Source of the DNA: Patescibacteria group bacterium
GTDB taxonomy: Bacteria; Patescibacteriota; Minisyncoccia; Phycocordibacterales; UBA1006
Reading direction: 5' to 3'
DNA length: 64,000 bases
Assembly: GCA_028286885.1 (NCBI GenBank)
Contig: JAQBQS010000008.1
Location: 12,121-76,120, forward strand
The position numbers and the translations under genes are program-made. Below are positions 1 through 64,000 of this stretch, piece by piece. Positions within the stretch are counted from its first letter, which is position 1. The number at the start of each line of letters is the position of its first letter. Under the pieces are notes generated by a model that was not told where the DNA came from, did not search any database, and saw nothing but the letters and a program-made list of their open reading frames with translations.

Positions 1-687
1 ATAACCTCCTTTGCGATAATACAATGCGTATTCTTTAAGAGACAATCCTTTCCTTCCTTCTTTACTCCATCGCAGCATATAATCCTTCAGCTTTCTTGAA
101 ACAAATTCACTTTCCAGCTTTCCATTCTCGACAAGATAAAAGAATTCCGCAAAATGCCTCGCACATGACATTGTCGTGCTTGAAAACTGATAAGGCTTAT
201 CTTCCTTGATTCGGTCCAAGAATTTTCGAGTAACCTCGCTTCCCTGCCAGCCGTTTTTATAAATGATATTTTGGGTGATTGATTCCCGACCAACCAAATC
301 AATCAGACAATTCGACGCGGTATTATCAGATCGTGTCAGCATCAAGTCGAGCAAGTAATCAATCGCAACAAGATCGCCGGCATTCAAAAGTTTTCTTGTA
401 TCGCCAGGAAAAATCCTCGCATCTTTATCCACGTCATTTGGTGATTTTACAGCAATTTTCTGGTTAATATTAAAATCACCAACTTCGATTCTTCTTAAGA
501 CTTCAGCTCCAATAAATACTTTATACATGCTGGCTGGATAAATAAAATGATCCAAGTTGTAACCAAAAATTTCAGGCTTATCGGAATTTAAATCAACAAC
601 AGCAAAGCTCATCTCGTATTTGGAAATGAGATCCTTAAAAATATTCTGCAGTTCGATGCTTTTGGTTTTGTTTTCTTGAAGAATCAT
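1..687 (-). CDS. class A beta-lactamase-family serine hydrolase (partial, C-terminus beyond window edge)
   Basis: Not in the ORF track because it runs off the window edge. Hand translation from ATG at 687..685 gives MILQENK... with S-x-x-K (SMYK) and SDN (RSDNTASN) motifs. Its ATG overlaps the stop of the upstream gene in the ATGA configuration. Confidence 0.55.
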   Translation of the reverse strand, partial: MILQENKTKSIELQNIFKDLISKYEMSFAVVDLNSDKPEIFGYNLDHFIYPASMYKVFIGAEVLRRIEVGDFNINQKIAVKSPNDVDKDARIFPGDTRKLLNAGDLVAIDYLLDLMLTRSDNTASNCLIDLVGRESITQNIIYKNGWQGSEVTRKFLDRIKEDKPYQFSSTTMSCARHFAEFFYLVENGKLESEFVSRKLKDYMLRWSKEGRKGLSLKEYALYYRKGGY

Positions 688-1433
688 AGTTGTTTCCATT
701 GATCTGAAATCCCAATTGTTCGTTCGGGATCAGCTTTCATTAACGCGATTAATTGACTTGTATCAGCAATCCATTCAGATCCATCCCAATATTCGAGACC
801 AGACAGATTTGTTTTATAGCGCGATTTTTCATCATAGCCAGTTCCGATATAAAAATATTCTTTTCCTTTTTCTTTTACAGCAAGCATCCGGTCAACCAGA
901 AGCCACATTCCGAGCGATGAAAATGCAGGACCAAGATCATACCAGCTGAACCAAAAATGAACTGCGTTTTTCATCTTGATTTCCAAGACACATGCCCGCA
1001 AAACATTTCCGATATCACGGTATTCAAGAATCACGGACTCAGGAAACATGCTTGTAACGAGATCGAATCGCGCGCGTGGCATGACATGCTCGCCATGCTT
1101 GGCTTTGAAATATTCAAGAGCGAAGCGAACTTTGTCTTCATCTTGAACATATTCGCCCGTCGAGACCTCAGTAACGGAAAATGATTCTTGGAACTTTTTA
1201 TAAACCCTTCTGTTTTCACTCGAAAGGCTCATGTTCGAAATCGCAACGCGCAGGCTGCGAGCCATATAAAAGAGCCGCTTATCGTGTTTTGCAAACGGTC
1301 CTGAATACGGCAAAAAACCTTGGGAATAAATCGGATCCAAGAATTCATCCGGAAATCTTTCGGCATAAACCGCATAGCCGAACGAATAGGTTTCATAATT
1401 ATGCGCAAATTCGCTTGAAAAGATTCTTGGCAT
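684..1433 (-). CDS. leucyl/phenylalanyl-tRNA--protein transferase-like (Aat family; GNAT/FemAB-like fold)
   Basis: Internal ATG at 1433 sits 1 nt after the alr stop. The YSQGFLPYSGPF segment resembles the Aat YQRGIFPWFSP motif. The C-terminal YIGTGY..RYK..L..LEYW segment resembles the ATE_C/Aat consensus. Confidence 0.5.
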   Translation of the reverse strand: MPRIFSSEFAHNYETYSFGYAVYAERFPDEFLDPIYSQGFLPYSGPFAKHDKRLFYMARSLRVAISNMSLSSENRRVYKKFQESFSVTEVSTGEYVQDEDKVRFALEYFKAKHGEHVMPRARFDLVTSMFPESVILEYRDIGNVLRACVLEIKMKNAVHFWFSWYDLGPAFSSLGMWLLVDRMLAVKEKGKEYFYIGTGYDEKSRYKTNLSGLEYWDGSEWIADTSQLIALMKADPERTIGISDQWKQL

Positions 1434-1434
1434 A

Positions 1435-2556
1435 TTATTGGATATAAATCCTCGGCACGCGGTCCGAGATGCATGTGGTGATTTCGTGCGGAGCCGTGCC
1501 GATTTTCTCGGCAATCATTTTTGCCGTGATGGCACAGTCGCCATCCGTTCCGATAAGGATCACCTCGTCATCCAAATAGGCCGTACCTGAGTTTCCAAGC
1601 GAAACCATGACTTGATCCATGCAAACGCGGCCGGCAACGCCGTATCGTTCTCCGCGCACAATGACTTCGCCTAAATTGGAAAGCCTGCGAGGAAACCCAT
1701 CGGCGTATCCGACGGGAATCGAAATGATGCGCGCGTAATCATCCCCGGGCTTCCATGACCTGCCATAGCCGACCGGTTCGTCATTTGAAACCACCTTGAA
1801 ATAAACAACTTTTGTTTTCCACTGGAGCGACGGGCGCATACTCGCCGGCAAAATATCAAACTCGGTTTCAGGCTCGATTCCGTAGAGCGCGATTCCGGGG
1901 CGCACCATGTCCAAATGAAATTGCGGATACATGAAAATTGAACGCGAGCTGCATGTATGCCTGATTGGAATGGTTAAGCCAATAGATTTCGCGTAATCAA
2001 TAACGTTCAAAAAACGATCGAACTGAATTCTTGTATAATCAGAATCGAGCGAATCGGAGAAGTGGGTATAGATTCCTTCGCACATAATTTTGGATTCATT
2101 CACAAGCTGCTTTGCATAATCAATCAGCGCATGGAACCGCTCCCAGTGCACGCCGATGCGTCCCATGCCCGTATCGATTTTCAAATGCACTGTTGGAATT
2201 TTTTTCTGAACTTCGGCAATAGTCGCGATTCTTGTCAATTTATCAAGCGATGACGCGGTGACGGTCAAGTCATGATTAATGCATATTTCAATGTCATCAT
2301 TATCCACTCCCGCCATGACAAGAATAGGGATCGTAACCCCGGCCTCGCGCAATCTGACACCTTCGTTTGCAATGGCTACTGCCAAATAGTCCGTTCCGCA
2401 TTCTTGCAGTCGTTTGGCAACAGGAACAAGCCCGTGCCCGTAGGCATTGGCTTTGATGACTGCGCAAACTTTCGTAGCCGGATTGCATGCAGACCGAATG
2501 ACGCCCAAATTGTTTTGGATCGCGCCGAGGTCGACTGTGCAGTATGTATTTCGCAT
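1435..2556 (-). CDS. alr: alanine racemase
   Basis: AVIKANAYGHG PLP-lysine motif and full-length Alr architecture. Confidence 0.9.
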   Translation of the reverse strand: MRNTYCTVDLGAIQNNLGVIRSACNPATKVCAVIKANAYGHGLVPVAKRLQECGTDYLAVAIANEGVRLREAGVTIPILVMAGVDNDDIEICINHDLTVTASSLDKLTRIATIAEVQKKIPTVHLKIDTGMGRIGVHWERFHALIDYAKQLVNESKIMCEGIYTHFSDSLDSDYTRIQFDRFLNVIDYAKSIGLTIPIRHTCSSRSIFMYPQFHLDMVRPGIALYGIEPETEFDILPASMRPSLQWKTKVVYFKVVSNDEPVGYGRSWKPGDDYARIISIPVGYADGFPRRLSNLGEVIVRGERYGVAGRVCMDQVMVSLGNSGTAYLDDEVILIGTDGDCAITAKMIAEKIGTAPHEITTCISDRVPRIYIQ

Positions 2557-2583
2557 AGAAACGAGTATACCAAACTGACAGAA

Positions 2584-3054
2584 TTACCAAACTCTCTCAA
2601 TATCACGAGTTCCAGACTCATATTCCCTGATCCTGCGCATAGTTGCAGGGCTCGTATCGAACGGAAGCAAACCAAGATGAAACCATTTTGCATCGTCAAG
2701 TTCATATCCTCGCACGAATTGTGAGTCCGTACATATGAGAATTAAAATTTCTACTGCGTCCGTCTTGCCTTCCCGCTGATTAAAATAGACGCCAAGTTTT
2801 TCATGATGCGTAATCCATTGCGGCGGGATGCGCAATTCCTCCCACAGTTCGCGAAGAAGGCCGTCAAATGTGTTTTCAGATTTCTTAATCCCTCCGCCGG
2901 GAAGCGACCAGTAATCGCGCATCGCATGTTTGACCAAGAGTATGTGATTGTCTCGAATAAGAAGCCCTCGCGCGCCTCGCGTATGAGGGCGAAAAACTTT
3001 CCAGTAGATCCGCGCCCACGGATAAAAAATATGTTTGAAGAGAAACTTTTTCAC
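2584..3054 (-). CDS. NUDIX hydrolase
   Basis: Nudix box GGGIKKSENTFDGLLRELWEE. The first codon is GTG. Confidence 0.8.
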   Translation of the reverse strand: MKKFLFKHIFYPWARIYWKVFRPHTRGARGLLIRDNHILLVKHAMRDYWSLPGGGIKKSENTFDGLLRELWEELRIPPQWITHHEKLGVYFNQREGKTDAVEILILICTDSQFVRGYELDDAKWFHLGLLPFDTSPATMRRIREYESGTRDIERVW

Positions 3055-3101
3055 GAATGAATTTTAGCATGAAAAAAGCGACCCTGGTGGATCGCCTTGA
3101 G

Positions 3102-3812
3102 TTAGCCTCCGATGAGGCTTCCGAATGAAGTATCGGCAAGATCAGGCTGCTCGAGATCTTCGAGTTTCATGATTTTAATGGAAATAGAATTGCGTTTTGC
3201 AAACGCGAACGCTTCCAGATCCATCACCTCATATTGCTTGTCGAGAACCTCCTGGTAGCCGATGTGTGGAATGATCGTTGCCTGAGGATCTTTTTTCGGA
3301 TCTGCCGTAAACAGGCCTCCGACTTCCGTAACTTTGACGACGAATTTTACTCCAACCTCATACGCATAGCTTACGGCAGCCATATCGGTTGTGAATCCGC
3401 AACGGCCGGTACCTCCGCCAAAAATAATGATATGACCTTTACCGGTCCACCATTTTGCTTTGCCCGCTTCATAGGGATGAAGCTCAAGCGAAGGATACCC
3501 TGTCGGGGTCATGACATGAGCCTTTTGACCGATCCGACATAGCATTTTTTTCAGCATGAGGGCGTTCAGAAGCGTTGAAGCCATTCCGATGTGGTCCGCT
3601 TCACCGTCCTCGAATTTGAATTGCTCAAGTTCGCGGCCGCGTACGATATTGCCGCCACCCACGACGACATATACCTGACAGCCGAGCCTTTCTTTCAAGC
3701 CTAGGATAAGCTTGGCAATGCCGAGCACGTTATCGTAATTAAACAACTGTTGGCCGTTTTCTTGTTTCGTGCCCAAGAGTTCCCCTGAAATCTTTACTAA
3801 TATATTTTTCAT
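3102..3812 (-). CDS. pyrH: UMP kinase
   Basis: KISGE and VVGGGN motifs; 236 aa. Confidence 0.9.
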   Translation of the reverse strand: MKNILVKISGELLGTKQENGQQLFNYDNVLGIAKLILGLKERLGCQVYVVVGGGNIVRGRELEQFKFEDGEADHIGMASTLLNALMLKKMLCRIGQKAHVMTPTGYPSLELHPYEAGKAKWWTGKGHIIIFGGGTGRCGFTTDMAAVSYAYEVGVKFVVKVTEVGGLFTADPKKDPQATIIPHIGYQEVLDKQYEVMDLEAFAFAKRNSISIKIMKLEDLEQPDLADTSFGSLIGG

Positions 3813-3909
3813 TTTTAATGTTTTGTTTCGAAAGTCAAAGTATCATGAAATTTAAAAAAGATCAAGGCTGATTTCAAAATAAAAAACCGCCCTTTCCAAG
3901 CGGCTTGTT

Positions 3910-4572
3910 TTACATTTCAATCGGCCCGTAGAAGCTTTCTTTTCTCCAAGAATACACTGCCCACATCCGGTCGCCGTAGCAGTAATGCCACCATTCGCCC
4001 GGATACCAAACAAATCCGACTGATTCCATCGCTTCGCGAAGAAGTGTCCGATTTTTGATTTGAACATCCGTCAGACCTTTTGCAAACATTGGAGCCTTGG
4101 GACGCTCTGCTTCAGTGGCAGCCGCATACTGCGTTCCGAAATCCAGCAATTCTCCATTGGTTTTCGCAAGCATGACGTCAACCGCACCTCCGCAAACATG
4201 ATTCGAAATTCCGACGGGACGCGCGACAACCTGCCGAACTTCTATGTCAATCTTGTCATCATTCCAATCCGGATGTTCCGACTTTACGATATTCCATTTC
4301 CGCTCCCAGCACATTTTTTGTTTCGACATTGAACGATATCCCTCTATAACAACTAATGCTATTCCTTCGGGCAGCAACGCCGCCGCTTGATGAATCTTGC
4401 CAAAGACAGACTTTCTGACCATAAACGACGTTGTAATTCCCGGGAAGAGCTCGATCGGCATGAGGATTATTTTTTCCGTAGGAAAAATCTCTACGAGTTC
4501 TTCGTTCGTCTCATTAATGCCGACGGAATCCCAAGCGCTTTTTGGAAGTGTTTTTTGAATTTGTTTTCTCAT
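3910..4572 (-). CDS. D-alanyl-D-alanine dipeptidase (peptidase M15D, VanX/DdpX-like)
   Basis: SNHVCGGAVD and EWWH motifs. The ORF-track start is TTG at 4635; internal ATGs lie at 4608 and 4572, and the true start is uncertain. Confidence 0.7.
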   Translation of the reverse strand: MRKQIQKTLPKSAWDSVGINETNEELVEIFPTEKIILMPIELFPGITTSFMVRKSVFGKIHQAAALLPEGIALVVIEGYRSMSKQKMCWERKWNIVKSEHPDWNDDKIDIEVRQVVARPVGISNHVCGGAVDVMLAKTNGELLDFGTQYAAATEAERPKAPMFAKGLTDVQIKNRTLLREAMESVGFVWYPGEWWHYCYGDRMWAVYSWRKESFYGPIEM

Positions 4573-4631
4573 TGAATTATTTTTTCGTTTGAAGAAGTTT
4601 AAAAACATAATGAAGCAGTTTGATATTAAAA

Positions 4632-5339
4632 TCAACTTTTGAAAGCATTAACTTCTTTTTCGCTCAGCTCCCTCACGTCCCCGCTTTTCATATTTCCAAC
4701 CTTGATGCTGCCGATGCGGATGCGCTTCAACTCTTCGATCGTCAACCGACACGCGTCAGCCATTCTGCGGATCTGGTGCTTGCGCCCTTCGCGCAAGATG
4801 ATCGAGAATACCGTATCATTCAATCGTTTCGTTTTTGCGGGCAATGTCTTCTTGCCGTCAAGAACAATTCCTTTTGCCATCTTTTCAATTGCTTCATCCG
4901 TCACGGGTTCACGCGTCGTGACAATATATTCCTTTTCGACTTCGGAGTTTTCACCTGTGATCGCGCGGGTAACCAACCCGTCATTCGTAAGGAGGATCAG
5001 GCCTTCGGAATCCTTGTCGAGGCGGCCGACCGGCGAAAGCGTTGCCAGCGCCGGAAATTCGTCATGGATATCAACCGAGTCCTCGCTTGTCTTGCTTGTC
5101 TCGATTCCGCGCGGCTTGTACAAAACCACGGTCGTCTTCTTTTCAATCTTGCCAACAATGGCAACCTTGTCAGTTTTTGGATCAACACCAAAGCCAGTCT
5201 CTCTAACTATTTTTCCATTTACGGAAATCTTGCCGTCCAAAATCAGCTGCTTGCCTTCCCGGCGCGAACAAAGTCCTTCTTGAGCTATGAACTTTTCGAG
5301 GCGGATTAATCCTTTTTCAAGAGTACTCTGATCTTTCAT
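4632..5339 (-). CDS. pseudouridine synthase, RsuA/RluB family (S4 domain + catalytic domain)
   Basis: N-terminal S4-like segment, followed by the GRLDKDSEGLILLTNDG catalytic-Asp motif. Confidence 0.8.
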   Translation of the reverse strand: MKDQSTLEKGLIRLEKFIAQEGLCSRREGKQLILDGKISVNGKIVRETGFGVDPKTDKVAIVGKIEKKTTVVLYKPRGIETSKTSEDSVDIHDEFPALATLSPVGRLDKDSEGLILLTNDGLVTRAITGENSEVEKEYIVTTREPVTDEAIEKMAKGIVLDGKKTLPAKTKRLNDTVFSIILREGRKHQIRRMADACRLTIEELKRIRIGSIKVGNMKSGDVRELSEKEVNAFKS

Positions 5340-5389
5340 GGAAAAACTGTAGCATAAAAAAGCAGGAATAAATCCTGCCTTACTTTAAA

Positions 5390-5851
5390 TCACTTCTTCT
5401 TCGTATAGAGAATCGTTGTAGCCATATGGTCATAGTACCAATCGCTTTGCTGATGCTTTCCAACTTCGAATGCAATGCATCCCTTGAAATATTCTTCGGG
5501 GATTTGTTCAAGGATTTCGGCAAGGTCTGGTTTAAAATACGAAGCCTGCCCTGACTCATGATAGGTTGTTATTTTCGCCAATATCACAAGATCAGTTCTT
5601 TGTTGCCCCTTTTCAATGTCCCAAATAAATGACGCTTTTCGCGGATCTGAAAGAAGATCTTCTGGCAAGACTATTTCTTTGGTGACTTTCTTATGCGTAA
5701 CAACCGGCTTGATCCTGCCTAGAAGTTCTCTTATTTTCAAATTTGTAAGCTTCCTTTTCTCAGGAACCTCTCTTTTCTCCTTCGATTTTTTCTTGTCGAA
5801 ATCAATGCATCGTTGAGCTATGGTATCCAATAGGCTTTCTTCTTTTTTCAT
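5390..5851 (-). CDS. hypothetical protein (basic N-terminus)
   Basis: Clean 153 aa ORF with an ATG start; no motif recognised. Confidence 0.45.
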   Translation of the reverse strand: MKKEESLLDTIAQRCIDFDKKKSKEKREVPEKRKLTNLKIRELLGRIKPVVTHKKVTKEIVLPEDLLSDPRKASFIWDIEKGQQRTDLVILAKITTYHESGQASYFKPDLAEILEQIPEEYFKGCIAFEVGKHQQSDWYYDHMATTILYTKKK

Positions 5852-5956
5852 ATGTTAAGTTTTGATTTAATTAACTTAATACTAATTTTAAAAAGAAAAG
5901 TCAAGAAATTGAAAATTTCAAAGTAAAAAGCAGGGTGTTGCCCCTGCTCGCATAAT

Positions 5957-6382
5957 TCATATTCTTTCTACCAAGAAGTAGCAGCCTTCCCATTCGTCCA
6001 CTCGCTCTCTCTTGAATATTTGAGACCAATTATTATCTTTTCTTGAGGTAATAGCCACGAGAATGCGACTTCCTTGGTAAACAAGAAACGCAAGATGCGA
6101 ATAGATATCTTCTTCTATTGAGACAACGACGGTTTCTTCGCTAAATCCCTCTTCACCCAAGCACGCGACATACCGCGAATCTACTGCCCGGTATCCGTTT
6201 TTAAGTAGAACCTCGGGGATGAGTTCAGAACCTTTTTCGTCAAATACTACAACGTAAAGATTTTTTGCTTCAAGATTATCAGTACCTTTGATATAAATTT
6301 CAGCAGCGTACTGAATAAAATCAAACTTTTCAAGTTTTTCTCTTGTAAATGCAATGTTATTAATTTCTTTTATTATTTTCAC
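5957..6382 (-). CDS. hypothetical protein
   Basis: 141 aa ORF with a GTG start; no motif recognised. Confidence 0.4.
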   Translation of the reverse strand: MKIIKEINNIAFTREKLEKFDFIQYAAEIYIKGTDNLEAKNLYVVVFDEKGSELIPEVLLKNGYRAVDSRYVACLGEEGFSEETVVVSIEEDIYSHLAFLVYQGSRILVAITSRKDNNWSQIFKRERVDEWEGCYFLVERI

Positions 6383-6431
6383 GATGCTTGTTTTTAAATT
6401 TTAAACACAATAACATTGTTAATCTGTAAGG

Positions 6432-6459
6432 TCAAGTATTCTTGGCACTATGCTATACT
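6432..6459 (+). promoter_or_regulatory. sigma70-like promoter (TCAAGT-16-TATACT), -10 box 9 nt upstream of priA ATG
   Basis: Read directly from the sequence. Confidence 0.4.
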
Positions 6460-6468
6460 GCAAAAATC

Positions 6469-8376
6469 ATGAAGATCCTGACCGTCATCCCCATCGCCAA
6501 AGGCATCCCCCGCGACGAGCTGTCGTATTTTTCCGCGAAGCAGGTGGGGCTCGGTACGATGGTAACGGTTCCCTTCGGCGGAAGAAAAATCAAGGCAATC
6601 GTGATTGACGAAAACGAAGTCCGCGACTTGAAGCAGTCGATCAAGAATGAATCGTACTCCTTGAAAAATATTTTAGAGATCCACGCTGACGGATTGCCAT
6701 ACTGCATATTCGCATCGGCGCAAAAAACTGCGCGGTTTTTCGGACAGCCTGCCGGAGCCATTTTGGAGACAATGGTTCCTAAGCCGCTTTTTGAAAAGTA
6801 CTTGTCAAACCCCACCCCACCCCTCCCCGAAGCTCGAGAGGGCGCCCGCAACGCTGATATCCAATCAATTCAAGCTCCCTACCGCGAGCGCATTTCGATT
6901 TACAAGACGATGATCCGGGAAAACATGGCGCGCAACTCCTCGACCATGGTCATCGCACCGACGGTCATTCAGGCCGAGACCTTGTTCGCCGAGCTGAAAC
7001 TTGGAATTGACGACAGAATATTCGCCCTTCACGGAAAGGTTTCCAAGAAAAAATTAGAGTCGAACATCAAAAACGTTTTCGAACGCGAGACGCCGATCGT
7101 TGTCATCGCGACGCCGCCTTATTCGTCTGTCTTGCGCAACGACTGGGCGTCATTCATCGTCGAGCAGTCAAGCTCGCATAATTATCGATACGACTTCAAG
7201 CCGAATTTCGACATGCGGCTGTTCCTCGAACAGTTCGCGTTAGCATGTCGCGCACGCGTGATCTATGCCGACACGCTTTTGGATATCGGAATTCGCACCC
7301 GCATTAACAAGCGGGAAATAATAGAAAACAGAAATACCTGGCATATTGCGAAACCGGAAAATTTCCGCGTGACGGACATGAAGCCTGACGAACGGCCGGA
7401 CACCGTACGAATTTCTCCCATCAAGTCTGACATCTTGGGCATTGATGCGTGCGCCATGCTCACGGCAGGAATAAAAGACAATGCGAACATAATGCTCTTG
7501 TCGCAGCGAAAAGGCATTGCACCCATGACAACCTGCGTAGACTGCGGAACGGTGGTGTCATGCCCCGTATGCGATACGCCTCTCGTCCTGCATCGCAAGA
7601 AGCCTAACTCTGCCGAGCGAATTTATATGTGCCATCATTGCCTCACCTCTTCGATCGCGCTTGATTACTGCAAGAACTGCAACGGATCCAGGTTCAAGAT
7701 GTTCGGCATTACAACAGAAACGATTCGCGCCGAAGTCGAGAAAATCTTTCCGACCGCGCGCACCTTTTTAATCGACGGCGATAATGCAGCGACTCCGGCA
7801 GCGGTTTCAAAAACCATCTCTGCATGGCAAGAGGAATCTGGAATTCTGATTGCGACCCAAGCCATGCTGCCGTATATTCCGTCGGCTGACATGGGCTGCA
7901 TCGTTTCGATGGATTCGATGCTCTCGATGCCTTCCTACACGTCCGGCGAAAACGCCGTGTACTCGATCGTCTCGTTCCTCGAGAAAATTTCGCGCGCCGC
8001 AATCGTCCAGACGAGAATGCATTCGCACGAAGCGGTGCAGGCCATCGAGCGCGAGGACTTGCACGGATTCATGAAGTCCGAACTTGAATCGAGAATCCAG
8101 TTCGGCTATCCGCCTGAAAAAATACTTTTGAAGATTTCGCTTGATGCCAAGAAAACAGACGCCAAGGATGCCAGCGTTTACTTGGAAACGATTTTCAAGA
8201 AATACGATCCTGACATCCTGATGAAAAAATCAAGGGACATCGACAATTCGATTATTCAAGCCGTCATGAAAATCGAGCCGACACTCTGGAACGACGAGAA
8301 TTCCCGCATCCAGCAAATCGTACGCGAAATGCCTCGGGAATTCACACGCGAAGTAAATCCAGATTCGGTTATTTGA
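6469..8376 (+). CDS. priA: primosomal protein N' (PriA)-like, helicase motifs degenerate
   Basis: N-terminal 3'-DNA-binding-like segment (TMVTVPFGGRKIKAIVI). Zinc cluster CVDCGTVVSCPVCDTP...MCHHC...CKNCNG. PriA-like order of motif blocks, but no GxGKT Walker A and no DEEH motif. ATG at 6469 follows TATACT at 6454..6459. Confidence 0.7.
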   Translation: MKILTVIPIAKGIPRDELSYFSAKQVGLGTMVTVPFGGRKIKAIVIDENEVRDLKQSIKNESYSLKNILEIHADGLPYCIFASAQKTARFFGQPAGAILETMVPKPLFEKYLSNPTPPLPEAREGARNADIQSIQAPYRERISIYKTMIRENMARNSSTMVIAPTVIQAETLFAELKLGIDDRIFALHGKVSKKKLESNIKNVFERETPIVVIATPPYSSVLRNDWASFIVEQSSSHNYRYDFKPNFDMRLFLEQFALACRARVIYADTLLDIGIRTRINKREIIENRNTWHIAKPENFRVTDMKPDERPDTVRISPIKSDILGIDACAMLTAGIKDNANIMLLSQRKGIAPMTTCVDCGTVVSCPVCDTPLVLHRKKPNSAERIYMCHHCLTSSIALDYCKNCNGSRFKMFGITTETIRAEVEKIFPTARTFLIDGDNAATPAAVSKTISAWQEESGILIATQAMLPYIPSADMGCIVSMDSMLSMPSYTSGENAVYSIVSFLEKISRAAIVQTRMHSHEAVQAIEREDLHGFMKSELESRIQFGYPPEKILLKISLDAKKTDAKDASVYLETIFKKYDPDILMKKSRDIDNSIIQAVMKIEPTLWNDENSRIQQIVREMPREFTREVNPDSVI

Positions 8377-8401
8377 CAAATAAAATTTTATTGTGTATAT
8401 T
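8374..8401 (+). promoter_or_regulatory. sigma70-like promoter (TTGACA-16-TATATT) overlapping the priA stop
   Basis: Consensus -35, good -10. Drives the 8.4-8.78 kb unit that ends at the terminator. Confidence 0.45.
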
Positions 8402-8753
8402 TTTCCGAAACATCCGTACAATGACAGTATACAAAATAGGAAAAACAAGAATCTCAATCAAAACATCTTTTTACAGCAGCTTAAACAGGTTCACCAATTC
8501 AATGCTCGGACTGGAAGTTCTGAATTTAGCATTCGGCCCCGAGCATCGTTTGTCCGAGTGTACCGTGCGATCAGTAGAATCTGACCATGGATCAAAGGAA
8601 GTATTCCTGATCCAAGGCGTGGGCAAATATTGTGCAGACCCTGCGATTGAACAGATGATTCCTTGTTCATTCGAGGGAACGTTTAATCTCAATACTCACG
8701 CGCTCGAGCTTGAGGCATACCTGCCCAAGAAAAATCCCGACTATTAAATTATG

Positions 8754-8785
8754 AAGCCGGACATCGTTCCGGCTTTTTTATTTTG
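8754..8785 (+). terminator. intrinsic terminator
   Basis: aagccgga-catcgt-tccggctt followed by a T-run. Confidence 0.6.
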
Positions 8786-8790
8786 AAAAC

Positions 8791-8819
8791 TTGATAATTC
8801 TCTATTTTTGTTCTATAAT
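8791..8819 (+). promoter_or_regulatory. promoter TTGATA-17-TATAAT, 6 nt before ATG 8826
   Basis: Near-consensus boxes. Confidence 0.5.
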
Positions 8820-8825
8820 AATTTC

Positions 8826-9686
8826 ATGATGTTAAAGACTCTTCCCCAGCCTGACTACGAATTGTTGGATTCAGGCAACGGGAAAAAATTGGAACGATAC
8901 GGAAAATTCGTACTGTCGCGGCCTGATCCGCAAGCGTTGTGGTCGCACTTGTTGCCTGCGGCACAATGGTCTGATGCGGACGCTCTTTTCGTGCGCGAAG
9001 GAAAAAACGTCCAGTGGAAAAAATCAAAGGATGTTCCCGAGTCTTGGAATATCAATTTCGGCGGGCTTGTATTTGACATCCGACCAAGCTCGTTCAAACA
9101 TACGGGACTCTTCCCCGAGCACCTGATGAACTGGGAGTGGATGAAGGAGAAAATCAAGAAATCAAAACGAACACCAAACGTTTTGAATCTCTTCGGTTAC
9201 ACCGGAGGCGCGAGTTTGGCATGCGCACAATCTGGTGCCGAGGTCACGCATGTGGACGGATCCAAAATGGCGATTTCATGGGCGCGAAAAAATCAGGAGC
9301 TTTCCAATTTAAATGACAAACCGATCCGTTGGATTCTCGACGACGCGATGCTTTTCCTGAAGCGGGAAATCAAGCGCGGAAACCGCTACGACGCGATCAT
9401 CATGGATCCGCCGGCATTCGGCCATGGACCGAAAGGCGAGGTTTGGAAAATCGAGGAACAGTTCGCGGATCTGATGGATCTGTGCACGAAAGTCCTCTCC
9501 GAGAATCCATTATTTTTCGTCATCAACGGATACGCATCCGGCTATTCGGCGCTCGCCTACCAAAACAACTTGATTCCTTTGCAAGAAACATTCGGCGGAA
9601 TTATTGAAAGCGGCGAACTTGTCATTGAGGAATCAAATACGAACCGACTTCTTCCCTGTGGGATTTTTGCGCGGTGGTCGAGGTAA
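8826..9686 (+). CDS. class I SAM-dependent rRNA methyltransferase (RlmI/YccW-like)
   Basis: GYTGGASLACAQSGAEVTHVDGS SAM-binding segment and IIMDPPAFG motif. Start taken at ATG 8826 (MMLKTL), downstream of TTGATA-17-TATAAT. Confidence 0.7.
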   Translation: MMLKTLPQPDYELLDSGNGKKLERYGKFVLSRPDPQALWSHLLPAAQWSDADALFVREGKNVQWKKSKDVPESWNINFGGLVFDIRPSSFKHTGLFPEHLMNWEWMKEKIKKSKRTPNVLNLFGYTGGASLACAQSGAEVTHVDGSKMAISWARKNQELSNLNDKPIRWILDDAMLFLKREIKRGNRYDAIIMDPPAFGHGPKGEVWKIEEQFADLMDLCTKVLSENPLFFVINGYASGYSALAYQNNLIPLQETFGGIIESGELVIEESNTNRLLPCGIFARWSR

Positions 9687-9760
9687 TCTTGACAAAGTAG
9701 TATTTTCTATTATACTCAAATTCAATTTGAGAGAAAATTGTTCATATAAAACTTAACAAG

Positions 9761-10249
9761 ATGACAACGTCAAATTTTTACTATGGCGTATTTATTTACG
9801 TCATTTCAGGAATCACCTTCTTCTTTATAAGAAGTATCGCATTTCATTATTTTGTAAAACCTTTAGTGATTAAAGCAAATAATGAAAACCGTATTGCCAG
9901 CACCGAAGACATGTCTTTTGGTTCTGTAATCATTTCATTTCTCTGTTGGTCAATCGATGTAGGGGTTAGCAAGTTTCCGTTTAATCCGCTTTATGGTGGA
10001 GTATCAGGAAAATCGCCTTCTGAATTTCAAATTGAAAAAGCCCAGAAAGAATCTTTAAATTTCATTTACGATCGCAAAAACAATCGAGGAGAAGAAATTG
10101 CAATTGCATTTTTACTCTATTGCATGATGGGCGGAGGAATTTTAATGATGAGTCTTATTTGGATTTTTTCTATGGCAATCGCTGCTTGCATATTCGGCAT
10201 TGCATGCATAATATGCTCGCCATTTGTATTATTTATTGACTGGATTTAA
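9761..10249 (+). CDS. hypothetical membrane protein
   Basis: Multiple hydrophobic helices. A promoter lies upstream and an intrinsic terminator follows. Confidence 0.5.
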   Translation: MTTSNFYYGVFIYVISGITFFFIRSIAFHYFVKPLVIKANNENRIASTEDMSFGSVIISFLCWSIDVGVSKFPFNPLYGGVSGKSPSEFQIEKAQKESLNFIYDRKNNRGEEIAIAFLLYCMMGGGILMMSLIWIFSMAIAACIFGIACIICSPFVLFIDWI

Positions 10250-10260
10250 AGAAATTTTAA

Positions 10261-10285
10261 AGCGGACAAATGTCCGCTTTTTTAC
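10261..10285 (+). terminator. intrinsic terminator
   Basis: aagcggaca-aa-tgtccgctt followed by tttttt. Confidence 0.6.
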
Positions 10286-10336
10286 TTGTCAAAACAGCTT
10301 GCGCAAAAAAACGACCTGTGGTAAAGTGTCCCCACT

Positions 10337-10579
10337 ATGGCAATTAATGTAGCAGTCACAAAGACAAACAACGAAAACTCAGCGAGCGTTTTGCGACGAT
10401 TCGTCAAGAAGGTCCGCGGCGCAGGCTTCCTCCAGGAAGTTCGTGACAAGCGATACTACGCACGCGCAAGCTCGAAGCTCCGAACCAAAAATTCAAAAAT
10501 GGTTGGAATCGCCCGAAGCGCAAAACGCAAAGTCGACTTGAAACTCGGTTTGATCCAGGAAAATGCAAAGCGAAACTAA
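10337..10579 (+). CDS. rpsU: 30S ribosomal protein S21
   Basis: Size and S21-like pattern: VLRRFVKKVRGAGFLQEVRDKRYYARASSKLRTK. Confidence 0.75.
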   Translation: MAINVAVTKTNNENSASVLRRFVKKVRGAGFLQEVRDKRYYARASSKLRTKNSKMVGIARSAKRKVDLKLGLIQENAKRN

Positions 10580-10955
10580 TAATTTTTCAATTATTCGCGA
10601 AACAAAAGGCAAGCTTCCCCGCTTGCCTTTTGTCGATATTAAAAATAAAATTCTCGGATCGAACTATTCCCTTTCTCTCGCTTTTGTCGGCCGCACGCGC
10701 GCAATCGAACTTCACCAAGAATGGAAGTCGAAAGACGATCCTGTAAACATCCTGAGCTTTCCTCTTTCAAAATCAGAAGGAGAAATTATCATCTCGCTTG
10801 AGAAGGCTCGCCATGAATGCAAAAATTTCGATCGGGGTTATGAAAACTATCTTGCCTTCTTGTTCATCCACGGCTGCGTGCATCTCAAAGGTTTCGTTCA
10901 CGGCGACAAAATGGAGAAGGAAGAAGCGAAATACAGGAAGATGTTTGATATCTAA
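10563..10955 (+). CDS. ybeY: rRNA maturation endoribonuclease YbeY
   Basis: HGCVHLKGFVHGD metal-binding motif. Overlaps the rpsU stop by 17 nt. Confidence 0.8.
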   Translation: MQSETNNFSIIRETKGKLPRLPFVDIKNKILGSNYSLSLAFVGRTRAIELHQEWKSKDDPVNILSFPLSKSEGEIIISLEKARHECKNFDRGYENYLAFLFIHGCVHLKGFVHGDKMEKEEAKYRKMFDI

Positions 10956-10974
10956 GTTCCCGCCAAAAGGTGGG

Positions 10975-11006
10975 GATTTTGATAATTGCATAAAATTTTA
11001 TATACT
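10975..11006 (+). promoter_or_regulatory. promoter TTGATA-16-TATACT, 9 nt before ftsA ATG
   Basis: Near-consensus boxes. Confidence 0.45.
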
Positions 11007-11015
11007 ATCAATATC

Positions 11016-12197
11016 ATGGCATCTTCCTCGCAAAAAATAATCGTCGGAATCGATATCGGCTCCCAGATCGTGCGCGTCATCGTGGCCGAGGAAGCCGCAA
11101 AGATCGGCATGGCTCCCAAGATCGTCGCAGTCGGCTGGGCCGAGTCGCGCGGTATCCATCACGGCTACGTAATTTCTCCGCGCGATGCCACAACATCAGT
11201 CGCCGAAGCCATTGCCATGGCCGAGAAATCATCAGGCATCGAGATCAAGCGCGCATATGTCAGCTTGGGCGGGATCAGTCTGTCTTCCGAAATCGCAGGA
11301 GGGGCATCGTCGGTGGGACGCGCTGACGGTGAAGTTACCGAAGACGACATGATGTCGGTCGTATCGATTGCCCGCGAAGCGTTCGGCGCTGCCAAGAAAA
11401 ATAAAAAAATATTGCACGCCATTCCGATGAAATACCGGTTAGACGGCGCCGAAGTTATGGGCAACCCTGTTGGCATGCGTGGATCGCGTTTGGAAACACG
11501 CGTCGTATTCGTCACAGTACAAGAACATCATTTCAATGATCTCGTCTCCGTCATCACGGACGCCGGCGTCGACATTATCGAGGTGATCGCTGCGCCGATC
11601 GCCGAATCGCTCGCAACCTTATCCAAGAAGCAAAAAATGGTTGGATGCGGACTCTTGAATATCGGAGCGGACACCGTATCGCTCGCGGTATTTGATTCGG
11701 ACGTTCCCGTTTCGGTTGCAACGTTTGCAATCGGATCAAGCGACATCACCAATGACATAGCGCTGGGGCTTCGCGTTACGCTCGAAGAGGCCGAACGCGT
11801 CAAAATCGGCAAGTTCGAAGCCGGACAATATCCGAAGAAAAAAATAGAAGAAATCATCGACGCGAGGCTTTCTGATATTTTCGAACTCATTCAAAACCAT
11901 TTGAAATCAATCAAGCGCGACGGACTTCTCCCTGCAGGAATCATCATCACGGGCGGCGGCGGGATGCTCACCCATATCGACGAGTTCTCAAAATCGGCAT
12001 TGAAGCTTCCTTCCCTTGTCATGCATGTGGACCAGATCATGAACACCCGCAAAGGTCTCGATCCGTCATGGCTTGTCGCCTATGGACTTTGCTATCTTGA
12101 AGATGACGAGGAGGTCTATGGATCCAAGATCTTCAAGCAGATGTTCAAGGAATCCAAGAAAGGAATCATGAAGATTCTGCGAGAATTCTTACCATAA
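11016..12197 (+). CDS. ftsA: cell division protein FtsA
   Basis: Actin-like ATPase with IIVGIDIGSQIVRV N-terminus; 394 aa. ATG 11016 follows TTGATA-16-TATACT. Confidence 0.9.
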   Translation: MASSSQKIIVGIDIGSQIVRVIVAEEAAKIGMAPKIVAVGWAESRGIHHGYVISPRDATTSVAEAIAMAEKSSGIEIKRAYVSLGGISLSSEIAGGASSVGRADGEVTEDDMMSVVSIAREAFGAAKKNKKILHAIPMKYRLDGAEVMGNPVGMRGSRLETRVVFVTVQEHHFNDLVSVITDAGVDIIEVIAAPIAESLATLSKKQKMVGCGLLNIGADTVSLAVFDSDVPVSVATFAIGSSDITNDIALGLRVTLEEAERVKIGKFEAGQYPKKKIEEIIDARLSDIFELIQNHLKSIKRDGLLPAGIIITGGGGMLTHIDEFSKSALKLPSLVMHVDQIMNTRKGLDPSWLVAYGLCYLEDDEEVYGSKIFKQMFKESKKGIMKILREFLP

Positions 12198-12248
12198 TAT
12201 TCCAAATAAAAAATCCCAAGATGCATTCTTGGGATTTTGAATTAATTA

Positions 12249-12524
12249 TTAACCTTCCTGCAGCTCTTTCAAGGTGGCCGGCTCGGTATCAGAAACACCC
12301 TGTGCTTCTGCAGTATAGACTGCAATAGCCTTACCTATTTGTTCGTGACTGAGCTCGTATTTAAAAAGATTTTTTGCCTCGTCACATACTCTCTTTACTA
12401 TGTTTTTGTTGTTTTCAGCAAAGATGCCGAGGGTTTCGCCTTCCTTAGGAGGGATTATTTCTTTTCTGTAGAGATGAAATGTTGCAACTGCAAAATAAAT
12501 CATCAGGCGATATTGTTTGCTCAT
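12249..12524 (-). CDS. hypothetical protein
   Basis: 91 aa ORF with an ATG start, oriented opposite to the flanking ftsA and ftsZ. Confidence 0.35.
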   Translation of the reverse strand: MSKQYRLMIYFAVATFHLYRKEIIPPKEGETLGIFAENNKNIVKRVCDEAKNLFKYELSHEQIGKAIAVYTAEAQGVSDTEPATLKELQEG

Positions 12525-12680
12525 AAGTGGTTTGTTTAGTTTATTATGGAAATATTTACAGCAAAGATATCATCTATTCTTATACTTGTCAATCCCCTTA
12601 TAAATTGCCCTTTTCAGAAGGTTGTTATATGATGTGAGCATCCTTATCAGACAGGACCTCTCTTTTTTACTTGTAACACT

Positions 12681-13850
12681 ATGGCTAAAATAAACCCAGA
12701 CATCCAATCGTTCGCGCGGATCAAGGTGATCGGCGTCGGAGGATCCGGAAAAAACGCATTGAACCACATGATCGATTCAGGAGTTGAATCGGTGGAATTC
12801 ATCTGCATGAATACGGATACGCAGGACTTGCACCACTCGCAGGCAACAAAAAAAATCCATATCGGACGCAATCTGACGAAAGGCCAGGGCACCGGAATGA
12901 ATCCCGAGATCGGACGCGAAGCCGCGGAAGAAACCAAAGCCGAAATCCAGGAAGCCATCAAGGGAGCCGACATGGTCTTCATCGCATGCGGAATGGGCGG
13001 AGGAACAGGAACAGGCGCAGCGCCAGTTGTGGCGCAGACTGCGCGAGAACTCGGAGCGCTCACGATTGCAGTTGTAACCAAGCCATTTTCATTCGAAGGA
13101 CAGCAGCGCCTCCGCATCGCGGATCAAGGCATCGCTGATCTTGAAAAAGAAGTTGATGCAATCATTATCGTTCCTAACGACCGACTTCTCTCGATCACAT
13201 CGAAAGACACATCGTTCAAGGAAGCGTTCGCAATGTCTGACGAAATCTTGCGACAGGCTGTCGAAGGAATTTCTGAACTTATCACGACACAAGGAATCGT
13301 CAACATTGATTTCGCTGACATCAAGTCGGTTATGCAAGATGCAGGTTCAGCCTTCATGGGAATCGGACAGGCGACCGGCGAAAACCGAGCCGAGGAGGCC
13401 GCATACAACGCGATCAACTCGCCGCTTCTCGATGTTGCGATCTCTGGCGCCAAGGGAGTTCTCTTTGCCATCTCGGCTGGAGACGACCTGACCATGCACG
13501 AGGTTAACACGATCGCCAAGATCGTTACCGAATCAGTCGATCCGGATGCAAAAATCATTTTTGGTCCGATCCACGACGACCAGCTCAAGAAGGGCGAAGT
13601 CAAGGTTACGGTTATTGCTACCGGATTCTCAAACCCGCAGAAGAAACCTACCGGAGGCATGCAGGTTCCGATCCAGCGTTCAGCTCCCCAGCAGGTCCCG
13701 GTTGAAAAACGAGAGGTTCGAAACGAGCAGCAGGAACAAATGGTCCGCCGTGCAGCTCCCGCACCTGAGAAGGTTGTCGAGGAGATCAGCGACGATGATG
13801 ACGATTTCTCATCAGCGATCCCGGCATTCTTGCGAAGAGCTAAAAAATAG
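12681..13850 (+). CDS. ftsZ: cell division protein FtsZ
   Basis: GGGTGTGAAPVVA tubulin signature and C-terminal IPAFLRR peptide. Confidence 0.95.
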   Translation: MAKINPDIQSFARIKVIGVGGSGKNALNHMIDSGVESVEFICMNTDTQDLHHSQATKKIHIGRNLTKGQGTGMNPEIGREAAEETKAEIQEAIKGADMVFIACGMGGGTGTGAAPVVAQTARELGALTIAVVTKPFSFEGQQRLRIADQGIADLEKEVDAIIIVPNDRLLSITSKDTSFKEAFAMSDEILRQAVEGISELITTQGIVNIDFADIKSVMQDAGSAFMGIGQATGENRAEEAAYNAINSPLLDVAISGAKGVLFAISAGDDLTMHEVNTIAKIVTESVDPDAKIIFGPIHDDQLKKGEVKVTVIATGFSNPQKKPTGGMQVPIQRSAPQQVPVEKREVRNEQQEQMVRRAAPAPEKVVEEISDDDDDFSSAIPAFLRRAKK

Positions 13851-13867
13851 ATTTGGAAGAGCCAAGA

Positions 13868-13896
13868 AAAAAAGCAGACCTCAGGTCTGCTTTTTG
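13868..13896. terminator. bidirectional intrinsic terminator after ftsZ
   Basis: A-run, then gcagacc-tca-ggtctgc, then ttttt. Confidence 0.6.
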
Positions 13897-13900
13897 ATTG

Positions 13901-14068
13901 TTAGCGATGGATTACCGAAACTGATCTTGTTTCCGCATTCAGACGGTCAAGTTTGATCGGATTGATTGCGGAAGCCTCTGAGTTCTTGGTAATAATATTT
14001 GCAGACATGCACGATTGCAGGCATATGCACCCAACGACCATAACCGAAATAATAAATATTTTTTTCAT
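13901..14068 (-). CDS. small predicted lipoprotein (55 aa)
   Basis: Below the ORF-track size cut-off. MKKIFIISVMVVGCICLQSC signal peptide with a lipobox-like LQSC. Confidence 0.3.
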   Translation of the reverse strand: MKKIFIISVMVVGCICLQSCMSANIITKNSEASAINPIKLDRLNAETRSVSVIHR

Positions 14069-14127
14069 TATTTAATTTTTAATAACCTAAAAAGAACAGA
14101 CGAAGAATATATCTCTGTTGAGAAAGT

Positions 14128-14156
14128 TTGTCAAGTAATCACTTCGCTGATATAAT
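14128..14156 (+). promoter_or_regulatory. promoter TTGTCA-17-TATAAT, 8 nt before trxB ATG
   Basis: Near-consensus boxes. Confidence 0.5.
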
Positions 14157-14164
14157 TCCTCCCT

Positions 14165-15097
14165 ATGAATACTTCTACTTATGACCTTGTGATCTTGGGC
14201 GGCGGACCCGCGGGATGCGCGGCGGCCGTGTATGCGGCAAGAAAACAGCTGAAGACGGCGCTTGTTGCGGCAGAATTCGGCGGGCAGTCGACCGTGAGCG
14301 AAAAGATTTTTAACTGGATCGGAACGCCTGAAATTTCAGGGCTCGATCTCGGCAAAAATTTGAAAGCTCACGCAATGGCGTATAAAGGAGAATACTTGGA
14401 TATTTTCGAAGGCGAGATGGCGATGAATGTTGCTAAAATCGAAGGCGGCTACTCGATTAAGACGAGCAAACAAGAAGTTACAACCAAGAGCATTCTTGTA
14501 ACAACAGGATCTTCCAGGCGAAAGTTGGATATTCCAGGCGCATCGACGTACGAGAACAAAGGAGTCGTCTATTGCGCATCATGCGACGGACCACTCTTCT
14601 CGGGAATGAATGTTGTCGTGATCGGTGCCGGAAACGCGGGATTCGAATCGGCTGCCCAGCTTGCCGCCTACTGCCCTTCCGTTACCCTTCTCAACCGCAC
14701 CGACGTTTTCCGCGCGGACGAGATTACGGTCAAGGCCGTATCAGCAATGCCGAACGTACACATCAAGACATTTACGGAACCGGTTGAAGTTGTCGGCGAG
14801 AAATTCGTCAAAGGCATCAAGGTCAAGAACAACCAGACCGGAGAGGAAGAAGAGCTTCCTGTCGGCGGAATCTTCGTCGAGATCGGGCAGATTCCAAATA
14901 CCGGATACCTTGGCGACTTAGTCGAGAAAACGTCATACAATAATGTTGTAACCGATCCAACGAACCAGAAAACATCTGCCCCAGGAATTTGGGCGGCCGG
15001 CGACTGCACGGACGGACTTTATCATCAGAACAACATCGCAGCCGGTGATGCAGTAAAAGCAGTCGAGGATATTTATTTGACCCTTAAGGCGCGATAA
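14165..15097 (+). CDS. trxB: thioredoxin-disulfide reductase
   Basis: FAD site GGGPAGCAAA, redox-active CASC, NADPH site GAGNAG. Confidence 0.85.
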   Translation: MNTSTYDLVILGGGPAGCAAAVYAARKQLKTALVAAEFGGQSTVSEKIFNWIGTPEISGLDLGKNLKAHAMAYKGEYLDIFEGEMAMNVAKIEGGYSIKTSKQEVTTKSILVTTGSSRRKLDIPGASTYENKGVVYCASCDGPLFSGMNVVVIGAGNAGFESAAQLAAYCPSVTLLNRTDVFRADEITVKAVSAMPNVHIKTFTEPVEVVGEKFVKGIKVKNNQTGEEEELPVGGIFVEIGQIPNTGYLGDLVEKTSYNNVVTDPTNQKTSAPGIWAAGDCTDGLYHQNNIAAGDAVKAVEDIYLTLKAR

Positions 15098-15107
15098 TTT
15101 AAATCTT

Positions 15108-15539
15108 ATGCAATATCAAAAACAAGTTTTCATCAGCCTTCCTGTCACGGACCTTGCAGCCTCGACCGCATTTTATGAGAAGCTCGGCTTCGTCAAAAAT
15201 GAAGCATTTTCAAATCCAATGGGATCATTCCTTGTTTGGTCGGATGCGATTACGGTTACTCTTATCACGCACGACTTCTTCACGCAGATGGCGCCGGGCA
15301 AGACGTTTGCCGATCCGCATACCATGTCCCAAGTCGGACTCGGCCTCTCACTTGAATCACGCGAGGCCGTAGACGCCTTCGCGGCAACGGCGGTTGCAAA
15401 CGGCGGCAAGAGCGTCGTAGCTCCGGGCAGCGAAGAAAGCGACGGCGGCATGTACGGAATGTCCGTAGAAGACCCAGATGGACACGTTTGGGACGTGATG
15501 TGGATGGACATGACAAAAATGCCACCGACTCAGGCATAA
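15108..15539 (+). CDS. VOC (glyoxalase/bleomycin-resistance) family protein
   Basis: 143 aa; VOC-like hydrophobic/His pattern. Confidence 0.65.
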   Translation: MQYQKQVFISLPVTDLAASTAFYEKLGFVKNEAFSNPMGSFLVWSDAITVTLITHDFFTQMAPGKTFADPHTMSQVGLGLSLESREAVDAFAATAVANGGKSVVAPGSEESDGGMYGMSVEDPDGHVWDVMWMDMTKMPPTQA

Positions 15540-15540
15540 C

Positions 15541-15570
15541 AAAAAGCACCCGCGCGGGTGCTTTTTGTTA
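15541..15570. terminator. bidirectional intrinsic terminator
   Basis: aaaaa, then gcacccgcgcgggtgc, then ttttt. Confidence 0.6.
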
Positions 15571-15578
15571 AATTCAAT

Positions 15579-15653
15579 TGGTGACCCTACTGGGAGTCGC
15601 ACCCAGCTTCCAAGATTGAAAATCTTGTGTCCTAACTGATAGACGATAGGGCC
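15579..15653 (-). tRNA. tRNA-Glu (anticodon UUC), CCA encoded
   Basis: Hand-folded cloverleaf. Acceptor GGCCCTA/TAGGGTC, D-stem GTCT/GGAC, anticodon stem CAAGA/TCTTG, loop TTTTCAA, T-stem CTGGG/CCCAG. Resembles bacterial tRNA-Glu (TCGTCTA...AGGACAC). Confidence 0.8.
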
Positions 15654-15710
15654 TAAAAGCTTTTTCAAGCCGAGAAAATATAGCACATAATTTTCCAAAA
15701 GAAAAGCTCT

Positions 15711-16142
15711 CTAAACGAGAGCTTTTGAAGGCGATGCGACGGCAATACATTCAGGAAAGGATTCCTTGACGAACGTGATTTCAAATTGATTCCCGACAAA
15801 AAATACGAGTTCGTGCATTGCTCCTGCCATCTTGATCTTGGTTTGGAGATTCGTTTCTTTGTGGATTTCAATATGCGCAGGCAATCCAAGATCTGGGCGC
15901 ACATGGCCGTTGTTCTGGAGGTGATCAACGACTTTTTTATTTGCCGTGTAATCGGTAAAAAGGACAATTCCTTGCAAAAAGCTTAAACCTTTTGACTTAA
16001 AATAAGCATTCAGATCAGGAATACCTGAAACCGAGTCTGTGTCGGATATACAAATAAGGTGCATAACTAAAGATTTGGTTTGGAATGATTCTAACATACT
16101 TACTTGAAAAATGGGAGAATCTAGGCTACTATGTTCAAACAA
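15711..16142 (-). CDS. hypothetical protein
   Basis: 143 aa ORF lying between two tRNA genes. Confidence 0.4.
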   Translation of the reverse strand: MFEHSSLDSPIFQVSMLESFQTKSLVMHLICISDTDSVSGIPDLNAYFKSKGLSFLQGIVLFTDYTANKKVVDHLQNNGHVRPDLGLPAHIEIHKETNLQTKIKMAGAMHELVFFVGNQFEITFVKESFPECIAVASPSKALV

Positions 16143-16176
16143 ATGTCCGCCGTCGCATAAAGCTATGGCGGGACAC

Positions 16177-16249
16177 GCGCGGTTAGCTCAGTTGGTAGAG
16201 CATCCCCTTGACGTGGGGAGGGTCAGAGGTTCGAGCCCTCTATCGCGCA
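16177..16249 (+). tRNA. tRNA-Val (anticodon GAC), CCA not encoded
   Basis: GCGCGGT acceptor, GCTCAGTTGGTAGAGC D-arm, anticodon loop TTGACGT, T-arm AGAGGTTCGAGCCCTCT. An intrinsic terminator follows. Confidence 0.85.
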
Positions 16250-16257
16250 CAGGCACA

Positions 16258-16284
16258 GAAAGCCGCCCTTGGGCGGCTTTCTTG
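16258..16284 (+). terminator. terminator after tRNA-Val
   Basis: aagccgccc-ttg-ggcggcttt hairpin. Confidence 0.5.
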
Positions 16285-16287
16285 CAA

Positions 16288-16316
16288 TAAAAAATCCCGA
16301 CACAATAGTCGGGATC
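16288..16316 (-). terminator. terminator after gmk
   Basis: cccgac-acaata-gtcggg hairpin with a U-run on the minus strand. Confidence 0.5.
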
Positions 16317-16322
16317 CATAAA

Positions 16323-16928
16323 TTAAATCTTAACTGGAAATCCCAGTATTCGATCGATGAGAACGTCTTCGATCAATCTCACGAACCTCTCCTCGTTATA
16401 CATATTGTCGAGAATGATCTCGAACTCCATTCCGATGGGGAGCTCTTCAGGGATCCGCTTGATCCTCTTTTGAATCGAGGATTCCGTATCGGAAGTGCGT
16501 TTTCTTTCCCTGATCCTTTTCTCATAAACATCGACGTTTTTGCCGGCATTAATGAATACGACCAAGATATCGTCTCCGAAAAGTTCTTTGAGCCTTCTGC
16601 CGCCTTTGACGTCGATATCGAGAAGTAAAATCTTGCCGGTACGCTGAGCTTCTTCATACTGGCTCTTGGGCGTTCCGTAATAATTGCCGGAAACTTCCTC
16701 CCATTCGAGGAAATAGCCTTCATCAATTTTTTTCTTGAATTCCTCTTTCGATTTGAGGAAGTGGTAATCCTTGCCGTCGACTTCGCCTTCCGCCTGATCG
16801 CGCGTCGTGCATGATATCGAGAAGAGAAACTTGTCGGGGCAATTTTTCAAGAGACATTTGACGCACGTGCCTTTGCCGCCTCCGGAACATGCCGTGATTG
16901 CGAGTATTTTTATTTCCTGATTCGTCAT
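16323..16928 (-). CDS. gmk: guanylate kinase
   Basis: P-loop SGGGKGT plus a SISCTTR segment and a YHF..EEF...GYFLEWEEVSGNYYGTPK segment. Confidence 0.85.
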   Translation of the reverse strand: MTNQEIKILAITACSGGGKGTCVKCLLKNCPDKFLFSISCTTRDQAEGEVDGKDYHFLKSKEEFKKKIDEGYFLEWEEVSGNYYGTPKSQYEEAQRTGKILLLDIDVKGGRRLKELFGDDILVVFINAGKNVDVYEKRIRERKRTSDTESSIQKRIKRIPEELPIGMEFEIILDNMYNEERFVRLIEDVLIDRILGFPVKI

Positions 16929-16978
16929 AATATATGTTATTTAAAAGGGTTAAAAAATTTACCTATTTCTATCACAAA

Positions 16979-17007
16979 TTGAAAATCAAGTCAAACCATG
17001 CTACGAT
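16979..17007 (+). promoter_or_regulatory. promoter TTGAAA-17-TACGAT, 6 nt before tsaD ATG
   Basis: Spacing is canonical. Confidence 0.4.
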
Positions 17008-17013
17008 GCGTGC

Positions 17014-18102
17014 ATGAAAATCCTGTCTATCGAGACATCCTGCGACGAAACGGCGATCTCGCTCCTCTCCGTCGTCGAGACGGGCGAAAGCGTTTCATTT
17101 CAGGTCTTAGCCAATATAACGCATTCCCAAGTCGAACTCCACCAGCCCTATGGCGGCGTTTTTCCGGCCCTTGCAAAGCGCGAACATCAGAAAAATCTGC
17201 CGCTCGTCTTGGAAGAAATAATGATGGGTCAAGAAATCCCCGACTGCATCTGCGTTACATCGGGTCCCGGGCTTGAACCCGCTCTTTGGTGCGGAATTGT
17301 TTTTGCAAAAGAACTTGGCGAGAAATGGAATATCCCCGTCGTTCCTGTGAACCACATGGAGGGACATATCTTGTCAGTATTAGTTCCGCAATCAGGCGAC
17401 GCAAACTTTGAATTCAAGAATTCCGACATCGACTTCCCCGCTCTCGCACTGCTCATTTCCGGCGGACATACGGAACTTGTGTTAGTGAAAAAAATCGGCG
17501 ACTACCAGATCATCGGGAAGACGCGCGATGATGCGGTTGGCGAGGCATTCGACAAGGTAGCGCGCATCTTGGGACTGCCGTATCCGGGCGGACCGGAGAT
17601 TTCGCGGCTTGCGGCTATTGCTCGCCAAGAGCATGCCTTCAATCGCATCACATTCCCTCGTCCTATGATCCATTCCGCTGATCTTGATTTCTCATTCTCA
17701 GGGATCAAAACAGCCGTGCTTTACCATGTCCAAGGCCAGACTGAAAATAGAAATGTGACCGATACAGTTTTCAAATTATCCGACGAGGTAAAGCAGGATA
17801 TCTCGCGGGAATTTGAAAACGCCGTTTCAGACGTTTTGGTTTCTAAAACCAAGAAAGCCGTCGACGCATTCGGCGCACAGAGCTTGATCATCGGCGGCGG
17901 CGTATCAGCGAACTCGCATATAAAAAACGAGATGAAAAACATGATCGAGAATAATTTCCCCGACATGAAACTGCTTGTTCCCGAACGGGAACTCACCGGC
18001 GACAACGCACTCATGATCGGGATTGCGGGATATTTCAAGATTAAAAAAGACCCGACGAGGGTCTATAGCGATATCAAAGCTGAAGGAAACCTGGGCTTGT
18101 AA
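17014..18102 (+). CDS. tsaD: tRNA N6-adenosine threonylcarbamoyltransferase
   Basis: MKILSIETSCDETAISLL N-terminus; Kae1/TsaD family. Confidence 0.9.
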   Translation: MKILSIETSCDETAISLLSVVETGESVSFQVLANITHSQVELHQPYGGVFPALAKREHQKNLPLVLEEIMMGQEIPDCICVTSGPGLEPALWCGIVFAKELGEKWNIPVVPVNHMEGHILSVLVPQSGDANFEFKNSDIDFPALALLISGGHTELVLVKKIGDYQIIGKTRDDAVGEAFDKVARILGLPYPGGPEISRLAAIARQEHAFNRITFPRPMIHSADLDFSFSGIKTAVLYHVQGQTENRNVTDTVFKLSDEVKQDISREFENAVSDVLVSKTKKAVDAFGAQSLIIGGGVSANSHIKNEMKNMIENNFPDMKLLVPERELTGDNALMIGIAGYFKIKKDPTRVYSDIKAEGNLGL

Positions 18103-18580
18103 CAAGATTCTTGTAATACACCAAATCCGTCCCGGATTTTTTGTTATACAAGTCTTGTTCACCCAAGATCCGATACTTTTCTGAAAGCAGGAATGTGCGA
18201 ACTTCGTCATTTTGTGCCTTGGCATCACAAACAGCTTTCACGGTTTTGAAACCAGCGGCTCCGAGAATTTCGGCCTGGCGCAGGAGTACGCTTCCGAATT
18301 TACGATGACGGTACTCTTTGCCGACAGTAAGATTCTTGATCTCAAGAGCATCCTTGATCGATGCATGTTTCTGATACAGGACTGAACCGATGATCAGTCC
18401 GTTTTCGATAATGAGAATGGCGCGTTTTTCTTCAGACTTGAGCTGAACGTATACTTTTTGGAGCCAATGATCAAAATCAGGATAATCGGCATTGTTGACG
18501 AGAATTCTCGGCCTTCTCATAAAGTCCAGAAGTTGGTCAGTCGAAGCTTCCTTGAATTCGTTGGTTAATGAAATGTTCAT
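18074..18580 (-). CDS. GNAT family N-acetyltransferase (possibly RimI-like)
   Basis: Acetyl-CoA binding R-x-x-G-x-G/S pattern (YRHRKFGSVLL). Convergent with tsaD. Confidence 0.65.
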   Translation of the reverse strand: MNISLTNEFKEASTDQLLDFMRRPRILVNNADYPDFDHWLQKVYVQLKSEEKRAILIIENGLIIGSVLYQKHASIKDALEIKNLTVGKEYRHRKFGSVLLRQAEILGAAGFKTVKAVCDAKAQNDEVRTFLLSEKYRILGEQDLYNKKSGTDLVYYKNLVTSPGFLQL

Positions 18581-18631
18581 ATTTTCTTTTTAATCTAGCA
18601 AAAAAGAGATAAAAATGCTATATTTTCCAAC

Positions 18632-20812
18632 ATGAACGAGACATTCGAGAACCGGGCAAATCTGCCCGACAAGCTTTTGAAGCCCTACAACTCTCAGGAA
18701 ACCGAGGGTCCTATTTACAAGATGTGGGAAGAATCCGGTTTTTTTAATCCGGATGTTTGCATTGAAAAAGGTGTAACGAAGGCCGATGCAAAACCGTTTA
18801 CGGTTATCATGCCCCCTCCTAACGCCAACGGACGGCTCCACGTCGGCCATGCGCTGTTTGTAACGCTCGAGGACATCATGACGCGATTCAACCGTATGCA
18901 GGGCAAGCGGACTCTTTGGGTTCCCGGAGCGGATCATGCCGGATTTGAAACGCAAATCGTATACGAGCGAAAACTCGAGAAAGAGGGACGTTCGCGTTTC
19001 GAGATGACACCGGAACAGCTCTACAAGGAAATCTACGACTTTACGATTGAAAATAAAAAATACATGGAAGACGATGTCCGAAGACTCGGCGCATCGTGCG
19101 ATTGGTCGCGCGAAAAATTTACGCTTGATCCCGACATCGTAAAAAACGTCCAGCAGACATTCGACAAGATGTTCAAGGACGACCTCATCTACCGAGGCGA
19201 CCGGATCGTGAACTGGTGTTCAAAGCACCAGACTTCCCTTTCAGAAGTAGAAACTGAATACTTGGAAAAAGCAGATCCGTTTTATTATTTCCAGTACGGG
19301 CCTTTCGTCATTGGAACAGCCCGTCCCGAAACCAAATTCGGCGACAAGTATGTCGTCATGCATCCCGACGACAAGAGATATGCGGAATTTAAGCATGGAG
19401 ACAAGCTGACCGTTGAATGGATCAACGGTCCGATCGAAACAACCATCATCAAAGATACGGCGATCGATATGGAATTCGGTACCGGCGTTATGACAATTAC
19501 CCCTTGGCATTCCCAAGTGGACTTTGAAATTGCCGAACGCCATGGACTCGACAAGGAGCAGATCATCGACTGGAAAGGAAAACTCCTTCCTATCGCCGAG
19601 GAATTTGCTGGCATCCACATTTCAAAAGCACGTCCCCTGATCATTGAAAAGATGCAGTCGAAGGGGCTTGTCGTAAAAGTTGATAACGATTACAAACACA
19701 ACGTAAAAACCTGCTACAAGTGCAATACGGTCATCGAGCCGCAGATCAAAGACCAGTGGTTCGTCAAGATGCGACCTCTCGCCGACCGAGCCCTTGAAGC
19801 AGTTAATGCTGGAAAAATTAAATTCATTCCGAATAACTACGAGAAAATTTTTAAGTATTGGATGGAAAATACGATCGACTGGAACATTTCCCGCCAGATT
19901 GTTTGGGGTATCCCGATTCCCGCAAAAATCTGTTCCAAGTGTAAAAAGGGATATTCCGATCCCGATGACATCATGACAACATGCGACTGCGGCGGCGAAC
20001 TTGTCAAAGATACCGATACGTTCGATACGTGGTTTTCATCAGGACAATGGACGCTCCTTGCGCTCGGTTATCCGGACTCGAAAGACGTTGATGTTTACCA
20101 TCCCACGAGCGTCATGGAAACCGGCCACGACCTGATTTTCAAGTGGATCCCGCGCATGGTTATCTTCGCGCTCTACTTGAAAAATGAGATTGCATTTGAA
20201 ACGGTTTACTTGCACGGTCTTGTAAATGACGAGAAGGGACAGAAAATGTCCAAATCCAAAGGCAACGTATTGAGTCCAATTGACCTATCAGACCAATTCG
20301 GAACGGACGCGCTCCGCATGGCGCTTGTCGTCGGCAACACACCCGGAAACGATCTGGCATTGTCAAAAGACAAGATCAAAGCCTACTCGAAATTCGCCAA
20401 CAAGATGTGGAACGCGACGCGGTTCGTACTCGAAAATATTCATGGAATGGATCTGAGCGCGCCGATCGAATTTGACCAAGAAGACCAAATCTCTATTGAC
20501 GAACTCAAAACCTTGATCAAAGAAATCACGCAAGAGATGGAAGAGTACAAGTTCTACATCGTTTCCGAGAAGCTCTACCATGCATTCTGGGACACATTCG
20601 CAGGAACGATCCTCGAGCGATGCAAAGTCAAAATTACTGAAGATCGAAATGCAAAAAGTGCTAAATGGACGCTGTACATTTATCTCACGACTCTCGTGAA
20701 GGCGCTTCATCCGTTCATGCCGTTCATCACCGAAGAACTCTGGTCAATCATTCCGCAGATGACAGAAGATAAAAAATTGCTTATGATTGAGTCATGGCCG
20801 GAATCAGTCTAA
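18632..20812 (+). CDS. valS: valine--tRNA ligase (short form, 726 aa)
   Basis: HIGH (LHVGHA) and KMSKS motifs. The ValRS-like editing region has ADHAGFETQ and RLGASCDWSREKFTLD. Confidence 0.85.
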   Translation: MNETFENRANLPDKLLKPYNSQETEGPIYKMWEESGFFNPDVCIEKGVTKADAKPFTVIMPPPNANGRLHVGHALFVTLEDIMTRFNRMQGKRTLWVPGADHAGFETQIVYERKLEKEGRSRFEMTPEQLYKEIYDFTIENKKYMEDDVRRLGASCDWSREKFTLDPDIVKNVQQTFDKMFKDDLIYRGDRIVNWCSKHQTSLSEVETEYLEKADPFYYFQYGPFVIGTARPETKFGDKYVVMHPDDKRYAEFKHGDKLTVEWINGPIETTIIKDTAIDMEFGTGVMTITPWHSQVDFEIAERHGLDKEQIIDWKGKLLPIAEEFAGIHISKARPLIIEKMQSKGLVVKVDNDYKHNVKTCYKCNTVIEPQIKDQWFVKMRPLADRALEAVNAGKIKFIPNNYEKIFKYWMENTIDWNISRQIVWGIPIPAKICSKCKKGYSDPDDIMTTCDCGGELVKDTDTFDTWFSSGQWTLLALGYPDSKDVDVYHPTSVMETGHDLIFKWIPRMVIFALYLKNEIAFETVYLHGLVNDEKGQKMSKSKGNVLSPIDLSDQFGTDALRMALVVGNTPGNDLALSKDKIKAYSKFANKMWNATRFVLENIHGMDLSAPIEFDQEDQISIDELKTLIKEITQEMEEYKFYIVSEKLYHAFWDTFAGTILERCKVKITEDRNAKSAKWTLYIYLTTLVKALHPFMPFITEELWSIIPQMTEDKKLLMIESWPESV

Positions 20813-21519
20813 CAACATGGGCGTTCGCAATACTGGGTGGGATGGTCCCCACCTTTTTGTGGCTCTGGTTTTGGATGTCCCAATCCGACGGCGATGCGCC
20901 GCACGGGCTTCTCATACTCGGCTATATCGGCGGAATGCTCGGCGTTCTCGTTCTTCTTCCTCTCAATTCATTTGTTGCAAAAATGAATCTGCCGACACGT
21001 GAAATTACGATCGTCTACGCAATCCTCGAAGAACTTGCAAAAGTCATGATCATCGCGCTCCTCGCGTTCAATCCGCGCGCATGCAACGACGCGACTGACT
21101 ATACGATTTATCTGGTCACCGGGGCTCTTGGATTCTCGGCACTGGAAAATACGCTCTACCTGATCAATCCGATTGCCCACGCGACCGATATCGGTTCCGT
21201 CGTCATCAGCGGAAACCTGCGATTCTTCGGCGCGACGGTTTTGCATACCGTAACCGTGGCGATCGTCGGAATTGCGATCGGCATCGCTTATCCGCTCGGG
21301 AAATTCGGTAAATTCGTGGCTGGCACCTTGGGCATTGCAGGAGGCGTATTGATCCATATCATGTTCAATACCTATATCACGCAAAACACGCGACAAGGAA
21401 CGATTATCGCCATTGCCGGCATTTGGTCCATTGCGATCGTGATCATTCTGATCTTCGACCGACTCAAGGAATACCAACGGCAAGTCACCGCTGCCGCGGG
21501 GCAGGCACCAAGACACTAA
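20794..21519 (+). CDS. PrsW-family intramembrane metalloprotease
   Basis: EExxK (EELAK) and FxxxEN (FSALEN) motifs; polytopic membrane protein. Confidence 0.6.
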   Translation: MAGISLTTWAFAILGGMVPTFLWLWFWMSQSDGDAPHGLLILGYIGGMLGVLVLLPLNSFVAKMNLPTREITIVYAILEELAKVMIIALLAFNPRACNDATDYTIYLVTGALGFSALENTLYLINPIAHATDIGSVVISGNLRFFGATVLHTVTVAIVGIAIGIAYPLGKFGKFVAGTLGIAGGVLIHIMFNTYITQNTRQGTIIAIAGIWSIAIVIILIFDRLKEYQRQVTAAAGQAPRH

Positions 21520-21574
21520 AAACAAACGCGAAAACCCTTGCGTTTGTTTTTGCATATGGCGTATAATGATGCAT

Positions 21575-22096
21575 ATGGCACTACAGAAAAAACGTTCATT
21601 CTTTGAAAGGCTTACCGGCAGCATCCGCATGCAGGATGATGACGAACAGGTCGTTATCGCTCCTAAAAAGCCCGTCAGCCCTTATGCGGAATATGACGAG
21701 GAATTTGAAGATGACACAAGCACCGCTACGACGGTGAAAGTCACTGCGATGGCAACCGAAGACGAGGATGAAGAAGCACAGCTCGCCGTCGACGTTTACG
21801 AAACTCATGACGCGATTGTCATCAAGACGATGACCGCCGGCGTCAAGAAGGAAGATTTGGAAATCACCGTTTCGCGCGAGACGATTACGATCCGCGGACG
21901 GCGAGAAAACGAGGCGCGCTCGTACCAGCACGAGTACCATATTCAGGAGCTCTACTGGGGAGCGTTCTCGCGAACCATCGACCTTCCGGATGAAATCGAT
22001 ATCGAGCAGGCCTCCGCGACCGAACACCACGGATTGGTTACGATCAAGCTTCCGAAATTTGACAAGAAGCGGCACGCGACGTTGAAGGTTCAGTAA
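21575..22096 (+). CDS. Hsp20/alpha-crystallin small heat shock protein
   Basis: Alpha-crystallin domain: AVDVYETHDAIVIKTMTAGVKKEDLEITV...GLVTIKLPK. Start set to ATG 21575, 7 nt downstream of TATAAT. Confidence 0.8.
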   Translation: MALQKKRSFFERLTGSIRMQDDDEQVVIAPKKPVSPYAEYDEEFEDDTSTATTVKVTAMATEDEDEEAQLAVDVYETHDAIVIKTMTAGVKKEDLEITVSRETITIRGRRENEARSYQHEYHIQELYWGAFSRTIDLPDEIDIEQASATEHHGLVTIKLPKFDKKRHATLKVQ

Positions 22097-22130
22097 CTTT
22101 AAAAGAAAAATCCCTTGCGGGATTTTTCTT

Positions 22131-22646
22131 TTATTTATCTAAAATTTCTTCTGCTTTCTTGATAAAAATAAGGTGGGTTTTTGCATTGTACAGCCTTCCT
22201 TGATACGAATCGCTTTTTTTATCCAATTCAGCATTCGTTTCTATTTCTCTTATCATCTTTTCAAGATAGCCTATTGCATCCTTGAAGCTCTTCCAAGCAA
22301 TGTCAGTCCCGACCTCGTCTTCCTGTGTGGTCGTCGGCCTTGCTGAAATTCCAATAAATTTGGCGAGGACGCATGTTATTTCGTACCGTTGCTTCAGTGC
22401 ATCCCGATATTGAACAACTGTTCCCAAGGATCGAATAATGTCGATTATGACGCCCGCCTCTTCAAGGCATTCTCTCTTCAACGCGTCTTCGAAAGATTCG
22501 CCCTCTTCTATCCCGCCTCCGATCAGGAAATTTGGAAACAGAAGAATCTCATCTTTATCGTTCAAGATGACAGCCTTCACCGTCATGCGCGTCGGATAAT
22601 CAGTCGGCTCGAATTTGTTTGAGTTTAATGTTGCGAGTATTTCCAT
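22131..22646 (-). CDS. NUDIX hydrolase
   Basis: Nudix box GGGIEEGESFEDALKRECLEEAG. Confidence 0.8.
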   Translation of the reverse strand: MEILATLNSNKFEPTDYPTRMTVKAVILNDKDEILLFPNFLIGGGIEEGESFEDALKRECLEEAGVIIDIIRSLGTVVQYRDALKQRYEITCVLAKFIGISARPTTTQEDEVGTDIAWKSFKDAIGYLEKMIREIETNAELDKKSDSYQGRLYNAKTHLIFIKKAEEILDK

Positions 22647-22724
22647 AATTTTTATTTAACAATAATAAATTCCCACTTTGCACAATTATGCCCAAAGAGG
22701 TCTGAAAATTCATTATTTAATATG

Positions 22725-22797
22725 TGCCGAGAGCCGGATTCGAACCGGCGACCCCATCCTCTTCAGGGATATGCTCTACCAACTGAGCTATCTCGGC
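22725..22797 (-). tRNA. tRNA-Phe (anticodon GAA), CCA not encoded
   Basis: Hand fold: acceptor GCCGAGA/TCTCGGC, D-arm GCTCAGTTGGTAGAGC, anticodon loop CTGAAGA, T-arm GCCGGTTCGAATCCGGC. Confidence 0.85.
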
Positions 22798-22844
22798 ATT
22801 TGTCGCCGAACTAGTATACAGAAATCCCCCAAAATTTCAACTGG

Positions 22845-23117
22845 CTACTTGGCGAAATCCGTAAGTCCCGAAACCTGCGACGTTACGGCTGAAATCTGCG
22901 CCTGGATTTCTTTGAAGTGCGGATAGCCGAAATAAACCACGATGCCGAGAATCGCAAGTCCCACGATCCATTTTAATACCGAGAAAACGCGCGACTGCGT
23001 TTGCCTGTTTGAAATCTTTTCAAGCATGTCGCGATTCTCACGTGAGATTTTCAATGTCTCGACAAGAATCCGCTCCGTGTCGCGCTCCGTCATTTTATCT
23101 CGATCGTTCATAGCCAT
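22845..23117 (-). CDS. hypothetical small membrane protein
   Basis: 90 aa with one C-terminal TM helix. Confidence 0.45.
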   Translation of the reverse strand: MAMNDRDKMTERDTERILVETLKISRENRDMLEKISNRQTQSRVFSVLKWIVGLAILGIVVYFGYPHFKEIQAQISAVTSQVSGLTDFAK

Positions 23118-23137
23118 ATTCTATCACGCAATGATGA

Positions 23138-23821
23138 CTACTGGAAAGCAACGCATTCGGAAGTTCCGGAATACTTTTTCTGAAGAGTCGCGAAATCAAC
23201 CGTGACCATCTGGACAAAAACCGGATTTCCCGTCGTATTCATGATTGCCTCATAGACAGGACAGTTTTCGGATGTTGCGACTTGGGTCTTACGCAACCAC
23301 TCCCAATACGTCATAGAATTATCAGTAAAAGTAACTTTATGATCCGGACTGTTTCCACCGTCGTAATCAGCAACAAAAACCGTTTTCTTCTGTTCAAGGT
23401 CGACGATTGAAATCCCTCTTGGGCTCGGGGCGCTTCCCTCGTCGAGGACCAGGTACTTTCCCTTCAATGAAAGAAAGTTGTAATCGGCAAGCGTAAAATC
23501 CGCCAGGGCGAGGCTAAATGTGCAAGGAAGTACGTCTTGGTTCGAACGTAGAGACGCTATCAAGAAATCGTCGCCAAGTCCGCCGTTCCATTGGCTTATA
23601 ACAAAATATTTTTCATTTTGATAACACTTGGTCTTGCTTGTAGAAACTTCTGCCTGATGAGGTATTGCAACTTGCACGGCAAGCTTCGGGGCAACTGTCC
23701 GAATATCGACAACTTGCTGATATTGCACACCGATGCAAAAAGCCAGCAGTGGAATAACCACGATAAATAAAATAAGAGCCAATGTTTTCGAATACCATGT
23801 CACCTCGTTCCATTTGATCAT
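23138..23821 (-). CDS. hypothetical membrane-anchored protein
   Basis: N-terminal TM helix followed by a soluble domain. Confidence 0.5.
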   Translation of the reverse strand: MIKWNEVTWYSKTLALILFIVVIPLLAFCIGVQYQQVVDIRTVAPKLAVQVAIPHQAEVSTSKTKCYQNEKYFVISQWNGGLGDDFLIASLRSNQDVLPCTFSLALADFTLADYNFLSLKGKYLVLDEGSAPSPRGISIVDLEQKKTVFVADYDGGNSPDHKVTFTDNSMTYWEWLRKTQVATSENCPVYEAIMNTTGNPVFVQMVTVDFATLQKKYSGTSECVAFQ

Positions 23822-23837
23822 ATAAAAATTCTATCAT

Positions 23838-23865
23838 AAAAACCCCGCGCATGCGGGTTTTTTAT
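23838..23865. terminator. bidirectional terminator
   Basis: aaaa, then ccccgcgcatgcgggg-like stem, then tttttt. Confidence 0.55.
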
Positions 23866-23872
23866 ATGACTA

Positions 23873-24907
23873 TTAATTCGCTGGCGTACAAGCCGGAACG
23901 AAGACTTCGTTGTTATTCACGAGAGAAAATGACGCTCCGACTTGGCCTGCCTGATTTTGCGCCAAGGTATTCGTAGCCTCGCCAGATCCGGCTTCCATGC
24001 TCCGATGCGAAATGACGATCAAGTCGCTTTTAGTGAGGATTGCCGAATCGCTGTATGCCGGATCGGACATGAGACTTCCTCCGTAGTTGACCGCCGCAAT
24101 TGATCCTGCAGAGCCGAACAAGGGACTCGCAGGCAAGCATCCGTCTGCCACAAGCGACTTGCTGGCATTATCGTAGGTAATGGCTCCAACCTTTGTTACG
24201 ACAGGAGGAGTAAAGAAACTTTTGTTAGTTGCCTTGAACGTTATTTGCTCGAGAGGCACTCCCTTATACTGATCCGAAATGCTATCTGACGTAATCGTTA
24301 CTGTTTTCTTGGTAAGATCTTCAACTAATTTCCACGTGTCCGGATACTTGAAACTGAAACCGAGTTTTGTGCTTGAATATGTTTTCCAATTTGTCGTATC
24401 AATCGCAACTCCTGACGCATTTGCCGGATTCTGGTCAGCCGGTACTGATGCTTGAGTGTTCGCAGCTTGCTGTGCCTGCTGCGTTGCCTGCATTGCTGCA
24501 AGCGACTGGACTGCCGCATTTTTTTGAACATTGAGCATCCAGACCATGTAGCCCGCGACTGCTATGACGATAAGCAATAAAACAACAAGAATCCAAATCA
24601 ACATCTTTGAAGATTTCGGCGCAACAACTGCTGCCTGAGAAGCAATAACAGGAGCAGGTCGCAGAGACTCAACTGGCTGCGCTTGCGAAATGGTAGGCTC
24701 TACTCGCTGAAACGTCTTTACCGATTCGACGGGCTGTATGGGCGCGGATGTCTGATAAGAAACAACTGGAGGCACGGCTTGCGCAAAAGCTTCTGCAATA
24801 TCTGCAGGCATCCAGCCGTTATCTTGGAGCATTTTTGAAATAGACTCCTTGCTCGCTCCTGTCGCAAGTTGGCCTTTAATGAACGCGATGACTTCTTGAG
24901 TGATCAT
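23873..24907 (-). CDS. hypothetical single-pass membrane protein with Gln/Ala-rich linker
   Basis: Cytoplasmic N-domain, low-complexity linker, TM helix, then an extracellular domain. Confidence 0.5.
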   Translation of the reverse strand: MITQEVIAFIKGQLATGASKESISKMLQDNGWMPADIAEAFAQAVPPVVSYQTSAPIQPVESVKTFQRVEPTISQAQPVESLRPAPVIASQAAVVAPKSSKMLIWILVVLLLIVIAVAGYMVWMLNVQKNAAVQSLAAMQATQQAQQAANTQASVPADQNPANASGVAIDTTNWKTYSSTKLGFSFKYPDTWKLVEDLTKKTVTITSDSISDQYKGVPLEQITFKATNKSFFTPPVVTKVGAITYDNASKSLVADGCLPASPLFGSAGSIAAVNYGGSLMSDPAYSDSAILTKSDLIVISHRSMEAGSGEATNTLAQNQAGQVGASFSLVNNNEVFVPACTPAN

Positions 24908-24952
24908 ATGAAAATATCATACCACTTTTTATTTTTGTATACTATTGAGTTG

Positions 24953-25024
24953 TGCCCAAACCAGGAATCGAACCTGGATCTACTCGTTAGGAGTGAGTTG
25001 TTCTATCCATTGAACTACAAGGGC
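24953..25024 (-). tRNA. tRNA-Arg (anticodon CCU), atypical acceptor stem
   Basis: 5' half GCCCTTGTAGTTCAATGGATAGAAC, anticodon loop CTCCTAA and T-arm CCAGGTTCGATTCCTGG are canonical. The acceptor 3' strand is TTTGGGC, which leaves U5-U67 and U6-U66 mismatches. A31-C39 is also a mismatch. Confidence 0.6.
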
Positions 25025-25113
25025 AAGACGTTTTTTACCTTAACATAATTAATACCTAATTAAAAGTTGCAATAAAAAAGCGGCTCGTTTCCGAGCCGCT
25101 TGAAGAAATAGAT

Positions 25114-26991
25114 TTAAGTCTTTTTCTTGTTGCGTTTGGCTATTTGCACAGCTATCGAATCCAAATCCTGGTCAGTTACCTCGCCGTTCCTCATCGTATT
25201 CTTTGCGGAAGTACGCAGGGCGTCTTTGGACTGGTCGATTTTCTGACGTTCGATTTTCGACTGCACTGCCTGCTCATTTGCAGAACGTGTCAGCTTTACG
25301 CTCGAGTTTTTGAAATCGTTTACTGCAATAATTTCCGAAGCCATGTCCAAAAATTGGATCGTGACATTGTCTCCCGGCTGCGTTATGACGATTCCGGGGA
25401 ATGTCTGGCTCACGCTGTAGAGGTGCGGATTATTATCAAAATAGAGATAATAGATCGAACCCGAACTGGTAGGAGTGCTGCTGATGCGAGTCACTTTTCC
25501 CGAAAACGTCTCGACGAGGGATGCCTGGTCGGTTCCGATCGCGGATGAAATGGACGAAAGCGAACTTTGGTATTTCATCAGCGCTTGCTGCGGATCAGGA
25601 TCCCATGCCATCGTCTTGCTTACCACGTCGATGAGAGCCAAGCCTTTTATGGAATGGTCCTCGGCGAGGATAGGCATGACGGCCGTCATCTTGTCACCGA
25701 CGTTTTCAAAGATGATCGCGGCGGGATGAAGATGCTGAAACTTAACCGTGGAGTTTACTGAATTAGTGAGAGCTTCCTCGGTCGAACCTGAAACAGAATA
25801 GCGTTTTGATTCGCCTGTTCTGCTGTTGGTATAGATCAAGTCTGTCATCGTTTGCGAGGCGTTTTTTCCGCTGCCTACGCTTGCTTTGACAGGAGTCACA
25901 TACCAACAGGTACCGTCTTCTCCGTAATTAAGCAGCGACGTCTCGGGCGTTCTGAGGTTTGCTTGAGCGCCGACAGCTGTCCTGTTCATAAAGCCCAAAG
26001 AATACCTCCCCCAATAAGAAATGTTGTCCTGCACGATCTCTTCCGGAATAACGCGGTCAATCCACAAAGGAGCTTTGGACTTGTCGTAGTAGGTAATCAA
26101 TCCATTTTCAGGATTTACAACAGCTACGCCGTCGACTACGATTCCGTCGCCTCCGATCGTCGAATGGCAAACGCTGACAACCCAAAAAGGGTTCAGGCTG
26201 TCGTCTACTTCAAACGAATAGTCTTTCAGGATTTTCCCTGAATATCCGTTTGTGTACAGATGCCTTTCGAGATTATGATCCCAGAAAGCTTCAGGCGTGT
26301 ACAGCATTTTGTACCCCCTGATATAGCGGGGCACGACATGCTGATTTTCGGCATTTACGAGCACGTATCCCGGAACGCCTGTGGTTCCATTGTAAGATCC
26401 CCAGCTTCTGTAATCGAGAGGAATGACCCACACCAGTTCGTCTTTTACCTTCTGCAAGGTAGCATTGTCGTCAAGCAGCGTAAACTGGCTTCCGACAATG
26501 TCTCCCTGATCATCAGGATTCTGATTAAGCGACGTCTTGGCAATCGATATGGCATGCTCGACCGGAACAACGCGCAAATGCGTCGGCGAGACCTCTTCGG
26601 TCTGCTGGGTCCAATGCTTCAATGAGTGGCCTTCTTTGTCGAGAGGCCCGATCAGAGCGGCATATCTCGTTGAGTTTCCGGCAGTACAGCTTGACATACC
26701 GCATACCGCGATCGCAAAAAAATAAACGAGCGTTACGATTACAGCCCCGGATGAGGCCTTTTCATTAGCAACGCTTGCCAGCACGCAGCTGACGATCATC
26801 AGAACGAGTGTCCAAAGAGATGGACCGCTTGTCATAATGAAGTTAAGCGAAGGACAGGTCGTGTAATAAATTACCCCGCTTAGGAGAAAATAGATTACGA
26901 ATAAAACTCCAGAGAGCACGGGTTTTCTGCCGATCAAGGCAGGGACGGCGCCTAAAAACGCCGAGATAAGGGCTAACAGTAAAAATGTCAT
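25114..26991 (-). CDS. hypothetical polytopic membrane protein with large extracytoplasmic domain
   Basis: About five N-terminal TM helices followed by roughly 450 aa of soluble domain. Start set at ATG 26991, since the ORF-track start is TTG. TTGCAA-16-TAAATT lies 8 nt upstream. Confidence 0.55.
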   Translation of the reverse strand: MTFLLLALISAFLGAVPALIGRKPVLSGVLFVIYFLLSGVIYYTTCPSLNFIMTSGPSLWTLVLMIVSCVLASVANEKASSGAVIVTLVYFFAIAVCGMSSCTAGNSTRYAALIGPLDKEGHSLKHWTQQTEEVSPTHLRVVPVEHAISIAKTSLNQNPDDQGDIVGSQFTLLDDNATLQKVKDELVWVIPLDYRSWGSYNGTTGVPGYVLVNAENQHVVPRYIRGYKMLYTPEAFWDHNLERHLYTNGYSGKILKDYSFEVDDSLNPFWVVSVCHSTIGGDGIVVDGVAVVNPENGLITYYDKSKAPLWIDRVIPEEIVQDNISYWGRYSLGFMNRTAVGAQANLRTPETSLLNYGEDGTCWYVTPVKASVGSGKNASQTMTDLIYTNSRTGESKRYSVSGSTEEALTNSVNSTVKFQHLHPAAIIFENVGDKMTAVMPILAEDHSIKGLALIDVVSKTMAWDPDPQQALMKYQSSLSSISSAIGTDQASLVETFSGKVTRISSTPTSSGSIYYLYFDNNPHLYSVSQTFPGIVITQPGDNVTIQFLDMASEIIAVNDFKNSSVKLTRSANEQAVQSKIERQKIDQSKDALRTSAKNTMRNGEVTDQDLDSIAVQIAKRNKKKT

Positions 26992-27099
26992 GGTTTTAAA
27001 ATTTAAATGAACAATATCCTTTTGCAAGGGTGAGAATTCCCATTCGGGCAATCCTCAATATCGATTAAAAGATAACATTTTTAAAGTAAAAAGTCAAGT

Positions 27100-27134
27100 T
27101 AAAACGCCCCTGTTTATAAACAGGGGCGTTTTAA
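27100..27134. terminator. bidirectional terminator
   Basis: aaaacgcccctg-tttataaa-caggggcgtttt hairpin. Confidence 0.6.
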
Positions 27135-27151
27135 CTTTCAACATGAGACTT

Positions 27152-27418
27152 TTATACGGTTAAGCCAAGCTTCTCGACAAACAGCGGTTCAGAAAATCCT
27201 ACGATGACTTGCGGATCTGCATCAGGATGATCTGTATCGACAATGACAGTCACAGGAACGCCCATCTGGCCTGTCAGGTCCGCGAGGTATTCTTTCGTTT
27301 TCATATCATCAGGCGCAATGACATGATCCTCAAATGCAACGCTGTGCGCATTCAAAAAATCCTTTTCCATGTGGCAAAAGTGGCACGTTGCGGTCGAATA
27401 AACAGTAATTTTTTTCAT
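27152..27418 (-). CDS. glutaredoxin-like protein (NrdH/Grx fold)
   Basis: MKKITVYSTATCHFCHMEKDFL with a CxxC motif; later GVPVTVI segment and a VIVGF segment (separated by ~12 residues). Start at internal ATG 27418. Confidence 0.7.
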   Translation of the reverse strand: MKKITVYSTATCHFCHMEKDFLNAHSVAFEDHVIAPDDMKTKEYLADLTGQMGVPVTVIVDTDHPDADPQVIVGFSEPLFVEKLGLTV

Positions 27419-27458
27419 AGGTTTGAGAAATTTAGAGACTAACGAACAAAGTATATCA

Positions 27459-27830
27459 TCACCAGCCCAAGTATGCACGCAGCCGTGCAAACCAGCCAAG
27501 TTTCGGCTCTTCGGCAGGTTTTCCGTCAGAATTATCTACAACAATTACCAGATGTTCACCCGGACGTTCCACTCGATACCTATTTCTAATTTCAGCCTCG
27601 ATGCCGCGATCAGTCGAAAGGTTGGTAATTTCAGTATTAAGCTCGCTCTGCTTTGCCTGAAGATCGTTTAATTCCTTTTTCTCTTGATTGCGCAAATTCA
27701 CGGCCTCGCGATCCTTTCCGTAGGCGCGAATGACCGAAAAAATGCCCCATGCAATGCAAGCAACGAGGATAATCGAAACGATCGGCGAGCGAAACCATGA
27801 TTTTTTCTTGGAAATAAGGACATGTTTCAT
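27459..27830 (-). CDS. septum formation initiator family protein (FtsB/DivIC-like)
   Basis: N-terminal TM helix, coiled-coil, then a conserved RYRVERPGEHLVIV-like C-terminus. Confidence 0.6.
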   Translation of the reverse strand: MKHVLISKKKSWFRSPIVSIILVACIAWGIFSVIRAYGKDREAVNLRNQEKKELNDLQAKQSELNTEITNLSTDRGIEAEIRNRYRVERPGEHLVIVVDNSDGKPAEEPKLGWFARLRAYLGW

Positions 27831-27867
27831 ATCTTGATTTCGGATGCGATTTCAGTATACTACAGAC

Positions 27868-27981
27868 ATGAACATTTTTACGAGCAAGCACCAGAAAAAA
27901 ATTAAATGGATTTGGGGAGCCTTGTCTGTCCTCGTGATCATCTCGATGATCATCCTGTACGCAGGCGTTACGCATTTCTAA
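27868..27981 (+). CDS. small hydrophobic ORF (37 aa)
   Basis: MNIFTSKHQKKIKWIWGALSVLVIISMIILYAGVTHF; below the ORF-track cut-off. A hairpin terminator follows. Confidence 0.25.
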   Translation: MNIFTSKHQKKIKWIWGALSVLVIISMIILYAGVTHF

Positions 27982-28086
27982 GATTTTGCCTCGCTATCTG
28001 CGGCAAAAAACTTCCCCAAGGGAAGGTTTTTTGTTTTGACAAAACTCCATGTTCCTGATATGGTTTAGAAAATAAAACAACAAACC

Positions 28087-28404
28087 ATGAACCCTTCTAT
28101 GTTATTTGAAAGAATACGGGCAATTAGGGAAACTAAAAAAATAAAGCAGTGCAAGGTCGCCCTGAAAGCCAAGATGACTCAACAAGCTTACAGTTTCTTT
28201 GAGCTGGGGAATTCTAAAAGCCAGAATAGCAAAACCCTCTTCAATATTTGCGAAGCTTTGGAAATTAATATTTCATTTCTCATGTCCGAAATTCCCATAA
28301 CAGGAGAAAGTGTCGAAAAGTACGGAAATATGAGCTTTGAAAAACTTGTAGAAGAAAACCTCCGTCTCTTAGCACTGGTTTCCAATCCCTGCCCAGTAAA
28401 TTAA
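28087..28404 (+). CDS. XRE-family helix-turn-helix transcriptional regulator
   Basis: HTH_3-like segment KALKAKMTQQAYSFFELGNSKSQNSKTLFNICEALEINISFL. Confidence 0.7.
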   Translation: MNPSMLFERIRAIRETKKIKQCKVALKAKMTQQAYSFFELGNSKSQNSKTLFNICEALEINISFLMSEIPITGESVEKYGNMSFEKLVEENLRLLALVSNPCPVN

Positions 28405-28406
28405 AC

Positions 28407-28440
28407 TAAAATCCCGACCATACGGCCGGGATTTTTATTT
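28407..28440. terminator. bidirectional terminator between the HTH gene and lepA
   Basis: aaaatcccgacc-atac-ggccgggattttt hairpin. Confidence 0.55.
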
Positions 28441-30228
28441 CTTCATCATTTTCAAGAATACCTCGTGCGGAATATTCACCTTTCCTTTTCCTCGAGAAGC
28501 CATTTTCTTCTTCCCTTCTTTCTGCTTATCGCGGAGCTTCATCTTTCGCGTAATGTCCCCTCCGTACATATGCTGCGTCACGTCCTTCATGAACGCCTTG
28601 ATCGTCTTTGACGACAAGATGCGGCCGAGCGCATACCCTTGGATCTTCATTTCGAACATCTGGCGAGGCATGATCTCGTGCAATTTTTCAACGGCCGTTT
28701 CTGCTTCTTCAACCGCTCGACGGCGAGCGATCACGCGCGTGAACGCGGGAACGGCCTCGTCTGCAAGAAGGATATCGAGACGCGTCACATCAGCTTGCCG
28801 CATCTCGGCAAAGTCATAGGCAATGGACGCATAGCCTGAAGTCACTGATTTCAAATCATCGAAAAAGTTTCTCATGAGTTCTCGCAAAGGCATTAAGACA
28901 TCAAGCTTTGTTCGATCGTCACCGAAATTCAACATATCGACAACCTCACCTTCATGCTCGTGACAGAGCATCGAAAGTCCCCCGAGATATTTGTTCGGCG
29001 TCATGATATGCAGCGTCACCCACGGCTCCTGCACGCTCTGGATTTCGCCGTCATTTGGAAACATATGCGGCGAGTAGACCGTTTCTTCTTTTCCATTTTT
29101 CATCAAGACTTGGTACGTGATCGACGGAGACGTAACCACCAAATCCAAGTTGAATTCTCGGCGCAATCGTTCCGTAATAATTTCAAGATGAAGCATTCCC
29201 AAAAATCCGCAGCGGAATCCCCGGCCCAAGGCGCCTGACGTTTCCTCTTCGTATGAAAATGCGGAATCAGAAAGCCGCAACCGCGCGAGCGCGTATTTCA
29301 AATCCGAAAACGCATCAGCCTGTTCGGGATACACCGATGCCCATACAACAGGATGAGGTTTCTGGTAACCTTCCATGGATTTCACAGGATTCTTGGCAAG
29401 GGTGATGGTATCTCCCACTGATGCGATTCCCGGCTGCTTGATTCCGGTCACAATGTAGCCGATCTCGCCGGCATTGATCGAATCTTTTTCCATTTTGGTC
29501 GGAGAAAATGTTCCTACCGACAAAGCATAAAATTTTTCATTCGCAACCGAGAAAACCATTTGGTCTCCTTTCTTGATCGCGCCGTCAAATACGCGCACAT
29601 AAACAATGACGCCTTGATGGTTTGAATATTCAAAATCGAACACGAGTGCCGAGACATCATTTGCTCCCGTATTATGAACGGTCGGCGCGGGAACGCGCTC
29701 AATCACAGCTTTCAAAATCTCATCGACCCCCTGCCCTGTCCGTCCGGAAACTTCCAAAACAGTATCAGGATCGCAATCGAGCACCTTTGCAATTTCAAGC
29801 TTCACTTCTTCTACACGCGCAAGAGGCGAATCCACCTTCGATACTGCAGGAATGATCACGAGCCCCTGGGCACGCGCCATTTCAAGCGTGGTCAATGTCT
29901 GCGCCTGTACGCCCTGAGTCGCATCCACGAGGAGAATTGAGCCTTCTACGGCCTTCAGTGCGCGCGATACCTCGTATGAGAAATCGATATGCCCCGGCGT
30001 GTCGATCAGGTTCAGCACATATTCCCCGAACTGCATTCGGACCGGCTGCATCTTAATTGTGATTCCGCGCTCGCGCTCGAGCTCCATGGAATCCAATACC
30101 TGATCCTGCATTTTTCGTTTTTCAATCGTATGCGTGATCTCGAGCATGCGATCTGCCAAGGTGGATTTTCCGTGGTCAATATGGGCGATGATCGAGAAAT
30201 TTCTGATTTTTGAGAGGTCCGTTGCCAT
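28435..30228 (-). CDS. lepA: elongation factor 4 (LepA)
   Basis: IIAHIDHGKSTLADR GTPase N-terminus and LepA-specific C-terminal domain. Start at ATG 30228. Confidence 0.95.
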   Translation of the reverse strand: MATDLSKIRNFSIIAHIDHGKSTLADRMLEITHTIEKRKMQDQVLDSMELERERGITIKMQPVRMQFGEYVLNLIDTPGHIDFSYEVSRALKAVEGSILLVDATQGVQAQTLTTLEMARAQGLVIIPAVSKVDSPLARVEEVKLEIAKVLDCDPDTVLEVSGRTGQGVDEILKAVIERVPAPTVHNTGANDVSALVFDFEYSNHQGVIVYVRVFDGAIKKGDQMVFSVANEKFYALSVGTFSPTKMEKDSINAGEIGYIVTGIKQPGIASVGDTITLAKNPVKSMEGYQKPHPVVWASVYPEQADAFSDLKYALARLRLSDSAFSYEEETSGALGRGFRCGFLGMLHLEIITERLRREFNLDLVVTSPSITYQVLMKNGKEETVYSPHMFPNDGEIQSVQEPWVTLHIMTPNKYLGGLSMLCHEHEGEVVDMLNFGDDRTKLDVLMPLRELMRNFFDDLKSVTSGYASIAYDFAEMRQADVTRLDILLADEAVPAFTRVIARRRAVEEAETAVEKLHEIMPRQMFEMKIQGYALGRILSSKTIKAFMKDVTQHMYGGDITRKMKLRDKQKEGKKKMASRGKGKVNIPHEVFLKMMKK

Positions 30229-30300
30229 ATAAAGTAAGCGCATACTACCATATTTTTCAAAATAAAAAAGCCTCTCCAAATTTGAAAAGGCTTTTGAAAG

Positions 30301-30777
30301 TTACACAGGAAAGAAATCTTCGATGATCTTCTTGGATTGAACACTGAGGAAAACAACGGGAGGACATCCATCAGGCGAACGAAATCCATGAATAACCCTG
30401 GGTAAGATTTGAAGTGTTATTCCAGAAAGGACCTTGTTTGGGTCCTCTTTAGAATAGAAATAATATACACATCCTTTAGGTTCTTCGAAATGCTCTCTTG
30501 GTCCGAGAAAGGTTACAACAGCGTATGAATCATCATGGTAATGAATTTCACCTTTATCTCCCGAATTAGTAATTACTTCCACTGACAACTTATCAATGTC
30601 GATTTTATCACGCCAAGGTTCAAGCAAAGCTTGTTTTATAGAAGTGCGTTCCCACGTGTCGCGATAAACATGATGAGTTGAGTGGTCTAACACTCCATCA
30701 ATACCTTCGCTGCGAAGTTTGAAAAGTATTTCATTAGAAATATCGTTAAGGGCTAACCCCACTGAATTTATATCCAT
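30301..30777 (-). CDS. cupin-fold protein (WxcM/FdtA-like?)
   Basis: GEIHYHDDS...ILPRVIHGF pattern suggests a cupin; the assignment is tentative. Confidence 0.35.
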   Translation of the reverse strand: MDINSVGLALNDISNEILFKLRSEGIDGVLDHSTHHVYRDTWERTSIKQALLEPWRDKIDIDKLSVEVITNSGDKGEIHYHDDSYAVVTFLGPREHFEEPKGCVYYFYSKEDPNKVLSGITLQILPRVIHGFRSPDGCPPVVFLSVQSKKIIEDFFPV

Positions 30778-30824
30778 ATATTTATTGAGTTTTAAAATTT
30801 AATTCTTTTATATCAAGTAAAATT

Positions 30825-32522
30825 CTAGCTGTCAACAGCCTCCCCTACCTCTTGGACCACGCTCGCCTTCCAGAACTTGCGGCGCATTGCGCGGCTGATG
30901 TCGACGATGTCTCGATTGCCCATCGCGCGCAGTACGACAATGGCTGCGATCACGCCGACGGCTCCTGATGCGATTCCCTGCCCGAAGATTCCCCAGAATG
31001 TCGCCTGGTTAAATACATGAGCCGTCAGCTGAAGCGTTGCATATGACGCGATGCCGAGCCCGACCGATGCGGCCGTAGCTTCGAACGCCGTTTTCCATAC
31101 AGGCGCAATTTTGGCATCAGGAAAATCGCGGACGAATACGTACCAGAGCGTGAAGAAATTGAGAATGTTTCCGATCGAGAACGCGAATGGCAGAGCCAAA
31201 ATTTCCAGATTCGGAACGCCGTCGAGACGAAGCACTGTTGAAAAGGCGTGGCCGAACGACGGAATGTGGCGGAACATCCAAACGAAGATTACGGCAAGAA
31301 TGACCGTGATGATCTCGCCGATGAAATTCCAAATCAGAGGCGTCTTGGTATTGCCGATTGCGTAGTACCCGCGGACCAAGAGATACACCAGCGCCTCGCA
31401 TACCATTCCAAGGACGAAGAGCGCAAGGCATGCCGCGGCGATCCTCGTGTCGTTCCAGCTGAACGAATGCGCGCCTAAAATGACGCGGATAATCTGCGCG
31501 CGAAGCACGATGAACAAGACTGTGATCGGCGCGGCAAGCAGGATAATCTTGCGCGTAGCCTCGACAATATGATCAGCAAACTTGGAACGCTCGTTTGATT
31601 GGAATAATTTTACGAGAACCGGAAACGAGGCTACCGAATATGAAATTCCGATGATGCCGATCGGAACGTTCAGCATGTTATTCGTCAAATTGAAAATCGC
31701 AATCGATCCCGTCGCCAAGTTAGACGCGAGCGATGTCAGAATCACAGCCGTAAAACTCGATATCGAAAGCCCGATTGTTCGAGGAACGGAAACGAGAATG
31801 ATTGACTTGATGTCTTTCCAGGAAATCCTGCGGACGAATTTTGGAATGAATCCGTGAAATCCGAGAACCGGCAATTGGATGACCAAGTGGAGTACTGCGC
31901 CAAGGACAACACCATAAGCAAGTCCCATCACTCCGAAGATCGGAAGGAAGATGAGTACGCCCAAAATAATCCCGAGGTTGTACATGACCGGCGAAAGCGC
32001 CGCGACGAAAAACTTGCGGAACATCTGCGTAACGGATGAAAACAGGTTCGACACGCCGACGATGATCGGCTGGAGCAGCATGATGCGGCTCATCATGACG
32101 AGCTTGGCATGTTCAGCAACACTAAATCCCGGTGCAATGAGGTGCACCAAAAGCGGCATCAGGATAAATAAAATAACTGACAGAACTGCAAGAAAGCCAA
32201 AGAGAGCCGTGAAAACTTGGTTGAAGAAAGCCTTCGTGCGCTGTGCGGATTCGCTGTCGCCTGAACCGAACCGTTCTGACAAGTACGGCAGCATGACCGT
32301 GATCGCAGCCAGCGTTGCAACCGATACGTAGAGAAAATCCGGAATCTTGAATGCTGCGTAGTAGAGATCAAGTGAAGATCCTGCTCCAAGATAGGTTGCA
32401 AGAAGGCGGTCGCGAACAAGCCCGAGAATTTGAGACAGAAACGTAAACAGCCCCAATAAAAGGGCTGCTTCGTTTACGCCGGAGGATTCCCGATTCAGAA
32501 ATTTCAGGATTTTGGAAACCAT
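30825..32522 (-). CDS. murJ: lipid II flippase MurJ
   Basis: LSQILGLVRDRLLATYLGAGSSLDLYYAAFKIPDFL N-terminus; 565 aa polytopic protein. Confidence 0.85.
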   Translation of the reverse strand: MVSKILKFLNRESSGVNEAALLLGLFTFLSQILGLVRDRLLATYLGAGSSLDLYYAAFKIPDFLYVSVATLAAITVMLPYLSERFGSGDSESAQRTKAFFNQVFTALFGFLAVLSVILFILMPLLVHLIAPGFSVAEHAKLVMMSRIMLLQPIIVGVSNLFSSVTQMFRKFFVAALSPVMYNLGIILGVLIFLPIFGVMGLAYGVVLGAVLHLVIQLPVLGFHGFIPKFVRRISWKDIKSIILVSVPRTIGLSISSFTAVILTSLASNLATGSIAIFNLTNNMLNVPIGIIGISYSVASFPVLVKLFQSNERSKFADHIVEATRKIILLAAPITVLFIVLRAQIIRVILGAHSFSWNDTRIAAACLALFVLGMVCEALVYLLVRGYYAIGNTKTPLIWNFIGEIITVILAVIFVWMFRHIPSFGHAFSTVLRLDGVPNLEILALPFAFSIGNILNFFTLWYVFVRDFPDAKIAPVWKTAFEATAASVGLGIASYATLQLTAHVFNQATFWGIFGQGIASGAVGVIAAIVVLRAMGNRDIVDISRAMRRKFWKASVVQEVGEAVDS

Positions 32523-32534
32523 AGTCCGCCTATT

Positions 32535-34925
32535 TTATTTCTTTTTTGCCGCGGGCGCAACTGTCTTGGCAGGAGCCTTCGTTCCAGTCGGCGTAAGATT
32601 TGCCGGCTCCTGAACTGTCGGCGCAGGCGTCGCGTCTGTTCCCTTGATCTGGCTGATCAATGCATCAGACTGATCGCTCTGTTTTCGCATGTAAGCGTAG
32701 ACCGCATCAGCATCAGTTTGGTCGCCTGATTTCTCGTATGAGACGCCGAGGTATCCGTACGCGAGACCGAATGATCGGTTCGAAAGGATCGCCTGCTTGA
32801 AGGCTGCAATCGCATGCGCGTAATCTGCCTGGTGATAGAACAAGAGTCCGAGCTGATACGCCGTTGTCGCGTTATACGGATCAAGCGTCAGAGCCGCCGT
32901 CATCGACGTAATCGCGCCTGCGTAATCCTGCTTGGATACTTGAATTTGCGCGCGAAGGATGTAGGCCCCTGTTGTCGGATAGTAATCGATCGACTGGGCA
33001 ATTAATGCGTTGGCACCGTCCGTGTCATTTTGCGCGAGTGCGAGCTGGGCGAGAGCAAGATAGATTGCAGGATCATGCGGATCGCGCTTCTGAGCCTCGC
33101 CGTAGGCGGTCTTGGCTTGGGCTGCAGCGTCAGTAATGCCAAGCGACACGAGTGTTCGATAGACATTTCCGACGGCAATCCAGTTCTGGTAATCGGCCGG
33201 ATTAACTCTGGTTGCGGCCTGTGCCTGCGCGAGAGCCGTACCGAGAACCGATTGAGCCTGCTTGGTCACTTGTTCCTTGTTAGCCTGAGTAACGCTTGAG
33301 GAAAGCTGGTTCACGCGCGCAATCGTGAGCGCTGAAAGTTCGCGGTAGTAAACGTCATGGGGCGCATACGCCGCAGCCAGGCTGAACTGCGTAATTGACA
33401 TATCCAAGTTCCCTGCTGCCTCGTAGTTTGATCCGCGAACCGCGTGAACGGCTCCGATGACTTTTCGGAGTTCCAAATATCCTGCAAAAATAATGGCTAT
33501 GATCAAAATCGTCACGCCGAGAATTCCGAAGAAGCTTGCGCGAGGATCCGACATGAACGATCGGACCGTCTCGGCCTTCGGATCATTGTCTGAACGGATT
33601 CCAATCAATGCGCCAACCAGGACTGCAAGGAGAATCAATATGTAGCTACCTGTTATGAGGAAGAAACCTGCAACGAGAAGGAAAATGATGCTCGCTGAAA
33701 GAAGGGTGACAATGTACCGTTCAAGCGATGATTCGAATCCCTTGGCGAGGCTTTTAACGATCAAGAAAAGAATGGCAACAAGAAGCGCAATCCATCCGAT
33801 GATTCCCAATACTCCGTTTGTTGCAAGCTGTGTCGTGATGAATCCGGAACCGTAGCTGAATGTAGATCCCGCGAAGGCCGTTCCTGAAACAGCGGGCGGC
33901 TTGGCAAGATTCCAAACGTTTCCGAACGTGTTCGGACCGTACCCGGTAATAGGATTGTGCGCGATAGCCTGGACGCCCGCGCGCGCCGTTGCCGACTGCG
34001 AAAGGCGGATATCGTTTGAAACGATCGATTGGTGGCGTCCCGCAAGAGTGTTAAGCGCCGATCCGAAGAAAAGGCACACGATCGAAACAATGACGACAGC
34101 AAGCGCATACCAAGGAACCGAACGATGCTTGCGATAAGCCTTGGCTTCGGAATCCCAGAATGCGAGGGTGAATATATAAAGTGCGGTCGCAAGGCTCATG
34201 AATCCGATAATGATCCACACCACCTGCAAATTCATAAATGCCAAACATGCGCATGCCAAAACAAGAATCGCAATAAGAAAGGCTTTGATTCCCTTTCGAA
34301 GTCCGCCAAGCTCGAGAGTAATGACTGAAAACAATACGAGAAAACCAAGAACGATTCCAAAATCGCTCCAAGATCCTACAAGGCTCGACGTCGACGTTCC
34401 AAGGACGCCGAATGTCAAATGTGTTGCGCCAACGAAGAACCTTGCAATATGAACAAGTGCAAGCACAATGGTGCCAAGAGCGATTCCCCCGTAAACGATG
34501 CCGATGCGTTCATACGACCTGATCGTTCGATAAGCCGCCAAGCAGGTTACTGAAAAGATCAAAAGGAACATCCATGAGTTCGTTTCGAAACCGTAACCGA
34601 GGAAGGACATTCCGAACGCGGGCGACAAGATCGCCCCCAAAAGTTCAATGGCAAGAAGAATGCCGAGGATTCGGAAAATCCAATTCTTGGTAATCCTGAT
34701 TTCGCCGCGGCGCAAAATCGAAACGCCGATGCCAAGCAAGAGCACGAGCCCGAGAATCGCGAAGAAATATCCCTTACTTGCGATAGCTGACATTCCGAGA
34801 ACGGGAATGAAAAAAACCGGTCCGAGCGTAACCATAATCATCAGTACCGTCATCATAAACGAATCGCTCGTAACGCCAGTTGCGCCACGCCACTCTTGGA
34901 ACTTCTTGGTAATTGTTTTGAACAT
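32535..34925 (-). CDS. O-antigen ligase (Wzy_C)-like membrane protein with C-terminal TPR repeats
   Basis: Polytopic N-terminal half with NPITGYGPNTF loop motif; the C-terminal 230 aa or so are TPR-like repeats. Confidence 0.65.
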   Translation of the reverse strand: MFKTITKKFQEWRGATGVTSDSFMMTVLMIMVTLGPVFFIPVLGMSAIASKGYFFAILGLVLLLGIGVSILRRGEIRITKNWIFRILGILLAIELLGAILSPAFGMSFLGYGFETNSWMFLLIFSVTCLAAYRTIRSYERIGIVYGGIALGTIVLALVHIARFFVGATHLTFGVLGTSTSSLVGSWSDFGIVLGFLVLFSVITLELGGLRKGIKAFLIAILVLACACLAFMNLQVVWIIIGFMSLATALYIFTLAFWDSEAKAYRKHRSVPWYALAVVIVSIVCLFFGSALNTLAGRHQSIVSNDIRLSQSATARAGVQAIAHNPITGYGPNTFGNVWNLAKPPAVSGTAFAGSTFSYGSGFITTQLATNGVLGIIGWIALLVAILFLIVKSLAKGFESSLERYIVTLLSASIIFLLVAGFFLITGSYILILLAVLVGALIGIRSDNDPKAETVRSFMSDPRASFFGILGVTILIIAIIFAGYLELRKVIGAVHAVRGSNYEAAGNLDMSITQFSLAAAYAPHDVYYRELSALTIARVNQLSSSVTQANKEQVTKQAQSVLGTALAQAQAATRVNPADYQNWIAVGNVYRTLVSLGITDAAAQAKTAYGEAQKRDPHDPAIYLALAQLALAQNDTDGANALIAQSIDYYPTTGAYILRAQIQVSKQDYAGAITSMTAALTLDPYNATTAYQLGLLFYHQADYAHAIAAFKQAILSNRSFGLAYGYLGVSYEKSGDQTDADAVYAYMRKQSDQSDALISQIKGTDATPAPTVQEPANLTPTGTKAPAKTVAPAAKKK

Positions 34926-35107
34926 ATCCGACAGTATAGCGCGACTTTTAAAAAACAGAAAAGTCCTTCCCTGGAATATGTGGATAGATGCTGATTCTTG
35001 ATAAAATTTTAAAAGAATTATTCAATCTGTCTCCTTGTCGAAAATCCGTTTTTATGGTTAGATCAATCCGAATATCTTCATTTTTAAACTTTATAAAATA
35101 ACCAACT

Positions 35108-36958
35108 ATGTGCGGAATTATCGCCTATATCGGAAAAGAGGACGAGACGGACAACTGCCTCGCGATCCTTGAAGACTTGTCATACAGGGGTTACGACGGC
35201 GCTGGCGTAAGGGCCTATGGCCGCATAACCAAAGTCGTCGGACATCCCTCCAAACTGAAAGTCCTTATCGAAAAGGACCCGACTGTTCGAAATCTTCATC
35301 TCGTCATAGCGCACACGCGCTGGGCGACTCACGGAAGAAAGGATAATGAATTAAATGTCCATCCTCATCAAGATGGCATGAAGCGCTTTACGGTCGTTCA
35401 AAACGGGATGATCAGCAATTCAGAGGAATTGAAAAAAGAATACCTGGCCGATTACGTATTTCTGTCGGAAACGGATACGGAAGTTGTTCCGGCGCTCCTC
35501 GCTCATTTCTCAAGCCAATTTGAAACCACCGAGGAGCTCATCAAGCATGTTCTCGGGCTTCTGGAAGCGACCTACGGCTTTGTTATCCATGATGCCATGC
35601 ATCCGGATGTTCTGTTTGCCATCCGCTCAGGATCGACGCTTTCCATCGGACGCGCTGATCACGGCATCTATGTATGTTCGGATGAGTCATTCCTGCACAA
35701 GTATGCAAAAACGATCGCGACGCTTGGCGTAAACGAACTGTGCACCATCTCTGCGAAAGATTTCCAGATCAAGCATTTGGAAACGGGAGCAGCGGTAACG
35801 CTGGACGAACGCACGTCGAGCAACGATCAGGAAATCGTAAACAAGGGGTCCTACGACCACTGGATGCAGAAAGAGCTTAACGAAACTCCTGAAAGGATGC
35901 TCGACACATTGCGCGGCAGATACGATTGGAAGCACGGAAACGTGACTCTGAACGGCTTGCGCGAAATTGAAGAAGAGCTGCTCGGCATTGCGAAGATCAT
36001 TCTGATCGGCTGCGGCACGTCGCGCAACGCCGGACTCTATGGCAAGATGATACTCGAAAAGTATGCGCGCATCCCGACGGAAGTCATCGATGCGTCCGTA
36101 TTCATTGAGCGCAATCCGATCATTACCGAACAAACGCTCGTCATCGCGCTTTCCCAATCGGGAGAAACGGCCGATGTCATCGGCGCCCTGCAAGAGGCGA
36201 AAATCCACCGTCCTATTTTGTTCGGAATCGTAAATGCCGTTGATTCGTCAATTGCCCGCATCTGCGGAGCCGGCGTTTATCTGCAGGTGGGCCGCGAGAT
36301 CGGCGTCGCATCGACCAAGGCATTCTTCGGCCAATGCGCCGTCCTTGCTCTCGTTGCCATTCATTTCGGCAGAAAGCGCGGCACGTTATCGCAGGAAGAA
36401 AGCATCCGCGTGATCAAGGAGCTGCAAAAGATTCCAAGGGCTCTCGGAGGGATGAATTCCGAACATGTCTCCTTGATCAAAAATCTGGTCAAAAGCCACG
36501 ACAATCGGATAGCATCCATGCTCATCGGATCGGACACCATGTATGCGGGAATTCTCGAGATGAAACTGAAGCTCGAAGAAATTTGCTACGAGCCGGTCTG
36601 TGCCGAAGTCGGAGCGTCGCTCAAGCACGGACCTCTTGCCATCATTTCGTCGGAAAGGAACAATCTCGTATTTGCATTCTTGTCAGGAAACGAAACGGGC
36701 GACAAGCAGATACGCGACACGGTTGCGATTGCCATTTCAAACGGAGCGCATATTTTGCTGTTTTATCCGCACGGCACCAAGTCCGGCAGCTATGCGAAAT
36801 CAGAATCGGTGACGCACATTCAGATTCCGGCTATCCATCAGGACTTTGCGGTATTCGTGCATGTCTATCTGATGCAATGGTTCGCCTATTATGCGGCCGT
36901 CGAACTCGGACATGATCCCGACCATCCCCGCAATCTGGCAAAATCAGTCACGGTTTAA
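35108..36958 (+). CDS. glmS: glutamine--fructose-6-phosphate aminotransferase
   Basis: MCGIIAYIG N-terminal nucleophile Cys and two SIS domains; 616 aa. Confidence 0.95.
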   Translation: MCGIIAYIGKEDETDNCLAILEDLSYRGYDGAGVRAYGRITKVVGHPSKLKVLIEKDPTVRNLHLVIAHTRWATHGRKDNELNVHPHQDGMKRFTVVQNGMISNSEELKKEYLADYVFLSETDTEVVPALLAHFSSQFETTEELIKHVLGLLEATYGFVIHDAMHPDVLFAIRSGSTLSIGRADHGIYVCSDESFLHKYAKTIATLGVNELCTISAKDFQIKHLETGAAVTLDERTSSNDQEIVNKGSYDHWMQKELNETPERMLDTLRGRYDWKHGNVTLNGLREIEEELLGIAKIILIGCGTSRNAGLYGKMILEKYARIPTEVIDASVFIERNPIITEQTLVIALSQSGETADVIGALQEAKIHRPILFGIVNAVDSSIARICGAGVYLQVGREIGVASTKAFFGQCAVLALVAIHFGRKRGTLSQEESIRVIKELQKIPRALGGMNSEHVSLIKNLVKSHDNRIASMLIGSDTMYAGILEMKLKLEEICYEPVCAEVGASLKHGPLAIISSERNNLVFAFLSGNETGDKQIRDTVAIAISNGAHILLFYPHGTKSGSYAKSESVTHIQIPAIHQDFAVFVHVYLMQWFAYYAAVELGHDPDHPRNLAKSVTV

Positions 36959-36966
36959 AACACAAA

Positions 36967-36997
36967 CGCAAATCCCGAACTCACGTTCGGGATTTTT
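36967..36997. terminator. bidirectional terminator between glmS and leuS
   Basis: aaatcccgaac-tcac-gttcgggatttttt hairpin. Confidence 0.6.
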
Positions 36998-37014
36998 TCA
37001 TGCGTTCTATTTAT

Positions 37015-39924
37015 TTAGATGACGATCGAAATAATTTTGCCGGCAACATAGATAAATTTCTTTACGTCTTTTCCGTCAGTCCATTTCTTGATCTCGTCCA
37101 TCGCGAAGACTTTTTCGCGAACTGATTCCTCGCTTTCATCCTTGGCAAGTTCGATTTCGGCACGGACTTTTCCGTTGACTTGGATGCCGAGCTTCACCGT
37201 GTCATCAATGACAAGATTCGAATCATACTTTGGCCAATCTGACAGATGAATTGAATCAGTTTCGCCAAGCTCGTGCCAGATTTCTTCGGCGACATGCGGC
37301 GCAAATGGGGCAAGAATTTTCAAGAATGCCTTAAGATCCAAAACGGAAATCTGATAATCAGAATCAATTTCATTGGCAAGAATCATCAGCGATGAAACGG
37401 CCGTATTGAACTTGAATCCTTCGATATCATCACTCACCTTTTTAATCGTCTTGTGAAGCAATTTTTGTATGCCTTCACGAGTAGCGCCATTTGCATTCTT
37501 GGCCTTCTCGGAAATTTTCCAGACTTTTTCAACAAAGCGGAGCGTTCCAACCATCCCGTTCATGTCCCAACGCGCGGTCTGTTCAAACGGCCCGATGAAC
37601 ATTTCGTACAAACGGAAAGCATCGGCGCCGAATTGGTTCACGACATCGGTCGGATCAATTCCGTTCCCGTCGCGCTTCGAAAATTTCTTGCCATTCTTGT
37701 CCAAAATATATCCCAAGAATTCAAGGCGAGGAAACGGCTCTTCAGTCGAAACGGCGCCGATATCGAAGAGGAACTTGTGCCAGAACCTTGCATAGATCAG
37801 ATGCCGTGTCGCATGATCTGCTCCTGAATAAATATCGACGGGCATCCAGTGTTTTTCCTTGTCTTTGTCTACGAATGCATCTTGATTATGCGGATCAATG
37901 TAACGCAAGTAGTACCAAGACGATCCGGCCCACTGTGGCATTGTGTTGGTTTCGCGTTTTGCTGCGCCTCCGCATTTAGGACATGGAATGTTAACCCATG
38001 ATTCGATCGCGGCGAGCGGACTCTCCCCTGTTCCTGTCGGTTCGTAATGGGACACCTCAGGCAACATGACCGGAAGTTCCGATTCCGGAACGGGTACAAC
38101 GCCGCATTTCTCGCAGTGGATCATGGGAATCGGTTCGCCCCAGTAGCGCTGACGCGAGAAGACCCAATCCTTCAGACGATACGTAGCCATCAGTTTCCCG
38201 CCGACGAACTCGGTAATTTTTTTGCGAGCTTCACTTGAATCCATTCCATCAAACTCTCCTGAATTTACAAGAATGCCGGATTCGACATATGCTTCGTCAT
38301 TATTTTTTGCGAGACGCGCGAGCCAGTACGGAAGTTCCGAATTGACCATTTTGCCCGGAACAAATTCTGATTTTGAAACCCATACATTTTCGTTGCCTTC
38401 GTTTTCACCATCTGTTGGAATTTTAATTTTTGCATCACTTCGAAGTTCGAAATACAGGGCCGACGCAATCGCGTTGCGATTCTCGTCTTTATGCTTCGCA
38501 AAATACGATGCCTGAACTGGATTGCCGAGGAATCGCTTGAATTCCAAATCGGCATAACCCGTTTCCTCTTGCAATTCGCGCGTTGCCGCCTCGATCAGAT
38601 CCTCACCTTCCTCAACACCGCCAATTACAACTGTATCCCATCCGAATTTTGAATTCCTGATGATGAGGTATTTTTCAGTTTTCGGATCATAGACGATGGC
38701 ATGCACGTTCCGTCTTACTTTTGTCGCCTTATCTGTTCGAGGAGGATTTACATGATCAACAACCGAAGGCCGAACAACTTCGTGAATCGGCAAATCATAT
38801 TTTTTTGCAAATTCGAAATCGCGCTCATCGTGCGCCGGAACCGCCATCACCGCACCTGTTCCATAATTCGCCAAGACGTAGTCGGCAACGTAGACAGGAA
38901 TCTCTTGTGCGTTTGCAGGATTGATCGCAACAACGCCTTCGATTCGCACGCCCGTCTTTTCCTTCTTGGCATTTGTTCGATCAATGTCCGATTTCTCGGA
39001 AGACTGTTTTACGTAAGCTCGCACCTCATCCTCATTATCGATAACATCTTTATGATTTTCATCCAACGCCAATGTTACCCAAGGATGCTCGGGAGCAAGC
39101 ACGATGTATGTCACCCCAAAGAGCGTATCCGCGCGCGTCGTGAAAACAGGAAGACGCGCAGGATTTCCATCCGCATCGCGTCGTTCGTTCCAATCTGGAT
39201 GCGTCGTGAATTTCAAGTTGAAATAAATTTCCGAACCTTCTGAACGTCCGATCCAGTTTCGCTGGGCTTCTTTCACGCCTTCCGGCCACTTCGAGAGCTT
39301 GTCCAAGTCCGCAAGCATTCGGTCTGCATAATCGGTAATCTTCAGAACCCACTGGCGCATCGGACGCTTCTCGACTTTCGCTCCGCATCGTTCGCATGTT
39401 CCGTCAGCTTCGACGTCCTCGTTGGCAAGAACCGTCTTATCGACAGGACACCAATTGACCGGTTCATTTGATTCGTATGCCAATCCCTTGTTGAACATCT
39501 GGATGAACATCCACTGCGTCCACTTGTAAAATCCGGGATCGGTCGTGTTGATTTCTCGCGACCAGTCGTAATCGAATCCGATGACAGACAACTGATCTTT
39601 AAAAGCTTGAATATTTTTTTCAACAGCAACACGCGGATGGACTTTATTCTTGATAGCAAAATTTTCTGCAGGCAGACCAAAAGCATCCCATCCCATCGGA
39701 TGCAGTACATTGAATCCCATCATGCGCTTCATGCGACTGTACACGTCGGTCGCAATAAATCCCCGCGGATGTCCGACGTGGAGTCCGATGCCTGACGGAT
39801 ACGGGAACATGTCCAAAATCAGCTGCTTGGGCTTGTCAGAATTCTCAGCCGTCTTGTACGTCTGATTCTTGTTCCAAGTTTCCTGCCATTTCGATTCGAT
39901 TTTCTTGTGATCGTAATTGTTCAT
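37015..39924 (-). CDS. leuS: leucine--tRNA ligase carrying an inserted NUDIX domain
   Basis: HVGH and KMSKS (KFSKR) motifs. CP1 editing motifs TTRADTLFGVTYIVLAPEH and GTGAVMAVPAHD. The YRLKDWVFSRQRYWGEPIP segment. About 165 extra residues lie between KYDLPIHEV and LVNSGEFDG. Confidence 0.9.
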   Translation of the reverse strand: MNNYDHKKIESKWQETWNKNQTYKTAENSDKPKQLILDMFPYPSGIGLHVGHPRGFIATDVYSRMKRMMGFNVLHPMGWDAFGLPAENFAIKNKVHPRVAVEKNIQAFKDQLSVIGFDYDWSREINTTDPGFYKWTQWMFIQMFNKGLAYESNEPVNWCPVDKTVLANEDVEADGTCERCGAKVEKRPMRQWVLKITDYADRMLADLDKLSKWPEGVKEAQRNWIGRSEGSEIYFNLKFTTHPDWNERRDADGNPARLPVFTTRADTLFGVTYIVLAPEHPWVTLALDENHKDVIDNEDEVRAYVKQSSEKSDIDRTNAKKEKTGVRIEGVVAINPANAQEIPVYVADYVLANYGTGAVMAVPAHDERDFEFAKKYDLPIHEVVRPSVVDHVNPPRTDKATKVRRNVHAIVYDPKTEKYLIIRNSKFGWDTVVIGGVEEGEDLIEAATRELQEETGYADLEFKRFLGNPVQASYFAKHKDENRNAIASALYFELRSDAKIKIPTDGENEGNENVWVSKSEFVPGKMVNSELPYWLARLAKNNDEAYVESGILVNSGEFDGMDSSEARKKITEFVGGKLMATYRLKDWVFSRQRYWGEPIPMIHCEKCGVVPVPESELPVMLPEVSHYEPTGTGESPLAAIESWVNIPCPKCGGAAKRETNTMPQWAGSSWYYLRYIDPHNQDAFVDKDKEKHWMPVDIYSGADHATRHLIYARFWHKFLFDIGAVSTEEPFPRLEFLGYILDKNGKKFSKRDGNGIDPTDVVNQFGADAFRLYEMFIGPFEQTARWDMNGMVGTLRFVEKVWKISEKAKNANGATREGIQKLLHKTIKKVSDDIEGFKFNTAVSSLMILANEIDSDYQISVLDLKAFLKILAPFAPHVAEEIWHELGETDSIHLSDWPKYDSNLVIDDTVKLGIQVNGKVRAEIELAKDESEESVREKVFAMDEIKKWTDGKDVKKFIYVAGKIISIVI
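38275..38772 (-). other. NUDIX hydrolase domain inserted within LeuRS (residues ~385-550)
   Basis: Nudix box GGVEEGEDLIEAATRELQEETG lies in frame inside leuS (DNA 38554..38622), flanked by a complete Nudix-fold-sized segment. Confidence 0.6.
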
Positions 39925-39925
39925 A

Positions 39926-40543
39926 TTATATTTCTCCCGATTCTATCGACTCTCTCCTGTCTGCCAAGGTCTTGCCTTCGTATTTCCAATAAATAGTTCC
40001 TTGCGGTTTGTATTTATAACCAAGAAGTTTCCACGCTGCGTCTGAAAGACTTGTTACTTCGCCGTTTAATTCAATAGTCTTTTTTCCCGAAGATGCAACC
40101 ACTTTCGCCTTGATGCTTTCATTTTTTACGAAAAAGATTTCTGCTCCAAGAGGTATTTTTGCGGCTTCGAAATTAAACGATGATTTTCTTTCGCGCGCAT
40201 CTTGCAACGCCTTTTTATCTTCTTCTGATTCAAAGAAATCTTCTTTTGGTGTGATCTCTTCCAGTTCTGCGATCTTTAAGGCTGCGACAATCCTGTCAGG
40301 GGAAATTTGAAAGAACTCCCTATTACTCCTTACTCTGTTATTAAGAAATGCATCATGGAGAAGTTTTTCTATTTCCCTTGCGTTCCTCAGTTTTAACTTT
40401 GCAGCATAATAACATTCAAAAGGAAGCGGCGCTGAAGTAGTATCGAGCTCTTTAAGCCGTTGCTGAATGCTGGTAGTTGTAAAACCTACTTTAACATATC
40501 CCGGCATTGCCTCGTTTATTAAGACGTATACGATCTCGTTCAT
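39926..40543 (-). CDS. T5orf172 (GIY-YIG-like) domain protein with DUF4357-like C-terminus
   Basis: IVYVLINEAMPGYVKVGFTTTSIQQRLKEL...PFEC...EFF matches the T5orf172/MUG113 pattern. The stop lies 1 nt before the leuS ATG. Confidence 0.55.
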   Translation of the reverse strand: MNEIVYVLINEAMPGYVKVGFTTTSIQQRLKELDTTSAPLPFECYYAAKLKLRNAREIEKLLHDAFLNNRVRSNREFFQISPDRIVAALKIAELEEITPKEDFFESEEDKKALQDARERKSSFNFEAAKIPLGAEIFFVKNESIKAKVVASSGKKTIELNGEVTSLSDAAWKLLGYKYKPQGTIYWKYEGKTLADRRESIESGEI

Positions 40544-40595
40544 AAAAGCACTCTATCAAAAAACCCTCGAAAAATCGAGGGTTTGTAAGTTTCAA

Positions 40596-41531
40596 TTATG
40601 ACTCTGCAAATTCTCCAACGAACCTAATTTCCGGCTCGAGCATGACGCCGAATTTTTCATGCACAACCTTCTGGACATGCCTGATGATATACAAGATATC
40701 ACGCGACATCGCACCGCCTTGGTTTACGATAAAATTAGGATGTATTGTCGAAATTTGTGCTTGGCGATAGCAATAACCTTTGAGTCCGGCTTGGTCAATC
40801 AATTTTGCAGCCGCAATTGTCTCGCCTTGGTACATCGTTTTCTTGAAAACAGAACCGCACGATGGGAGAAGTTCTATGGAAGGATGCCTTTCTTGCCTCC
40901 ACGCCAGGTTCGACTTGATTTGCGAATAGATTTTCAATCTGCTTAATTTCTGCAGCGAGAATACTGCTTCGAGGACTACGTGATTCCCTGCATGCAAGAT
41001 CGAAGTATCATAACCAAACCTAAAATCATTATTATAAAGAATAGTTTCACTTCCCGTCTTTATATTAAAAACGTAAGCGTGGTGAAACACATCCGATATA
41101 TATGAGGTTCCATCGCGAGAAGCATTCATGAAGTGTAGATTCTGCCAAAGCGCCCCGCCGACCGTACTCGGAATTCCAGCGAAGTGCTCGAATCCGGAAA
41201 GGCCGTGATTGCGTGTCAGCAAAATAGCATCTTGCATCAATGTTCCAGATCCTGCGCGAAGCCATTTGAGCTTTTTGGTTTCAGTTGCTGACCATTCTTC
41301 AAGAGCAAGGTAATCATATTTGTTTCTAATCACGAGACCGCGAAAGCCTTGATCTGAAACTAAAATATTTGCACCTGCTCCGAGAATGAAGTATGGAATT
41401 CCTCGATCGAGTGCGTACAAGATGGCATCTTTCAATTCCTGACGCGTTCGCGCAATGACGAATTCGTCCGCCGGCCCTCCAATTTTGTAGGTAGTAAAGT
41501 GTTTGAGATGAATATTTTTTTCTATGTGCAT
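40596..41531 (-). CDS. murB: UDP-N-acetylenolpyruvoylglucosamine reductase
   Basis: TYKIGGPADEF and ILGAGANIL FAD-binding motifs; 311 aa. Confidence 0.85.
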   Translation of the reverse strand: MHIEKNIHLKHFTTYKIGGPADEFVIARTRQELKDAILYALDRGIPYFILGAGANILVSDQGFRGLVIRNKYDYLALEEWSATETKKLKWLRAGSGTLMQDAILLTRNHGLSGFEHFAGIPSTVGGALWQNLHFMNASRDGTSYISDVFHHAYVFNIKTGSETILYNNDFRFGYDTSILHAGNHVVLEAVFSLQKLSRLKIYSQIKSNLAWRQERHPSIELLPSCGSVFKKTMYQGETIAAAKLIDQAGLKGYCYRQAQISTIHPNFIVNQGGAMSRDILYIIRHVQKVVHEKFGVMLEPEIRFVGEFAES

Positions 41532-41591
41532 TTGGTATATTTTTCTTTTACCTTAGCAAAAAACCCCTCGAAAATCGAGGGGTTTAAAATA

Positions 41592-41891
41592 TTAGGCTGC
41601 TTGCTTCTGTGAAAAAGCTGATGCATAGCTTTGGACGCCTGACATGCGCGACCAAGGAAAACAATGACTTGGATCAATCACTTTCGGATCTTCATCGCTC
41701 TCTGTCATGACCGTCCTAAATTCAATACCTGCATTCTGTAAGATCGCTTTGGCAAGATTTCCTGCCCTGCCTCTTGGCTGATATAGTGTTATCATATAGT
41801 TTATATTTTTTGATTTACCCAAGATTAGCATGAATTTCCTTTTCAGGGAATTCAGGGCGACTACTGTATTACCGAGATTCCCGTCGTGCAC
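41592..41891 (-). CDS. hypothetical protein, weak ArsC/Spx/YffB-like N-terminus without a catalytic Cys
   Basis: MITLYQPRGRAGNLAKAILQNAGIEF resembles the YffB/ArsC start. The ORF-track start is GTG and overlaps the upstream gene; the real start may be ATG at 41795. Confidence 0.3.
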   Translation of the reverse strand: MHDGNLGNTVVALNSLKRKFMLILGKSKNINYMITLYQPRGRAGNLAKAILQNAGIEFRTVMTESDEDPKVIDPSHCFPWSRMSGVQSYASAFSQKQAA

Positions 41892-42505
41892 ATTATTGAA
41901 CGAGTCCTCGGTCCGAAGACGCCGTCAGCCGTCAGATTCTGACTTGCCTGGTAGGCAGCAAGTGCTGCGAGCGTTTTGCGTCCGAATACTCCGTCGATCG
42001 TTCCGATGATTCCCGTGAATTTCGCATCAAGGAACTCCTGCAAATAGGTTACAGCCGTTCCGCTAACGCCGCGATAAAGTTTCTGATACGGAATCGTGCA
42101 GATCGTTGCGGGCGTTGGAACTGGATCTGCCCTGCATTCGCCGCTGTAGAGGAATGTCGCATTGTCCGCGCCGAGCATGCAATTGTTAGCGTACGTTCTC
42201 TGGATCGGATCGCATGGAGCCTTGATACAATAAATCGTTTTTTGTCCGCAGACAGGCTGATAAATCGCAGTACAAATGATCGGATTAATCGGTGCATTTG
42301 GATTGCATTCGCCGCGGAAATAAGCCCACTCTTCGCATGTTACGCCGCTTGAAAATGTGCACGTGCCGACATTATTATTCAATGAATAAGAAGCACCATC
42401 GGCTATACATTTCGTCGCGGCTGGATTCGCCATAGCCGATGCCGAATGCCCTATGAATAAAGCTCCCAAAGCAAGAATTCCCGTCAAAAGTGTTTTCTTG
42501 ATCAT
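41861..42505 (-). CDS. secreted DUF333 + Kazal-like + peptidoglycan-binding (PG_binding_1) protein
   Basis: Signal peptide. MANPA...CEEWAYFRGEC (DUF333 signature). CTAIYQPVCG...TYANNC...GEC (Kazal-like). C-terminal YLQEFL...DGVFGRKTLAALAAYQ...DGVFGPRT (PG-binding repeat). Confidence 0.6.
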   Translation of the reverse strand: MIKKTLLTGILALGALFIGHSASAMANPAATKCIADGASYSLNNNVGTCTFSSGVTCEEWAYFRGECNPNAPINPIICTAIYQPVCGQKTIYCIKAPCDPIQRTYANNCMLGADNATFLYSGECRADPVPTPATICTIPYQKLYRGVSGTAVTYLQEFLDAKFTGIIGTIDGVFGRKTLAALAAYQASQNLTADGVFGPRTRSIMCTTGISVIQ

Positions 42506-42550
42506 ATATATGAGTATACAAAAATCCCCCGATAATATCGAGGGATTAAA

Positions 42551-43405
42551 TTATAAGATTGAAAAATCAAGATACAGCGGCGCATGGTCTGAAACGACAT
42601 TCCGCAGAACCTTGAACTGATTTACGGTAATACCAGAACTCACGAACATATAGTCGGCATATTTGCATTCCTTTTTATAGTGCCGCGTTCGTGTACTGGA
42701 GATGCCGTTTTCCGTGATGAGATTACGCAGGCCGAATTTCTCGATGATCGAAACGCTTTTCGTATCTGGCGCAAGATTGAAATCCCCCGCCAGAATGAAT
42801 TCGCAATTGAACCGTTCGTTCAAGTATCTCAATGCGGCGACAATTCGATTGCTTTGGTGCATGCGCATATCCGAGTCACCCTTTCCTTGGCCGTTCCACA
42901 ATCCGTGAACGTTCAAAATGCATACGCTGCGCTCCTTCGGAAGATATATTGAGTCCGAATCGAATCCGACAAACATCCATTGCAAAGTAACATTGGTGTC
43001 GCGGTCATAGCCGGAGAAAATTTCAAACGATCCGTAATCGAACCGATGCGGCTTTCCTTCTGCGTCTGACAGATACTTCATCGCCATCATGTTCCCTTCC
43101 GGTGCGAATGTTCCAAGAAAATCAATATGCGGCGAAAAATACGTCATGTATTTTTCAAAGATGTCATTCTTGTTTTCCTTGCCAAGAATCTCCGTGATAA
43201 TCGGCAGGTTGATCTGCAAATTCTGATTCCTGTAGAAAGGTTCCGTGCGATGGAGGGTTTTAGGATAATTCGGATTCTGAAACGTAGAAAGGACTTCCTG
43301 GAGGCAAAAAATATCCACCTTTCCCTTCATCTTTTCAAAAAACGAATCAATGCCGGCGAACCGATTGGCTGCCGTATTGAGCGAAACAAGCTTTATATTT
43401 TGCAT
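42551..43405 (-). CDS. endonuclease/exonuclease/phosphatase (EEP) family protein
   Basis: CLQEV, GDFN and SDHAPL motifs. Confidence 0.7.
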   Translation of the reverse strand: MQNIKLVSLNTAANRFAGIDSFFEKMKGKVDIFCLQEVLSTFQNPNYPKTLHRTEPFYRNQNLQINLPIITEILGKENKNDIFEKYMTYFSPHIDFLGTFAPEGNMMAMKYLSDAEGKPHRFDYGSFEIFSGYDRDTNVTLQWMFVGFDSDSIYLPKERSVCILNVHGLWNGQGKGDSDMRMHQSNRIVAALRYLNERFNCEFILAGDFNLAPDTKSVSIIEKFGLRNLITENGISSTRTRHYKKECKYADYMFVSSGITVNQFKVLRNVVSDHAPLYLDFSIL

Positions 43406-43473
43406 CTTTTTTATTTTTTTATTTTAAAATTTGAATACAAAATACAATATAAAAACGCTTTTTGCAAGCGTTT

Positions 43474-44385
43474 TTATCGTTTCCAGTTATCCAAGATGAC
43501 AGCTCCTGCAATCGCTACGTTGAGCGATTCGGCTCCGCCAAATCTCGGAATAGTGACAGTATCAGTTGCGAGCTTTGCAAGCTCGTCAGGAATTCCATGC
43601 GCCTCGTTTCCAAGGAGCAGAATGCCGCGCTCTGGAAATGGAAACTTGTGGGCGTCGCGTCCGCGCATGTCCGCCGCGATGACGGGAATGTTGTTGCTCG
43701 CCAAGAGAAAATCTTCCAGGTCGCAATAATAGACATCGACACGAGTAAACGATCCTTTTGTCGCTGAAATCGTTTTTGGATTATAAACATCAACCGTGTC
43801 GTTAGATGCAATAATTTTGCGAATTCCGTACCAGTCCGCAATGCGCATGATCGTTCCCAAGTTACCCGGATCGTTCACGCCCGAGAGCGCGATTACGATT
43901 TCGTTTCCAATCGTCACGTCGCCGAGCTCCTTCTGATGAAAGATGCCGATGGCAGCCGTGTTTCGCGCGAGCGTTCCGAGAGTGGTGAGCTCCTGCGCGT
44001 CCACAATCTCGACTTTCGGTCCTAGCTGTTTCGAGATTTCAGGATAGTTTTCCAAGAATTCATGTGTGGCAAAAATCGTATTGACTTCGTAGTTGGAATC
44101 CAATGCTTCGAGAATGCTCGTCTCGCCTTCTACCAAGAAAAGCTTGCGGGCTTCCCGGTCTTTCTTGTCATGGAGCGCTGCGACAAGTTTCGCTGCGCGC
44201 GTTTTCTTGACGAATGCGGCAGAAACGGGAATGCGCGAACGCGGCTCGCTTTTGGCAAGCTTCCATTTAGCGCCGGGCGTCGCTTTCTCAAAGCGCGCTT
44301 TCGGCTTCCTTGACGCAAATGATGCCGGTTTTCCGCCTCGCGGAGATGATCCTCGTTTGGAGAATGATGAGGTTCGTTTTTTCAT
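43474..44385 (-). CDS. TrmH/SpoU family RNA 2'-O-methyltransferase (RlmB-like) with an Arg/Lys-rich N-terminal extension
   Basis: GVNDPGNLGTIMRIADWYG SpoU motif. About 60 aa of basic low-complexity N-terminus. Confidence 0.8.
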   Translation of the reverse strand: MKKRTSSFSKRGSSPRGGKPASFASRKPKARFEKATPGAKWKLAKSEPRSRIPVSAAFVKKTRAAKLVAALHDKKDREARKLFLVEGETSILEALDSNYEVNTIFATHEFLENYPEISKQLGPKVEIVDAQELTTLGTLARNTAAIGIFHQKELGDVTIGNEIVIALSGVNDPGNLGTIMRIADWYGIRKIIASNDTVDVYNPKTISATKGSFTRVDVYYCDLEDFLLASNNIPVIAADMRGRDAHKFPFPERGILLLGNEAHGIPDELAKLATDTVTIPRFGGAESLNVAIAGAVILDNWKR

Positions 44386-44453
44386 GCTGATATTTTTACA
44401 CTATTTTTAGAAAAAAGTCAAATAAAAAGCTCCCTTTGCAGAGAGCTTGTATT

Positions 44454-45029
44454 TTAGACGCGTTCTTTCCGTTCTATCAAATTTATAATTGCATCCACTT
44501 TGGCATACAATTCTTCTTTGGTGCCATCATTGCATATCTTCATTCCGTCGGGAACTCTGCCGATGCAATACGAGAGGCATTGCTTGGTTGGGTCGTCGTT
44601 GTACATTTCGAGCTCTTCGTCAGCTTGGAATTTTTCAAAACTGACATTGTCCTTGGCCGACTTGCGTTCTTGGATGCGTTCGTAACGGAGTTTGATCGGA
44701 GCATTTACCGCGATCATGTACATGTCTTCTTGGCTGAGAATGTAATCGATTTCTTTCTTGGTTCTGATGGATTCCACGATAGTATCGATTCCGCTTGCCT
44801 GGATTTCCCGCATCTTTACGACTATGAAATCTTCGGTTCCTTCTGAGCGGAGATCGTTAGCAATCTTGACCATGTTATCGCGGTTAACTGCAATACCTCT
44901 TTCAATGAGTACCTCTGTGAGATAGCCGCTTACGCTGAAATATCCGTAACCTTTTTTCTTGGTCAGATACTCGACAACTTCGCCTTTCCCGGCACCGAGC
45001 GTTCCTGTAATTCCTATAATTTTTGCCAT
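44454..45029 (-). CDS. P-loop nucleotide/nucleoside kinase family protein
   Basis: IIGITGTLGAGKG Walker A; kinase-like size. Confidence 0.5.
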   Translation of the reverse strand: MAKIIGITGTLGAGKGEVVEYLTKKKGYGYFSVSGYLTEVLIERGIAVNRDNMVKIANDLRSEGTEDFIVVKMREIQASGIDTIVESIRTKKEIDYILSQEDMYMIAVNAPIKLRYERIQERKSAKDNVSFEKFQADEELEMYNDDPTKQCLSYCIGRVPDGMKICNDGTKEELYAKVDAIINLIERKERV

Positions 45030-45077
45030 GTTTTTTATTTGGTTTTGTGAATTAATTCACGACAAAATCTATATCAT

Positions 45078-45599
45078 TTATGCCTTCTTGTCAATACTGA
45101 ATTTTTTGACTGCAATCCAAACAAGCAGACCAAGCGCGAGTGCGAGAATGATCACTTTAAATACATTATTCGCATTGGACCAGTAGCGCACTGCCGCAAT
45201 GACGAGAGCAAGAACTCCCGCCCATGAAAACCCGGCGGAGAGAATCTCGTTTTTTATGAATGCAGCAACGGCAACCGTCGCGATTCCTAAGATTACAAGA
45301 ATGACGAACACATTTCTATTGTAAATACTTTGCGCAGTGTTGAAATCTTTCTGACATGCCGCGTAGTAATCGGTTACCTTCTGGTCAGGATAGGCTGCTG
45401 CTTGTACCTGTTGTACGGGACAATACGTCTCATACATCGGCTCCGAGTAGACGAGTGCGATCGCATAATTGAAGAAAAGATTCGCGACAATGACGATGGC
45501 AATGCCAAGCGCCCAGGCAAAGAGTTTCGACATGGGGCGATGCGTGTGATGTGTTTCCATATACAACAAGAATACCATGGCTGCGAAAAATAGTTCCAA
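45078..45599 (-). CDS. hypothetical membrane protein
   Basis: Four predicted TM helices. The ORF-track start is TTG, so the real start is uncertain. Confidence 0.4.
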   Translation of the reverse strand: MELFFAAMVFLLYMETHHTHRPMSKLFAWALGIAIVIVANLFFNYAIALVYSEPMYETYCPVQQVQAAAYPDQKVTDYYAACQKDFNTAQSIYNRNVFVILVILGIATVAVAAFIKNEILSAGFSWAGVLALVIAAVRYWSNANNVFKVIILALALGLLVWIAVKKFSIDKKA

Positions 45600-45634
45600 A
45601 GAAAAATCCTCGTTGTGACGAGGACTTGAAAAAA

Positions 45635-45865
45635 CTAAGCTGCAATAGGAAAGTGTTCCTTTTCATAATTCAGAACCCATGCATTAATCTCATCGAATCC
45701 CATAAGAGAAACATCCTTTCCTTCTATCGTTCCTCTGAACTCCGGTTCTTCATATCGACTGAGACTGAAAAGTGCATGAATTGGAATATTGAACAGTTGT
45801 AGCCAGTTAACGAACGCACTGCCGCTTTCCGAACACGGCAAAGCTAAAATATTATTGTTATTCAT
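45635..45865 (-). CDS. hypothetical protein
   Basis: 76 aa ORF with an ATG start. Confidence 0.3.
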   Translation of the reverse strand: MNNNNILALPCSESGSAFVNWLQLFNIPIHALFSLSRYEEPEFRGTIEGKDVSLMGFDEINAWVLNYEKEHFPIAA

Positions 45866-45923
45866 AATCTAAAGATTTTTTCCATCATATCACACAACAA
45901 CGTTTCGTGTATAATGGTTCCAT

Positions 45924-46403
45924 ATGCCCGAGAAAACTTCTTTCATCGAAAATATTTCACTCCGCGCGACCAAGTGGATCGGCTCGACTGCATCGCTTGT
46001 CACGCACACGGTCATTTTCGTGATATGCGGAATCGTCATTCTGGCGGGCGTTCCCGTAGACCGCGTTCTCTTGGTTCTAACGACGATCGTTTCACTCGAG
46101 GCAATTTACTTGTCGATTTTCATCCAGATGTCCGTCAATAGAAACGAGTCGAAACTCGAGGAAGTATCCGACGACATCGAAGAAATCCAAGAGGACGTCG
46201 AGGGAATCGAACAGGACGTCGACGAAATTCAAAAAGACATTGATGAAATTCAAGAAGACGTCGACGAAATCCACGACGAGATCGAAGACGATCCAGACAC
46301 GAAGCATTTGGAGCATATCAAGAAGACATTAGGAGCATTGATCAAGGAAATGGAAATGCTCCACTCGCATACGCAAACGCCTTCAAAGAAAAAGAAAGAA
46401 TAG
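45924..46403 (+). CDS. DUF1003-like membrane protein with acidic heptad tandem repeat
   Basis: Two TM helices, then five to six copies of D[IV][DE]EIQ[EK] as a 21-nt tandem repeat. TATAAT lies 8 nt upstream of the ATG. Confidence 0.5.
   Translation: MPEKTSFIENISLRATKWIGSTASLVTHTVIFVICGIVILAGVPVDRVLLVLTTIVSLEAIYLSIFIQMSVNRNESKLEEVSDDIEEIQEDVEGIEQDVDEIQKDIDEIQEDVDEIHDEIEDDPDTKHLEHIKKTLGALIKEMEMLHSHTQTPSKKKKE
46167..46293 (+). repeat. 21-nt tandem coding repeat (about 6 copies)
   Basis: gacatcgaagaaatccaagag / gacgtcgagggaatcgaacag / gacgtcgacgaaattcaaaaa ... inside CDS 45924..46403. Confidence 0.6.
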
Positions 46404-46411
46404 CGCAAAAA

Positions 46412-46443
46412 AAATCACCCTTCATTACGAAGGGTGATTTTTG
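46412..46443. terminator. bidirectional terminator overlapping the stop of 46425..46958
   Basis: aaaaaaaa, then tcaccctt-cattacg-aagggtga, then ttttt. Confidence 0.6.
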
Positions 46444-46958
46444 AGCCACATAATCATCATCTGAAGCGTCGAAGGTCCGACTGTCCCCGTCTGCGTGATC
46501 TTGTTCTGTTTTTGGAAGGTTGTTACGTTTGTCTTGAGCGTTGCGCCATACGTATTATCAATGGCACCTGTCTTCTTGAAATAAAGATTCATGAACTGCT
46601 GCACGTATCCGACATTTTCATTCTTGTTGCCGGACTTGAGCGTGACTTTGTTCGTTGCCATAGCGGTCAGGTTTGTGGAGAGCGTGGCTGAGACTGACGA
46701 AGTGGTGGGTGTAGGTGTTGCGGCGGCGGCCGATGCACCAGAGGTCGAAGCAGTGGAGGTTGATCCGGCCGCCGCCTGCGAAGTCCCTTTCGTTCCCGTA
46801 TCAGGATTCGTTACGACCGAATGCAAGTCCCCGATCTTTTCGGGCTTCGCGGGCATATAGGAAGCAGGTTCGGTCATAGACATGTAGGCGAAATATCCGC
46901 CTGCGCCGAGCGCTGCAATGACAACCAACGTCAGAAGTGTAAAGAAGAAGCCTTTCAT
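46425..46958 (-). CDS. membrane-anchored protein with C-terminal peptidoglycan-binding-like domain
   Basis: TM anchor, Ser/Thr/Ala-rich linker, then GYVQQFMNLYFKKTGAIDNTYGATLKTNVTTFQ (PG_binding_1-like). Confidence 0.5.
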   Translation of the reverse strand: MKGFFFTLLTLVVIAALGAGGYFAYMSMTEPASYMPAKPEKIGDLHSVVTNPDTGTKGTSQAAAGSTSTASTSGASAAAATPTPTTSSVSATLSTNLTAMATNKVTLKSGNKNENVGYVQQFMNLYFKKTGAIDNTYGATLKTNVTTFQKQNKITQTGTVGPSTLQMMIMWLKNHPS

Positions 46959-47013
46959 ATTGATTAGTATAGCAACACTTTTCTTTTTTCCGCAATTATG
47001 CTAACATGGCCCC

Positions 47014-47247
47014 ATGAATACGATTACTCACATCCTGCCTTGGATACAGCTCGTTCTCTCGGTTCTCATGGTAGTTCTGGTGCTCTTGCAGCGTTCGGCC
47101 GATGGAATCGACGGAAGCGCATTTGGCGGCTCAGGAGGAAACATGACTTATTTTGCACGCCGCGGAGCGGAGCGGTTTCTGTTCGTAGCAACCATTGTTG
47201 TTGCCGTCCTTTTGACTGCGTCGACCCTTGTTGCGCTCGCATTCTAA
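47014..47247 (+). CDS. secG: preprotein translocase subunit SecG
   Basis: VLVLLQRSADGIDGSAFGGSGG...FARRG pattern; 77 aa. Confidence 0.8.
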   Translation: MNTITHILPWIQLVLSVLMVVLVLLQRSADGIDGSAFGGSGGNMTYFARRGAERFLFVATIVVAVLLTASTLVALAF

Positions 47248-47335
47248 GCACTCAGGTTGTCCGTATTCTTTTACACGCTAATCGTATGTTTCTTCGGGGA
47301 TATTCCTGAACGAAATATTGTTTTCGCGAATACTC

Positions 47336-49030
47336 ATGGCTTCTTTTAAAATGAAATCCATCATCGCAAATTTGACGATGCGCCAGCGCGCACTCTTCGT
47401 CGTCTCAATCATTATCCTAGTCATAGGTGTTTTTGGAGGCATCGTTGCTCTTTCAAACCGATTCTCATCACTTGTTCCGATCCGCGGAGGAAGCTACAAG
47501 GAAGGCATCGTAGGTTCTCCTCGGTTCATCAATCCGGTTCTTGCGACATCGGACGCGGATCATGACTTGACCAAGCTCGTTTACAGCGGACTGGTGCGCA
47601 TGTCGCAAGACGGACTCATCGAGCCCGACCTTGCTTCAAGCTGGGATGTTTCAACTGACGGCAAAACGTATACGATCACGATGAAACCGAAACTGGCTTT
47701 CCATGACGGCAAACCTCTCACATCGGCCGATGTTGTGTTCACTGTATCCAAAATCCAGGATTCGACATTGAAGAGCCCTCTTCGCGTCGCATGGGACGGA
47801 GTCACTGTCGCAGCTCCTGACGCGCAAACCGTCGTGTTTACCCTGTCAAAGCCGTATGCCGGCTTCTTGAACCAACTGACCGTCGGGATTATGCCGGAAC
47901 ATCTATGGGGCAAGATTGCCGATGACCAATGGTCAACAAGCCAGTACAACAGCGAACCCGTCGGATCAGGACCTTACAAGATTTCAAGCGTCACGCGTTC
48001 GCGCGTCGGCGTTGCGGAGTCAGTAAACATGACAGCGTTTCGCAAGTTCGCGCTTGGCGCGCCTTATATCGAGAATGTTTCAATCGAAAGCTTTGCAAAC
48101 GCAAGCGATGCCGAATCAGCTTTCAAAGCAGGAAGCATCGCAGGGCTTGCAGCGATTGATTCAGGAGACATTGCAACAACAAAGACGTCTACGACGGAGG
48201 TCCTGACCTCCCCCACTCCCCGTGTATTTGGAATTTTCTTCAATCCTTCCAAGAACAAGATTTTTGCGGACCAAACGGTCGTGAAGGCCTTGAACCTCGC
48301 CGTCGACAAGAATGCAATTATTGAAAGCGTCTTCGGAGGTTACGCCCATGCGCTCTCCGGACCGCTTCCAACACTTGTCGATACATCAGCAAATGATGCG
48401 GACACGAAACTCGCACTCGCCGCAAAAATGCTCGACACGGCAGGATGGAAAATCAATCCCAAATCTGGGCTTCGCGAAAAGACAGCGAACAAGGCAACCC
48501 AGGTTCTTTCATTTTCAATTTCAACAGCCAATACGCCGGAACTCGAGGAAAGCGCAAATCTGATCAGCGAACAGTTCCAGAAAATCGGCGTGAAGGCGTC
48601 CGTCAAAGTATTCGAGATCGGAACGCTCAACCAAGGCGTCATCCGAGGACGAGACTTCGACGCCCTCCTCTTCGGCGAGATTGTCCATCACGATACGGAC
48701 ATCTATGCATTCTGGCATTCGTCGCAGCGCGCGGATCCGGGACTCAACATTACGGGCTACACGAACAAGCATGTCGACAGCCTTCTTGAGTCCGCGATCA
48801 AGGAAACGGATCCGGCGAAGCGCATGGCGACTTACCAGTCGATTTCATCGCAGCTTGCAGTTGATGCGCCTGTCATCTTCCTTTATACGCCCGACTTCAT
48901 CTACCTTGTAGACAAGTCAATCCGCAACGTTTCGATCGGCGCAGTAACCGATCCGAGCGATCGATTCTCGAATGTTAGCCGGTGGTACGCATTTACGGAT
49001 CACGTGTGGAATGCATTCTTGAAACAATAA
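47336..49030 (+). CDS. ABC transporter substrate-binding protein, family 5 (peptide/nickel type)
   Basis: SBP_bac_5-like architecture with an N-terminal TM anchor. Start taken at ATG 47336, since the ORF-track start is TTG. Confidence 0.7.
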   Translation: MASFKMKSIIANLTMRQRALFVVSIIILVIGVFGGIVALSNRFSSLVPIRGGSYKEGIVGSPRFINPVLATSDADHDLTKLVYSGLVRMSQDGLIEPDLASSWDVSTDGKTYTITMKPKLAFHDGKPLTSADVVFTVSKIQDSTLKSPLRVAWDGVTVAAPDAQTVVFTLSKPYAGFLNQLTVGIMPEHLWGKIADDQWSTSQYNSEPVGSGPYKISSVTRSRVGVAESVNMTAFRKFALGAPYIENVSIESFANASDAESAFKAGSIAGLAAIDSGDIATTKTSTTEVLTSPTPRVFGIFFNPSKNKIFADQTVVKALNLAVDKNAIIESVFGGYAHALSGPLPTLVDTSANDADTKLALAAKMLDTAGWKINPKSGLREKTANKATQVLSFSISTANTPELEESANLISEQFQKIGVKASVKVFEIGTLNQGVIRGRDFDALLFGEIVHHDTDIYAFWHSSQRADPGLNITGYTNKHVDSLLESAIKETDPAKRMATYQSISSQLAVDAPVIFLYTPDFIYLVDKSIRNVSIGAVTDPSDRFSNVSRWYAFTDHVWNAFLKQ

Positions 49031-49045
49031 TTTCTCTCTAGATCA

Positions 49046-49087
49046 GAATTTCTTACAAGAATCCATTTGGATTCTTGTAAGAAATTC
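49046..49087. repeat. perfect 20-bp-arm inverted repeat (gaatttcttacaagaatcca tt tggattcttgtaagaaattc)
   Basis: Lies between the stop of the substrate-binding-protein gene and rnj. No U-tract follows on either strand. Confidence 0.7.
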
Positions 49088-49169
49088 AAATCCGAAGAGA
49101 AACGGAACCTTTCATCATTTCAACTTACGAAATGCGGAAGATTTATTACTTACAAAATTATTATTATTT

Positions 49170-51203
49170 ATGAACACTCATAAAGACCAATCAGAAAACT
49201 CCGGACACCACGGAGAATTCCAAAAGAGTCAGAGCCAGCCGCACCCAAGTGCCGGATCGTTCCGGCCGGGCGACCGCGGACAAAGCAGCCACAAAACGGC
49301 TGTTTACCGCAAAGACAACTCATTATCAACGATTGAGGCGGCCCTCAACCGAATTATTCCAGCCGAACACGCGGGCGAATTTCATGCGAAGAAAATGAAT
49401 TCATCTCGCCCTCCTAACAAGCGATTCACAAACGATCGCCGTGGCGGAGGCGGACGCAACTTCCGCGATCGCGGAACGGACATGGAGCGATCGCCAAGGA
49501 GGCACAACGACATCATCCCGCCACTTGCGCCCGGCGATTTGCGCGTCATTGCGATCGGAGGAGTCGAAGGAATCGGAAACGTCAACATGACGGCCGTCGA
49601 ATACAAGGATCAGATCGTCGTCATCGACGCCGGACTCGGATTCTCAAACGACGACACGCCGGGAGTCGACATGACCATTCCCAACACGAAATACCTCGAA
49701 GAGCGCAAGCACATGGTGAAAGCTTTGGTCATTACGCACGGACACTTCGACCACATCGGAGCCGTTTCGCAGATCATGGAATCGATCGGAAACCCTCCTA
49801 TCTACACCCGCGAATTCGGTGCAATGGTCATCCAGAAGCGCCACGAGGAACATCCTCATCTCCCGAACCTCGACATCAAGATTGTTGAGAAGGACGACGG
49901 AGCGCTTCCCCTCTCTGATGATTTGAAAGTCCGATTCTTCGGGCTGACCCACTCGATTCCGGACTCGACAGGAGTCATTATCGAAACGCCTTACGGCGAT
50001 GTCATCTCGACAGGCGACGTCCGCGTTGAAAACAACGACGGCATTCCGACTGACGAGGAATACGCGCAGTACGCGATGTTCAAGGAGCGCAACGTCCTCC
50101 TCATGACACTCGACTCGACAGGAATCGACAAACCGGGATGGACCATCTCGGAGAAAGTCGTCGTCGAAAACATCGATAGAATTGTCCGCGAAACCAAAGG
50201 CCGCATTCTGATCACCGCATTCGCATCCCAGGTGGAGCGCATGCTGAAATTCATCGAGATCGCAAAGCGCCACGGTCGCATCGTCGTCATCGACGGACGA
50301 TCAATGAAGAGCAACCTGGCGATTGCAAAGCACTTGAAACTTGCAACGCTCGACAACGTCGTCACGATCGAGGACATGCACAAGTATCCGAGCAACAAGA
50401 TCATGATGCTCGCGACCGGCGGACAGGCGGAACCGTATTCAGTACTGGATCGCGCGTCCAAAGGAACGCACAAGCTCGTAAAAATCGAGAAGAGCGACAC
50501 GATCATCTTCTCGTCATCCGTAATCCCCGGAAACGAGCGTATCGTGGACATCTTGAAAGATGCCCTGTACCGAAAGGATCCCAAGATCATCACGTATCAG
50601 GATTCCGAGGTTCACGCCTCAGGCCATGGAAAGCGAAACGAGCTCGAATGGGTTCACAAGCAGATCAACTACAAGTATTTCATGCCGGTGCACGGAAACT
50701 ACGCGCGCCTCATGATGCACCGCGACATGGTGGAAGGCCTCGGCTTCCCACGCGAGAAAATCATCATTCCCGAAGGAAACGGAACGATCATCGAATTCCG
50801 CAAGAATGCGGCTGAAATGGTCATCCTCCGAGAGCGCGCTCCGCACCAGGTCATCGCGGTCGAGGGACTCCAGATCGGAGAGCTCCAAGAGGTCGTCATG
50901 CGAGACCGAAAGCTGCTTCTTGAATCCGGAGTGTTCAACGTCTTCGCCGTCATTGACGAGAAAACAGGAAAACTGAAAAAATCGCCTGACATCTTCTCGC
51001 GAGGATTCGTCTACATCCGCGAGAACCAGGAATTGTTCCACAAGGTCCGCGGGCTCGTGAAGAAAGTCATCGAAGACCGAACGGTTGACCCGAACTACTC
51101 GATCGACGAACTCAAGGAAGAACTCGTCGAGAAAATCGAGCGGTTCCTCCTCCAGAAGACCGGCAAAAAGCCGATCGTGATGGCGGCGATTGTATCGTTC
51201 TAA
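49170..51203 (+). CDS. rnj: ribonuclease J (metallo-beta-lactamase/beta-CASP) with Gly/Arg-rich N-terminal extension
   Basis: HGHFDHIGA motif and beta-CASP region. About 115 aa of disordered N-terminus containing RRGGGGRNFRDRG. Confidence 0.9.
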   Translation: MNTHKDQSENSGHHGEFQKSQSQPHPSAGSFRPGDRGQSSHKTAVYRKDNSLSTIEAALNRIIPAEHAGEFHAKKMNSSRPPNKRFTNDRRGGGGRNFRDRGTDMERSPRRHNDIIPPLAPGDLRVIAIGGVEGIGNVNMTAVEYKDQIVVIDAGLGFSNDDTPGVDMTIPNTKYLEERKHMVKALVITHGHFDHIGAVSQIMESIGNPPIYTREFGAMVIQKRHEEHPHLPNLDIKIVEKDDGALPLSDDLKVRFFGLTHSIPDSTGVIIETPYGDVISTGDVRVENNDGIPTDEEYAQYAMFKERNVLLMTLDSTGIDKPGWTISEKVVVENIDRIVRETKGRILITAFASQVERMLKFIEIAKRHGRIVVIDGRSMKSNLAIAKHLKLATLDNVVTIEDMHKYPSNKIMMLATGGQAEPYSVLDRASKGTHKLVKIEKSDTIIFSSSVIPGNERIVDILKDALYRKDPKIITYQDSEVHASGHGKRNELEWVHKQINYKYFMPVHGNYARLMMHRDMVEGLGFPREKIIIPEGNGTIIEFRKNAAEMVILRERAPHQVIAVEGLQIGELQEVVMRDRKLLLESGVFNVFAVIDEKTGKLKKSPDIFSRGFVYIRENQELFHKVRGLVKKVIEDRTVDPNYSIDELKEELVEKIERFLLQKTGKKPIVMAAIVSF

Positions 51204-51246
51204 CACCTCTCCCCAACCCTCTCCTGCAAGGAGAGGGAGCCGGACA

Positions 51247-51279
51247 TTAAAAAATCCCAACATCTGTTGGGATTTTTGG
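51247..51279. terminator. bidirectional terminator after rnj
   Basis: aaaaaatcccaaca-tctg-ttgggattttt hairpin. A GC-rich hairpin without a U-run precedes it at 51218..51238. Confidence 0.55.
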
Positions 51280-51280
51280 T

Positions 51281-51808
51281 TTACTGTACCAACGCCATGA
51301 TTTCGGAAGCAGCTTCCTCTGCAGAATAGATACTTGAATCTATAATCGGAGCATTTCCTTTCAGGGCAAGGTACGCATCATAGCGTTCCATGTATCCTTT
51401 GTCGTCGGTAAATGAAAGTTTCTTGTTTGTTTCGGCAGCATTCTTAACGCGCAGTGCGAACCGCTCCTTCAGAACGTCCAATGGCGCTTCGATGTTCACA
51501 TACGTTACTTCGATGCCATGATTCCTTCCAATTTCCTCAAGTCGTTTGTTCATTGCTGCCTGGGTAACCGATCCGCCTTCGAGAATCAAAGACATACCGC
51601 TTTCAAGCATTTTTTCTGCTACCAAGAGCAGCGATTCTTGGACAGCCTCCCTGTCTCGGTCAGGCGTATAATCGGAGATAAGCCACTTGATGGCATTCTG
51701 CGAAAGCTCAAAAACTCTTTCGTACTTTGGCATGATTGCTTTTACTGCGGACGTCTTCCCTCCGCATACGGGACCATTAAGGATGAGGATGAATTGTTTC
51801 TTGGACAT
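51281..51808 (-). CDS. P-loop kinase-like protein (AAA_33/zeta-toxin-like fold)
   Basis: ILNGPVCGGKTS Walker A; 175 aa. Confidence 0.5.
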   Translation of the reverse strand: MSKKQFILILNGPVCGGKTSAVKAIMPKYERVFELSQNAIKWLISDYTPDRDREAVQESLLLVAEKMLESGMSLILEGGSVTQAAMNKRLEEIGRNHGIEVTYVNIEAPLDVLKERFALRVKNAAETNKKLSFTDDKGYMERYDAYLALKGNAPIIDSSIYSAEEAASEIMALVQ

Positions 51809-51941
51809 AGAAATTTTTTAAGGTAATTTGAATTAAATAACAATATTATGTCACTAGGATAATACAATATTATTTACAATTTCGCAATCTTTCACAAATT
51901 TATCTCGATTTTATGTCCAAGACGCGCTATAATAGTGCACA

Positions 51942-53096
51942 ATGAAACACCGCCAACTTCTGCGCACCACATACTGGGCAGGCTTTCTTTTCTCGCTGCA
52001 CGTCGCCCTGACTGTCTTCGTAAACTCTTCATTCCTCTCGACGCGGATCTCGGACTCGCTCGTAGGGCTCTTTTATGCTGCATCAGCGATCGTCGGCATT
52101 GCCGGGCTGTATCTCGTTCCAAAGCTCATCAACTGGTTCGGAACGAGTCGCGTCTTGGGCTTTCTCATGCTTGCCAACATCGTGAATCTCTTTGTGTTCG
52201 GCGCAGTATCAAACCCATATATTATCGGCGCAAGCTTCATTCTCTTCTTCGCGTTCAATACACTTCTGTATCTCGGCATCGATATCATCGTCGAACGATT
52301 CTCCGAGAATTCCGCCCAAGGCGATGTACGCGGTTCGTATTTAACAATGATGAACCTGGGATATGTACTCGCGCCGCTTCTCGGCGGATTCATTCTCGAC
52401 CGGCTTGGATTCTCGGCGCTGTACGGATTTGCGGTTGTCATCCTCGTTCCTGTCATCATTGTCATATCATTTCAGCTGCCAACCATCCGGACAACGCATC
52501 CTTCCAAGGAAAACATCCTCGAACTTGCCAAGAAGTTCATGCAGCACAAGAGGTTCCGGCTCGCATTTTTCGTAAACTTTATCCTGCAATTCTTCTATGC
52601 GTGGATGGTCATCTATACACCGATCTATTTGCACGAAATCGCGCACATCGCGTGGGACACCATCGGAATCATTTTCGCGATCATGCTGACCGCGTTCGTC
52701 ATTCTTGAATATCCTCTTGGAAAAATTGCCGACAAGATTCACATCGAAAAACACTTGATGATTATTGGATTGTTTATCATGGGATTTGCAACACTGTTTG
52801 TCGCGCGCGCTCCATCGATAAGTATTTTGTCGCTGACGTTGATTCTTCTTGTCACGCGCGTAGGTGCGAGCATGGTGGAAGTCGCCACCGAATCATACTT
52901 TTTCAAGTCGGTGCATCATGACGACACGGGCTCGATCGGATTCTTCCGAAACACGTATCCGTTCGCCTATATCCTCGCACCCCTCATCGCCTCGCTCGTC
53001 CTCAAGTTCGCACCGCTGAAGGCCTTGTTTCCAATTCTTGGCGTAATCTGTTTTCTTGGAATTTTGATTGCGGGCAGAATTAGGAAGGTAAAATAA
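51942..53096 (+). CDS. MFS transporter
   Basis: About 12 TM helices. TATAAT lies 8 nt upstream of the ATG. Confidence 0.8.
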   Translation: MKHRQLLRTTYWAGFLFSLHVALTVFVNSSFLSTRISDSLVGLFYAASAIVGIAGLYLVPKLINWFGTSRVLGFLMLANIVNLFVFGAVSNPYIIGASFILFFAFNTLLYLGIDIIVERFSENSAQGDVRGSYLTMMNLGYVLAPLLGGFILDRLGFSALYGFAVVILVPVIIVISFQLPTIRTTHPSKENILELAKKFMQHKRFRLAFFVNFILQFFYAWMVIYTPIYLHEIAHIAWDTIGIIFAIMLTAFVILEYPLGKIADKIHIEKHLMIIGLFIMGFATLFVARAPSISILSLTLILLVTRVGASMVEVATESYFFKSVHHDDTGSIGFFRNTYPFAYILAPLIASLVLKFAPLKALFPILGVICFLGILIAGRIRKVK

Positions 53097-53147
53097 TTGT
53101 GCAAAAAAAGAAAGCGCTCGTGGATATAAATCCGCGAACGCTTTTTG

Positions 53148-53558
53148 TTAGTTCCATTGCCAGACTTCCATGAAAGGCTTACCGATAGCTGCATCAGTTC
53201 CTTCCTTAAAGATAAATATTCCATCAGGAGCTATCGTTACTGTATCAGTAACGTAGATTATATGTCCCATTGGATTATCACCTCTTACAGCGATAAACTT
53301 TTTATCCTTCAGGAAGGTTTCCTCTACCGCATAACTATCAGGGTTGAGGCCGAGCTCGTATTTAGTGCTAAGCAGAGTGACTCCCTCTTTTTTCACATAA
53401 TTGTAAGTTGTGTTTTCTGAGAGAAGTTCGCGAACTGTATCCATATCCGAGGCATAAACATACCTCCATTTTATGGAGTTTTTTCCTTTCAGTGCCTGTT
53501 TAATCTCTTCCAGCACCTCCGGCATGTTTTCTTCCGTTACTATGATTCCTTTTTTCAT
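53148..53558 (-). CDS. hypothetical protein, paralog A of a tandem pair (GIIVTEEN ... DGIFIF ... WxWN)
   Basis: Shares conserved blocks with the 53722..54141 product. Has its own TTGACA-17-TAATAT promoter. Confidence 0.55.
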   Translation of the reverse strand: MKKGIIVTEENMPEVLEEIKQALKGKNSIKWRYVYASDMDTVRELLSENTTYNYVKKEGVTLLSTKYELGLNPDSYAVEETFLKDKKFIAVRGDNPMGHIIYVTDTVTIAPDGIFIFKEGTDAAIGKPFMEVWQWN

Positions 53559-53608
53559 TTACTTGTTGGGTTTTTTATATTAAAAAAATAAAGATCATTT
53601 ATACTGAT

Positions 53609-53637
53609 ATATTAGCATATTTGCAATATATTGTCAA
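53609..53637 (-). promoter_or_regulatory. promoter TTGACA-17-TAATAT for paralog A, 50-nt leader
   Basis: Consensus -35. Duplicated at 54186..54214. Confidence 0.5.
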
Positions 53638-53721
53638 GTATAACAACCCTTACAATATAATGGTTAAAAAATAAAAAACGCTCCTTACGGGGAGCGTTTG
53701 TGATGCTTGGGCATCGATTTC

Positions 53722-54141
53722 TTAATTCCACTTCCATACCTTGATATGCGACATGTCACTAGATGCAAAGTTCGGATCCTGACCTTTCGTAAGGAAGATA
53801 AAGATTCCATCCTCTTCGATAGCGACCCGGGTTCCGAGCATGATGTAATCGTCCTGAACAGAATCGTTCAGCCTGATACACTTCCTCTCCTCGACAGTCT
53901 CGATCTTGATATAGCTGTGTCCTAGTCTGTACTCGTTCCTGAAGCTCATAACCGGTATGTGGTCTATTGACATCGAGTCGTGACCCTTATGAGCTGCCAA
54001 ATATTCACGAGCCGTTTCTATGTCCGGAGTGTAAATTCTCCTCCATAAGATGCTTTCTTTTCTGACGAACTTCGCATGAATGAGGGTTAGAACTTCTTCT
54101 ATGTTTTCTTCTGTTACGATGATTCCTTGAATTTGATTCAT
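53722..54141 (-). CDS. hypothetical protein, paralog B of a tandem pair
   Basis: GIIVTEENIEEVL ... EDGIFIF ... VWKWN. A near-identical promoter and leader lie upstream. Confidence 0.55.
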   Translation of the reverse strand: MNQIQGIIVTEENIEEVLTLIHAKFVRKESILWRRIYTPDIETAREYLAAHKGHDSMSIDHIPVMSFRNEYRLGHSYIKIETVEERKCIRLNDSVQDDYIMLGTRVAIEEDGIFIFLTKGQDPNFASSDMSHIKVWKWN

Positions 54142-54185
54142 TTGGTTGGTTTTTATATTAAAAAATAAAGATCATTTATATAATT

Positions 54186-54214
54186 ATATTAGCATAATTA
54201 ACATTATTTGTCAA
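54186..54214 (-). promoter_or_regulatory. promoter TTGACA-17-TAATAT for paralog B, 44-nt leader
   Basis: A near-identical copy of 53609..53637 including the leader. Confidence 0.5.
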
Positions 54215-54258
54215 GTATAAAAACCCTTATAAAATAAGGGTTTTTATTGATATCTTAG

Positions 54259-54846
54259 CTATTTATCGCTCGTAAACGTCGTTTCGTTCGTAGCTGCGAT
54301 TTTAAACGTTTTGCTGAACTTCCCCGCTTTTACCGTATAGGTTCCGGCTGCAAGTCCTGCTGTTGGAATATTCACCGTTTGCTGGCTTGGTACGATCGCC
54401 TGCGCACAGACTGCGCCCGTCGGACGGGATCCTGTTACGACAATCGTGAACACGTTGGCTGATTTTGAAATAGATGAGTCGGCTGTCGTACAGGAATCAG
54501 GCAAGTCGAATGATACGCGCGCCTGATACTGAACCGGAAATGTTTCGAGATTTACCAAGGTCAGGGCAGAAATAGTCGGCGTGCTGGTCGTGTAGTTAGT
54601 TGCCGTTGCCGAAGCCGGAGTTCCCGCCGTCTGCGAAGGCACGTCGTTGAGTTGAAGCGACGTGTCGGAATTCGTCGCAGGAACAGCAGAATTTCTGGTG
54701 AGCGCATAAGCAACTGCAACCAAAATTACAAGAATAATTCCTATTACGATAACAATCGTTCCTACTTTGCTTTTCTTGGGCTGCATTGGAGTCGGCGTAG
54801 GATTAGGATTTGAGCTCGGCATTGAATACATTTGATTTACTTCCAT
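54259..54846 (-). CDS. hypothetical membrane-anchored extracytoplasmic protein
   Basis: Pro-rich N-terminus, a TM helix, then a Thr/Ser-rich domain with two Cys. Confidence 0.5.
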   Translation of the reverse strand: MEVNQMYSMPSSNPNPTPTPMQPKKSKVGTIVIVIGIILVILVAVAYALTRNSAVPATNSDTSLQLNDVPSQTAGTPASATATNYTTSTPTISALTLVNLETFPVQYQARVSFDLPDSCTTADSSISKSANVFTIVVTGSRPTGAVCAQAIVPSQQTVNIPTAGLAAGTYTVKAGKFSKTFKIAATNETTFTSDK

Positions 54847-54898
54847 AAAAGTTGAATGCGAACGTTAACTGGTAACACTTTCATTATACCATGCAAAG

Positions 54899-55564
54899 CT
54901 ATTCGGTTACCACCTGCCCGTCGGAAATCCTGATGATGCGGTCGCAGTGGATCGTATATTCCTTCTCGTGCGTAACCATCACAATCGTCTGTCCCTGCGC
55001 GTGCAGGCTGCGGAAAATATCGATGACGGCCTGGCTCGACACATTGTCAAGGTTGGCCGTCGGCTCGTCCGCAAACAGAATCTTCGGATTGTGCGCAACG
55101 GCGCGCGCGATCGATACGCGCTGCTGTTCCCCTCCCGACATCTGGCTCGGCAAGTTATCAGCACGATGAAGCAAATCGATTTTTTTCAAGGAATCGGTAG
55201 CGATCCGCTTGGCTTCATCGTCTGTTTTTCCCTGCATCAAAAGCGGCACCATGACGTTTTCGATTGCGGTAAGCTCAGGGAGCAGCGCGTAATCTTGGAA
55301 AATATATCCGAGCTGGTTCAGGCGAAATTCCGTTCGCGCGTTGGTATCGAGATCGGTCGCGTTTATGCCGTCAATTTCAATCGAACCTGTAGTCGGATGA
55401 TCAAGGAGGCTGATCTGGTACATCAGGGTGGATTTTCCCGCACCCGACTTTCCCATGATCGCGACAAATTCGCCCGACTTGATGCGGAGCGAAATTCCCT
55501 TCAAGACATGCGTCTCAACGGATCCGTTTTTGAACGTTTTGGTGATGTTGGTTACGTTGATCAT
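54899..55564 (-). CDS. ABC transporter ATP-binding protein (MacB/LolD/FtsE-like)
   Basis: Walker A GKSGAGKST, signature LSGGEQQR, Walker B ILFADE. Confidence 0.9.
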   Translation of the reverse strand: MINVTNITKTFKNGSVETHVLKGISLRIKSGEFVAIMGKSGAGKSTLMYQISLLDHPTTGSIEIDGINATDLDTNARTEFRLNQLGYIFQDYALLPELTAIENVMVPLLMQGKTDDEAKRIATDSLKKIDLLHRADNLPSQMSGGEQQRVSIARAVAHNPKILFADEPTANLDNVSSQAVIDIFRSLHAQGQTIVMVTHEKEYTIHCDRIIRISDGQVVTE

Positions 55565-56133
55565 ACAAATGATATTGAAGCTGTTTCAGATGCTTTATCG
55601 GGCTTGGGATCATTTTCCATGGAGAAATAAAGAGCGACGGATGTAACAGTGATTTCCAAATTCGGATCAAGATGAATGATTTCCTCGACATTCACGTTTT
55701 CCAAACCTTCCAATTCGTAACGGCCGAGGCCGATATGAAAATGATTCTCCGAGAACACATCGAATGGCACTTCATATTTCTTGGCAATGCTGACAACTTT
55801 TTCCGACAGCGCGTCAAGGTCGGCATTTGGCGAGAGCTTGAGGCGCAACGCTCCGACTTTCCGTCCGTCTACCATTCGTTCGCGCATATGAACCGCGGCA
55901 ATGCGAATCTTGAAAGACTTCTGGTCTTTGAAAACATCTGCAAGTTCGATTCCGACTTGTTCAACTTCTTCTTGAGAAAGACTATTGCCGAATGAAACGG
56001 TCGTATGAGGCACCCATTGATCGGTGTATGCGGAATGGCCCAAAACTTTTCTTATTTCATCTTGAAAGCCGAGCACGGCATCGGTGCTCGCTTGGTCGAA
56101 AAGTGCAATGTATGTGTAATCGTGTTTGTTCAT
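55561..56133 (-). CDS. 2H phosphoesterase-like protein (LigT/YjcG-like; second H-x-T/S motif degenerate)
   Basis: HTTVSF first motif and HIGLGR at the second position. ATGA overlap with the downstream ATPase gene. Confidence 0.4.
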   Translation of the reverse strand: MNKHDYTYIALFDQASTDAVLGFQDEIRKVLGHSAYTDQWVPHTTVSFGNSLSQEEVEQVGIELADVFKDQKSFKIRIAAVHMRERMVDGRKVGALRLKLSPNADLDALSEKVVSIAKKYEVPFDVFSENHFHIGLGRYELEGLENVNVEEIIHLDPNLEITVTSVALYFSMENDPKPDKASETASISFV

Positions 56134-56142
56134 ATAAATAAA

Positions 56143-57399
56143 TTAGCGGCCAAGGATGCTGTCAAGCGTATTCTTGCGAACGATCATGCGCGCGGGAATG
56201 AATCCGGCGATAAGCGTTACGATCAGGAGAATGACGATTCGAACGGCAGTTCCCGCAGGCTCTGCGACCAAAATTCCATCGGAGAACGGGAAATTGATCG
56301 GGTGCGCGTTGAATGCCGGGACAAGAAGACCGTAGAGAATGAGCGTTCCGAGAATCGAACCTGATACCGCGTAGAACATCGACTGCAGCAGATATGAAAT
56401 CTGAATCGCCATCGGCGAGACTCCGATTCCCTTCAAGATTCCAATGTATTTCCGGCGCGTCACGGCGTTGATGAAGATGACGATGAAAATCGTAATCGAT
56501 GCAACGACGATGCCAATGGCGCCGATCATATTGCCGAGAACGCCGAAGGCTGTCTTGATCTGGTTCAAGAAATCAGGGATGGCTTCCGTTGCCGTCTGAA
56601 TCTTGGCATAGTCTGAAAATCCACTCCTAACGAAAGTGTCTTTCGAAGCCTCGTCGGTAATGGTCGGAACATGGCGAAGCGCGATCTCGTTGACATCAAG
56701 ACTTGGACGTCCTGCCAGCCGCAAGAAGTCTCCTTGCGTTACGAATGCACGGATCGACACGTCGCCGACTTTTGATTTCAAAATTCCTTTTACGATGAAT
56801 TCCTGCGTCTTGCCGTCGACGGTAATCTTGACCCTGTCGCCCGGATACGTGCCACCGAGGGAATCAAATCCGTCGCCGAACGACGACGAGTAGCGCTGGA
56901 GCAGGTTCGCACCGAGCACAACGTAGCCGCTCTCTGACGGATCAAGATACGCACCTTCCACAACCTGTTTGGACAGGTGCGAGAAATCATTTTCACGGTT
57001 CGCGTCGATTCCCGTCAGCTGTGTTCCGGCCGTGTCCGCCTTGGCATTGAAATCGGTGCGCGTCTGATAGTTCGCCTCGACCGTTCCGCCCGAAAGAAAC
57101 CGGTACGTGTATTGCGTAACATTTTTGTCTGCGCGAACAGTAGCCAAGATGTCCTGGCTTTTTTGAATATCAGCCTTGCCCGCGCGCGTCGTCATAATGA
57201 CATCGCCCGTGTATTGGTCACGGTTCGCATTGTTTCCTCCCACGATGAGCCCCACCAAAATTCCCGACACGACGACGAGGTTCAAGAAGGTCAGCGTCAT
57301 GATGAAAATGATCAAACCTGTCGTCGACCGGTTTGCGCGTTTGAGCTGCTTTGTTCCGAGGAAAATCCCGAGTTTAAATGATGTTCGGAAATTGCTCAT
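56143..57399 (-). CDS. ABC transporter permease, FtsX-like (MacB-type)
   Basis: N-terminal TM helix, large periplasmic domain, C-terminal four-helix FtsX bundle. Confidence 0.8.
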   Translation of the reverse strand: MSNFRTSFKLGIFLGTKQLKRANRSTTGLIIFIMTLTFLNLVVVSGILVGLIVGGNNANRDQYTGDVIMTTRAGKADIQKSQDILATVRADKNVTQYTYRFLSGGTVEANYQTRTDFNAKADTAGTQLTGIDANRENDFSHLSKQVVEGAYLDPSESGYVVLGANLLQRYSSSFGDGFDSLGGTYPGDRVKITVDGKTQEFIVKGILKSKVGDVSIRAFVTQGDFLRLAGRPSLDVNEIALRHVPTITDEASKDTFVRSGFSDYAKIQTATEAIPDFLNQIKTAFGVLGNMIGAIGIVVASITIFIVIFINAVTRRKYIGILKGIGVSPMAIQISYLLQSMFYAVSGSILGTLILYGLLVPAFNAHPINFPFSDGILVAEPAGTAVRIVILLIVTLIAGFIPARMIVRKNTLDSILGR

Positions 57400-57400
57400 A

Positions 57401-58912
57401 TTATTTTAAGGCGTCCGTGCTGACGCGGTCGCCTTCCGAAAGTCCTGAAAGAATTTCGGTCGAACTGTCGCTTCCGCGAATTCCGGTCGTAATCGTTCGC
57501 TTTTCAGTCTTATCATCCTTGTTAATCACATAGACATATGACGAACGATCCGTATCGCTGTGAATAAAACTTGCCGGAATCGAAAGAACGTTTTCTTTCG
57601 AGGAAATAACAATCGTCGCTGTTGCCGTCATTCCTGATCGAATTCGCTCATCAGGGGTCGTAAACGCAACTTTCGTTTCATAGACGGGAACGCCGCTTAC
57701 TATTGTCTCTGCAGGATCAATCGTCGTGATCTTTCCTGGGAAGACGACTCCTGCTCCATAGGCATCAAGCGCAATATCAACTGATTGTCCAACTGACAAT
57801 TTGGCAACGCTGATTTCAGGAACATCAAGAACAACCTCGTAATCGCTTTGCGAGATGAGCGTGATTGTCGAACCGCTTGTTCCAGTTGTCGATGAATCTG
57901 ATGATCCAATCGATGTTGTGGTTTGTCCCGGTTTCAAGTTTACGTTTGCAACTGTTCCATCAAACGATGCAACAATACGGCGGCGTCCGATCTGCGACAA
58001 GATGCTGTCTACTTGGGACTGCGCCTGCTCTACGCGAGCCTGTGCGATCGAATTGTCGGTTCCGTTTTGCGAGAGGTCAGCTTTCGCATTTGAGATAGCA
58101 AGATCGCGCGCCGAAAGCGCCGCCGAATAAGCATTGTAGTTCGCCGTATAATTCGGCGAGCGTTTGTTAGGAATATTCACCACCCATTTTGTTCCCGCGT
58201 AAAGATAACCTGTTCCGGGAAATGAAATGAAAAGACCCTTCGTGCCGAGCGGTACGGGAGTATTTGAGCTTACTTGTCCTACATTTGATTCAAGTCCTGA
58301 TGTTGACCATGAAGCGCCCGAGTTAGAATTCGATGAATACACCGTAATGTCATACTCGCCTTCTGATCCGGAATAGGTTCCTGAAATTACCGGAGCCTGG
58401 ATGCTCGGGTTGATGTTCACATCATTTGATGCGGCAGCAAGGCCATTCGATAAAAGGTTGCTGTAGGCATTGGCAACCAATGTGTTCTGCTGCGCCGTTA
58501 CGTTGTCCAAACTTGTCGTGTTCGTTGCAACTCCTGCCCGCGCAATGGTGAGAGCCGCCTGTGCGTTTTTGAGATTTGCATACAAGTCAGACGTATCGAG
58601 AGACGCGAGGATTTGCCCCTGCTGAACTTTCTGCCCTTCGGAAACGGAAACGCTTGCAACCCTGCCCTGGTCGGCAAAGCCGAGTTCCACCGCGCTCGCG
58701 GATTTCGTGCGCCCTGAAAGGACGACTGAATCGACAACATTCGCCCGCGTTGCGGTTGCAACCGTCGCGTCGGCGGTTTTCGTTCCTTTGTGGAAGATCG
58801 CAAAAAGGATAATGATGACTACGACGACAATGAACCAGAATAATTTGCTTTTCTTGTTATTGTTCCAGAAGGTTTTAGCGCGTTCGATAAATGATTTCAT
58901 GGGGTGCATCAT
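57401..58912 (-). CDS. HlyD-family periplasmic adaptor (MacA-like membrane fusion protein)
   Basis: N-terminal TM helix and coiled-coil/lipoyl-like segments. Lies 1 nt upstream of the permease gene. Confidence 0.75.
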   Translation of the reverse strand: MMHPMKSFIERAKTFWNNNKKSKLFWFIVVVVIIILFAIFHKGTKTADATVATATRANVVDSVVLSGRTKSASAVELGFADQGRVASVSVSEGQKVQQGQILASLDTSDLYANLKNAQAALTIARAGVATNTTSLDNVTAQQNTLVANAYSNLLSNGLAAASNDVNINPSIQAPVISGTYSGSEGEYDITVYSSNSNSGASWSTSGLESNVGQVSSNTPVPLGTKGLFISFPGTGYLYAGTKWVVNIPNKRSPNYTANYNAYSAALSARDLAISNAKADLSQNGTDNSIAQARVEQAQSQVDSILSQIGRRRIVASFDGTVANVNLKPGQTTTSIGSSDSSTTGTSGSTITLISQSDYEVVLDVPEISVAKLSVGQSVDIALDAYGAGVVFPGKITTIDPAETIVSGVPVYETKVAFTTPDERIRSGMTATATIVISSKENVLSIPASFIHSDTDRSSYVYVINKDDKTEKRTITTGIRGSDSSTEILSGLSEGDRVSTDALK

Positions 58913-58953
58913 AGCATTTTTGGCTTAAATGTTCCATAAGCAAAAAGGACTTG

Positions 58954-60756
58954 TTAGTCCTTTTTCTGCTTCTTCGCCCGTCCTGATTCCTGCAAGACCT
59001 GCTTGCGGATTCGCGTAGACTTCGGCGTGATTTCGAGATATTCGTCTTCGGTCATGATCTCCAGTCCTCGCTCGATCGTAACTGCGATCGGCGGGATGAG
59101 GAGAATCGTCTCGTCCGTACCGGACGCTCGCATGTTGGTGAGCTGCTTGCCTTTCGTCGGGTTGACCACCATCTCATCGCCCTTCGCGGTGTTTCCGATA
59201 ACCATTCCCTCGTAGACCTCGGTCTGCGGACCAATGTAGAGCTGTCCTCGATCCTGGAGGTTTCCAAGAGCGAATCCGAGCGCCTTGCCCGACTCCATCG
59301 ATGTCATCGATCCGACGGATCGTTTCTCGATAAATCCTGCATACGCGCGGAACTCGAGGAATCGCGATGCCATGATTCCCTCTCCCTTCGTGTCGATCAT
59401 GAACTGCCCGCGATATCCGAAAAGTCCACGTGTCGGTCCTTCAAACAGCATTCGCACGCTGTTCTGATGGATTTTCATGTCCTTCATGATGAACGCGCGC
59501 TTGCCGAGTTTCTCAATGACTGAACCCTGGAATTCCGACGGAACGTCGATGGTGACTTCCTCAAACGGCTCGCTTTTGACGCCGTCGATGTCTTTTACGA
59601 TCGCCTGCGGCTGCGATACCTGGATCTCGAATCCTTCGCGTCGCATGTTTTCAAGAAGCACGGCGATGTGCATCTCGCCTCGTCCGTACACCTTGAATCC
59701 TTCGAGCGCTCGGTCAGGATCCGGTTCGAAATCGACTCGCAAACCTACGTTGATCTCGAGTTCTTTTTCAAGTCGCTCGCGAATCTGTCGCGTCGTTACG
59801 AATTTTCCTTCGCGTCCTGCGAACGGTGAATTGTTGACCAAGAAGTCCAATTTGATTGTCGGCTCGTCAACTGTAATGGCTGGAAGTGCTTCAACGTTTG
59901 GATCGGTTGCAACAGTCTCTCCGATGAAGATATCCGCAATTCCGGCGATCATCGCGATGTCTCCGGCAACTACCTCGTCAACTTCCTTTCGATTCGTTCC
60001 TTCAAATGAGAACAGTTTTGTAATCTTGCCTGGTCGTCGTGTTCCTGTGATCGGGTTTACGATCGTAACGGTCTGACCATTCTTAGCAATTCCCTCGTAA
60101 ACGCGTCCAACTCCCAATCGTCCGAGGAAGTTGTCATATGCCAAGTTAAACGGCTGCATTCGAAACGGCTTTGTCGTATCGTTCGCAGCTGGCGGAACTT
60201 TTTCAAGGACCGTATCAAAGAGAGGTTTCAAGTCAACCAGAGGGTCGTCCATCTTTCGCTTTGCGGTTCCGTCTCGTCCGATCGCATAGACTGTCGTAAA
60301 GTCGAGCTGCTCGTCGGTCGCGCCGAGTTCCATGAAGAGCTCGAAAACTTCGTCGTGAGCCTTCTCGACGTTCGCACCCGGCTTGTCGATCTTGTTCAAA
60401 ACCAAAATTGGCTTGAGGCCGAGCTCGAGTGATTTCTTGAGCACGAATCGTGTTTGCGGCATCGGGCCTTCCTGCGCGTCCACGATGAGTAGTACCGAGT
60501 CAATTGATCGCAATACTCGCTCTACTTCGGAACCGAAGTCGGCATGTCCCGGAGTGTCCACAATGTTGATTTTTGTTCCATTGTAAAATACCGATGTATT
60601 CTTGGCGTAAATTGTAATTCCTCGCTCCTGCTCCAGAGCGTTTGAGTCCATTGAAACTCCAGCTTCGCGCATTCCGCACTGCTCGAGCATGTTGTCCGTA
60701 AGCGTCGTCTTGCCGTGGTCCACGTGTGCAATAATTGCAATATTTCGAATTTCCAT
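58954..60756 (-). CDS. typA: translational GTPase TypA/BipA
   Basis: [17 protein letters not shown] and BipA-like C-terminus. Start at ATG 60756. Confidence 0.9.
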
Positions 60757-60846
60757 AAGGTTCCAATCGTAACAAAAATTTGACATTTTGGCAAGGGTTT
60801 TCTATAGTTCCCAAGAAAACACATTCATCCACCTTAAAAATAAAAT

Positions 60847-61923
60847 ATGACCGAACACAAGACACTCATGATCGAAGGATATCTCCACATGTTCGGAGGC
60901 GAAAACCAGAACATTTCTGCATTGATCGCTTCCGGTGCAATTCCTGAACTGAAAGACTTTACTGTTCAGCCAGGCAAAGTGAGCGACTCGATCTACGGCG
61001 GCAAAGGAAGCTATGAAACCAAAGACGGAATCGTGGAGTTCGAAAATCCTCCGTTCAACGACAAAAATGGAAACCCGATCAGGATCCTCACGCGCACCGG
61101 AACCATCTCAACGCACGATGTCGTGCGCGGAAACGTTCCCTTCAAAGATCAGGTGCTTGCGCTCAATCATAACTTTATGAGGAAGCTCGTAGAGCCGTGG
61201 ATGCCGCATGCGCAGATCGATGTCGGACTTCTCGATACGTCTGTTGTGATTTTTGCACCGAATGCTACACGCTTTCCGGTTGAAAACGTCATCAGAGACT
61301 ATGCAGCCAAGAGCTCGACGGAAACTTCTCTCTATTACAATTATTTCAAACTGGGTAAGAGAGAATTTTGCGGGATTGACTTGACTCCTTATGAAGGAAA
61401 AATCATTCCCAACGGCAAACTGCCCTATCCGATGATGACTCCTTCCACAAAAGGAGTAAAAGACGCATCGGTAGCGCCCGAAGAGCTCTTCGTCCAAGGT
61501 TTTGGAAAAGCAGAATGGGATCACATCAGAAACGAATCTCTTTGTGCGTTTGCTGTTGTTGCGTATTATCTGCGTCAACGCGGAATTATTCTTGTCGATA
61601 CCAAGACCGAACATGGCAGGCTCATAAACGGACTCATCCGGGCAATCGACGAGCTCTATACACTCGACAGCTCCAGATTTTGGAAACTCAAACCCGATGG
61701 AACCATCCTTTGCGAAAATGATGAGCCTGTTTCATTCTCCAAGGAATTTGCACGAGGCCTCGCAAACGGATCAAATCCGTTCACCGAAGAAGAGCTCATC
61801 ATGATCGCCGAGAAATATATGGAGAGCATCGAGCTGATCACAGGACAGCCGTTTCAACCGATCAACCAATCATGGGAATCCCGGGTCGTAGCCGACATCA
61901 AGAAAGGATTTCACAATGTATAA
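60847..61923 (+). CDS. SAICAR synthetase (PurC) family protein, long form
   Basis: YGGKGSYETKDGIV, HDVVRGNVPF and GIILVDTKTEHG parallel the PurC motifs GKAK.VY, VVRN.AAGS and LILVDFKLEFG. Confidence 0.5.
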   Translation: MTEHKTLMIEGYLHMFGGENQNISALIASGAIPELKDFTVQPGKVSDSIYGGKGSYETKDGIVEFENPPFNDKNGNPIRILTRTGTISTHDVVRGNVPFKDQVLALNHNFMRKLVEPWMPHAQIDVGLLDTSVVIFAPNATRFPVENVIRDYAAKSSTETSLYYNYFKLGKREFCGIDLTPYEGKIIPNGKLPYPMMTPSTKGVKDASVAPEELFVQGFGKAEWDHIRNESLCAFAVVAYYLRQRGIILVDTKTEHGRLINGLIRAIDELYTLDSSRFWKLKPDGTILCENDEPVSFSKEFARGLANGSNPFTEEELIMIAEKYMESIELITGQPFQPINQSWESRVVADIKKGFHNV

Positions 61924-62007
61924 CACCACTCCCTGCGCTATGCAGGAAGTTTTTTATTGACAACATCTTTCCATTCATCTACTATCAAGCATGAAAAAAT
62001 AAAATAC

Positions 62008-62193
62008 ATGCCAAGACAACAAAAAATAATCAAGGAACAAGAAAATCCAAAACCTCCAATAGCCCCAAATCACAAAACGAAACCGGGCGATCCCGCATTC
62101 GCCGGCGCGCCGTTCAATACGAGATATGGAATTCCCGGATTCGTTAAATATCCCGGCGCACATAAATCGTACCAGAAAAAACCCTACGTCTAG
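62008..62193 (+). CDS. small Pro/Lys-rich hypothetical protein
   Basis: ATG at 62008 lies downstream of TTGACA-17-TACTAT. The longer ORF-track version would start inside the -35 box. Confidence 0.2.
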   Translation: MPRQQKIIKEQENPKPPIAPNHKTKPGDPAFAGAPFNTRYGIPGFVKYPGAHKSYQKKPYV

Positions 62194-62257
62194 CGAACTT
62201 CACCAAAAGATACAGATCGTGTCTTTTTTATTTACTTAAATTTGATATACTCGAACC

Positions 62258-62497
62258 ATGAATACATTACTTGCAACGAATATTCTCTTGGCCGCGATCG
62301 TGCTCGTATTTCTGGTCGTCGGAATCATGGTCGCCGTTCTCTTGGCAAACCTGATCGGAACGACGCGGCGAATCAAGCATATCGTGACCGTCTTTGACGA
62401 CGACGTCATCCGCGCGCGGTCGGTCGTTTCCGCGATCAAGGATTTGGTCGTCGATAAGCTTTTTGGAAAGCACAAAGAGCATAAGGAAAAGAAATAA
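62258..62497 (+). CDS. small membrane protein
   Basis: One TM helix. An extended -10 (TGaTATACT) lies 6 nt upstream, and a strong terminator follows. Confidence 0.45.
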   Translation: MNTLLATNILLAAIVLVFLVVGIMVAVLLANLIGTTRRIKHIVTVFDDDVIRARSVVSAIKDLVVDKLFGKHKEHKEKK

Positions 62498-62505
62498 ATA
62501 AAATA

Positions 62506-62545
62506 TCGCCAAGAATACATCTGTATTCTTGGCGATATTTTATTT
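62506..62545. terminator. bidirectional terminator
   Basis: aaatatcgccaagaataca-tc-tgtattcttggcgatatttt, a 19-bp stem. Confidence 0.6.
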
Positions 62546-62613
62546 GCATCAACCTTGCGACAAGAATATAATGAAAGAGGTCACTCAATTAATTTTTTAA
62601 CTTACAGAAATCT

Positions 62614-62994
62614 ATGGCACAGAAAAACACGAACACTGCAAATCTGATCAAAGGTCTCGGCATCGCGGGAGCAGCCGCTGCCGCGATCGCAGGAGGATAT
62701 TTCTTCTACGGAAAAGACGGCGCCAAGCACCGCAAGAATTTGAAATCATGGGCTGTCAAAGCCAAAGCGGAGGTCCTCGAGAAGCTCGAGAAAGCAAAAG
62801 ACATGTCCGAGGAAAACTACAACATGGCGATTGATTCCATTGCCGACAAGTATTCCAAGGTAAAGAGCATGGACCAGGCTGACGTCGCGGCATTCGCGAA
62901 AGACTTGAAAAAGCATTGGAAAGACATCAAGCGCGAAATTTCTCCAGCTCCTGCAAAGAAGGCTGCCAAGAAATCAGCAAAGAAGTCCAAATAA
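62614..62994 (+). CDS. hypothetical Lys/Ala-rich protein with N-terminal hydrophobic segment
   Basis: 126 aa; flanked by terminators. Confidence 0.5.
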   Translation: MAQKNTNTANLIKGLGIAGAAAAAIAGGYFFYGKDGAKHRKNLKSWAVKAKAEVLEKLEKAKDMSEENYNMAIDSIADKYSKVKSMDQADVAAFAKDLKKHWKDIKREISPAPAKKAAKKSAKKSK

Positions 62995-63060
62995 TTTGGA
63001 ACAGGAAAGCCATGCTGACGAGTATGGCTTTTTTCGCGCCTCTGCTATAATTGCCCCCAT

Positions 63061-63795
63061 ATGGAAGATACCCCAAAACCAATCTTGACCGACAACAGGC
63101 CATTTCGCCCGAAGCATCTGACGATCGACGATATCCGCGCCGGCTGCGTAAAATTGCACGGTGAAAACGGAGTTGAAACGGAAATCTGCGTATCCGACGA
63201 GGAACTGCGGCAAGGACTCGACTTTGTGGAGCATTTGGAAAAATCAATCACGATCTTCGGTTCCGCTCGAACACTGCAAGGCGACAAGTACTATGAAAAA
63301 GCCGTCCGCGTCGCCCACCGAGCCGTAAAGGAATGCGGATGCGCGGTGATCACCGGCGGCGGTCCCGGCATCATGCAGGCCGGCAACCAAGGAGCATACG
63401 AGGCAAATGGAAAATCAATCGGCATGCAGATCATTTTACCGCATGAACAAGTCACGAATCCGTATCTGACCGACGTGATCCCCTTCTATTTCTTCTATAA
63501 TCGCAAGACCGTCATGCGCTATGCATCCGAAGTCTACCTTTTCTTCCCAGGCGGATTCGGAACGCTCGACGAGCTGTCGGAGTCGCTGACGTTGGTACAG
63601 ACCGGCAAGATCGCAAACGTAAAGCTCATTCTCGTCGGCGTCGAGTTTTGGAAGCCGTTCCAAACATTCGTCGAGGAAAGGCTCGTTCCGCAAGCTCTCG
63701 TTTCCCCGACCGACGTCAACTTGTATACGATTACGGACGACGAAGACGAGATTGCGGAGATCATCAGGAACGCCCCGAAGCGAGAAAAGAATTAA
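63061..63795 (+). CDS. LOG family protein (cytokinin riboside 5'-monophosphate phosphoribohydrolase-like)
   Basis: ITGGGPGIMQAGNQGA and PGGFGTLDEL motifs. Confidence 0.8.
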   Translation: MEDTPKPILTDNRPFRPKHLTIDDIRAGCVKLHGENGVETEICVSDEELRQGLDFVEHLEKSITIFGSARTLQGDKYYEKAVRVAHRAVKECGCAVITGGGPGIMQAGNQGAYEANGKSIGMQIILPHEQVTNPYLTDVIPFYFFYNRKTVMRYASEVYLFFPGGFGTLDELSESLTLVQTGKIANVKLILVGVEFWKPFQTFVEERLVPQALVSPTDVNLYTITDDEDEIAEIIRNAPKREKN

Positions 63796-63850
63796 AGATG
63801 AAAAAACTGTAAGCTTGTTTGCTTACAGTTTTAAATTTAACAAATTTTTC

Positions 63851-64000
63851 TCATCCATATCTATTGCCAAACGAATTTCCCAATTCACCGAAAAGAAACA
63901 TTATAATGAGGAGAACTAATGCGAGAGAACCCATAGCCAAAAAGAAATCTCTAGCGAAGTAAATAATTTCATAAAAAAATTTTGGGTCTTTTATATGAAT
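63851..64000 (-). CDS. partial CDS (C-terminus of a hydrophobic protein; start beyond window)
   Basis: An open frame from the window edge to a TGA at 63851 encodes ...FFLAMGSLALVLLIIMFLFGELGNSFGNRYG. Confidence 0.25.
   Translation of the reverse strand: MHIKDPKFFYEIIYFARDFFLAMGSLALVLLIIMFLFGELGNSFGNRYG

What the first reader, a model, noticed from the sequence alone, without database searches (positions are those of the whole stretch)
41861..42505. Secreted DUF333 + Kazal-like + peptidoglycan-binding fusion protein
The protein has a signal peptide. It then has the DUF333 signature (MANPA...C...CEEWAYFRGEC). It then has a Kazal-type inhibitor-like core (C-TAIYQPVCG...TYANNC...GEC). It ends with a C-terminal PG_binding_1-type repeat. 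It looks like a cell-wall-tethered protease-inhibitor-like module. A second PG-binding protein lies at 46425..46958. Kazal domains are unusual in bacteria and suggest defence against host or competitor proteases.
Basis: partly seen in the sequence, partly recalled or inferred. Interest (0 to 1): 0.6.

Follow-up and report, generated by a model that had tools for sequence, protein, structure and literature searches.

The report
Wall-anchored bacterial Kazal-like protease inhibitor candidate
A small secreted protein of an uncultured Patescibacteria (CPR) bacterium joins an unknown-function domain (DUF333), an animal-type "Kazal" protease-inhibitor head and a cell-wall-binding domain; it belongs to a large bacterial family in which I found no tested member.

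Summary
ORF 41861..42505 (-) encodes a 214-aa protein. It has a Sec-type signal peptide ending ASA|M, then DUF333 (aa 25-66, E 4.9e-10), a six-cysteine middle domain (aa 75-125) and PG_binding_1 (aa 148-205, E 7.5e-11).

The Kazal call is below Pfam's cut-off on the full protein (16.9 vs 21 bits). Four other tests support it:
- The excised domain scores 24.3 bits.
- A 60-sequence family profile hits almost only Kazal inhibitors in the PDB (Galleria SPI2, E 1.8e-9).
- hhalign to ovomucoid and SPINK1 gives 95% probability, in reactive-loop register.
- An AlphaFold model (pLDDT 90) superposes on SPI2 (TM 0.86, rmsd 0.8 Å).

It is a variant. It lacks the classical Cys1-Cys5 pair and carries a 12-residue insertion with its own cysteine pair in the beta-hairpin.

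The domain is not rare: 1269 clusters at 50% identity. About a quarter of the best 150 also carry PG_binding_1. A third carry a pacifastin-like head, including the only two full-length homologues.

Most likely function: a peptidoglycan-tethered canonical serine-protease inhibitor with P1 = Ala80. The target and the role of DUF333 are unknown. I rate it a new variant of a known kind, of moderate interest.

The parts
41861..42505 (-). Whole gene: 214-aa secreted DUF333 / Kazal-like / PG_binding_1 protein with 12 cysteines (an even number)
   Evidence: ORF list and sequence. Identical NCBI MAG protein P0001 and two full-length homologues P0002 (50%) and P0003 (35%). Syntenic in L001.
42434..42505 (-). 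Sec-type signal peptide, aa 1-24 (MIKKTLLTGILALGALFIGHSASA), predicted cleavage ASA|MANPA; no lipobox
   Evidence: Read directly from the sequence. The same A-x-A | (M/L)ANPA junction is conserved in P0002 and P0003. SignalP was not available.
42305..42433 (-). DUF333 domain, aa 25-67, with four conserved Cys (33, 49, 57, 67); function unknown
   Evidence: Pfam PF03891, E 4.9e-10, 40 bits against a cut-off of 25. Alignment A5 shows invariant ANPA, C, C, F, C, W, R, E, C. No solved relative by sequence.
42131..42283 (-). Kazal-like inhibitor domain, aa 75-125 (core Cys78 to Cys124); Cys spacing C-x7-C-x6-C-x4-C-x10-C-x14-C
   Evidence: Kazal_1 24.3 bits on the excised domain. Profile against the PDB gives Kazal inhibitors, best SPI2 at E 1.8e-9. 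hhalign to OMTKY3 and SPINK1 gives about 95%. AF2 pLDDT 90.2. Foldseek top hits are LDTI and SPI2, TM 0.86.
42266..42268 (-). Predicted P1 residue Ala80 of the reactive-site loop C78-T79-A80-I81-Y82-Q83-P84-V85-C86-G87
   Evidence: The register comes from hhalign, where A80 aligns with Leu18 (P1) of OMTKY3 and Lys18 of SPINK1. This column is hypervariable in the family, 3.24 bits with K/M/A/L/T/R, between conserved Thr and Glu-Tyr.
42206..42241 (-). 12-residue insertion (aa 89-100, KTIYCIKAPCDP) at the tip of the Kazal beta-hairpin, carrying the extra Cys93/Cys98 pair
   Evidence: A 12-residue gap appears against SPI2, OMTKY3 and SPINK1. The AF2 strands aa 85-89 and 101-105 flank it. Family members exist with and without it.
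42101..42130 (-). Pro/Thr/Ala-rich linker, aa 126-135
   Evidence: Sequence; low pLDDT in the full-length model.
41888..42100 (-). PG_binding_1 peptidoglycan-binding domain, aa 136-206 (Pfam match 148-205), bracketed by conserved Cys136 and Cys206
   Evidence: Pfam PF01471, E 7.5e-11, 42.5 bits against a cut-off of 23. PDB sequence hits to PG-binding domains of SleB, muramoyl-pentapeptide carboxypeptidase and endolysins. Both Cys are conserved in P0002 and P0003.
42523..42547 (-). Terminator-like hairpin plus T-run between the upstream Exo_endo_phos gene and this gene
   Evidence: Consensus scan: 11 pairs, loop of 3, then TTTGTATACT. Weak evidence: 1 site found against 1.7 expected in shuffles.
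42513..42541 (-). Promoter-like site (TCGATA, 17 nt, TATACT) ending 7 nt before the ATG; suggests its own transcription unit with a very short leader
   Evidence: Consensus scan, 9 of 12 matches; not evidence of function.
46425..46958 (-). Second PG_binding_1 protein (177 aa): N-terminal membrane anchor, Ser/Thr/Ala-rich linker and a C-terminal PG_binding_1. A neighbour, not part of the inhibitor.
   Evidence: Pfam PF01471 at aa 116-168, E 2.9e-9. A PG_binding_1 gene of 171 aa sits at the equivalent place in L001.

Best explanation
The gene encodes a secreted protein that stays on the cell surface, held non-covalently to peptidoglycan by its C-terminal PG_binding_1 domain. There it presents a Kazal-like 'standard-mechanism' (Laskowski) inhibitor head.

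Proposed mechanism: the loop Cys78-Thr79-Ala80-Ile81-Tyr82 would insert like a substrate into the active site of a serine endopeptidase of the S1 or S8 type. Ala80 would sit at P1, which favours elastase-like or subtilisin-like enzymes. The loop would be held rigid by the Cys78-Cys109 and Cys86-Cys124 disulfides and by the spacer Asn107.

The extra 12 residues lengthen the beta-hairpin on the side away from the reactive loop and are stapled by Cys93-Cys98. DUF333 is a second small disulfide-bonded module of unknown role, possibly a further binding or inhibitor head.

The likely biological use is protection of the wall and surface proteins of an episymbiotic CPR cell from exogenous (host, competitor or environmental) proteases.

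Shown here: the domain composition, Kazal homology and fold, conservation of the canonical loop and spacer Asn, hypervariable P1, and recurrent fusion to wall-binding domains and to other inhibitor heads.

Inferred: secretion, disulfide connectivity, PG binding, actual inhibition, target class and biological role.
For: - Pfam: DUF333 and PG_binding_1 are above their cut-offs on the full protein. Kazal_1 scores 24.3 bits against a cut-off of 21 on the excised domain.
- Family profile A3 against all PDB sequences: the 64 hits at E<=1 (60 listed) are nearly all Kazal inhibitors, plus the SSI-type inhibitors. Best are SPI2 at E 1.8e-9, SPI-1 at 5.6e-7, AEI at 6e-6 and LDTI at 4e-5.
- hhalign A3 against OMTKY3 gives 95.3% and against SPINK1 94.6%. 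Both have the C-T-P1-x-Y-x-P-x-C-G and T-Y-x-N-x-C motifs in register with a single 12-residue gap.
- AF2 with a 60-sequence alignment gives pLDDT 90.2 and a hairpin, helix, third-strand layout.
- The only Foldseek PDB hits with probability above 0.2 are LDTI (0.99) and SPI2 (1.00, TM 0.86, rmsd 0.8 Å).
- Across 299 family domains, P2 Thr, P1' Glu, P2' Tyr, Pro-Val-Cys-Gly, Thr-Tyr and Asn are conserved, while P1 varies among K/M/A/L/T/R. This is the known signature of canonical inhibitors.
- Of 119 relatives, 32 have PG_binding_1, 5 Gmad2, 2 SLH, 12 a weak Pacifastin_I hit, 1 Kunitz and 1 SSI. 37 of the 151 proteins analysed have PG_binding_1, and those with a complete N-terminus begin with a signal-peptide-like segment.
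- The two full-length homologues carry a pacifastin-like head at the same place. Its family profile hits only pacifastin inhibitors in the PDB, best E 6.4e-6, with the reactive C-T-(L/M)-x-x-C conserved.
Against: - No inhibition has been measured for any member I could find.
- Kazal_1 is below threshold on the full-length protein, and Kazal_2 fails.
- The classical Cys1-Cys5 disulfide is absent.
- P1' is Ile rather than the family's usual Glu.
- Kazal-like domains in follistatin, agrin, SPARC and SLCO transporters are not inhibitors (general knowledge).
- No S1/S8 catalytic motif was found in the 64-kb window or within +/-4 kb of 24 related loci, so no target is identified.
- Foldseek E-values are weak (0.3) because the domain is tiny.
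- Disulfide geometry of the model could not be inspected.
Confidence: 0.6

Rival explanations
1. The Kazal-like domain is a non-inhibitory, disulfide-stabilised binding or spacer module, as in follistatin/SPARC/agrin-type Kazal domains. The protein would then be a wall-anchored adhesin or surface scaffold, for example for attachment of the CPR cell to its host, with DUF333 as the functional binding end.
For: - Many relatives are long multi-domain surface proteins with PKD (31 of 119), Big and SLH domains.
- DUF333 is at the distal N-terminus.
- No cognate protease was found nearby.
- P1' Ile departs from the family consensus Glu.
Against: - The full canonical loop and spacer Asn are conserved while P1 is hypervariable. 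That pattern is expected for inhibitors, not for scaffolds.
- The domain co-occurs with other bona fide inhibitor folds: pacifastin-like, Kunitz and SSI.
- The closest solved relatives are all active inhibitors.
Confidence: 0.2
2. The protein regulates the cell's own envelope enzymes. The inhibitor head, or DUF333, would restrain an endogenous secreted protease or peptidoglycan hydrolase at the wall. This would link it functionally to the neighbouring murB (and, in L001, a Glu/Asp racemase) cell-wall genes.
For: - Conserved synteny next to murB in the window and in L001, where an Asp/Glu racemase gene lies directly downstream.
- PG_binding_1 is typical of wall-remodelling enzymes.
- A second PG_binding_1 protein lies 4 kb away.
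Against: - The synteny is seen in only one related genome and involves housekeeping genes. A terminator-like hairpin and a promoter-like site suggest a separate transcription unit.
- Relatives in other genomes sit in unrelated contexts, and no protease or hydrolase partner is adjacent.
- Kazal heads are known only against serine endopeptidases (general knowledge).
Confidence: 0.15
3. The Kazal resemblance is a chance match of a cysteine-rich low-complexity stretch.
For: Sub-threshold Pfam score on the full protein, split into two short stretches. Small Cys-rich domains are prone to spurious hits.
Against: - The profile-level E-value is 1.8e-9, and the PDB hit list is almost exclusively Kazal.
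- hhalign gives 95% probability.
- The AF2 model is confident and superposes on SPI2 at 0.8 Å.
- 72 of 119 relatives hit Kazal_1 at E<=1e-3, the best at 1.5e-49.
- Intermediates without the insertion occur within the same proteins, for example the last domain of P0136 with SPI2 spacing.
Confidence: 0.03

Closest known systems
Galleria mellonella silk protease inhibitor 2 (SPI2; PDB 2m5x/4hgu), an atypical single-domain Kazal inhibitor
   Same: It is the best sequence-profile hit (E 1.8e-9) and the best structural hit (prob 1.00, TM 0.86, rmsd 0.8 Å). It has the same reduced cysteine framework, lacking classical Cys1 and Cys5, with C-x7-C ... C-x14-C spacing. It shares the motifs C-T-x-E-(Y/W)-x-P-V-C-G and K-T-Y-S-N-x-C.
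   Different: SPI2 has C-x10-C where this protein has C-x6-C-x4-C-x10-C, that is, a 12-residue disulfide-stapled insertion. SPI2 is a free 40-residue insect silk peptide. This protein is bacterial and fused to DUF333 and a wall anchor. SPI2's inhibitory activity is documented; this one's is not.
Classical Kazal inhibitors (MEROPS I1; turkey ovomucoid third domain, SPINK1/PSTI) and non-classical ones (LDTI, Anemonia elastase inhibitor, infestin)
   Same: The reactive-site loop and spacer Asn align in register. The secondary-structure order is the same. P1 is hypervariable across the family.
   Different: There is no Cys1-Cys5 disulfide. The hairpin is extended. The helix-to-C-terminus segment is shorter (x14, against x2-C-x17). 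The source is a prokaryote.
Wall-tethered bacterial protease-inhibitor proteins of the BsuPI/IPI family (PMC3901451)
   Same: The design principle is the same. That paper's Figure 4 legend lists a small inhibitor domain fused in bacteria to signal peptides, PG-binding, SLH, LysM and Gmad2 domains. Relatives of the present domain carry the same partners: PG_binding_1, SLH and Gmad2.
   Different: The inhibitor fold is unrelated (Ig-like against Kazal), so this is analogy, not homology.
Bacterial (Myxobacteria and CPR) pacifastin-like domains reported computationally in PMC13388995 (2026)
   Same: This is the same phenomenon: arthropod/animal-type canonical inhibitor folds in compact CPR MAGs, without biochemical validation. 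The homologues P0002 and P0003 of this protein, and 49 of the roughly 150 Kazal-like relatives, carry such a module.
   Different: The window protein itself has no pacifastin-like module; only 10 residues separate DUF333 from the Kazal-like head. My term searches of that paper found no mention of DUF333, and its one use of 'peptidoglycan' is in a reference title.
DUF333 (PF03891 / COG3042 'putative hemolysin'; E. coli YoaF by general knowledge)
   Same: The N-terminal module is a clear member, with conserved ANPAS..C...C.F.dG..CeEWa.fRGeC.
   Different: The 120 best of 320 DUF333 relatives are stand-alone secreted or lipoproteins of 49-84 aa. Here it is fused to inhibitor and anchor modules. 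No function or structure is known.

Membership tests
Kazal-type inhibitor domain (Pfam PF00050 Kazal_1 / MEROPS I1) | Score at or above Pfam's gathering cut-off (21 bits) | tested here: inconclusive
   Full-length protein scores 16.9 bits, below the cut-off. The excised domain aa 68-136 scores 24.3 bits, E 3.2e-5, above it, but split into two stretches by the insertion. Kazal_2 scores 10.6 bits and fails.
Kazal-type inhibitor domain | Reactive-site loop C-(T/P)-P1-x-Y-x-P-(V/L)-C-G followed by T-Y-x-N-x-C with the spacer Asn | tested here: met
   C78-T-A-I-Y-Q-P-V-C86-G and T104-Y-A-N107-N-C109. These align in register with OMTKY3 and SPINK1 by hhalign at 95% and with SPI2, AEI and LDTI by HMMER.
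Kazal-type inhibitor domain | Fold: beta-hairpin, short alpha-helix starting at the Asn-x-Cys, and a third strand | tested here: met
   The AF2 model has pLDDT 90.2, with strands at aa 85-89, 101-105 and 117-121 and a helix at 108-113. Foldseek top hits are LDTI 1ldt and SPI2 4hgu, TM 0.75/0.86 normalised to the target. This is a predicted, not experimental, structure.
Kazal-type inhibitor domain | Classical six-cysteine framework with disulfides 1-5, 2-4 and 3-6 | tested here: not met
   Cys1 and Cys5 are absent. The framework is C2-x7-C3-[x6-C-x4-C-x10]-C4-x14-C6. The same loss occurs in the accepted atypical member SPI2. I therefore file it as Kazal-like (atypical), not classical Kazal.
Kazal-type inhibitor domain | Disulfide connectivity C2-C4 and C3-C6 (here 78-109 and 86-124; extra 93-98) | not testable with these tools
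   Model coordinates are not exposed. The connectivity is inferred from superposition on SPI2 at rmsd 0.8 Å. It needs mass-spectrometric disulfide mapping.
Kazal-type inhibitor domain | Tight-binding, substrate-like inhibition of serine endopeptidases | not testable with these tools
   Requires biochemistry. The only indirect support is the hypervariable P1 with a conserved scaffold.
DUF333 (PF03891) | HMM score above the gathering cut-off, and the four conserved cysteines with the ANPA and EEWA.FRGEC motifs | tested here: met
   40 bits against a cut-off of 25, E 4.9e-10, aa 25-66. Invariant columns are shown in A5.
PG_binding_1 (PF01471) | HMM score above the gathering cut-off over the full 57-position model | tested here: met
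   42.5 bits against a cut-off of 23, E 7.5e-11, model positions 1-57. PDB sequence matches to PG-binding domains of SleB and other wall enzymes.
PG_binding_1 (PF01471) | Actual binding to peptidoglycan | not testable with these tools
   Needs a sacculus pull-down assay.
Sec signal peptide | Positively charged n-region, hydrophobic h-region, A-x-A at -3/-1 | tested here: met
   By inspection: KK at 3-4, h-region at aa 5-19, A22-S23-A24 | M25. Conserved in the homologues. No predictor was available.
Pacifastin-like inhibitor domain (PF05375) | Presence of a C-x-x-W-x-D-G-C-N-x-C ... C-T-(L/M)-x-x-C module | tested here: not met
   Absent from the window protein, where only aa 68-77 lie between DUF333 and the Kazal-like head. 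Present in homologues P0002 and P0003.

The most novel reading that the evidence does not exclude
CPR/Patescibacteria and some other bacteria and archaea would possess a shuffled toolkit of small disulfide-rich, eukaryote-type canonical protease-inhibitor heads: long-hairpin Kazal-like, pacifastin-like, and possibly DUF333 as a third, unrecognised head. These would be displayed on the cell wall through PG_binding_1, SLH or Gmad2 anchors. The three orthologous genes (window, P0002, P0003) would have swapped heads at one locus (Kazal; pacifastin plus Kazal; pacifastin) in an arms race with the proteases of host bacteria or grazers. If so, DUF333 ('putative hemolysin') would finally get a function, and episymbiont surfaces would be protease-shielded.
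Probability: 0.2. Interest if true: 0.7.

Novelty: new variant of a known kind. Interest (0 to 1): 0.48.

Why it matters
Kazal inhibitors are textbook animal proteins. I know of no biochemically characterised bacterial member, and my searches of the held library found none.

This locus shows that an ultra-small, probably episymbiotic bacterium displays such a head on its own wall. The head belongs to a large and mostly unannotated prokaryotic subfamily, with more than 1200 clusters at 50% identity. Most relatives listed carry no precomputed Pfam domain.

The work gives three concrete, cheap experiments:
- Inhibition assays on a 55-residue domain.
- P1 swaps at Ala80.
- A sacculus-binding assay.

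It also gives a handle on the orphan domain DUF333. The 12-residue stapled hairpin extension is a natural example of loop grafting on the Kazal scaffold, which may interest inhibitor engineers.

It does not overturn any concept. The mechanism proposed is the standard one.

Tried and rejected
1. AF2 on the full-length protein with only 3 sequences gave pLDDT 44 and was unusable, so DUF333 has no usable model.
3. A DUF333 profile against PDB sequences found nothing meaningful; the best hit was E 0.13 to a C-type lectin.
4. The literature on DUF333 holds nothing functional, and many hits were DUF333x false matches. Two JGI names, 'inhibitor of cysteine peptidase', on DUF333-only proteins are only a lead.
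5. Literature searches for Kazal with Patescibacteria/CPR, and for Kazal with a peptidoglycan-binding domain, found no description of this family. One search turned up nothing specific on bacterial I1 members.
6. A regex search for S1/S8 catalytic motifs found none in real ORFs, either in the window or in +/-4 kb flanks of 24 related loci. This is a crude test; distant or unusual proteases would be missed.
7. A murI (racemase) remnant between this gene and murB was considered and rejected by tblastn.
8. Horizontal transfer was checked by composition. The gene's GC of 0.48-0.50 is within the local range of 0.40-0.51, so there is no anomaly.
9. The search for related loci with the 60-sequence alignment failed for lack of a conserved stretch. 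A narrower alignment worked, but it samples only the '...C(I/V)(K/R)APC' subtype.
Full report
**1. The observation**

The window has an ATG-started ORF of 214 aa at 41861..42505 on the minus strand. Its product is identical to an NCBI MAG protein, 'hypothetical protein JWM20_494 [Patescibacteria group bacterium]'. So the window comes from a CPR/Patescibacteria genome.

The N-terminus MIKKTLLTGILALGALFIGHSASA|MANPA has the n-, h- and c-regions of a Sec signal peptide. It has A-S-A at -3/-1 and no lipobox. The same junction, A-x-A followed by (M/L)ANPA, is conserved in the two homologues.

Pfam on the full protein gave these results:

| Domain | Residues | Score | Cut-off | E-value |
|---|---|---|---|---|
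| PG_binding_1 | aa 148-205 | 42.5 bits | 23 | 7.5e-11 |
| DUF333 | aa 25-66 | 40 bits | 25 | 4.9e-10 |
| Kazal_1 | two stretches | 16.9 bits | 21 | 0.0067 |

The second PG-binding protein at 46425..46958 (-) is also confirmed, with PG_binding_1 at E 2.9e-9. The Kazal claim needed more work.

**2. Is the middle domain Kazal?**

The domain spans aa 75-125 and has six cysteines (78, 86, 93, 98, 109, 124), spaced C-x7-C-x6-C-x4-C-x10-C-x14-C. The evidence comes in four layers.

- Excised domain. Cut out alone, it reaches 24.3 bits on Kazal_1 (E 3.2e-5), above the cut-off. Every phmmer hit in the PDB is a Kazal inhibitor: Anemonia elastase inhibitor, Galleria SPI2, SPI-1 and LDTI.
- Exhaustive search. 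HMMER with a two-sequence profile found 1269 representative proteins at E<=1e-3, and 333 at E<=1e-10. The matches cover the whole domain including the insertion, and often occur in 2-22 tandem copies.
- Family profile. From those hits I built a 60-sequence alignment (A3). Against all PDB sequences it gives SPI2 at E 1.8e-9, SPI-1 at 5.6e-7, AEI at 6e-6 and LDTI at 4e-5. Infestin, ovomucoids, PSTI/SPINK and rhodniin follow. The only other family is the SSI-type inhibitors.
- Profile-profile comparison. hhalign of A3 against turkey ovomucoid third domain gives 95.3% probability, and against human SPINK1 gives 94.6%. Each alignment has a single 12-residue gap. They align Cys78 with the classical second Cys, Ala80 with the P1 residue (Leu18 / Lys18), Pro-Val-Cys-Gly with Pro-Leu/Val-Cys-Gly, and T104-Y-A-N107-N-C109 with T-Y-G-N33-K-C.

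The structure prediction agrees. AlphaFold2 on aa 72-130 with A3 gave pLDDT 90.2. The model has strands at aa 85-89, 101-105 and 117-121 and a helix at aa 108-113. In Foldseek against the PDB, only two hits have appreciable probability. They are LDTI (prob 0.99) and SPI2 (prob 1.00, TM 0.86 on the target, rmsd 0.8 Å). Everything else is at or below 0.18.

So the fold and homology assignment is sound. It is an atypical Kazal in two respects. The classical Cys1-Cys5 disulfide is missing, as it is in SPI2, whose spacing is C-x7-C-x10-C-x14-C. And 12 residues (KTIYCIKAPCDP) with their own cysteine pair are inserted at the tip of the beta-hairpin.

Family members with shorter or no insertion exist. 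Examples are spacings 7,13,14 and 7,14,14. The last domain of P0136 has 7,10,12, with no insertion between the second and third Cys, as in SPI2. The variant therefore grades into ordinary Kazal domains.

**3. Signs of inhibitor function**

Across 299 aligned family domains:

| Position | Conservation |
|---|---|
| P2 | Thr 72% |
| P1' | Glu 59% |
| P2' | Tyr 88% |
| Pro | 100% |
| Val | 96% |
| Cys-Gly | 100% / 78% |
| Thr | 97% |
| Tyr/Phe | 99% |
| Spacer Asn | 98% |

The P1 column, by contrast, is among the most variable at 3.24 bits: K 62, M 61, A 40, L 24, T 24, R 21. A conserved scaffold with a hypervariable P1 drawn from typical primary-specificity residues is the known hallmark of standard-mechanism inhibitors (established knowledge on ovomucoid third domains). 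In the window protein P1 is Ala. That points to elastase-like or subtilisin-like targets, and this is an inference.

**4. Architecture and relatives**

Only two full-length homologues exist in 5.8 billion proteins: P0002 at 50% and P0003 at 35%. P0002 lies in a syntenic locus: SpoU methylase, this gene, Asp/Glu racemase, MurB, Exo_endo_phos, LeuRS.

The three differ precisely in the middle:

| Protein | Order of modules |
|---|---|
| Window | DUF333, Kazal-like, PG_binding_1 |
| P0002 | DUF333, extra Cys module, Kazal-like, PG_binding_1 |
| P0003 | DUF333, extra Cys module, PG_binding_1 |

The extra module has the pattern C-x-x-W-x-D-G-C-N-x-C-x-R ... C-T-(L/M)-x-x-C ... C. It is present in 49 of the roughly 150 best Kazal-like relatives. 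A 28-sequence profile of it hits only pacifastin-family inhibitors in the PDB (15 of 15, best E 6.4e-6). The pacifastin reactive-site motif C-T-P1-P1'-x-C is conserved. Inhibitor heads of two different families are thus exchanged at one position of an otherwise conserved protein. This is the strongest contextual argument that the middle of the protein is an inhibitor cassette.

A Pfam scan of 119 Kazal-like relatives gave these counts at E<=1e-3:

| Family | Members |
|---|---|
| Kazal_1 | 72 |
| PG_binding_1 | 32 |
| PKD | 31 |
| Pacifastin_I (weak) | 12 |
| Gmad2 | 5 |
| META | 4 |
| DUF333 | 3 |
| SLH | 2 |
| Kunitz | 1 |
| SSI | 1 |

By local HMMER, 37 of 151 proteins carry PG_binding_1. 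Those with a complete N-terminus begin with a signal-peptide-like segment. DUF333 flanked by Kazal-like heads recurs in P0115, P0136, P0228, P0247, P0252 and P0245.

Wall anchoring of a Kazal-like head is therefore a recurrent design. The particular order found here (DUF333 first, anchor last) is rare. Within the held library I found no paper describing this family. Many members listed have no precomputed Pfam domain and are called 'hypothetical protein'. One is named 'Kazal-like domain-containing protein' by UniRef.

A pattern-limited scan of one genome per species found 24 loci:
- 13 in CPR lineages (Saccharibacteria, Paceibacterota, Minisyncoccia, Falkowbacteria, Peribacteria and others).
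- 8 in Proteobacteria.
- 3 in archaea.

In seven of the CPR loci the gene is a roughly 200-aa two-headed Kazal-like plus pacifastin-like protein. Pacifastin-like domains in CPR and Myxobacteria were reported computationally in 2026, without biochemical validation (PMC13388995).

**5. Context in the window**

The neighbours are housekeeping genes:
- LeuRS
- a T5orf172 gene
- MurB
- an Exo_endo_phos protein
- SpoU methylase
- an AAA kinase-like protein
- SecG
- an SBP_bac_5 solute-binding protein

A terminator-like hairpin (42547..42523) and a promoter-like site whose -10 ends 7 nt before the ATG suggest a separate transcription unit. These are consensus matches only. GC content is not anomalous. 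No S1 or S8 catalytic motif occurs in a real ORF of the window or in the flanks of related loci, so the target protease is unknown and probably not encoded next door.

**6. DUF333**

It is a clear member of PF03891. It has no solved relative by sequence and no functional literature. The 120 best of 320 relatives are stand-alone proteins of 49-84 aa, called 'putative hemolysin' or 'DUF333 domain-containing protein' where a source names them at all. Two are named 'inhibitor of cysteine peptidase' by JGI. That label is an unverified lead. Its repeated embedding among inhibitor heads suggests a related role in binding or inhibition.

**7. Verdict**

The protein is best explained as a peptidoglycan-tethered, atypical Kazal-like canonical serine-protease inhibitor with P1 Ala80, preceded by a DUF333 module of unknown function (confidence about 0.6).

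The statement that Kazal domains are unusual in bacteria needs tempering, because this long-hairpin subtype is abundant in metagenomes and frequently wall-anchored. I class it as a new variant of a known kind. The mechanism is standard. What is new is the stapled hairpin insertion, the DUF333 fusion, the wall anchoring in a CPR bacterium, and the head swapping among orthologues. None of it has been tested experimentally. Interest is moderate (about 0.5).

Noticed in passing
window 37015..39924 (-): The leucyl-tRNA synthetase carries an inserted NUDIX hydrolase domain at aa 404-528 (Pfam E 7.6e-15), just after the editing domain. The ortholog in L001 (11821-15255) also has NUDIX, plus DUF559 and MTES_1575 inserts. 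A Nudix domain inside a LeuRS is unusual and unexplained.
   Followed up: partly
window 39926..40543 (-): A T5orf172/MUG113 gene (E 7.5e-17) is wedged between LeuRS and MurB. It is absent from that place in the syntenic locus L001, which suggests a mobile insertion.
   Followed up: no
P0002 aa 79-115, P0003 aa 79-118; loci L004, L008-L012, L014 (around 4000-4500): A bacterial pacifastin-like module (C-x-x-W-x-D-G-C-N-x-C ... C-T-(L/M)-x-x-C ... C) lacks the fourth pacifastin Cys and has a compensating downstream Cys. It occurs in a third of the Kazal-like relatives, and with a Kazal-like head in roughly 200-aa two-headed proteins of Saccharibacteria, Paceibacterota and Minisyncoccia. CPR pacifastin-like domains were reported in PMC13388995. 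My term searches of that paper did not show the pairing with long-hairpin Kazal heads or wall anchors in bacteria.
   Followed up: partly
window 41592..41891 (-): A 67-99-aa ORF fills the 330-bp gap between this gene and murB. It has no Pfam hit. L001 has an Asp/Glu racemase gene there, and tblastn finds no remnant of it in the window.
   Followed up: partly
window 46425..46958 (-) and 45924..46403 (+): The second PG_binding_1 protein has an N-terminal membrane anchor and a long Ser/Thr/Ala-rich linker. It is conserved next to a DUF1003/DUF948-like coiled-coil membrane protein in both the window and L001. This may be a conserved envelope pair.
   Followed up: no
loci L022, L023, L024: Long-hairpin Kazal-like domains also occur in archaeal MAGs: Methanosarcinales, Woesearchaeota and an unclassified archaeon. 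Contamination or mis-binning was not checked.
   Followed up: no
proteins P0335 and P0403 (DUF333-only, 79 and 60 aa): JGI names these 'inhibitor of cysteine peptidase', although only DUF333 is present. The name may have been transferred from DUF333-inhibitor fusion proteins. It is a lead for DUF333 function, not evidence.
   Followed up: no

What the first reader, a model, noticed from the sequence alone, without database searches (positions are those of the whole stretch)
53148..54258. Tandemly duplicated promoter+gene cassette of unknown function, promoter more conserved than protein
Two adjacent minus-strand genes, 136 aa and 139 aa, encode divergent paralogs. Shared blocks are GIIVTEEN.EEVL, W..Y..D..T.RE.L, DGIFIF..G.D and C-terminal W.WN. 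Each gene is preceded by an almost identical unit. The unit is TTGACA-17-TAATAT followed by a 45-50-nt leader of the form (G/A)ATTATATAAATGATCTTTATTTTTTAATATAAAAAC. The upstream DNA is visibly more conserved than the coding sequence. Each cassette ends at its own terminator hairpin. Stronger conservation of the promoter and leader than of the protein suggests selection on a regulatory element in the leader, or recent gene conversion of the regulatory region. The products have no motif I recognise. The cassette lies immediately downstream of an ABC/HlyD export operon and a secreted protein gene.
Basis: seen in the sequence. Interest (0 to 1): 0.7.

Follow-up and report, generated by a model that had tools for sequence, protein, structure and literature searches.

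The report
Duplicated gene cassette with invariant leader
Two neighbouring small genes of an uncharacterised protein family in a Patescibacteria (CPR) genome each carry the same terminator-promoter-leader unit, and a 29-base stretch at the start of the mRNA is identical in three related genomes although the proteins have drifted to 24-45% identity, which points to an undescribed regulatory signal of unknown mechanism.

Summary
Genes A (139 aa) and B (136 aa) are 36-39% identical paralogs with saturated synonymous sites. Their upstream units are about 80% identical.

Each unit has a terminator hairpin, a TTGACA-17-TGCTAATAT promoter and a 44-50 nt leader. The same unit precedes family genes in two related metagenome genomes.

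Conservation is in blocks. The -35 and extended -10 are invariant, and so is a 29-nt leader core. The promoter spacer, the start-site region and the last ~10 nt before the ATG vary. This pattern fits purifying selection better than gene conversion.

The leader core does not fold and matches no Rfam family. It occurs only with family genes. The hairpin+promoter half also precedes two unrelated genes, which resembles the PeSL cassettes of T4-type phages.

The protein belongs to a rare family of about 25 representatives among 1.84 billion. It has no Pfam, PDB or defence-system match. Its model is confident (pLDDT 90) but has no structural relative.

Best reading: insulated, strongly transcribed, shuffled cassettes whose leader is a family-specific control element. 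How that element works is unresolved.

The parts
54217..54247 (-). Terminator hairpin at the 5' edge of cassette A (ATAAAAACCCTTAT-TTT-ATAAGGGTTTTTAT). It terminates the upstream 195-aa gene, and its T-tract runs into the promoter.
   Evidence: 100% complementary 14-nt arms (I4); -14.5 kcal/mol. Homologous hairpins, some with compensatory or wobble changes, occur in A', P0004 and two unrelated genes.
54186..54214 (-). Promoter of gene A: TTGACA, 17 nt, TGCTAATAT (extended -10).
   Evidence: The -35 and extended -10 blocks are invariant in all four family copies.
54150..54178 (-). Invariant 29-nt leader core of gene A (TAAATGATCTTTATTTTTTAATATAAAAA). It starts 7 nt after the -10, so at or near the 5' end of the mRNA. 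It contains a mini-ORF at 54158-54175 (MIFIF*) and a second TAATAT.
   Evidence: Identical in A, A', B (with one extra T) and P0004. Absent from the rest of the window.
53722..54141 (-). Gene A (139 aa; GenBank tag JWM20_508), a member of an uncharacterised small-protein family.
   Evidence: AF2 model pLDDT 90. No Pfam, NCBIfam, PHROG, PADLOC or PDB relative.
53673..53715 (-). A-type terminator: a small hairpin GATGCCCAAGCATC followed by ACGCTCCCCGTAAGGAGCGTTTTTT.
   Evidence: -19.4 kcal/mol. Shared with A' through a compensatory T/A to A/T change, and with the unrelated 142-aa gene in L001.
53640..53665 (-). Decayed copy of the cassette hairpin upstream of gene B (AACCATTATATTGTAAGGGTTGTTAT).
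   Evidence: Aligns with the hairpin of A but folds at only -3.1 kcal/mol. It is redundant here because termA lies just upstream.
53609..53637 (-). Promoter of gene B: TTGACA, 17 nt, TGCTAATAT.
53572..53601 (-). Leader core of gene B (30 nt; one extra T in the T-run). Its mini-ORF at 53575-53598 reads MIFIFLI*.
53148..53558 (-). Gene B (136 aa; JWM20_507), paralog of A. Closest relative is P0004 in L006 (45% identity).
53103..53146 (-). B-type terminator (AAAAAGCGTTCGCGGATTTATATCCACGAGCGCTTTCTTTTTTT). It faces the convergent MFS gene as well, so it is bidirectional.
   Evidence: -20.3 kcal/mol. Its first 25 nt are identical to the terminator after P0004 in L006.

Best explanation
What it is. 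These are two tandem, self-contained expression cassettes that arose by duplication. Each consists of:
- an insulating terminator hairpin whose T-tract abuts the promoter;
- a near-consensus sigma-70-type promoter with an extended -10;
- a 44-50 nt AU-rich, unstructured leader without a Shine-Dalgarno sequence;
- a small, soluble, acidic protein of an uncharacterised, fast-evolving family;
- its own intrinsic terminator.

Two layers of cis-elements.
1. The hairpin+promoter module is a locus-specific repeated regulatory unit. It precedes the family genes and also unrelated small genes. It looks like a junction at which genes are swapped or moved, as PeSL cassettes are in T4-type phages.
2. The 29-nt leader core travels only with the family genes and is kept by purifying selection. 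I take it to be a family-specific control element that is read within the first ~30 nt of the transcript, or on the DNA at about +8 to +36. It would place both paralogs under one control.

Most likely mechanism. I favour post-transcriptional control, in which a trans-acting factor or the ribosome uses this single-stranded AU-rich 5' segment to set translation or mRNA stability. The main alternative is an operator for a DNA-binding repressor downstream of the -10.

Shown: the anatomy, the duplication, the block-wise conservation across three genomes, the lack of RNA structure, the family specificity of the leader, the mosaic arrangement of modules, and the absence of known homologs.

Inferred: transcription start and strength, the function of the leader, and everything about the protein's role.
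For: Anatomy and duplication.

Conservation across genomes.
- The unit recurs before A' in L001 and P0004 in L006/L011.
- Those proteins are 81%, 30% and 45% identical to A or B, and pS is 0.78-0.89 for every pair except A/A'.
- Of 106 non-coding columns, 71 are invariant. They cluster in the hairpin 3' arm, TAT(A/G)CTTGACAA, ATGCTAATAT and a 29-column run. A run that long arises in about 1 in 10,000 column shuffles.
- All 7 columns between the -10 and the core vary, and most spacer columns vary.
- Other orthologous intergenic regions between these genomes are only 29-66% identical.

The leader.
- It tracks the gene family. The two unrelated genes that carry the same hairpin+promoter module have other leaders, and the 142-aa protein is unrelated by hhalign.
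- It folds no better than shuffled sequence (z = +0.6 to +1.4), and no Rfam family comes near its threshold.
- Leaders elsewhere in this genome are also A-rich and lack an SD.

Module shuffling.
- The same terminator follows A' and the unrelated 142-aa gene.
- The B-type cassette sits between BipA and MFP in L006 but between cassette A and MFS in the window.
- The slot holding B in the window holds the unrelated gene in L001.
- A/A' has dS 0.32 and omega 0.31, against dS 0.8-2.5 and omega 0.03-0.10 for six flanking genes.

Protein family. About 25 true representatives among 1.84 billion; every member with enough upstream sequence has a TTGAC-17-TGnTAnnAT promoter.
Against: - There are only four copies of the leader, and effectively three independent ones, because A and A' are close. 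The core shows no variation, so there is nothing to distinguish DNA-level from RNA-level function.
- No transcript data exist. The start site and promoter activity are inferred from consensus matches.
- No candidate trans-acting factor was identified.
- Only 64 kb of this genome and 8-20 kb of the relatives were available, so further copies of the leader could exist elsewhere. That would change the claim that it is family-specific.
- Distant family members (L007, L008, L009, L025, L028) have different leaders, so the element belongs to one clade, not to the family as a whole.
- The low dS of A/A' shows that exchange between lineages happens. Part of the conservation may therefore reflect recent shared ancestry rather than selection.
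Confidence: 0.6

Rival explanations
1. Concerted evolution alone. The upstream similarity would reflect gene conversion between A and B, plus recent exchange of cassette ends between related genomes. The hairpin+promoter and terminator sequences would serve only as patches of homology for recombination, as in PeSL cassettes. The leader core would have no function of its own and would simply be carried along.
For: - Cassette A is younger between genomes than its flanks (dS 0.32 against 0.8-2.5).
- The modules occur in mosaic combinations.
- The B-type terminator is identical over its 5' arm and loop (25/25) but differs at 4 positions in the 3' arm between the window and L006. That pattern fits a crossover inside the stem-loop, as reported for PeSLs (PMC2839356).
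- The decayed hairpin upstream of B is still about 85% identical to that of A although it no longer folds.
Against: - A conversion tract should be uniformly similar. Instead, 100% blocks alternate with roughly 50% blocks on a 7-12 nt scale, and the blocks coincide with the -35, the extended -10 and the core.
- B and P0004 lie in different genomes and have saturated synonymous sites, yet share an identical core. Conversion of both flanks but not the CDS would be needed, and more than once.
- The leader does not accompany the promoter module in front of unrelated genes.
Confidence: 0.2
2. Loading of ribosomes through a mini-ORF. The core would encode a 5-7 codon leader peptide (MIFIF* in A, A' and P0004; MIFIFLI* in B). 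Its AUG lies exactly 10 nt after the -10 in all four copies, which makes it almost leaderless. Ribosomes would load there, terminate 16 nt before the main AUG in all four copies, and then reinitiate. This would replace the missing Shine-Dalgarno sequence. Alternatively, ribosomes would stall on the I/F-rich peptide as in erm or cat leaders.
For: - The AUG and an in-frame stop are present in all four copies, even with the 1-nt insertion in B.
- The distance from the -10 to the AUG is fixed at 10 nt.
- The mRNA has no SD and no structure.
Against: - All synonymous positions of the mini-ORF are invariant, which coding alone does not explain.
- There are no alternative hairpins of the kind attenuation needs.
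- Leaders of other family members have no such ORF.
- ATG and TAA triplets are common by chance in AT-rich sequence.
Confidence: 0.1
3. Structured cis-regulatory RNA. The conserved leader would form a ligand-, protein- or temperature-sensing fold, as a riboswitch, RNA thermometer or attenuator does.
For: There is high sequence conservation in a 5' UTR. Weak A-U pairings are possible, namely UUUUU/AAAAA and AUAAA/UUUAU.
Against: - The leader is 44-50 nt long with only two G/C in the core.
- The minimum free energy is -3.8 to -6.5 kcal/mol, worse than shuffled sequence (z = +0.6 to +1.4).
- No Rfam match comes near its gathering score.
- No covariation is possible to assess because the core is invariant.
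Confidence: 0.03

Closest known systems
PeSL (promoter-early stem-loop) regulatory cassettes of T4-type phages (Arbiol et al. 2010, PMC2839356; Comeau et al. 2014, PMC4122927)
   Same: Both are a composite of a terminator stem-loop, an AT-rich tract and a consensus sigma-70 promoter. Both are repeated in front of small orphan genes in a plastic region. In both, the modules form mosaics consistent with gene swapping at the elements, with a possible crossover inside a stem-loop.
   Different: This case is in a cellular Patescibacteria chromosome, not a phage. Only six copies were seen, in three genomes. The stem is AAAAACCCTT/AAGGGTTTTT rather than polyG/polyC. There is no evidence for circular intermediates. 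The invariant 29-nt leader that travels with one gene family has no counterpart in the PeSL description.
Conserved 5' non-coding regions shared by divergent paralogs, such as the upstream homology box/operator of Borrelia erp (ospE/F-related) loci and the 'cold box' of the 5' UTRs of E. coli csp paralogs (recalled from memory, not checked here)
   Same: Paralogous genes keep a promoter-proximal or 5'-UTR sequence more conserved than their coding regions, which places them under common control.
   Different: In those systems the binding factors or the autoregulation are known, and the proteins belong to characterised families. Here neither the factor nor the protein function is known, and the element is AU-rich, unstructured and invariant over 29 nt.
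Leader-peptide control of resistance genes (ermC, cat and cmlA leaders; recalled from memory)
   Same: There is a short ORF rich in Ile and Phe immediately upstream of the regulated gene.
   Different: Those systems depend on alternative RNA hairpins that hide the downstream ribosome-binding site. No such structure is predicted here, and there is no Shine-Dalgarno sequence to hide.
B. subtilis YojF (PDB 1njh) and PH/PTB-like beta-barrels, the best structural matches to the protein
   Different: The scores are at the level of generic fold resemblance, with 4-10% identity. Foldseek finds nothing with E <= 0.001 in the PDB or the viral models. No function can be transferred.

Membership tests
PeSL-type mobile regulatory cassette | A stem-loop that can act as a terminator, placed directly next to the promoter | tested here: met
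   The hairpin at 54217-54247 folds at -14.5 kcal/mol and ends 2 nt before the -35. It is present in five of six module copies and decayed in B.
PeSL-type mobile regulatory cassette | A consensus sigma-70-like promoter with an AT-rich region upstream | tested here: met
   TTGACA-17-TGCTAATAT preceded by TTTTTATAC. Function was not tested experimentally.
PeSL-type mobile regulatory cassette | Repeated copies that flank orphan genes and mark insertion, deletion or replacement differences between related genomes | tested here: inconclusive
   There are six copies in three genomes. The slot holding B in the window holds an unrelated gene in L001, and the B-type cassette sits elsewhere in L006. The copies are too few, and no breakpoint was mapped.
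PeSL-type mobile regulatory cassette | Resides in hyperplastic regions of T4-type phage genomes | tested here: not met
   The context is chromosomal, in a Patescibacteria MAG: BipA, RNase J, SecG, ABC exporter and tRNAs. This is therefore an analogue, not a member.
Structured cis-regulatory RNA (riboswitch, attenuator, thermometer; any Rfam family) | A conserved secondary structure, or a match to a curated covariance model | tested here: not met
   Folding z-scores are +0.6 to +1.4. The best Rfam hits score 17-25 bits against gathering scores of 47-115.
Leader-peptide translational or transcriptional attenuation | A short leader ORF together with mutually exclusive hairpins that control a terminator or the ribosome-binding site | tested here: not met
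   The mini-ORF is present, but there are no competing hairpins.
Any described protein family (Pfam-A, NCBIfam, PHROGs, PADLOC, PDB sequences) | A significant profile match | tested here: not met
   Nothing reaches a curated cut-off. The best hits are phrog_23396 (unknown function, E = 0.005) and CRS1_YhbY (E = 0.08).
Tandem paralogs from duplication of a whole transcription unit | Homology that extends through flank, promoter, leader and CDS, in the same order and orientation, about 577 nt apart | tested here: met
   Repeat families D1-D3 have a spacing of 577-578 nt. The proteins match at E = 2e-20. The hairpin remnant upstream of B is homologous to the hairpin of A.

The most novel reading that the evidence does not exclude
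The invariant 29-nt core would be a new kind of translation-initiation device for mRNAs without a Shine-Dalgarno sequence in CPR bacteria. A 5-codon mini-ORF whose AUG lies almost at the 5' end of the transcript would load ribosomes in the manner of leaderless mRNAs. It would then hand them on by termination and reinitiation to the main start codon, 16 nt downstream of the mini-ORF stop. The sequence could also be bound by the encoded protein for autoregulation. The whole unit would be carried on PeSL-like mobile regulatory cassettes, which have so far been described only in phages.
Probability: 0.08. Interest if true: 0.75.

Novelty: new variant of a known kind. Interest (0 to 1): 0.5.

Why it matters
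Almost nothing is known from experiments about how Patescibacteria (CPR) control gene expression.

- This locus offers a compact, testable case. It has a near-perfect extended -10 promoter fused to an insulating terminator. It also has a 29-nt leader element whose invariance across genomes with saturated synonymous sites predicts a specific reader, whether a protein, an RNA or the ribosome.
- If the leader governs translation or stability of mRNAs that lack a Shine-Dalgarno sequence, it would inform gene expression in a large, uncultivated part of bacterial diversity.
- If the hairpin+promoter modules are recombination junctions, cassette shuffling of the PeSL type would extend from phages to cellular genomes.
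- The protein is a confidently modelled fold with no relatives, so it is a clean target for structural and functional work.

The case is limited: it rests on three genomes and four copies, and there is no hint of the protein's role.

Tried and rejected
- Protein annotation. Pfam, NCBIfam, PHROGs, PADLOC and a PDB sequence-profile search gave nothing significant.
- Structured RNA. Rejected by folding z-scores and the Rfam scan.
- Leader motif in public collections. The genome-contig scan returned only the L006 genome again (L011) and a chance hit inside a Bacteroidetes gene (L010). The metagenome-contig scan returned 13 hits, all chance matches in AT-rich DNA with no promoter or family gene.
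- Protein-pattern scan of genome contigs. No relative was found, and the full family alignment was too divergent to use.
- Functional link to the MacB-type exporter. I considered it because P0004 also sits next to MFP-FtsX-ABC. I dropped it as a family trait because members in L009, L028 and L029 lie in unrelated contexts and the three exporter-linked loci are syntenic, so they are not independent.
- Overlap of the MFP gene call with P0004 in L006. This is probably a mis-called start, because a terminator lies between the two genes.
- A second promoter at the internal TAATAT. By inspection there is no conserved -35 and no TG extension in front of it.
- Strain-level polymorphism across five contigs carrying A'. 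They are identical in the cassette, so this gave no information.
Full report
OBSERVATION

The window comes from a Patescibacteria (CPR) metagenome-assembled genome. The two proteins exist in GenBank as hypothetical proteins JWM20_508 and JWM20_507.

On the minus strand, gene A (53722-54141, 139 aa) and gene B (53148-53558, 136 aa) are paralogs. BLASTP gives 36% identity and E = 2e-20. The shared blocks are GIIVTEEN, W.R.Y..D..T.RE.L, DGIFIF and VW.WN.

At the nucleotide level the coding sequences are 53-55% identical. Third codon positions are 39% identical, and pS is 0.78, which means saturation.

The upstream DNA is much more alike. An ungapped 83-nt block is 82% identical, and the 106-column non-coding unit is 79% identical. 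The first ~28 nt after the start region are 93% identical.

Both genes have TTGACA-17-TGCTAATAT promoters. These are the best minus-strand matches in the surrounding 10 kb. The leaders are 44 and 50 nt long. Each gene has its own terminator, at -19.4 and -20.3 kcal/mol.

The motifs occur nowhere else in the 64 kb, and shuffles give none.

ANATOMY

The duplicated unit is about 577 nt long. It begins upstream of the promoter with a terminator hairpin.
- In front of A this hairpin is intact (54217-54247, -14.5 kcal/mol). It terminates the preceding 195-aa gene, and its T-run abuts the -35.
- In front of B the homologous sequence has decayed to -3.1 kcal/mol. It is redundant there, because A's own terminator lies just upstream.

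So a whole unit of hairpin, promoter, leader and gene was duplicated.

Leaders throughout this genome are A-rich and lack a Shine-Dalgarno sequence. The absence of an SD before A and B is therefore normal for this organism.

RELATED GENOMES

A word-indexed search of 5.8 billion proteins found only one homolog of A, P0002 (81% identical), and none of B. An exhaustive profile search of 1.84 billion cluster representatives found 26 hits at E <= 0.001. About 25 are true members of 130-150 aa, and one is a repeat-protein artefact.

P0002 (called A' here) lies in a syntenic locus, L001. The order there is BipA, MFP, FtsX, ABC, a secreted protein, A', an unrelated 142-aa secreted protein, and MFS.

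P0004 is 45% identical to B and 30% to A. It lies in a third genome (L006, the same genome as L011) between BipA and MFP.

The three genomes are moderately related. BipA is 95-97% identical and MFP 72-82% identical at the amino-acid level. Third-position identity is 38-65%.

THE KEY RESULT

A' and P0004 carry the same 5' unit as A and B. In the four-way alignment conservation is in blocks.

Invariant blocks:
- the 3' arm of the hairpin (AAGGGTT);
- TAT(A/G)CTTGACAA;
- ATGCTAATAT;
- a 29-nt leader core, TAAATGATCTTTATTTTTTAATATAAAAA, with one extra T in B.

Variable parts:
- most of the -35/-10 spacer;
- all seven positions between the -10 and the core;
- the 8-14 nt before the start codon.

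Of 106 non-coding columns, 71 are invariant. A run of 29 invariant columns arises in about 1 in 10,000 shuffles of the columns. Other orthologous intergenic regions between these genomes are only 29-66% identical.

Every protein pair except A/A' has saturated synonymous sites. The identical core in three lineages is therefore best explained by purifying selection. Gene conversion would give uniformly similar tracts. It also cannot link genes in different genomes without exchange, and exchange would carry the CDS along too.

TWO SEPARABLE MODULES

The hairpin+promoter half occurs six times in the sequence I hold. Four copies precede the family genes. One precedes the unrelated 142-aa gene in L001, and one precedes an unrelated membrane-protein gene after the ABC ATPase in L006. 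hhalign gives a probability of 0.05% that the 142-aa protein is related to the family.

The leader core occurs only with the four family genes.

The terminators are also shared in a mosaic pattern.
- The A-type terminator follows A, A' (with a compensatory change in the stem) and the unrelated 142-aa gene.
- The B-type terminator follows B and P0004. It is identical over the 5' arm and loop (25/25) but differs at four positions in the 3' arm.

The slot that holds B in the window holds the unrelated gene in L001. The B-type cassette sits at a different place in L006.

Cassette A also shares more recent ancestry between the window and L001 than its surroundings do. Its dS is 0.32, against 0.8-2.5 for six flanking genes. 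Its protein evolves under weaker constraint, with omega 0.31 against 0.03-0.10.

Together these findings show that cassettes are moved, replaced or exchanged at this locus. The conserved regulatory sequences lie at the junctions.

WHAT THE LEADER IS NOT

It is not a structured RNA. Three leaders fold no better than shuffled sequence (z = +0.6 to +1.4). No Rfam model comes near its gathering score.

It is not a classical attenuator, because there are no alternative hairpins.

It is not a general feature of the protein family. Distant members (L007, L008, L009, L025, L028) have equally strong extended -10 promoters but different leaders, and some of those have their own long stem-loops.

WHAT THE LEADER MIGHT BE

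The core begins 7 nt after the -10, so it probably forms the first ~30 nt of the mRNA. Three features can be read directly from the sequence.
- A mini-ORF: MIFIF* in A, A' and P0004, and MIFIFLI* in B. Its AUG lies exactly 10 nt after the -10 in all four copies.
- A GATC site flanked by ATAAA and TTTAT.
- A second TAATAT flanked by T5 and A5.

These features suggest several mechanisms. One is binding of a factor or the ribosome to single-stranded AU-rich RNA. Another is an operator downstream of the -10. Others are leaderless-type ribosome loading followed by reinitiation, and sigma-dependent pausing. The data cannot separate them because the core shows no variation.

I favour a family-specific control element that acts at the RNA level, with a DNA operator as the main alternative.

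THE PROTEIN

A and B are soluble and acidic (pI 5.7 and 5.1). Neither has a predicted signal peptide (by inspection of the sequences; for pI).

AlphaFold2 with the 25-member alignment gives a confident model, with pLDDT 90 and pTM 0.85. It shows an N-terminal beta-alpha-beta-alpha segment followed by a beta-rich domain.

The neighbourhood of the MacB-type exporter is shared only by the three syntenic genomes. Other members lie next to unrelated genes. I therefore draw no functional link. The protein's role remains unknown.

Two things can be said about it. It is always a stand-alone unit under a strong promoter, and it evolves fast.

COMPARISON WITH KNOWN SYSTEMS

The hairpin+promoter module matches the published description of PeSLs in T4-type phages. 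PeSLs are composite elements of a terminator stem-loop, an AT-rich tract and a consensus sigma-70 promoter. They are associated with orphan genes and serve as points of homologous recombination, with crossovers mapped inside the stem-loop (PMC2839356 and PMC4122927).

The present case is an analogue, not a member. It lies in a cellular chromosome and has few copies. It also carries an extra, gene-family-specific invariant leader.

Conserved 5' regions shared by divergent paralogs are also known from Borrelia erp loci and from E. coli csp genes. I recall these from memory and did not check them here.

VERDICT

The finding is a new variant of known kinds: duplicated regulatory cassettes and a conserved 5' leader. 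It involves an uncharacterised protein family and an undescribed leader motif in a poorly understood lineage.

Evidence for function is comparative only, and it rests on three genomes.

Noticed in passing
window 55561-56133 (-): A 190-aa gene of the 2'-5' RNA ligase / 2H phosphoesterase superfamily (PF13563, E = 4.6e-6) sits between the FtsX permease and ABC ATPase genes of the exporter operon. It overlaps the ATPase start by 4 nt. It is absent from the syntenic operons in L001 and L006, where FtsX is followed directly by the ATPase.
   Followed up: partly
window 53700-54238 vs L001 9890-10470: Cassette A forms an island of 80-97% nucleotide identity between the two genomes, set in flanks of 55-78%. 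Its dS is 0.32 against 0.8-2.5 for the neighbours. Its differences are spread almost evenly over the three codon positions (12%, 9%, 17%). This points to recent exchange between lineages plus weak protein constraint.
   Followed up: yes
L001 10464-11066: An unrelated 142/147-aa protein with a signal peptide occupies the slot that holds gene B in the window. It uses the same hairpin+promoter module (2 mismatches) and the same A-type terminator as A', but a different leader. It has no Pfam match.
   Followed up: partly
L006 5985-6097: A further copy of the hairpin+promoter module (TATAAAAACCCTTTAAAATTAAAGGGTTTTT...CTTGACT-17-TGATATAAT) precedes a membrane-protein gene after the ABC ATPase. In the window and in L001 the equivalent spacer has a plain TGGTATAAT promoter without the hairpin.
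   Followed up: partly
window 53103-53146 vs L006 2464-2507: The B-type terminator is identical over its 5' arm and loop (25/25 nt) in the two genomes, but differs at four positions in the 3' arm. This asymmetry would fit a recombination breakpoint inside the stem-loop. It was not tested further.
   Followed up: no
window, promoters at 8373, 9689, 12592, 14134, 28036, 45094, 60780, 61957: The genome uses near-consensus TTGACA(A)-16/18-TAnnnT promoters (10 matches against 1.1 expected). These are often placed directly after a terminator T-run, as at 28036 and 61957. Leaders are A-rich and lack a Shine-Dalgarno sequence, and many contain AAACC or CAAAAAC shortly before the ATG.
   Followed up: partly
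L009 4925-5000; L025 400-520: Distant family members have long leaders (77 and 130 nt) that contain extended stem-loops, for example TTATTGGTTTATCT...AGATAAACCAATAA. Elaborate but different leaders may therefore be common in this family.
   Followed up: no
L006 2433-2460: The called start of the MFP gene overlaps the end of P0004 and runs through its terminator. The true MFP start is probably further downstream, so the two genes are unlikely to be translationally coupled.
   Followed up: no
proteins P0016, P0024, P0023: A few family members carry C-terminal extensions. P0016 and P0024 share a tail (LIKMFG...LGP). P0023 is 337 aa long, with an unrelated C-terminal region of about 200 aa.
   Followed up: no
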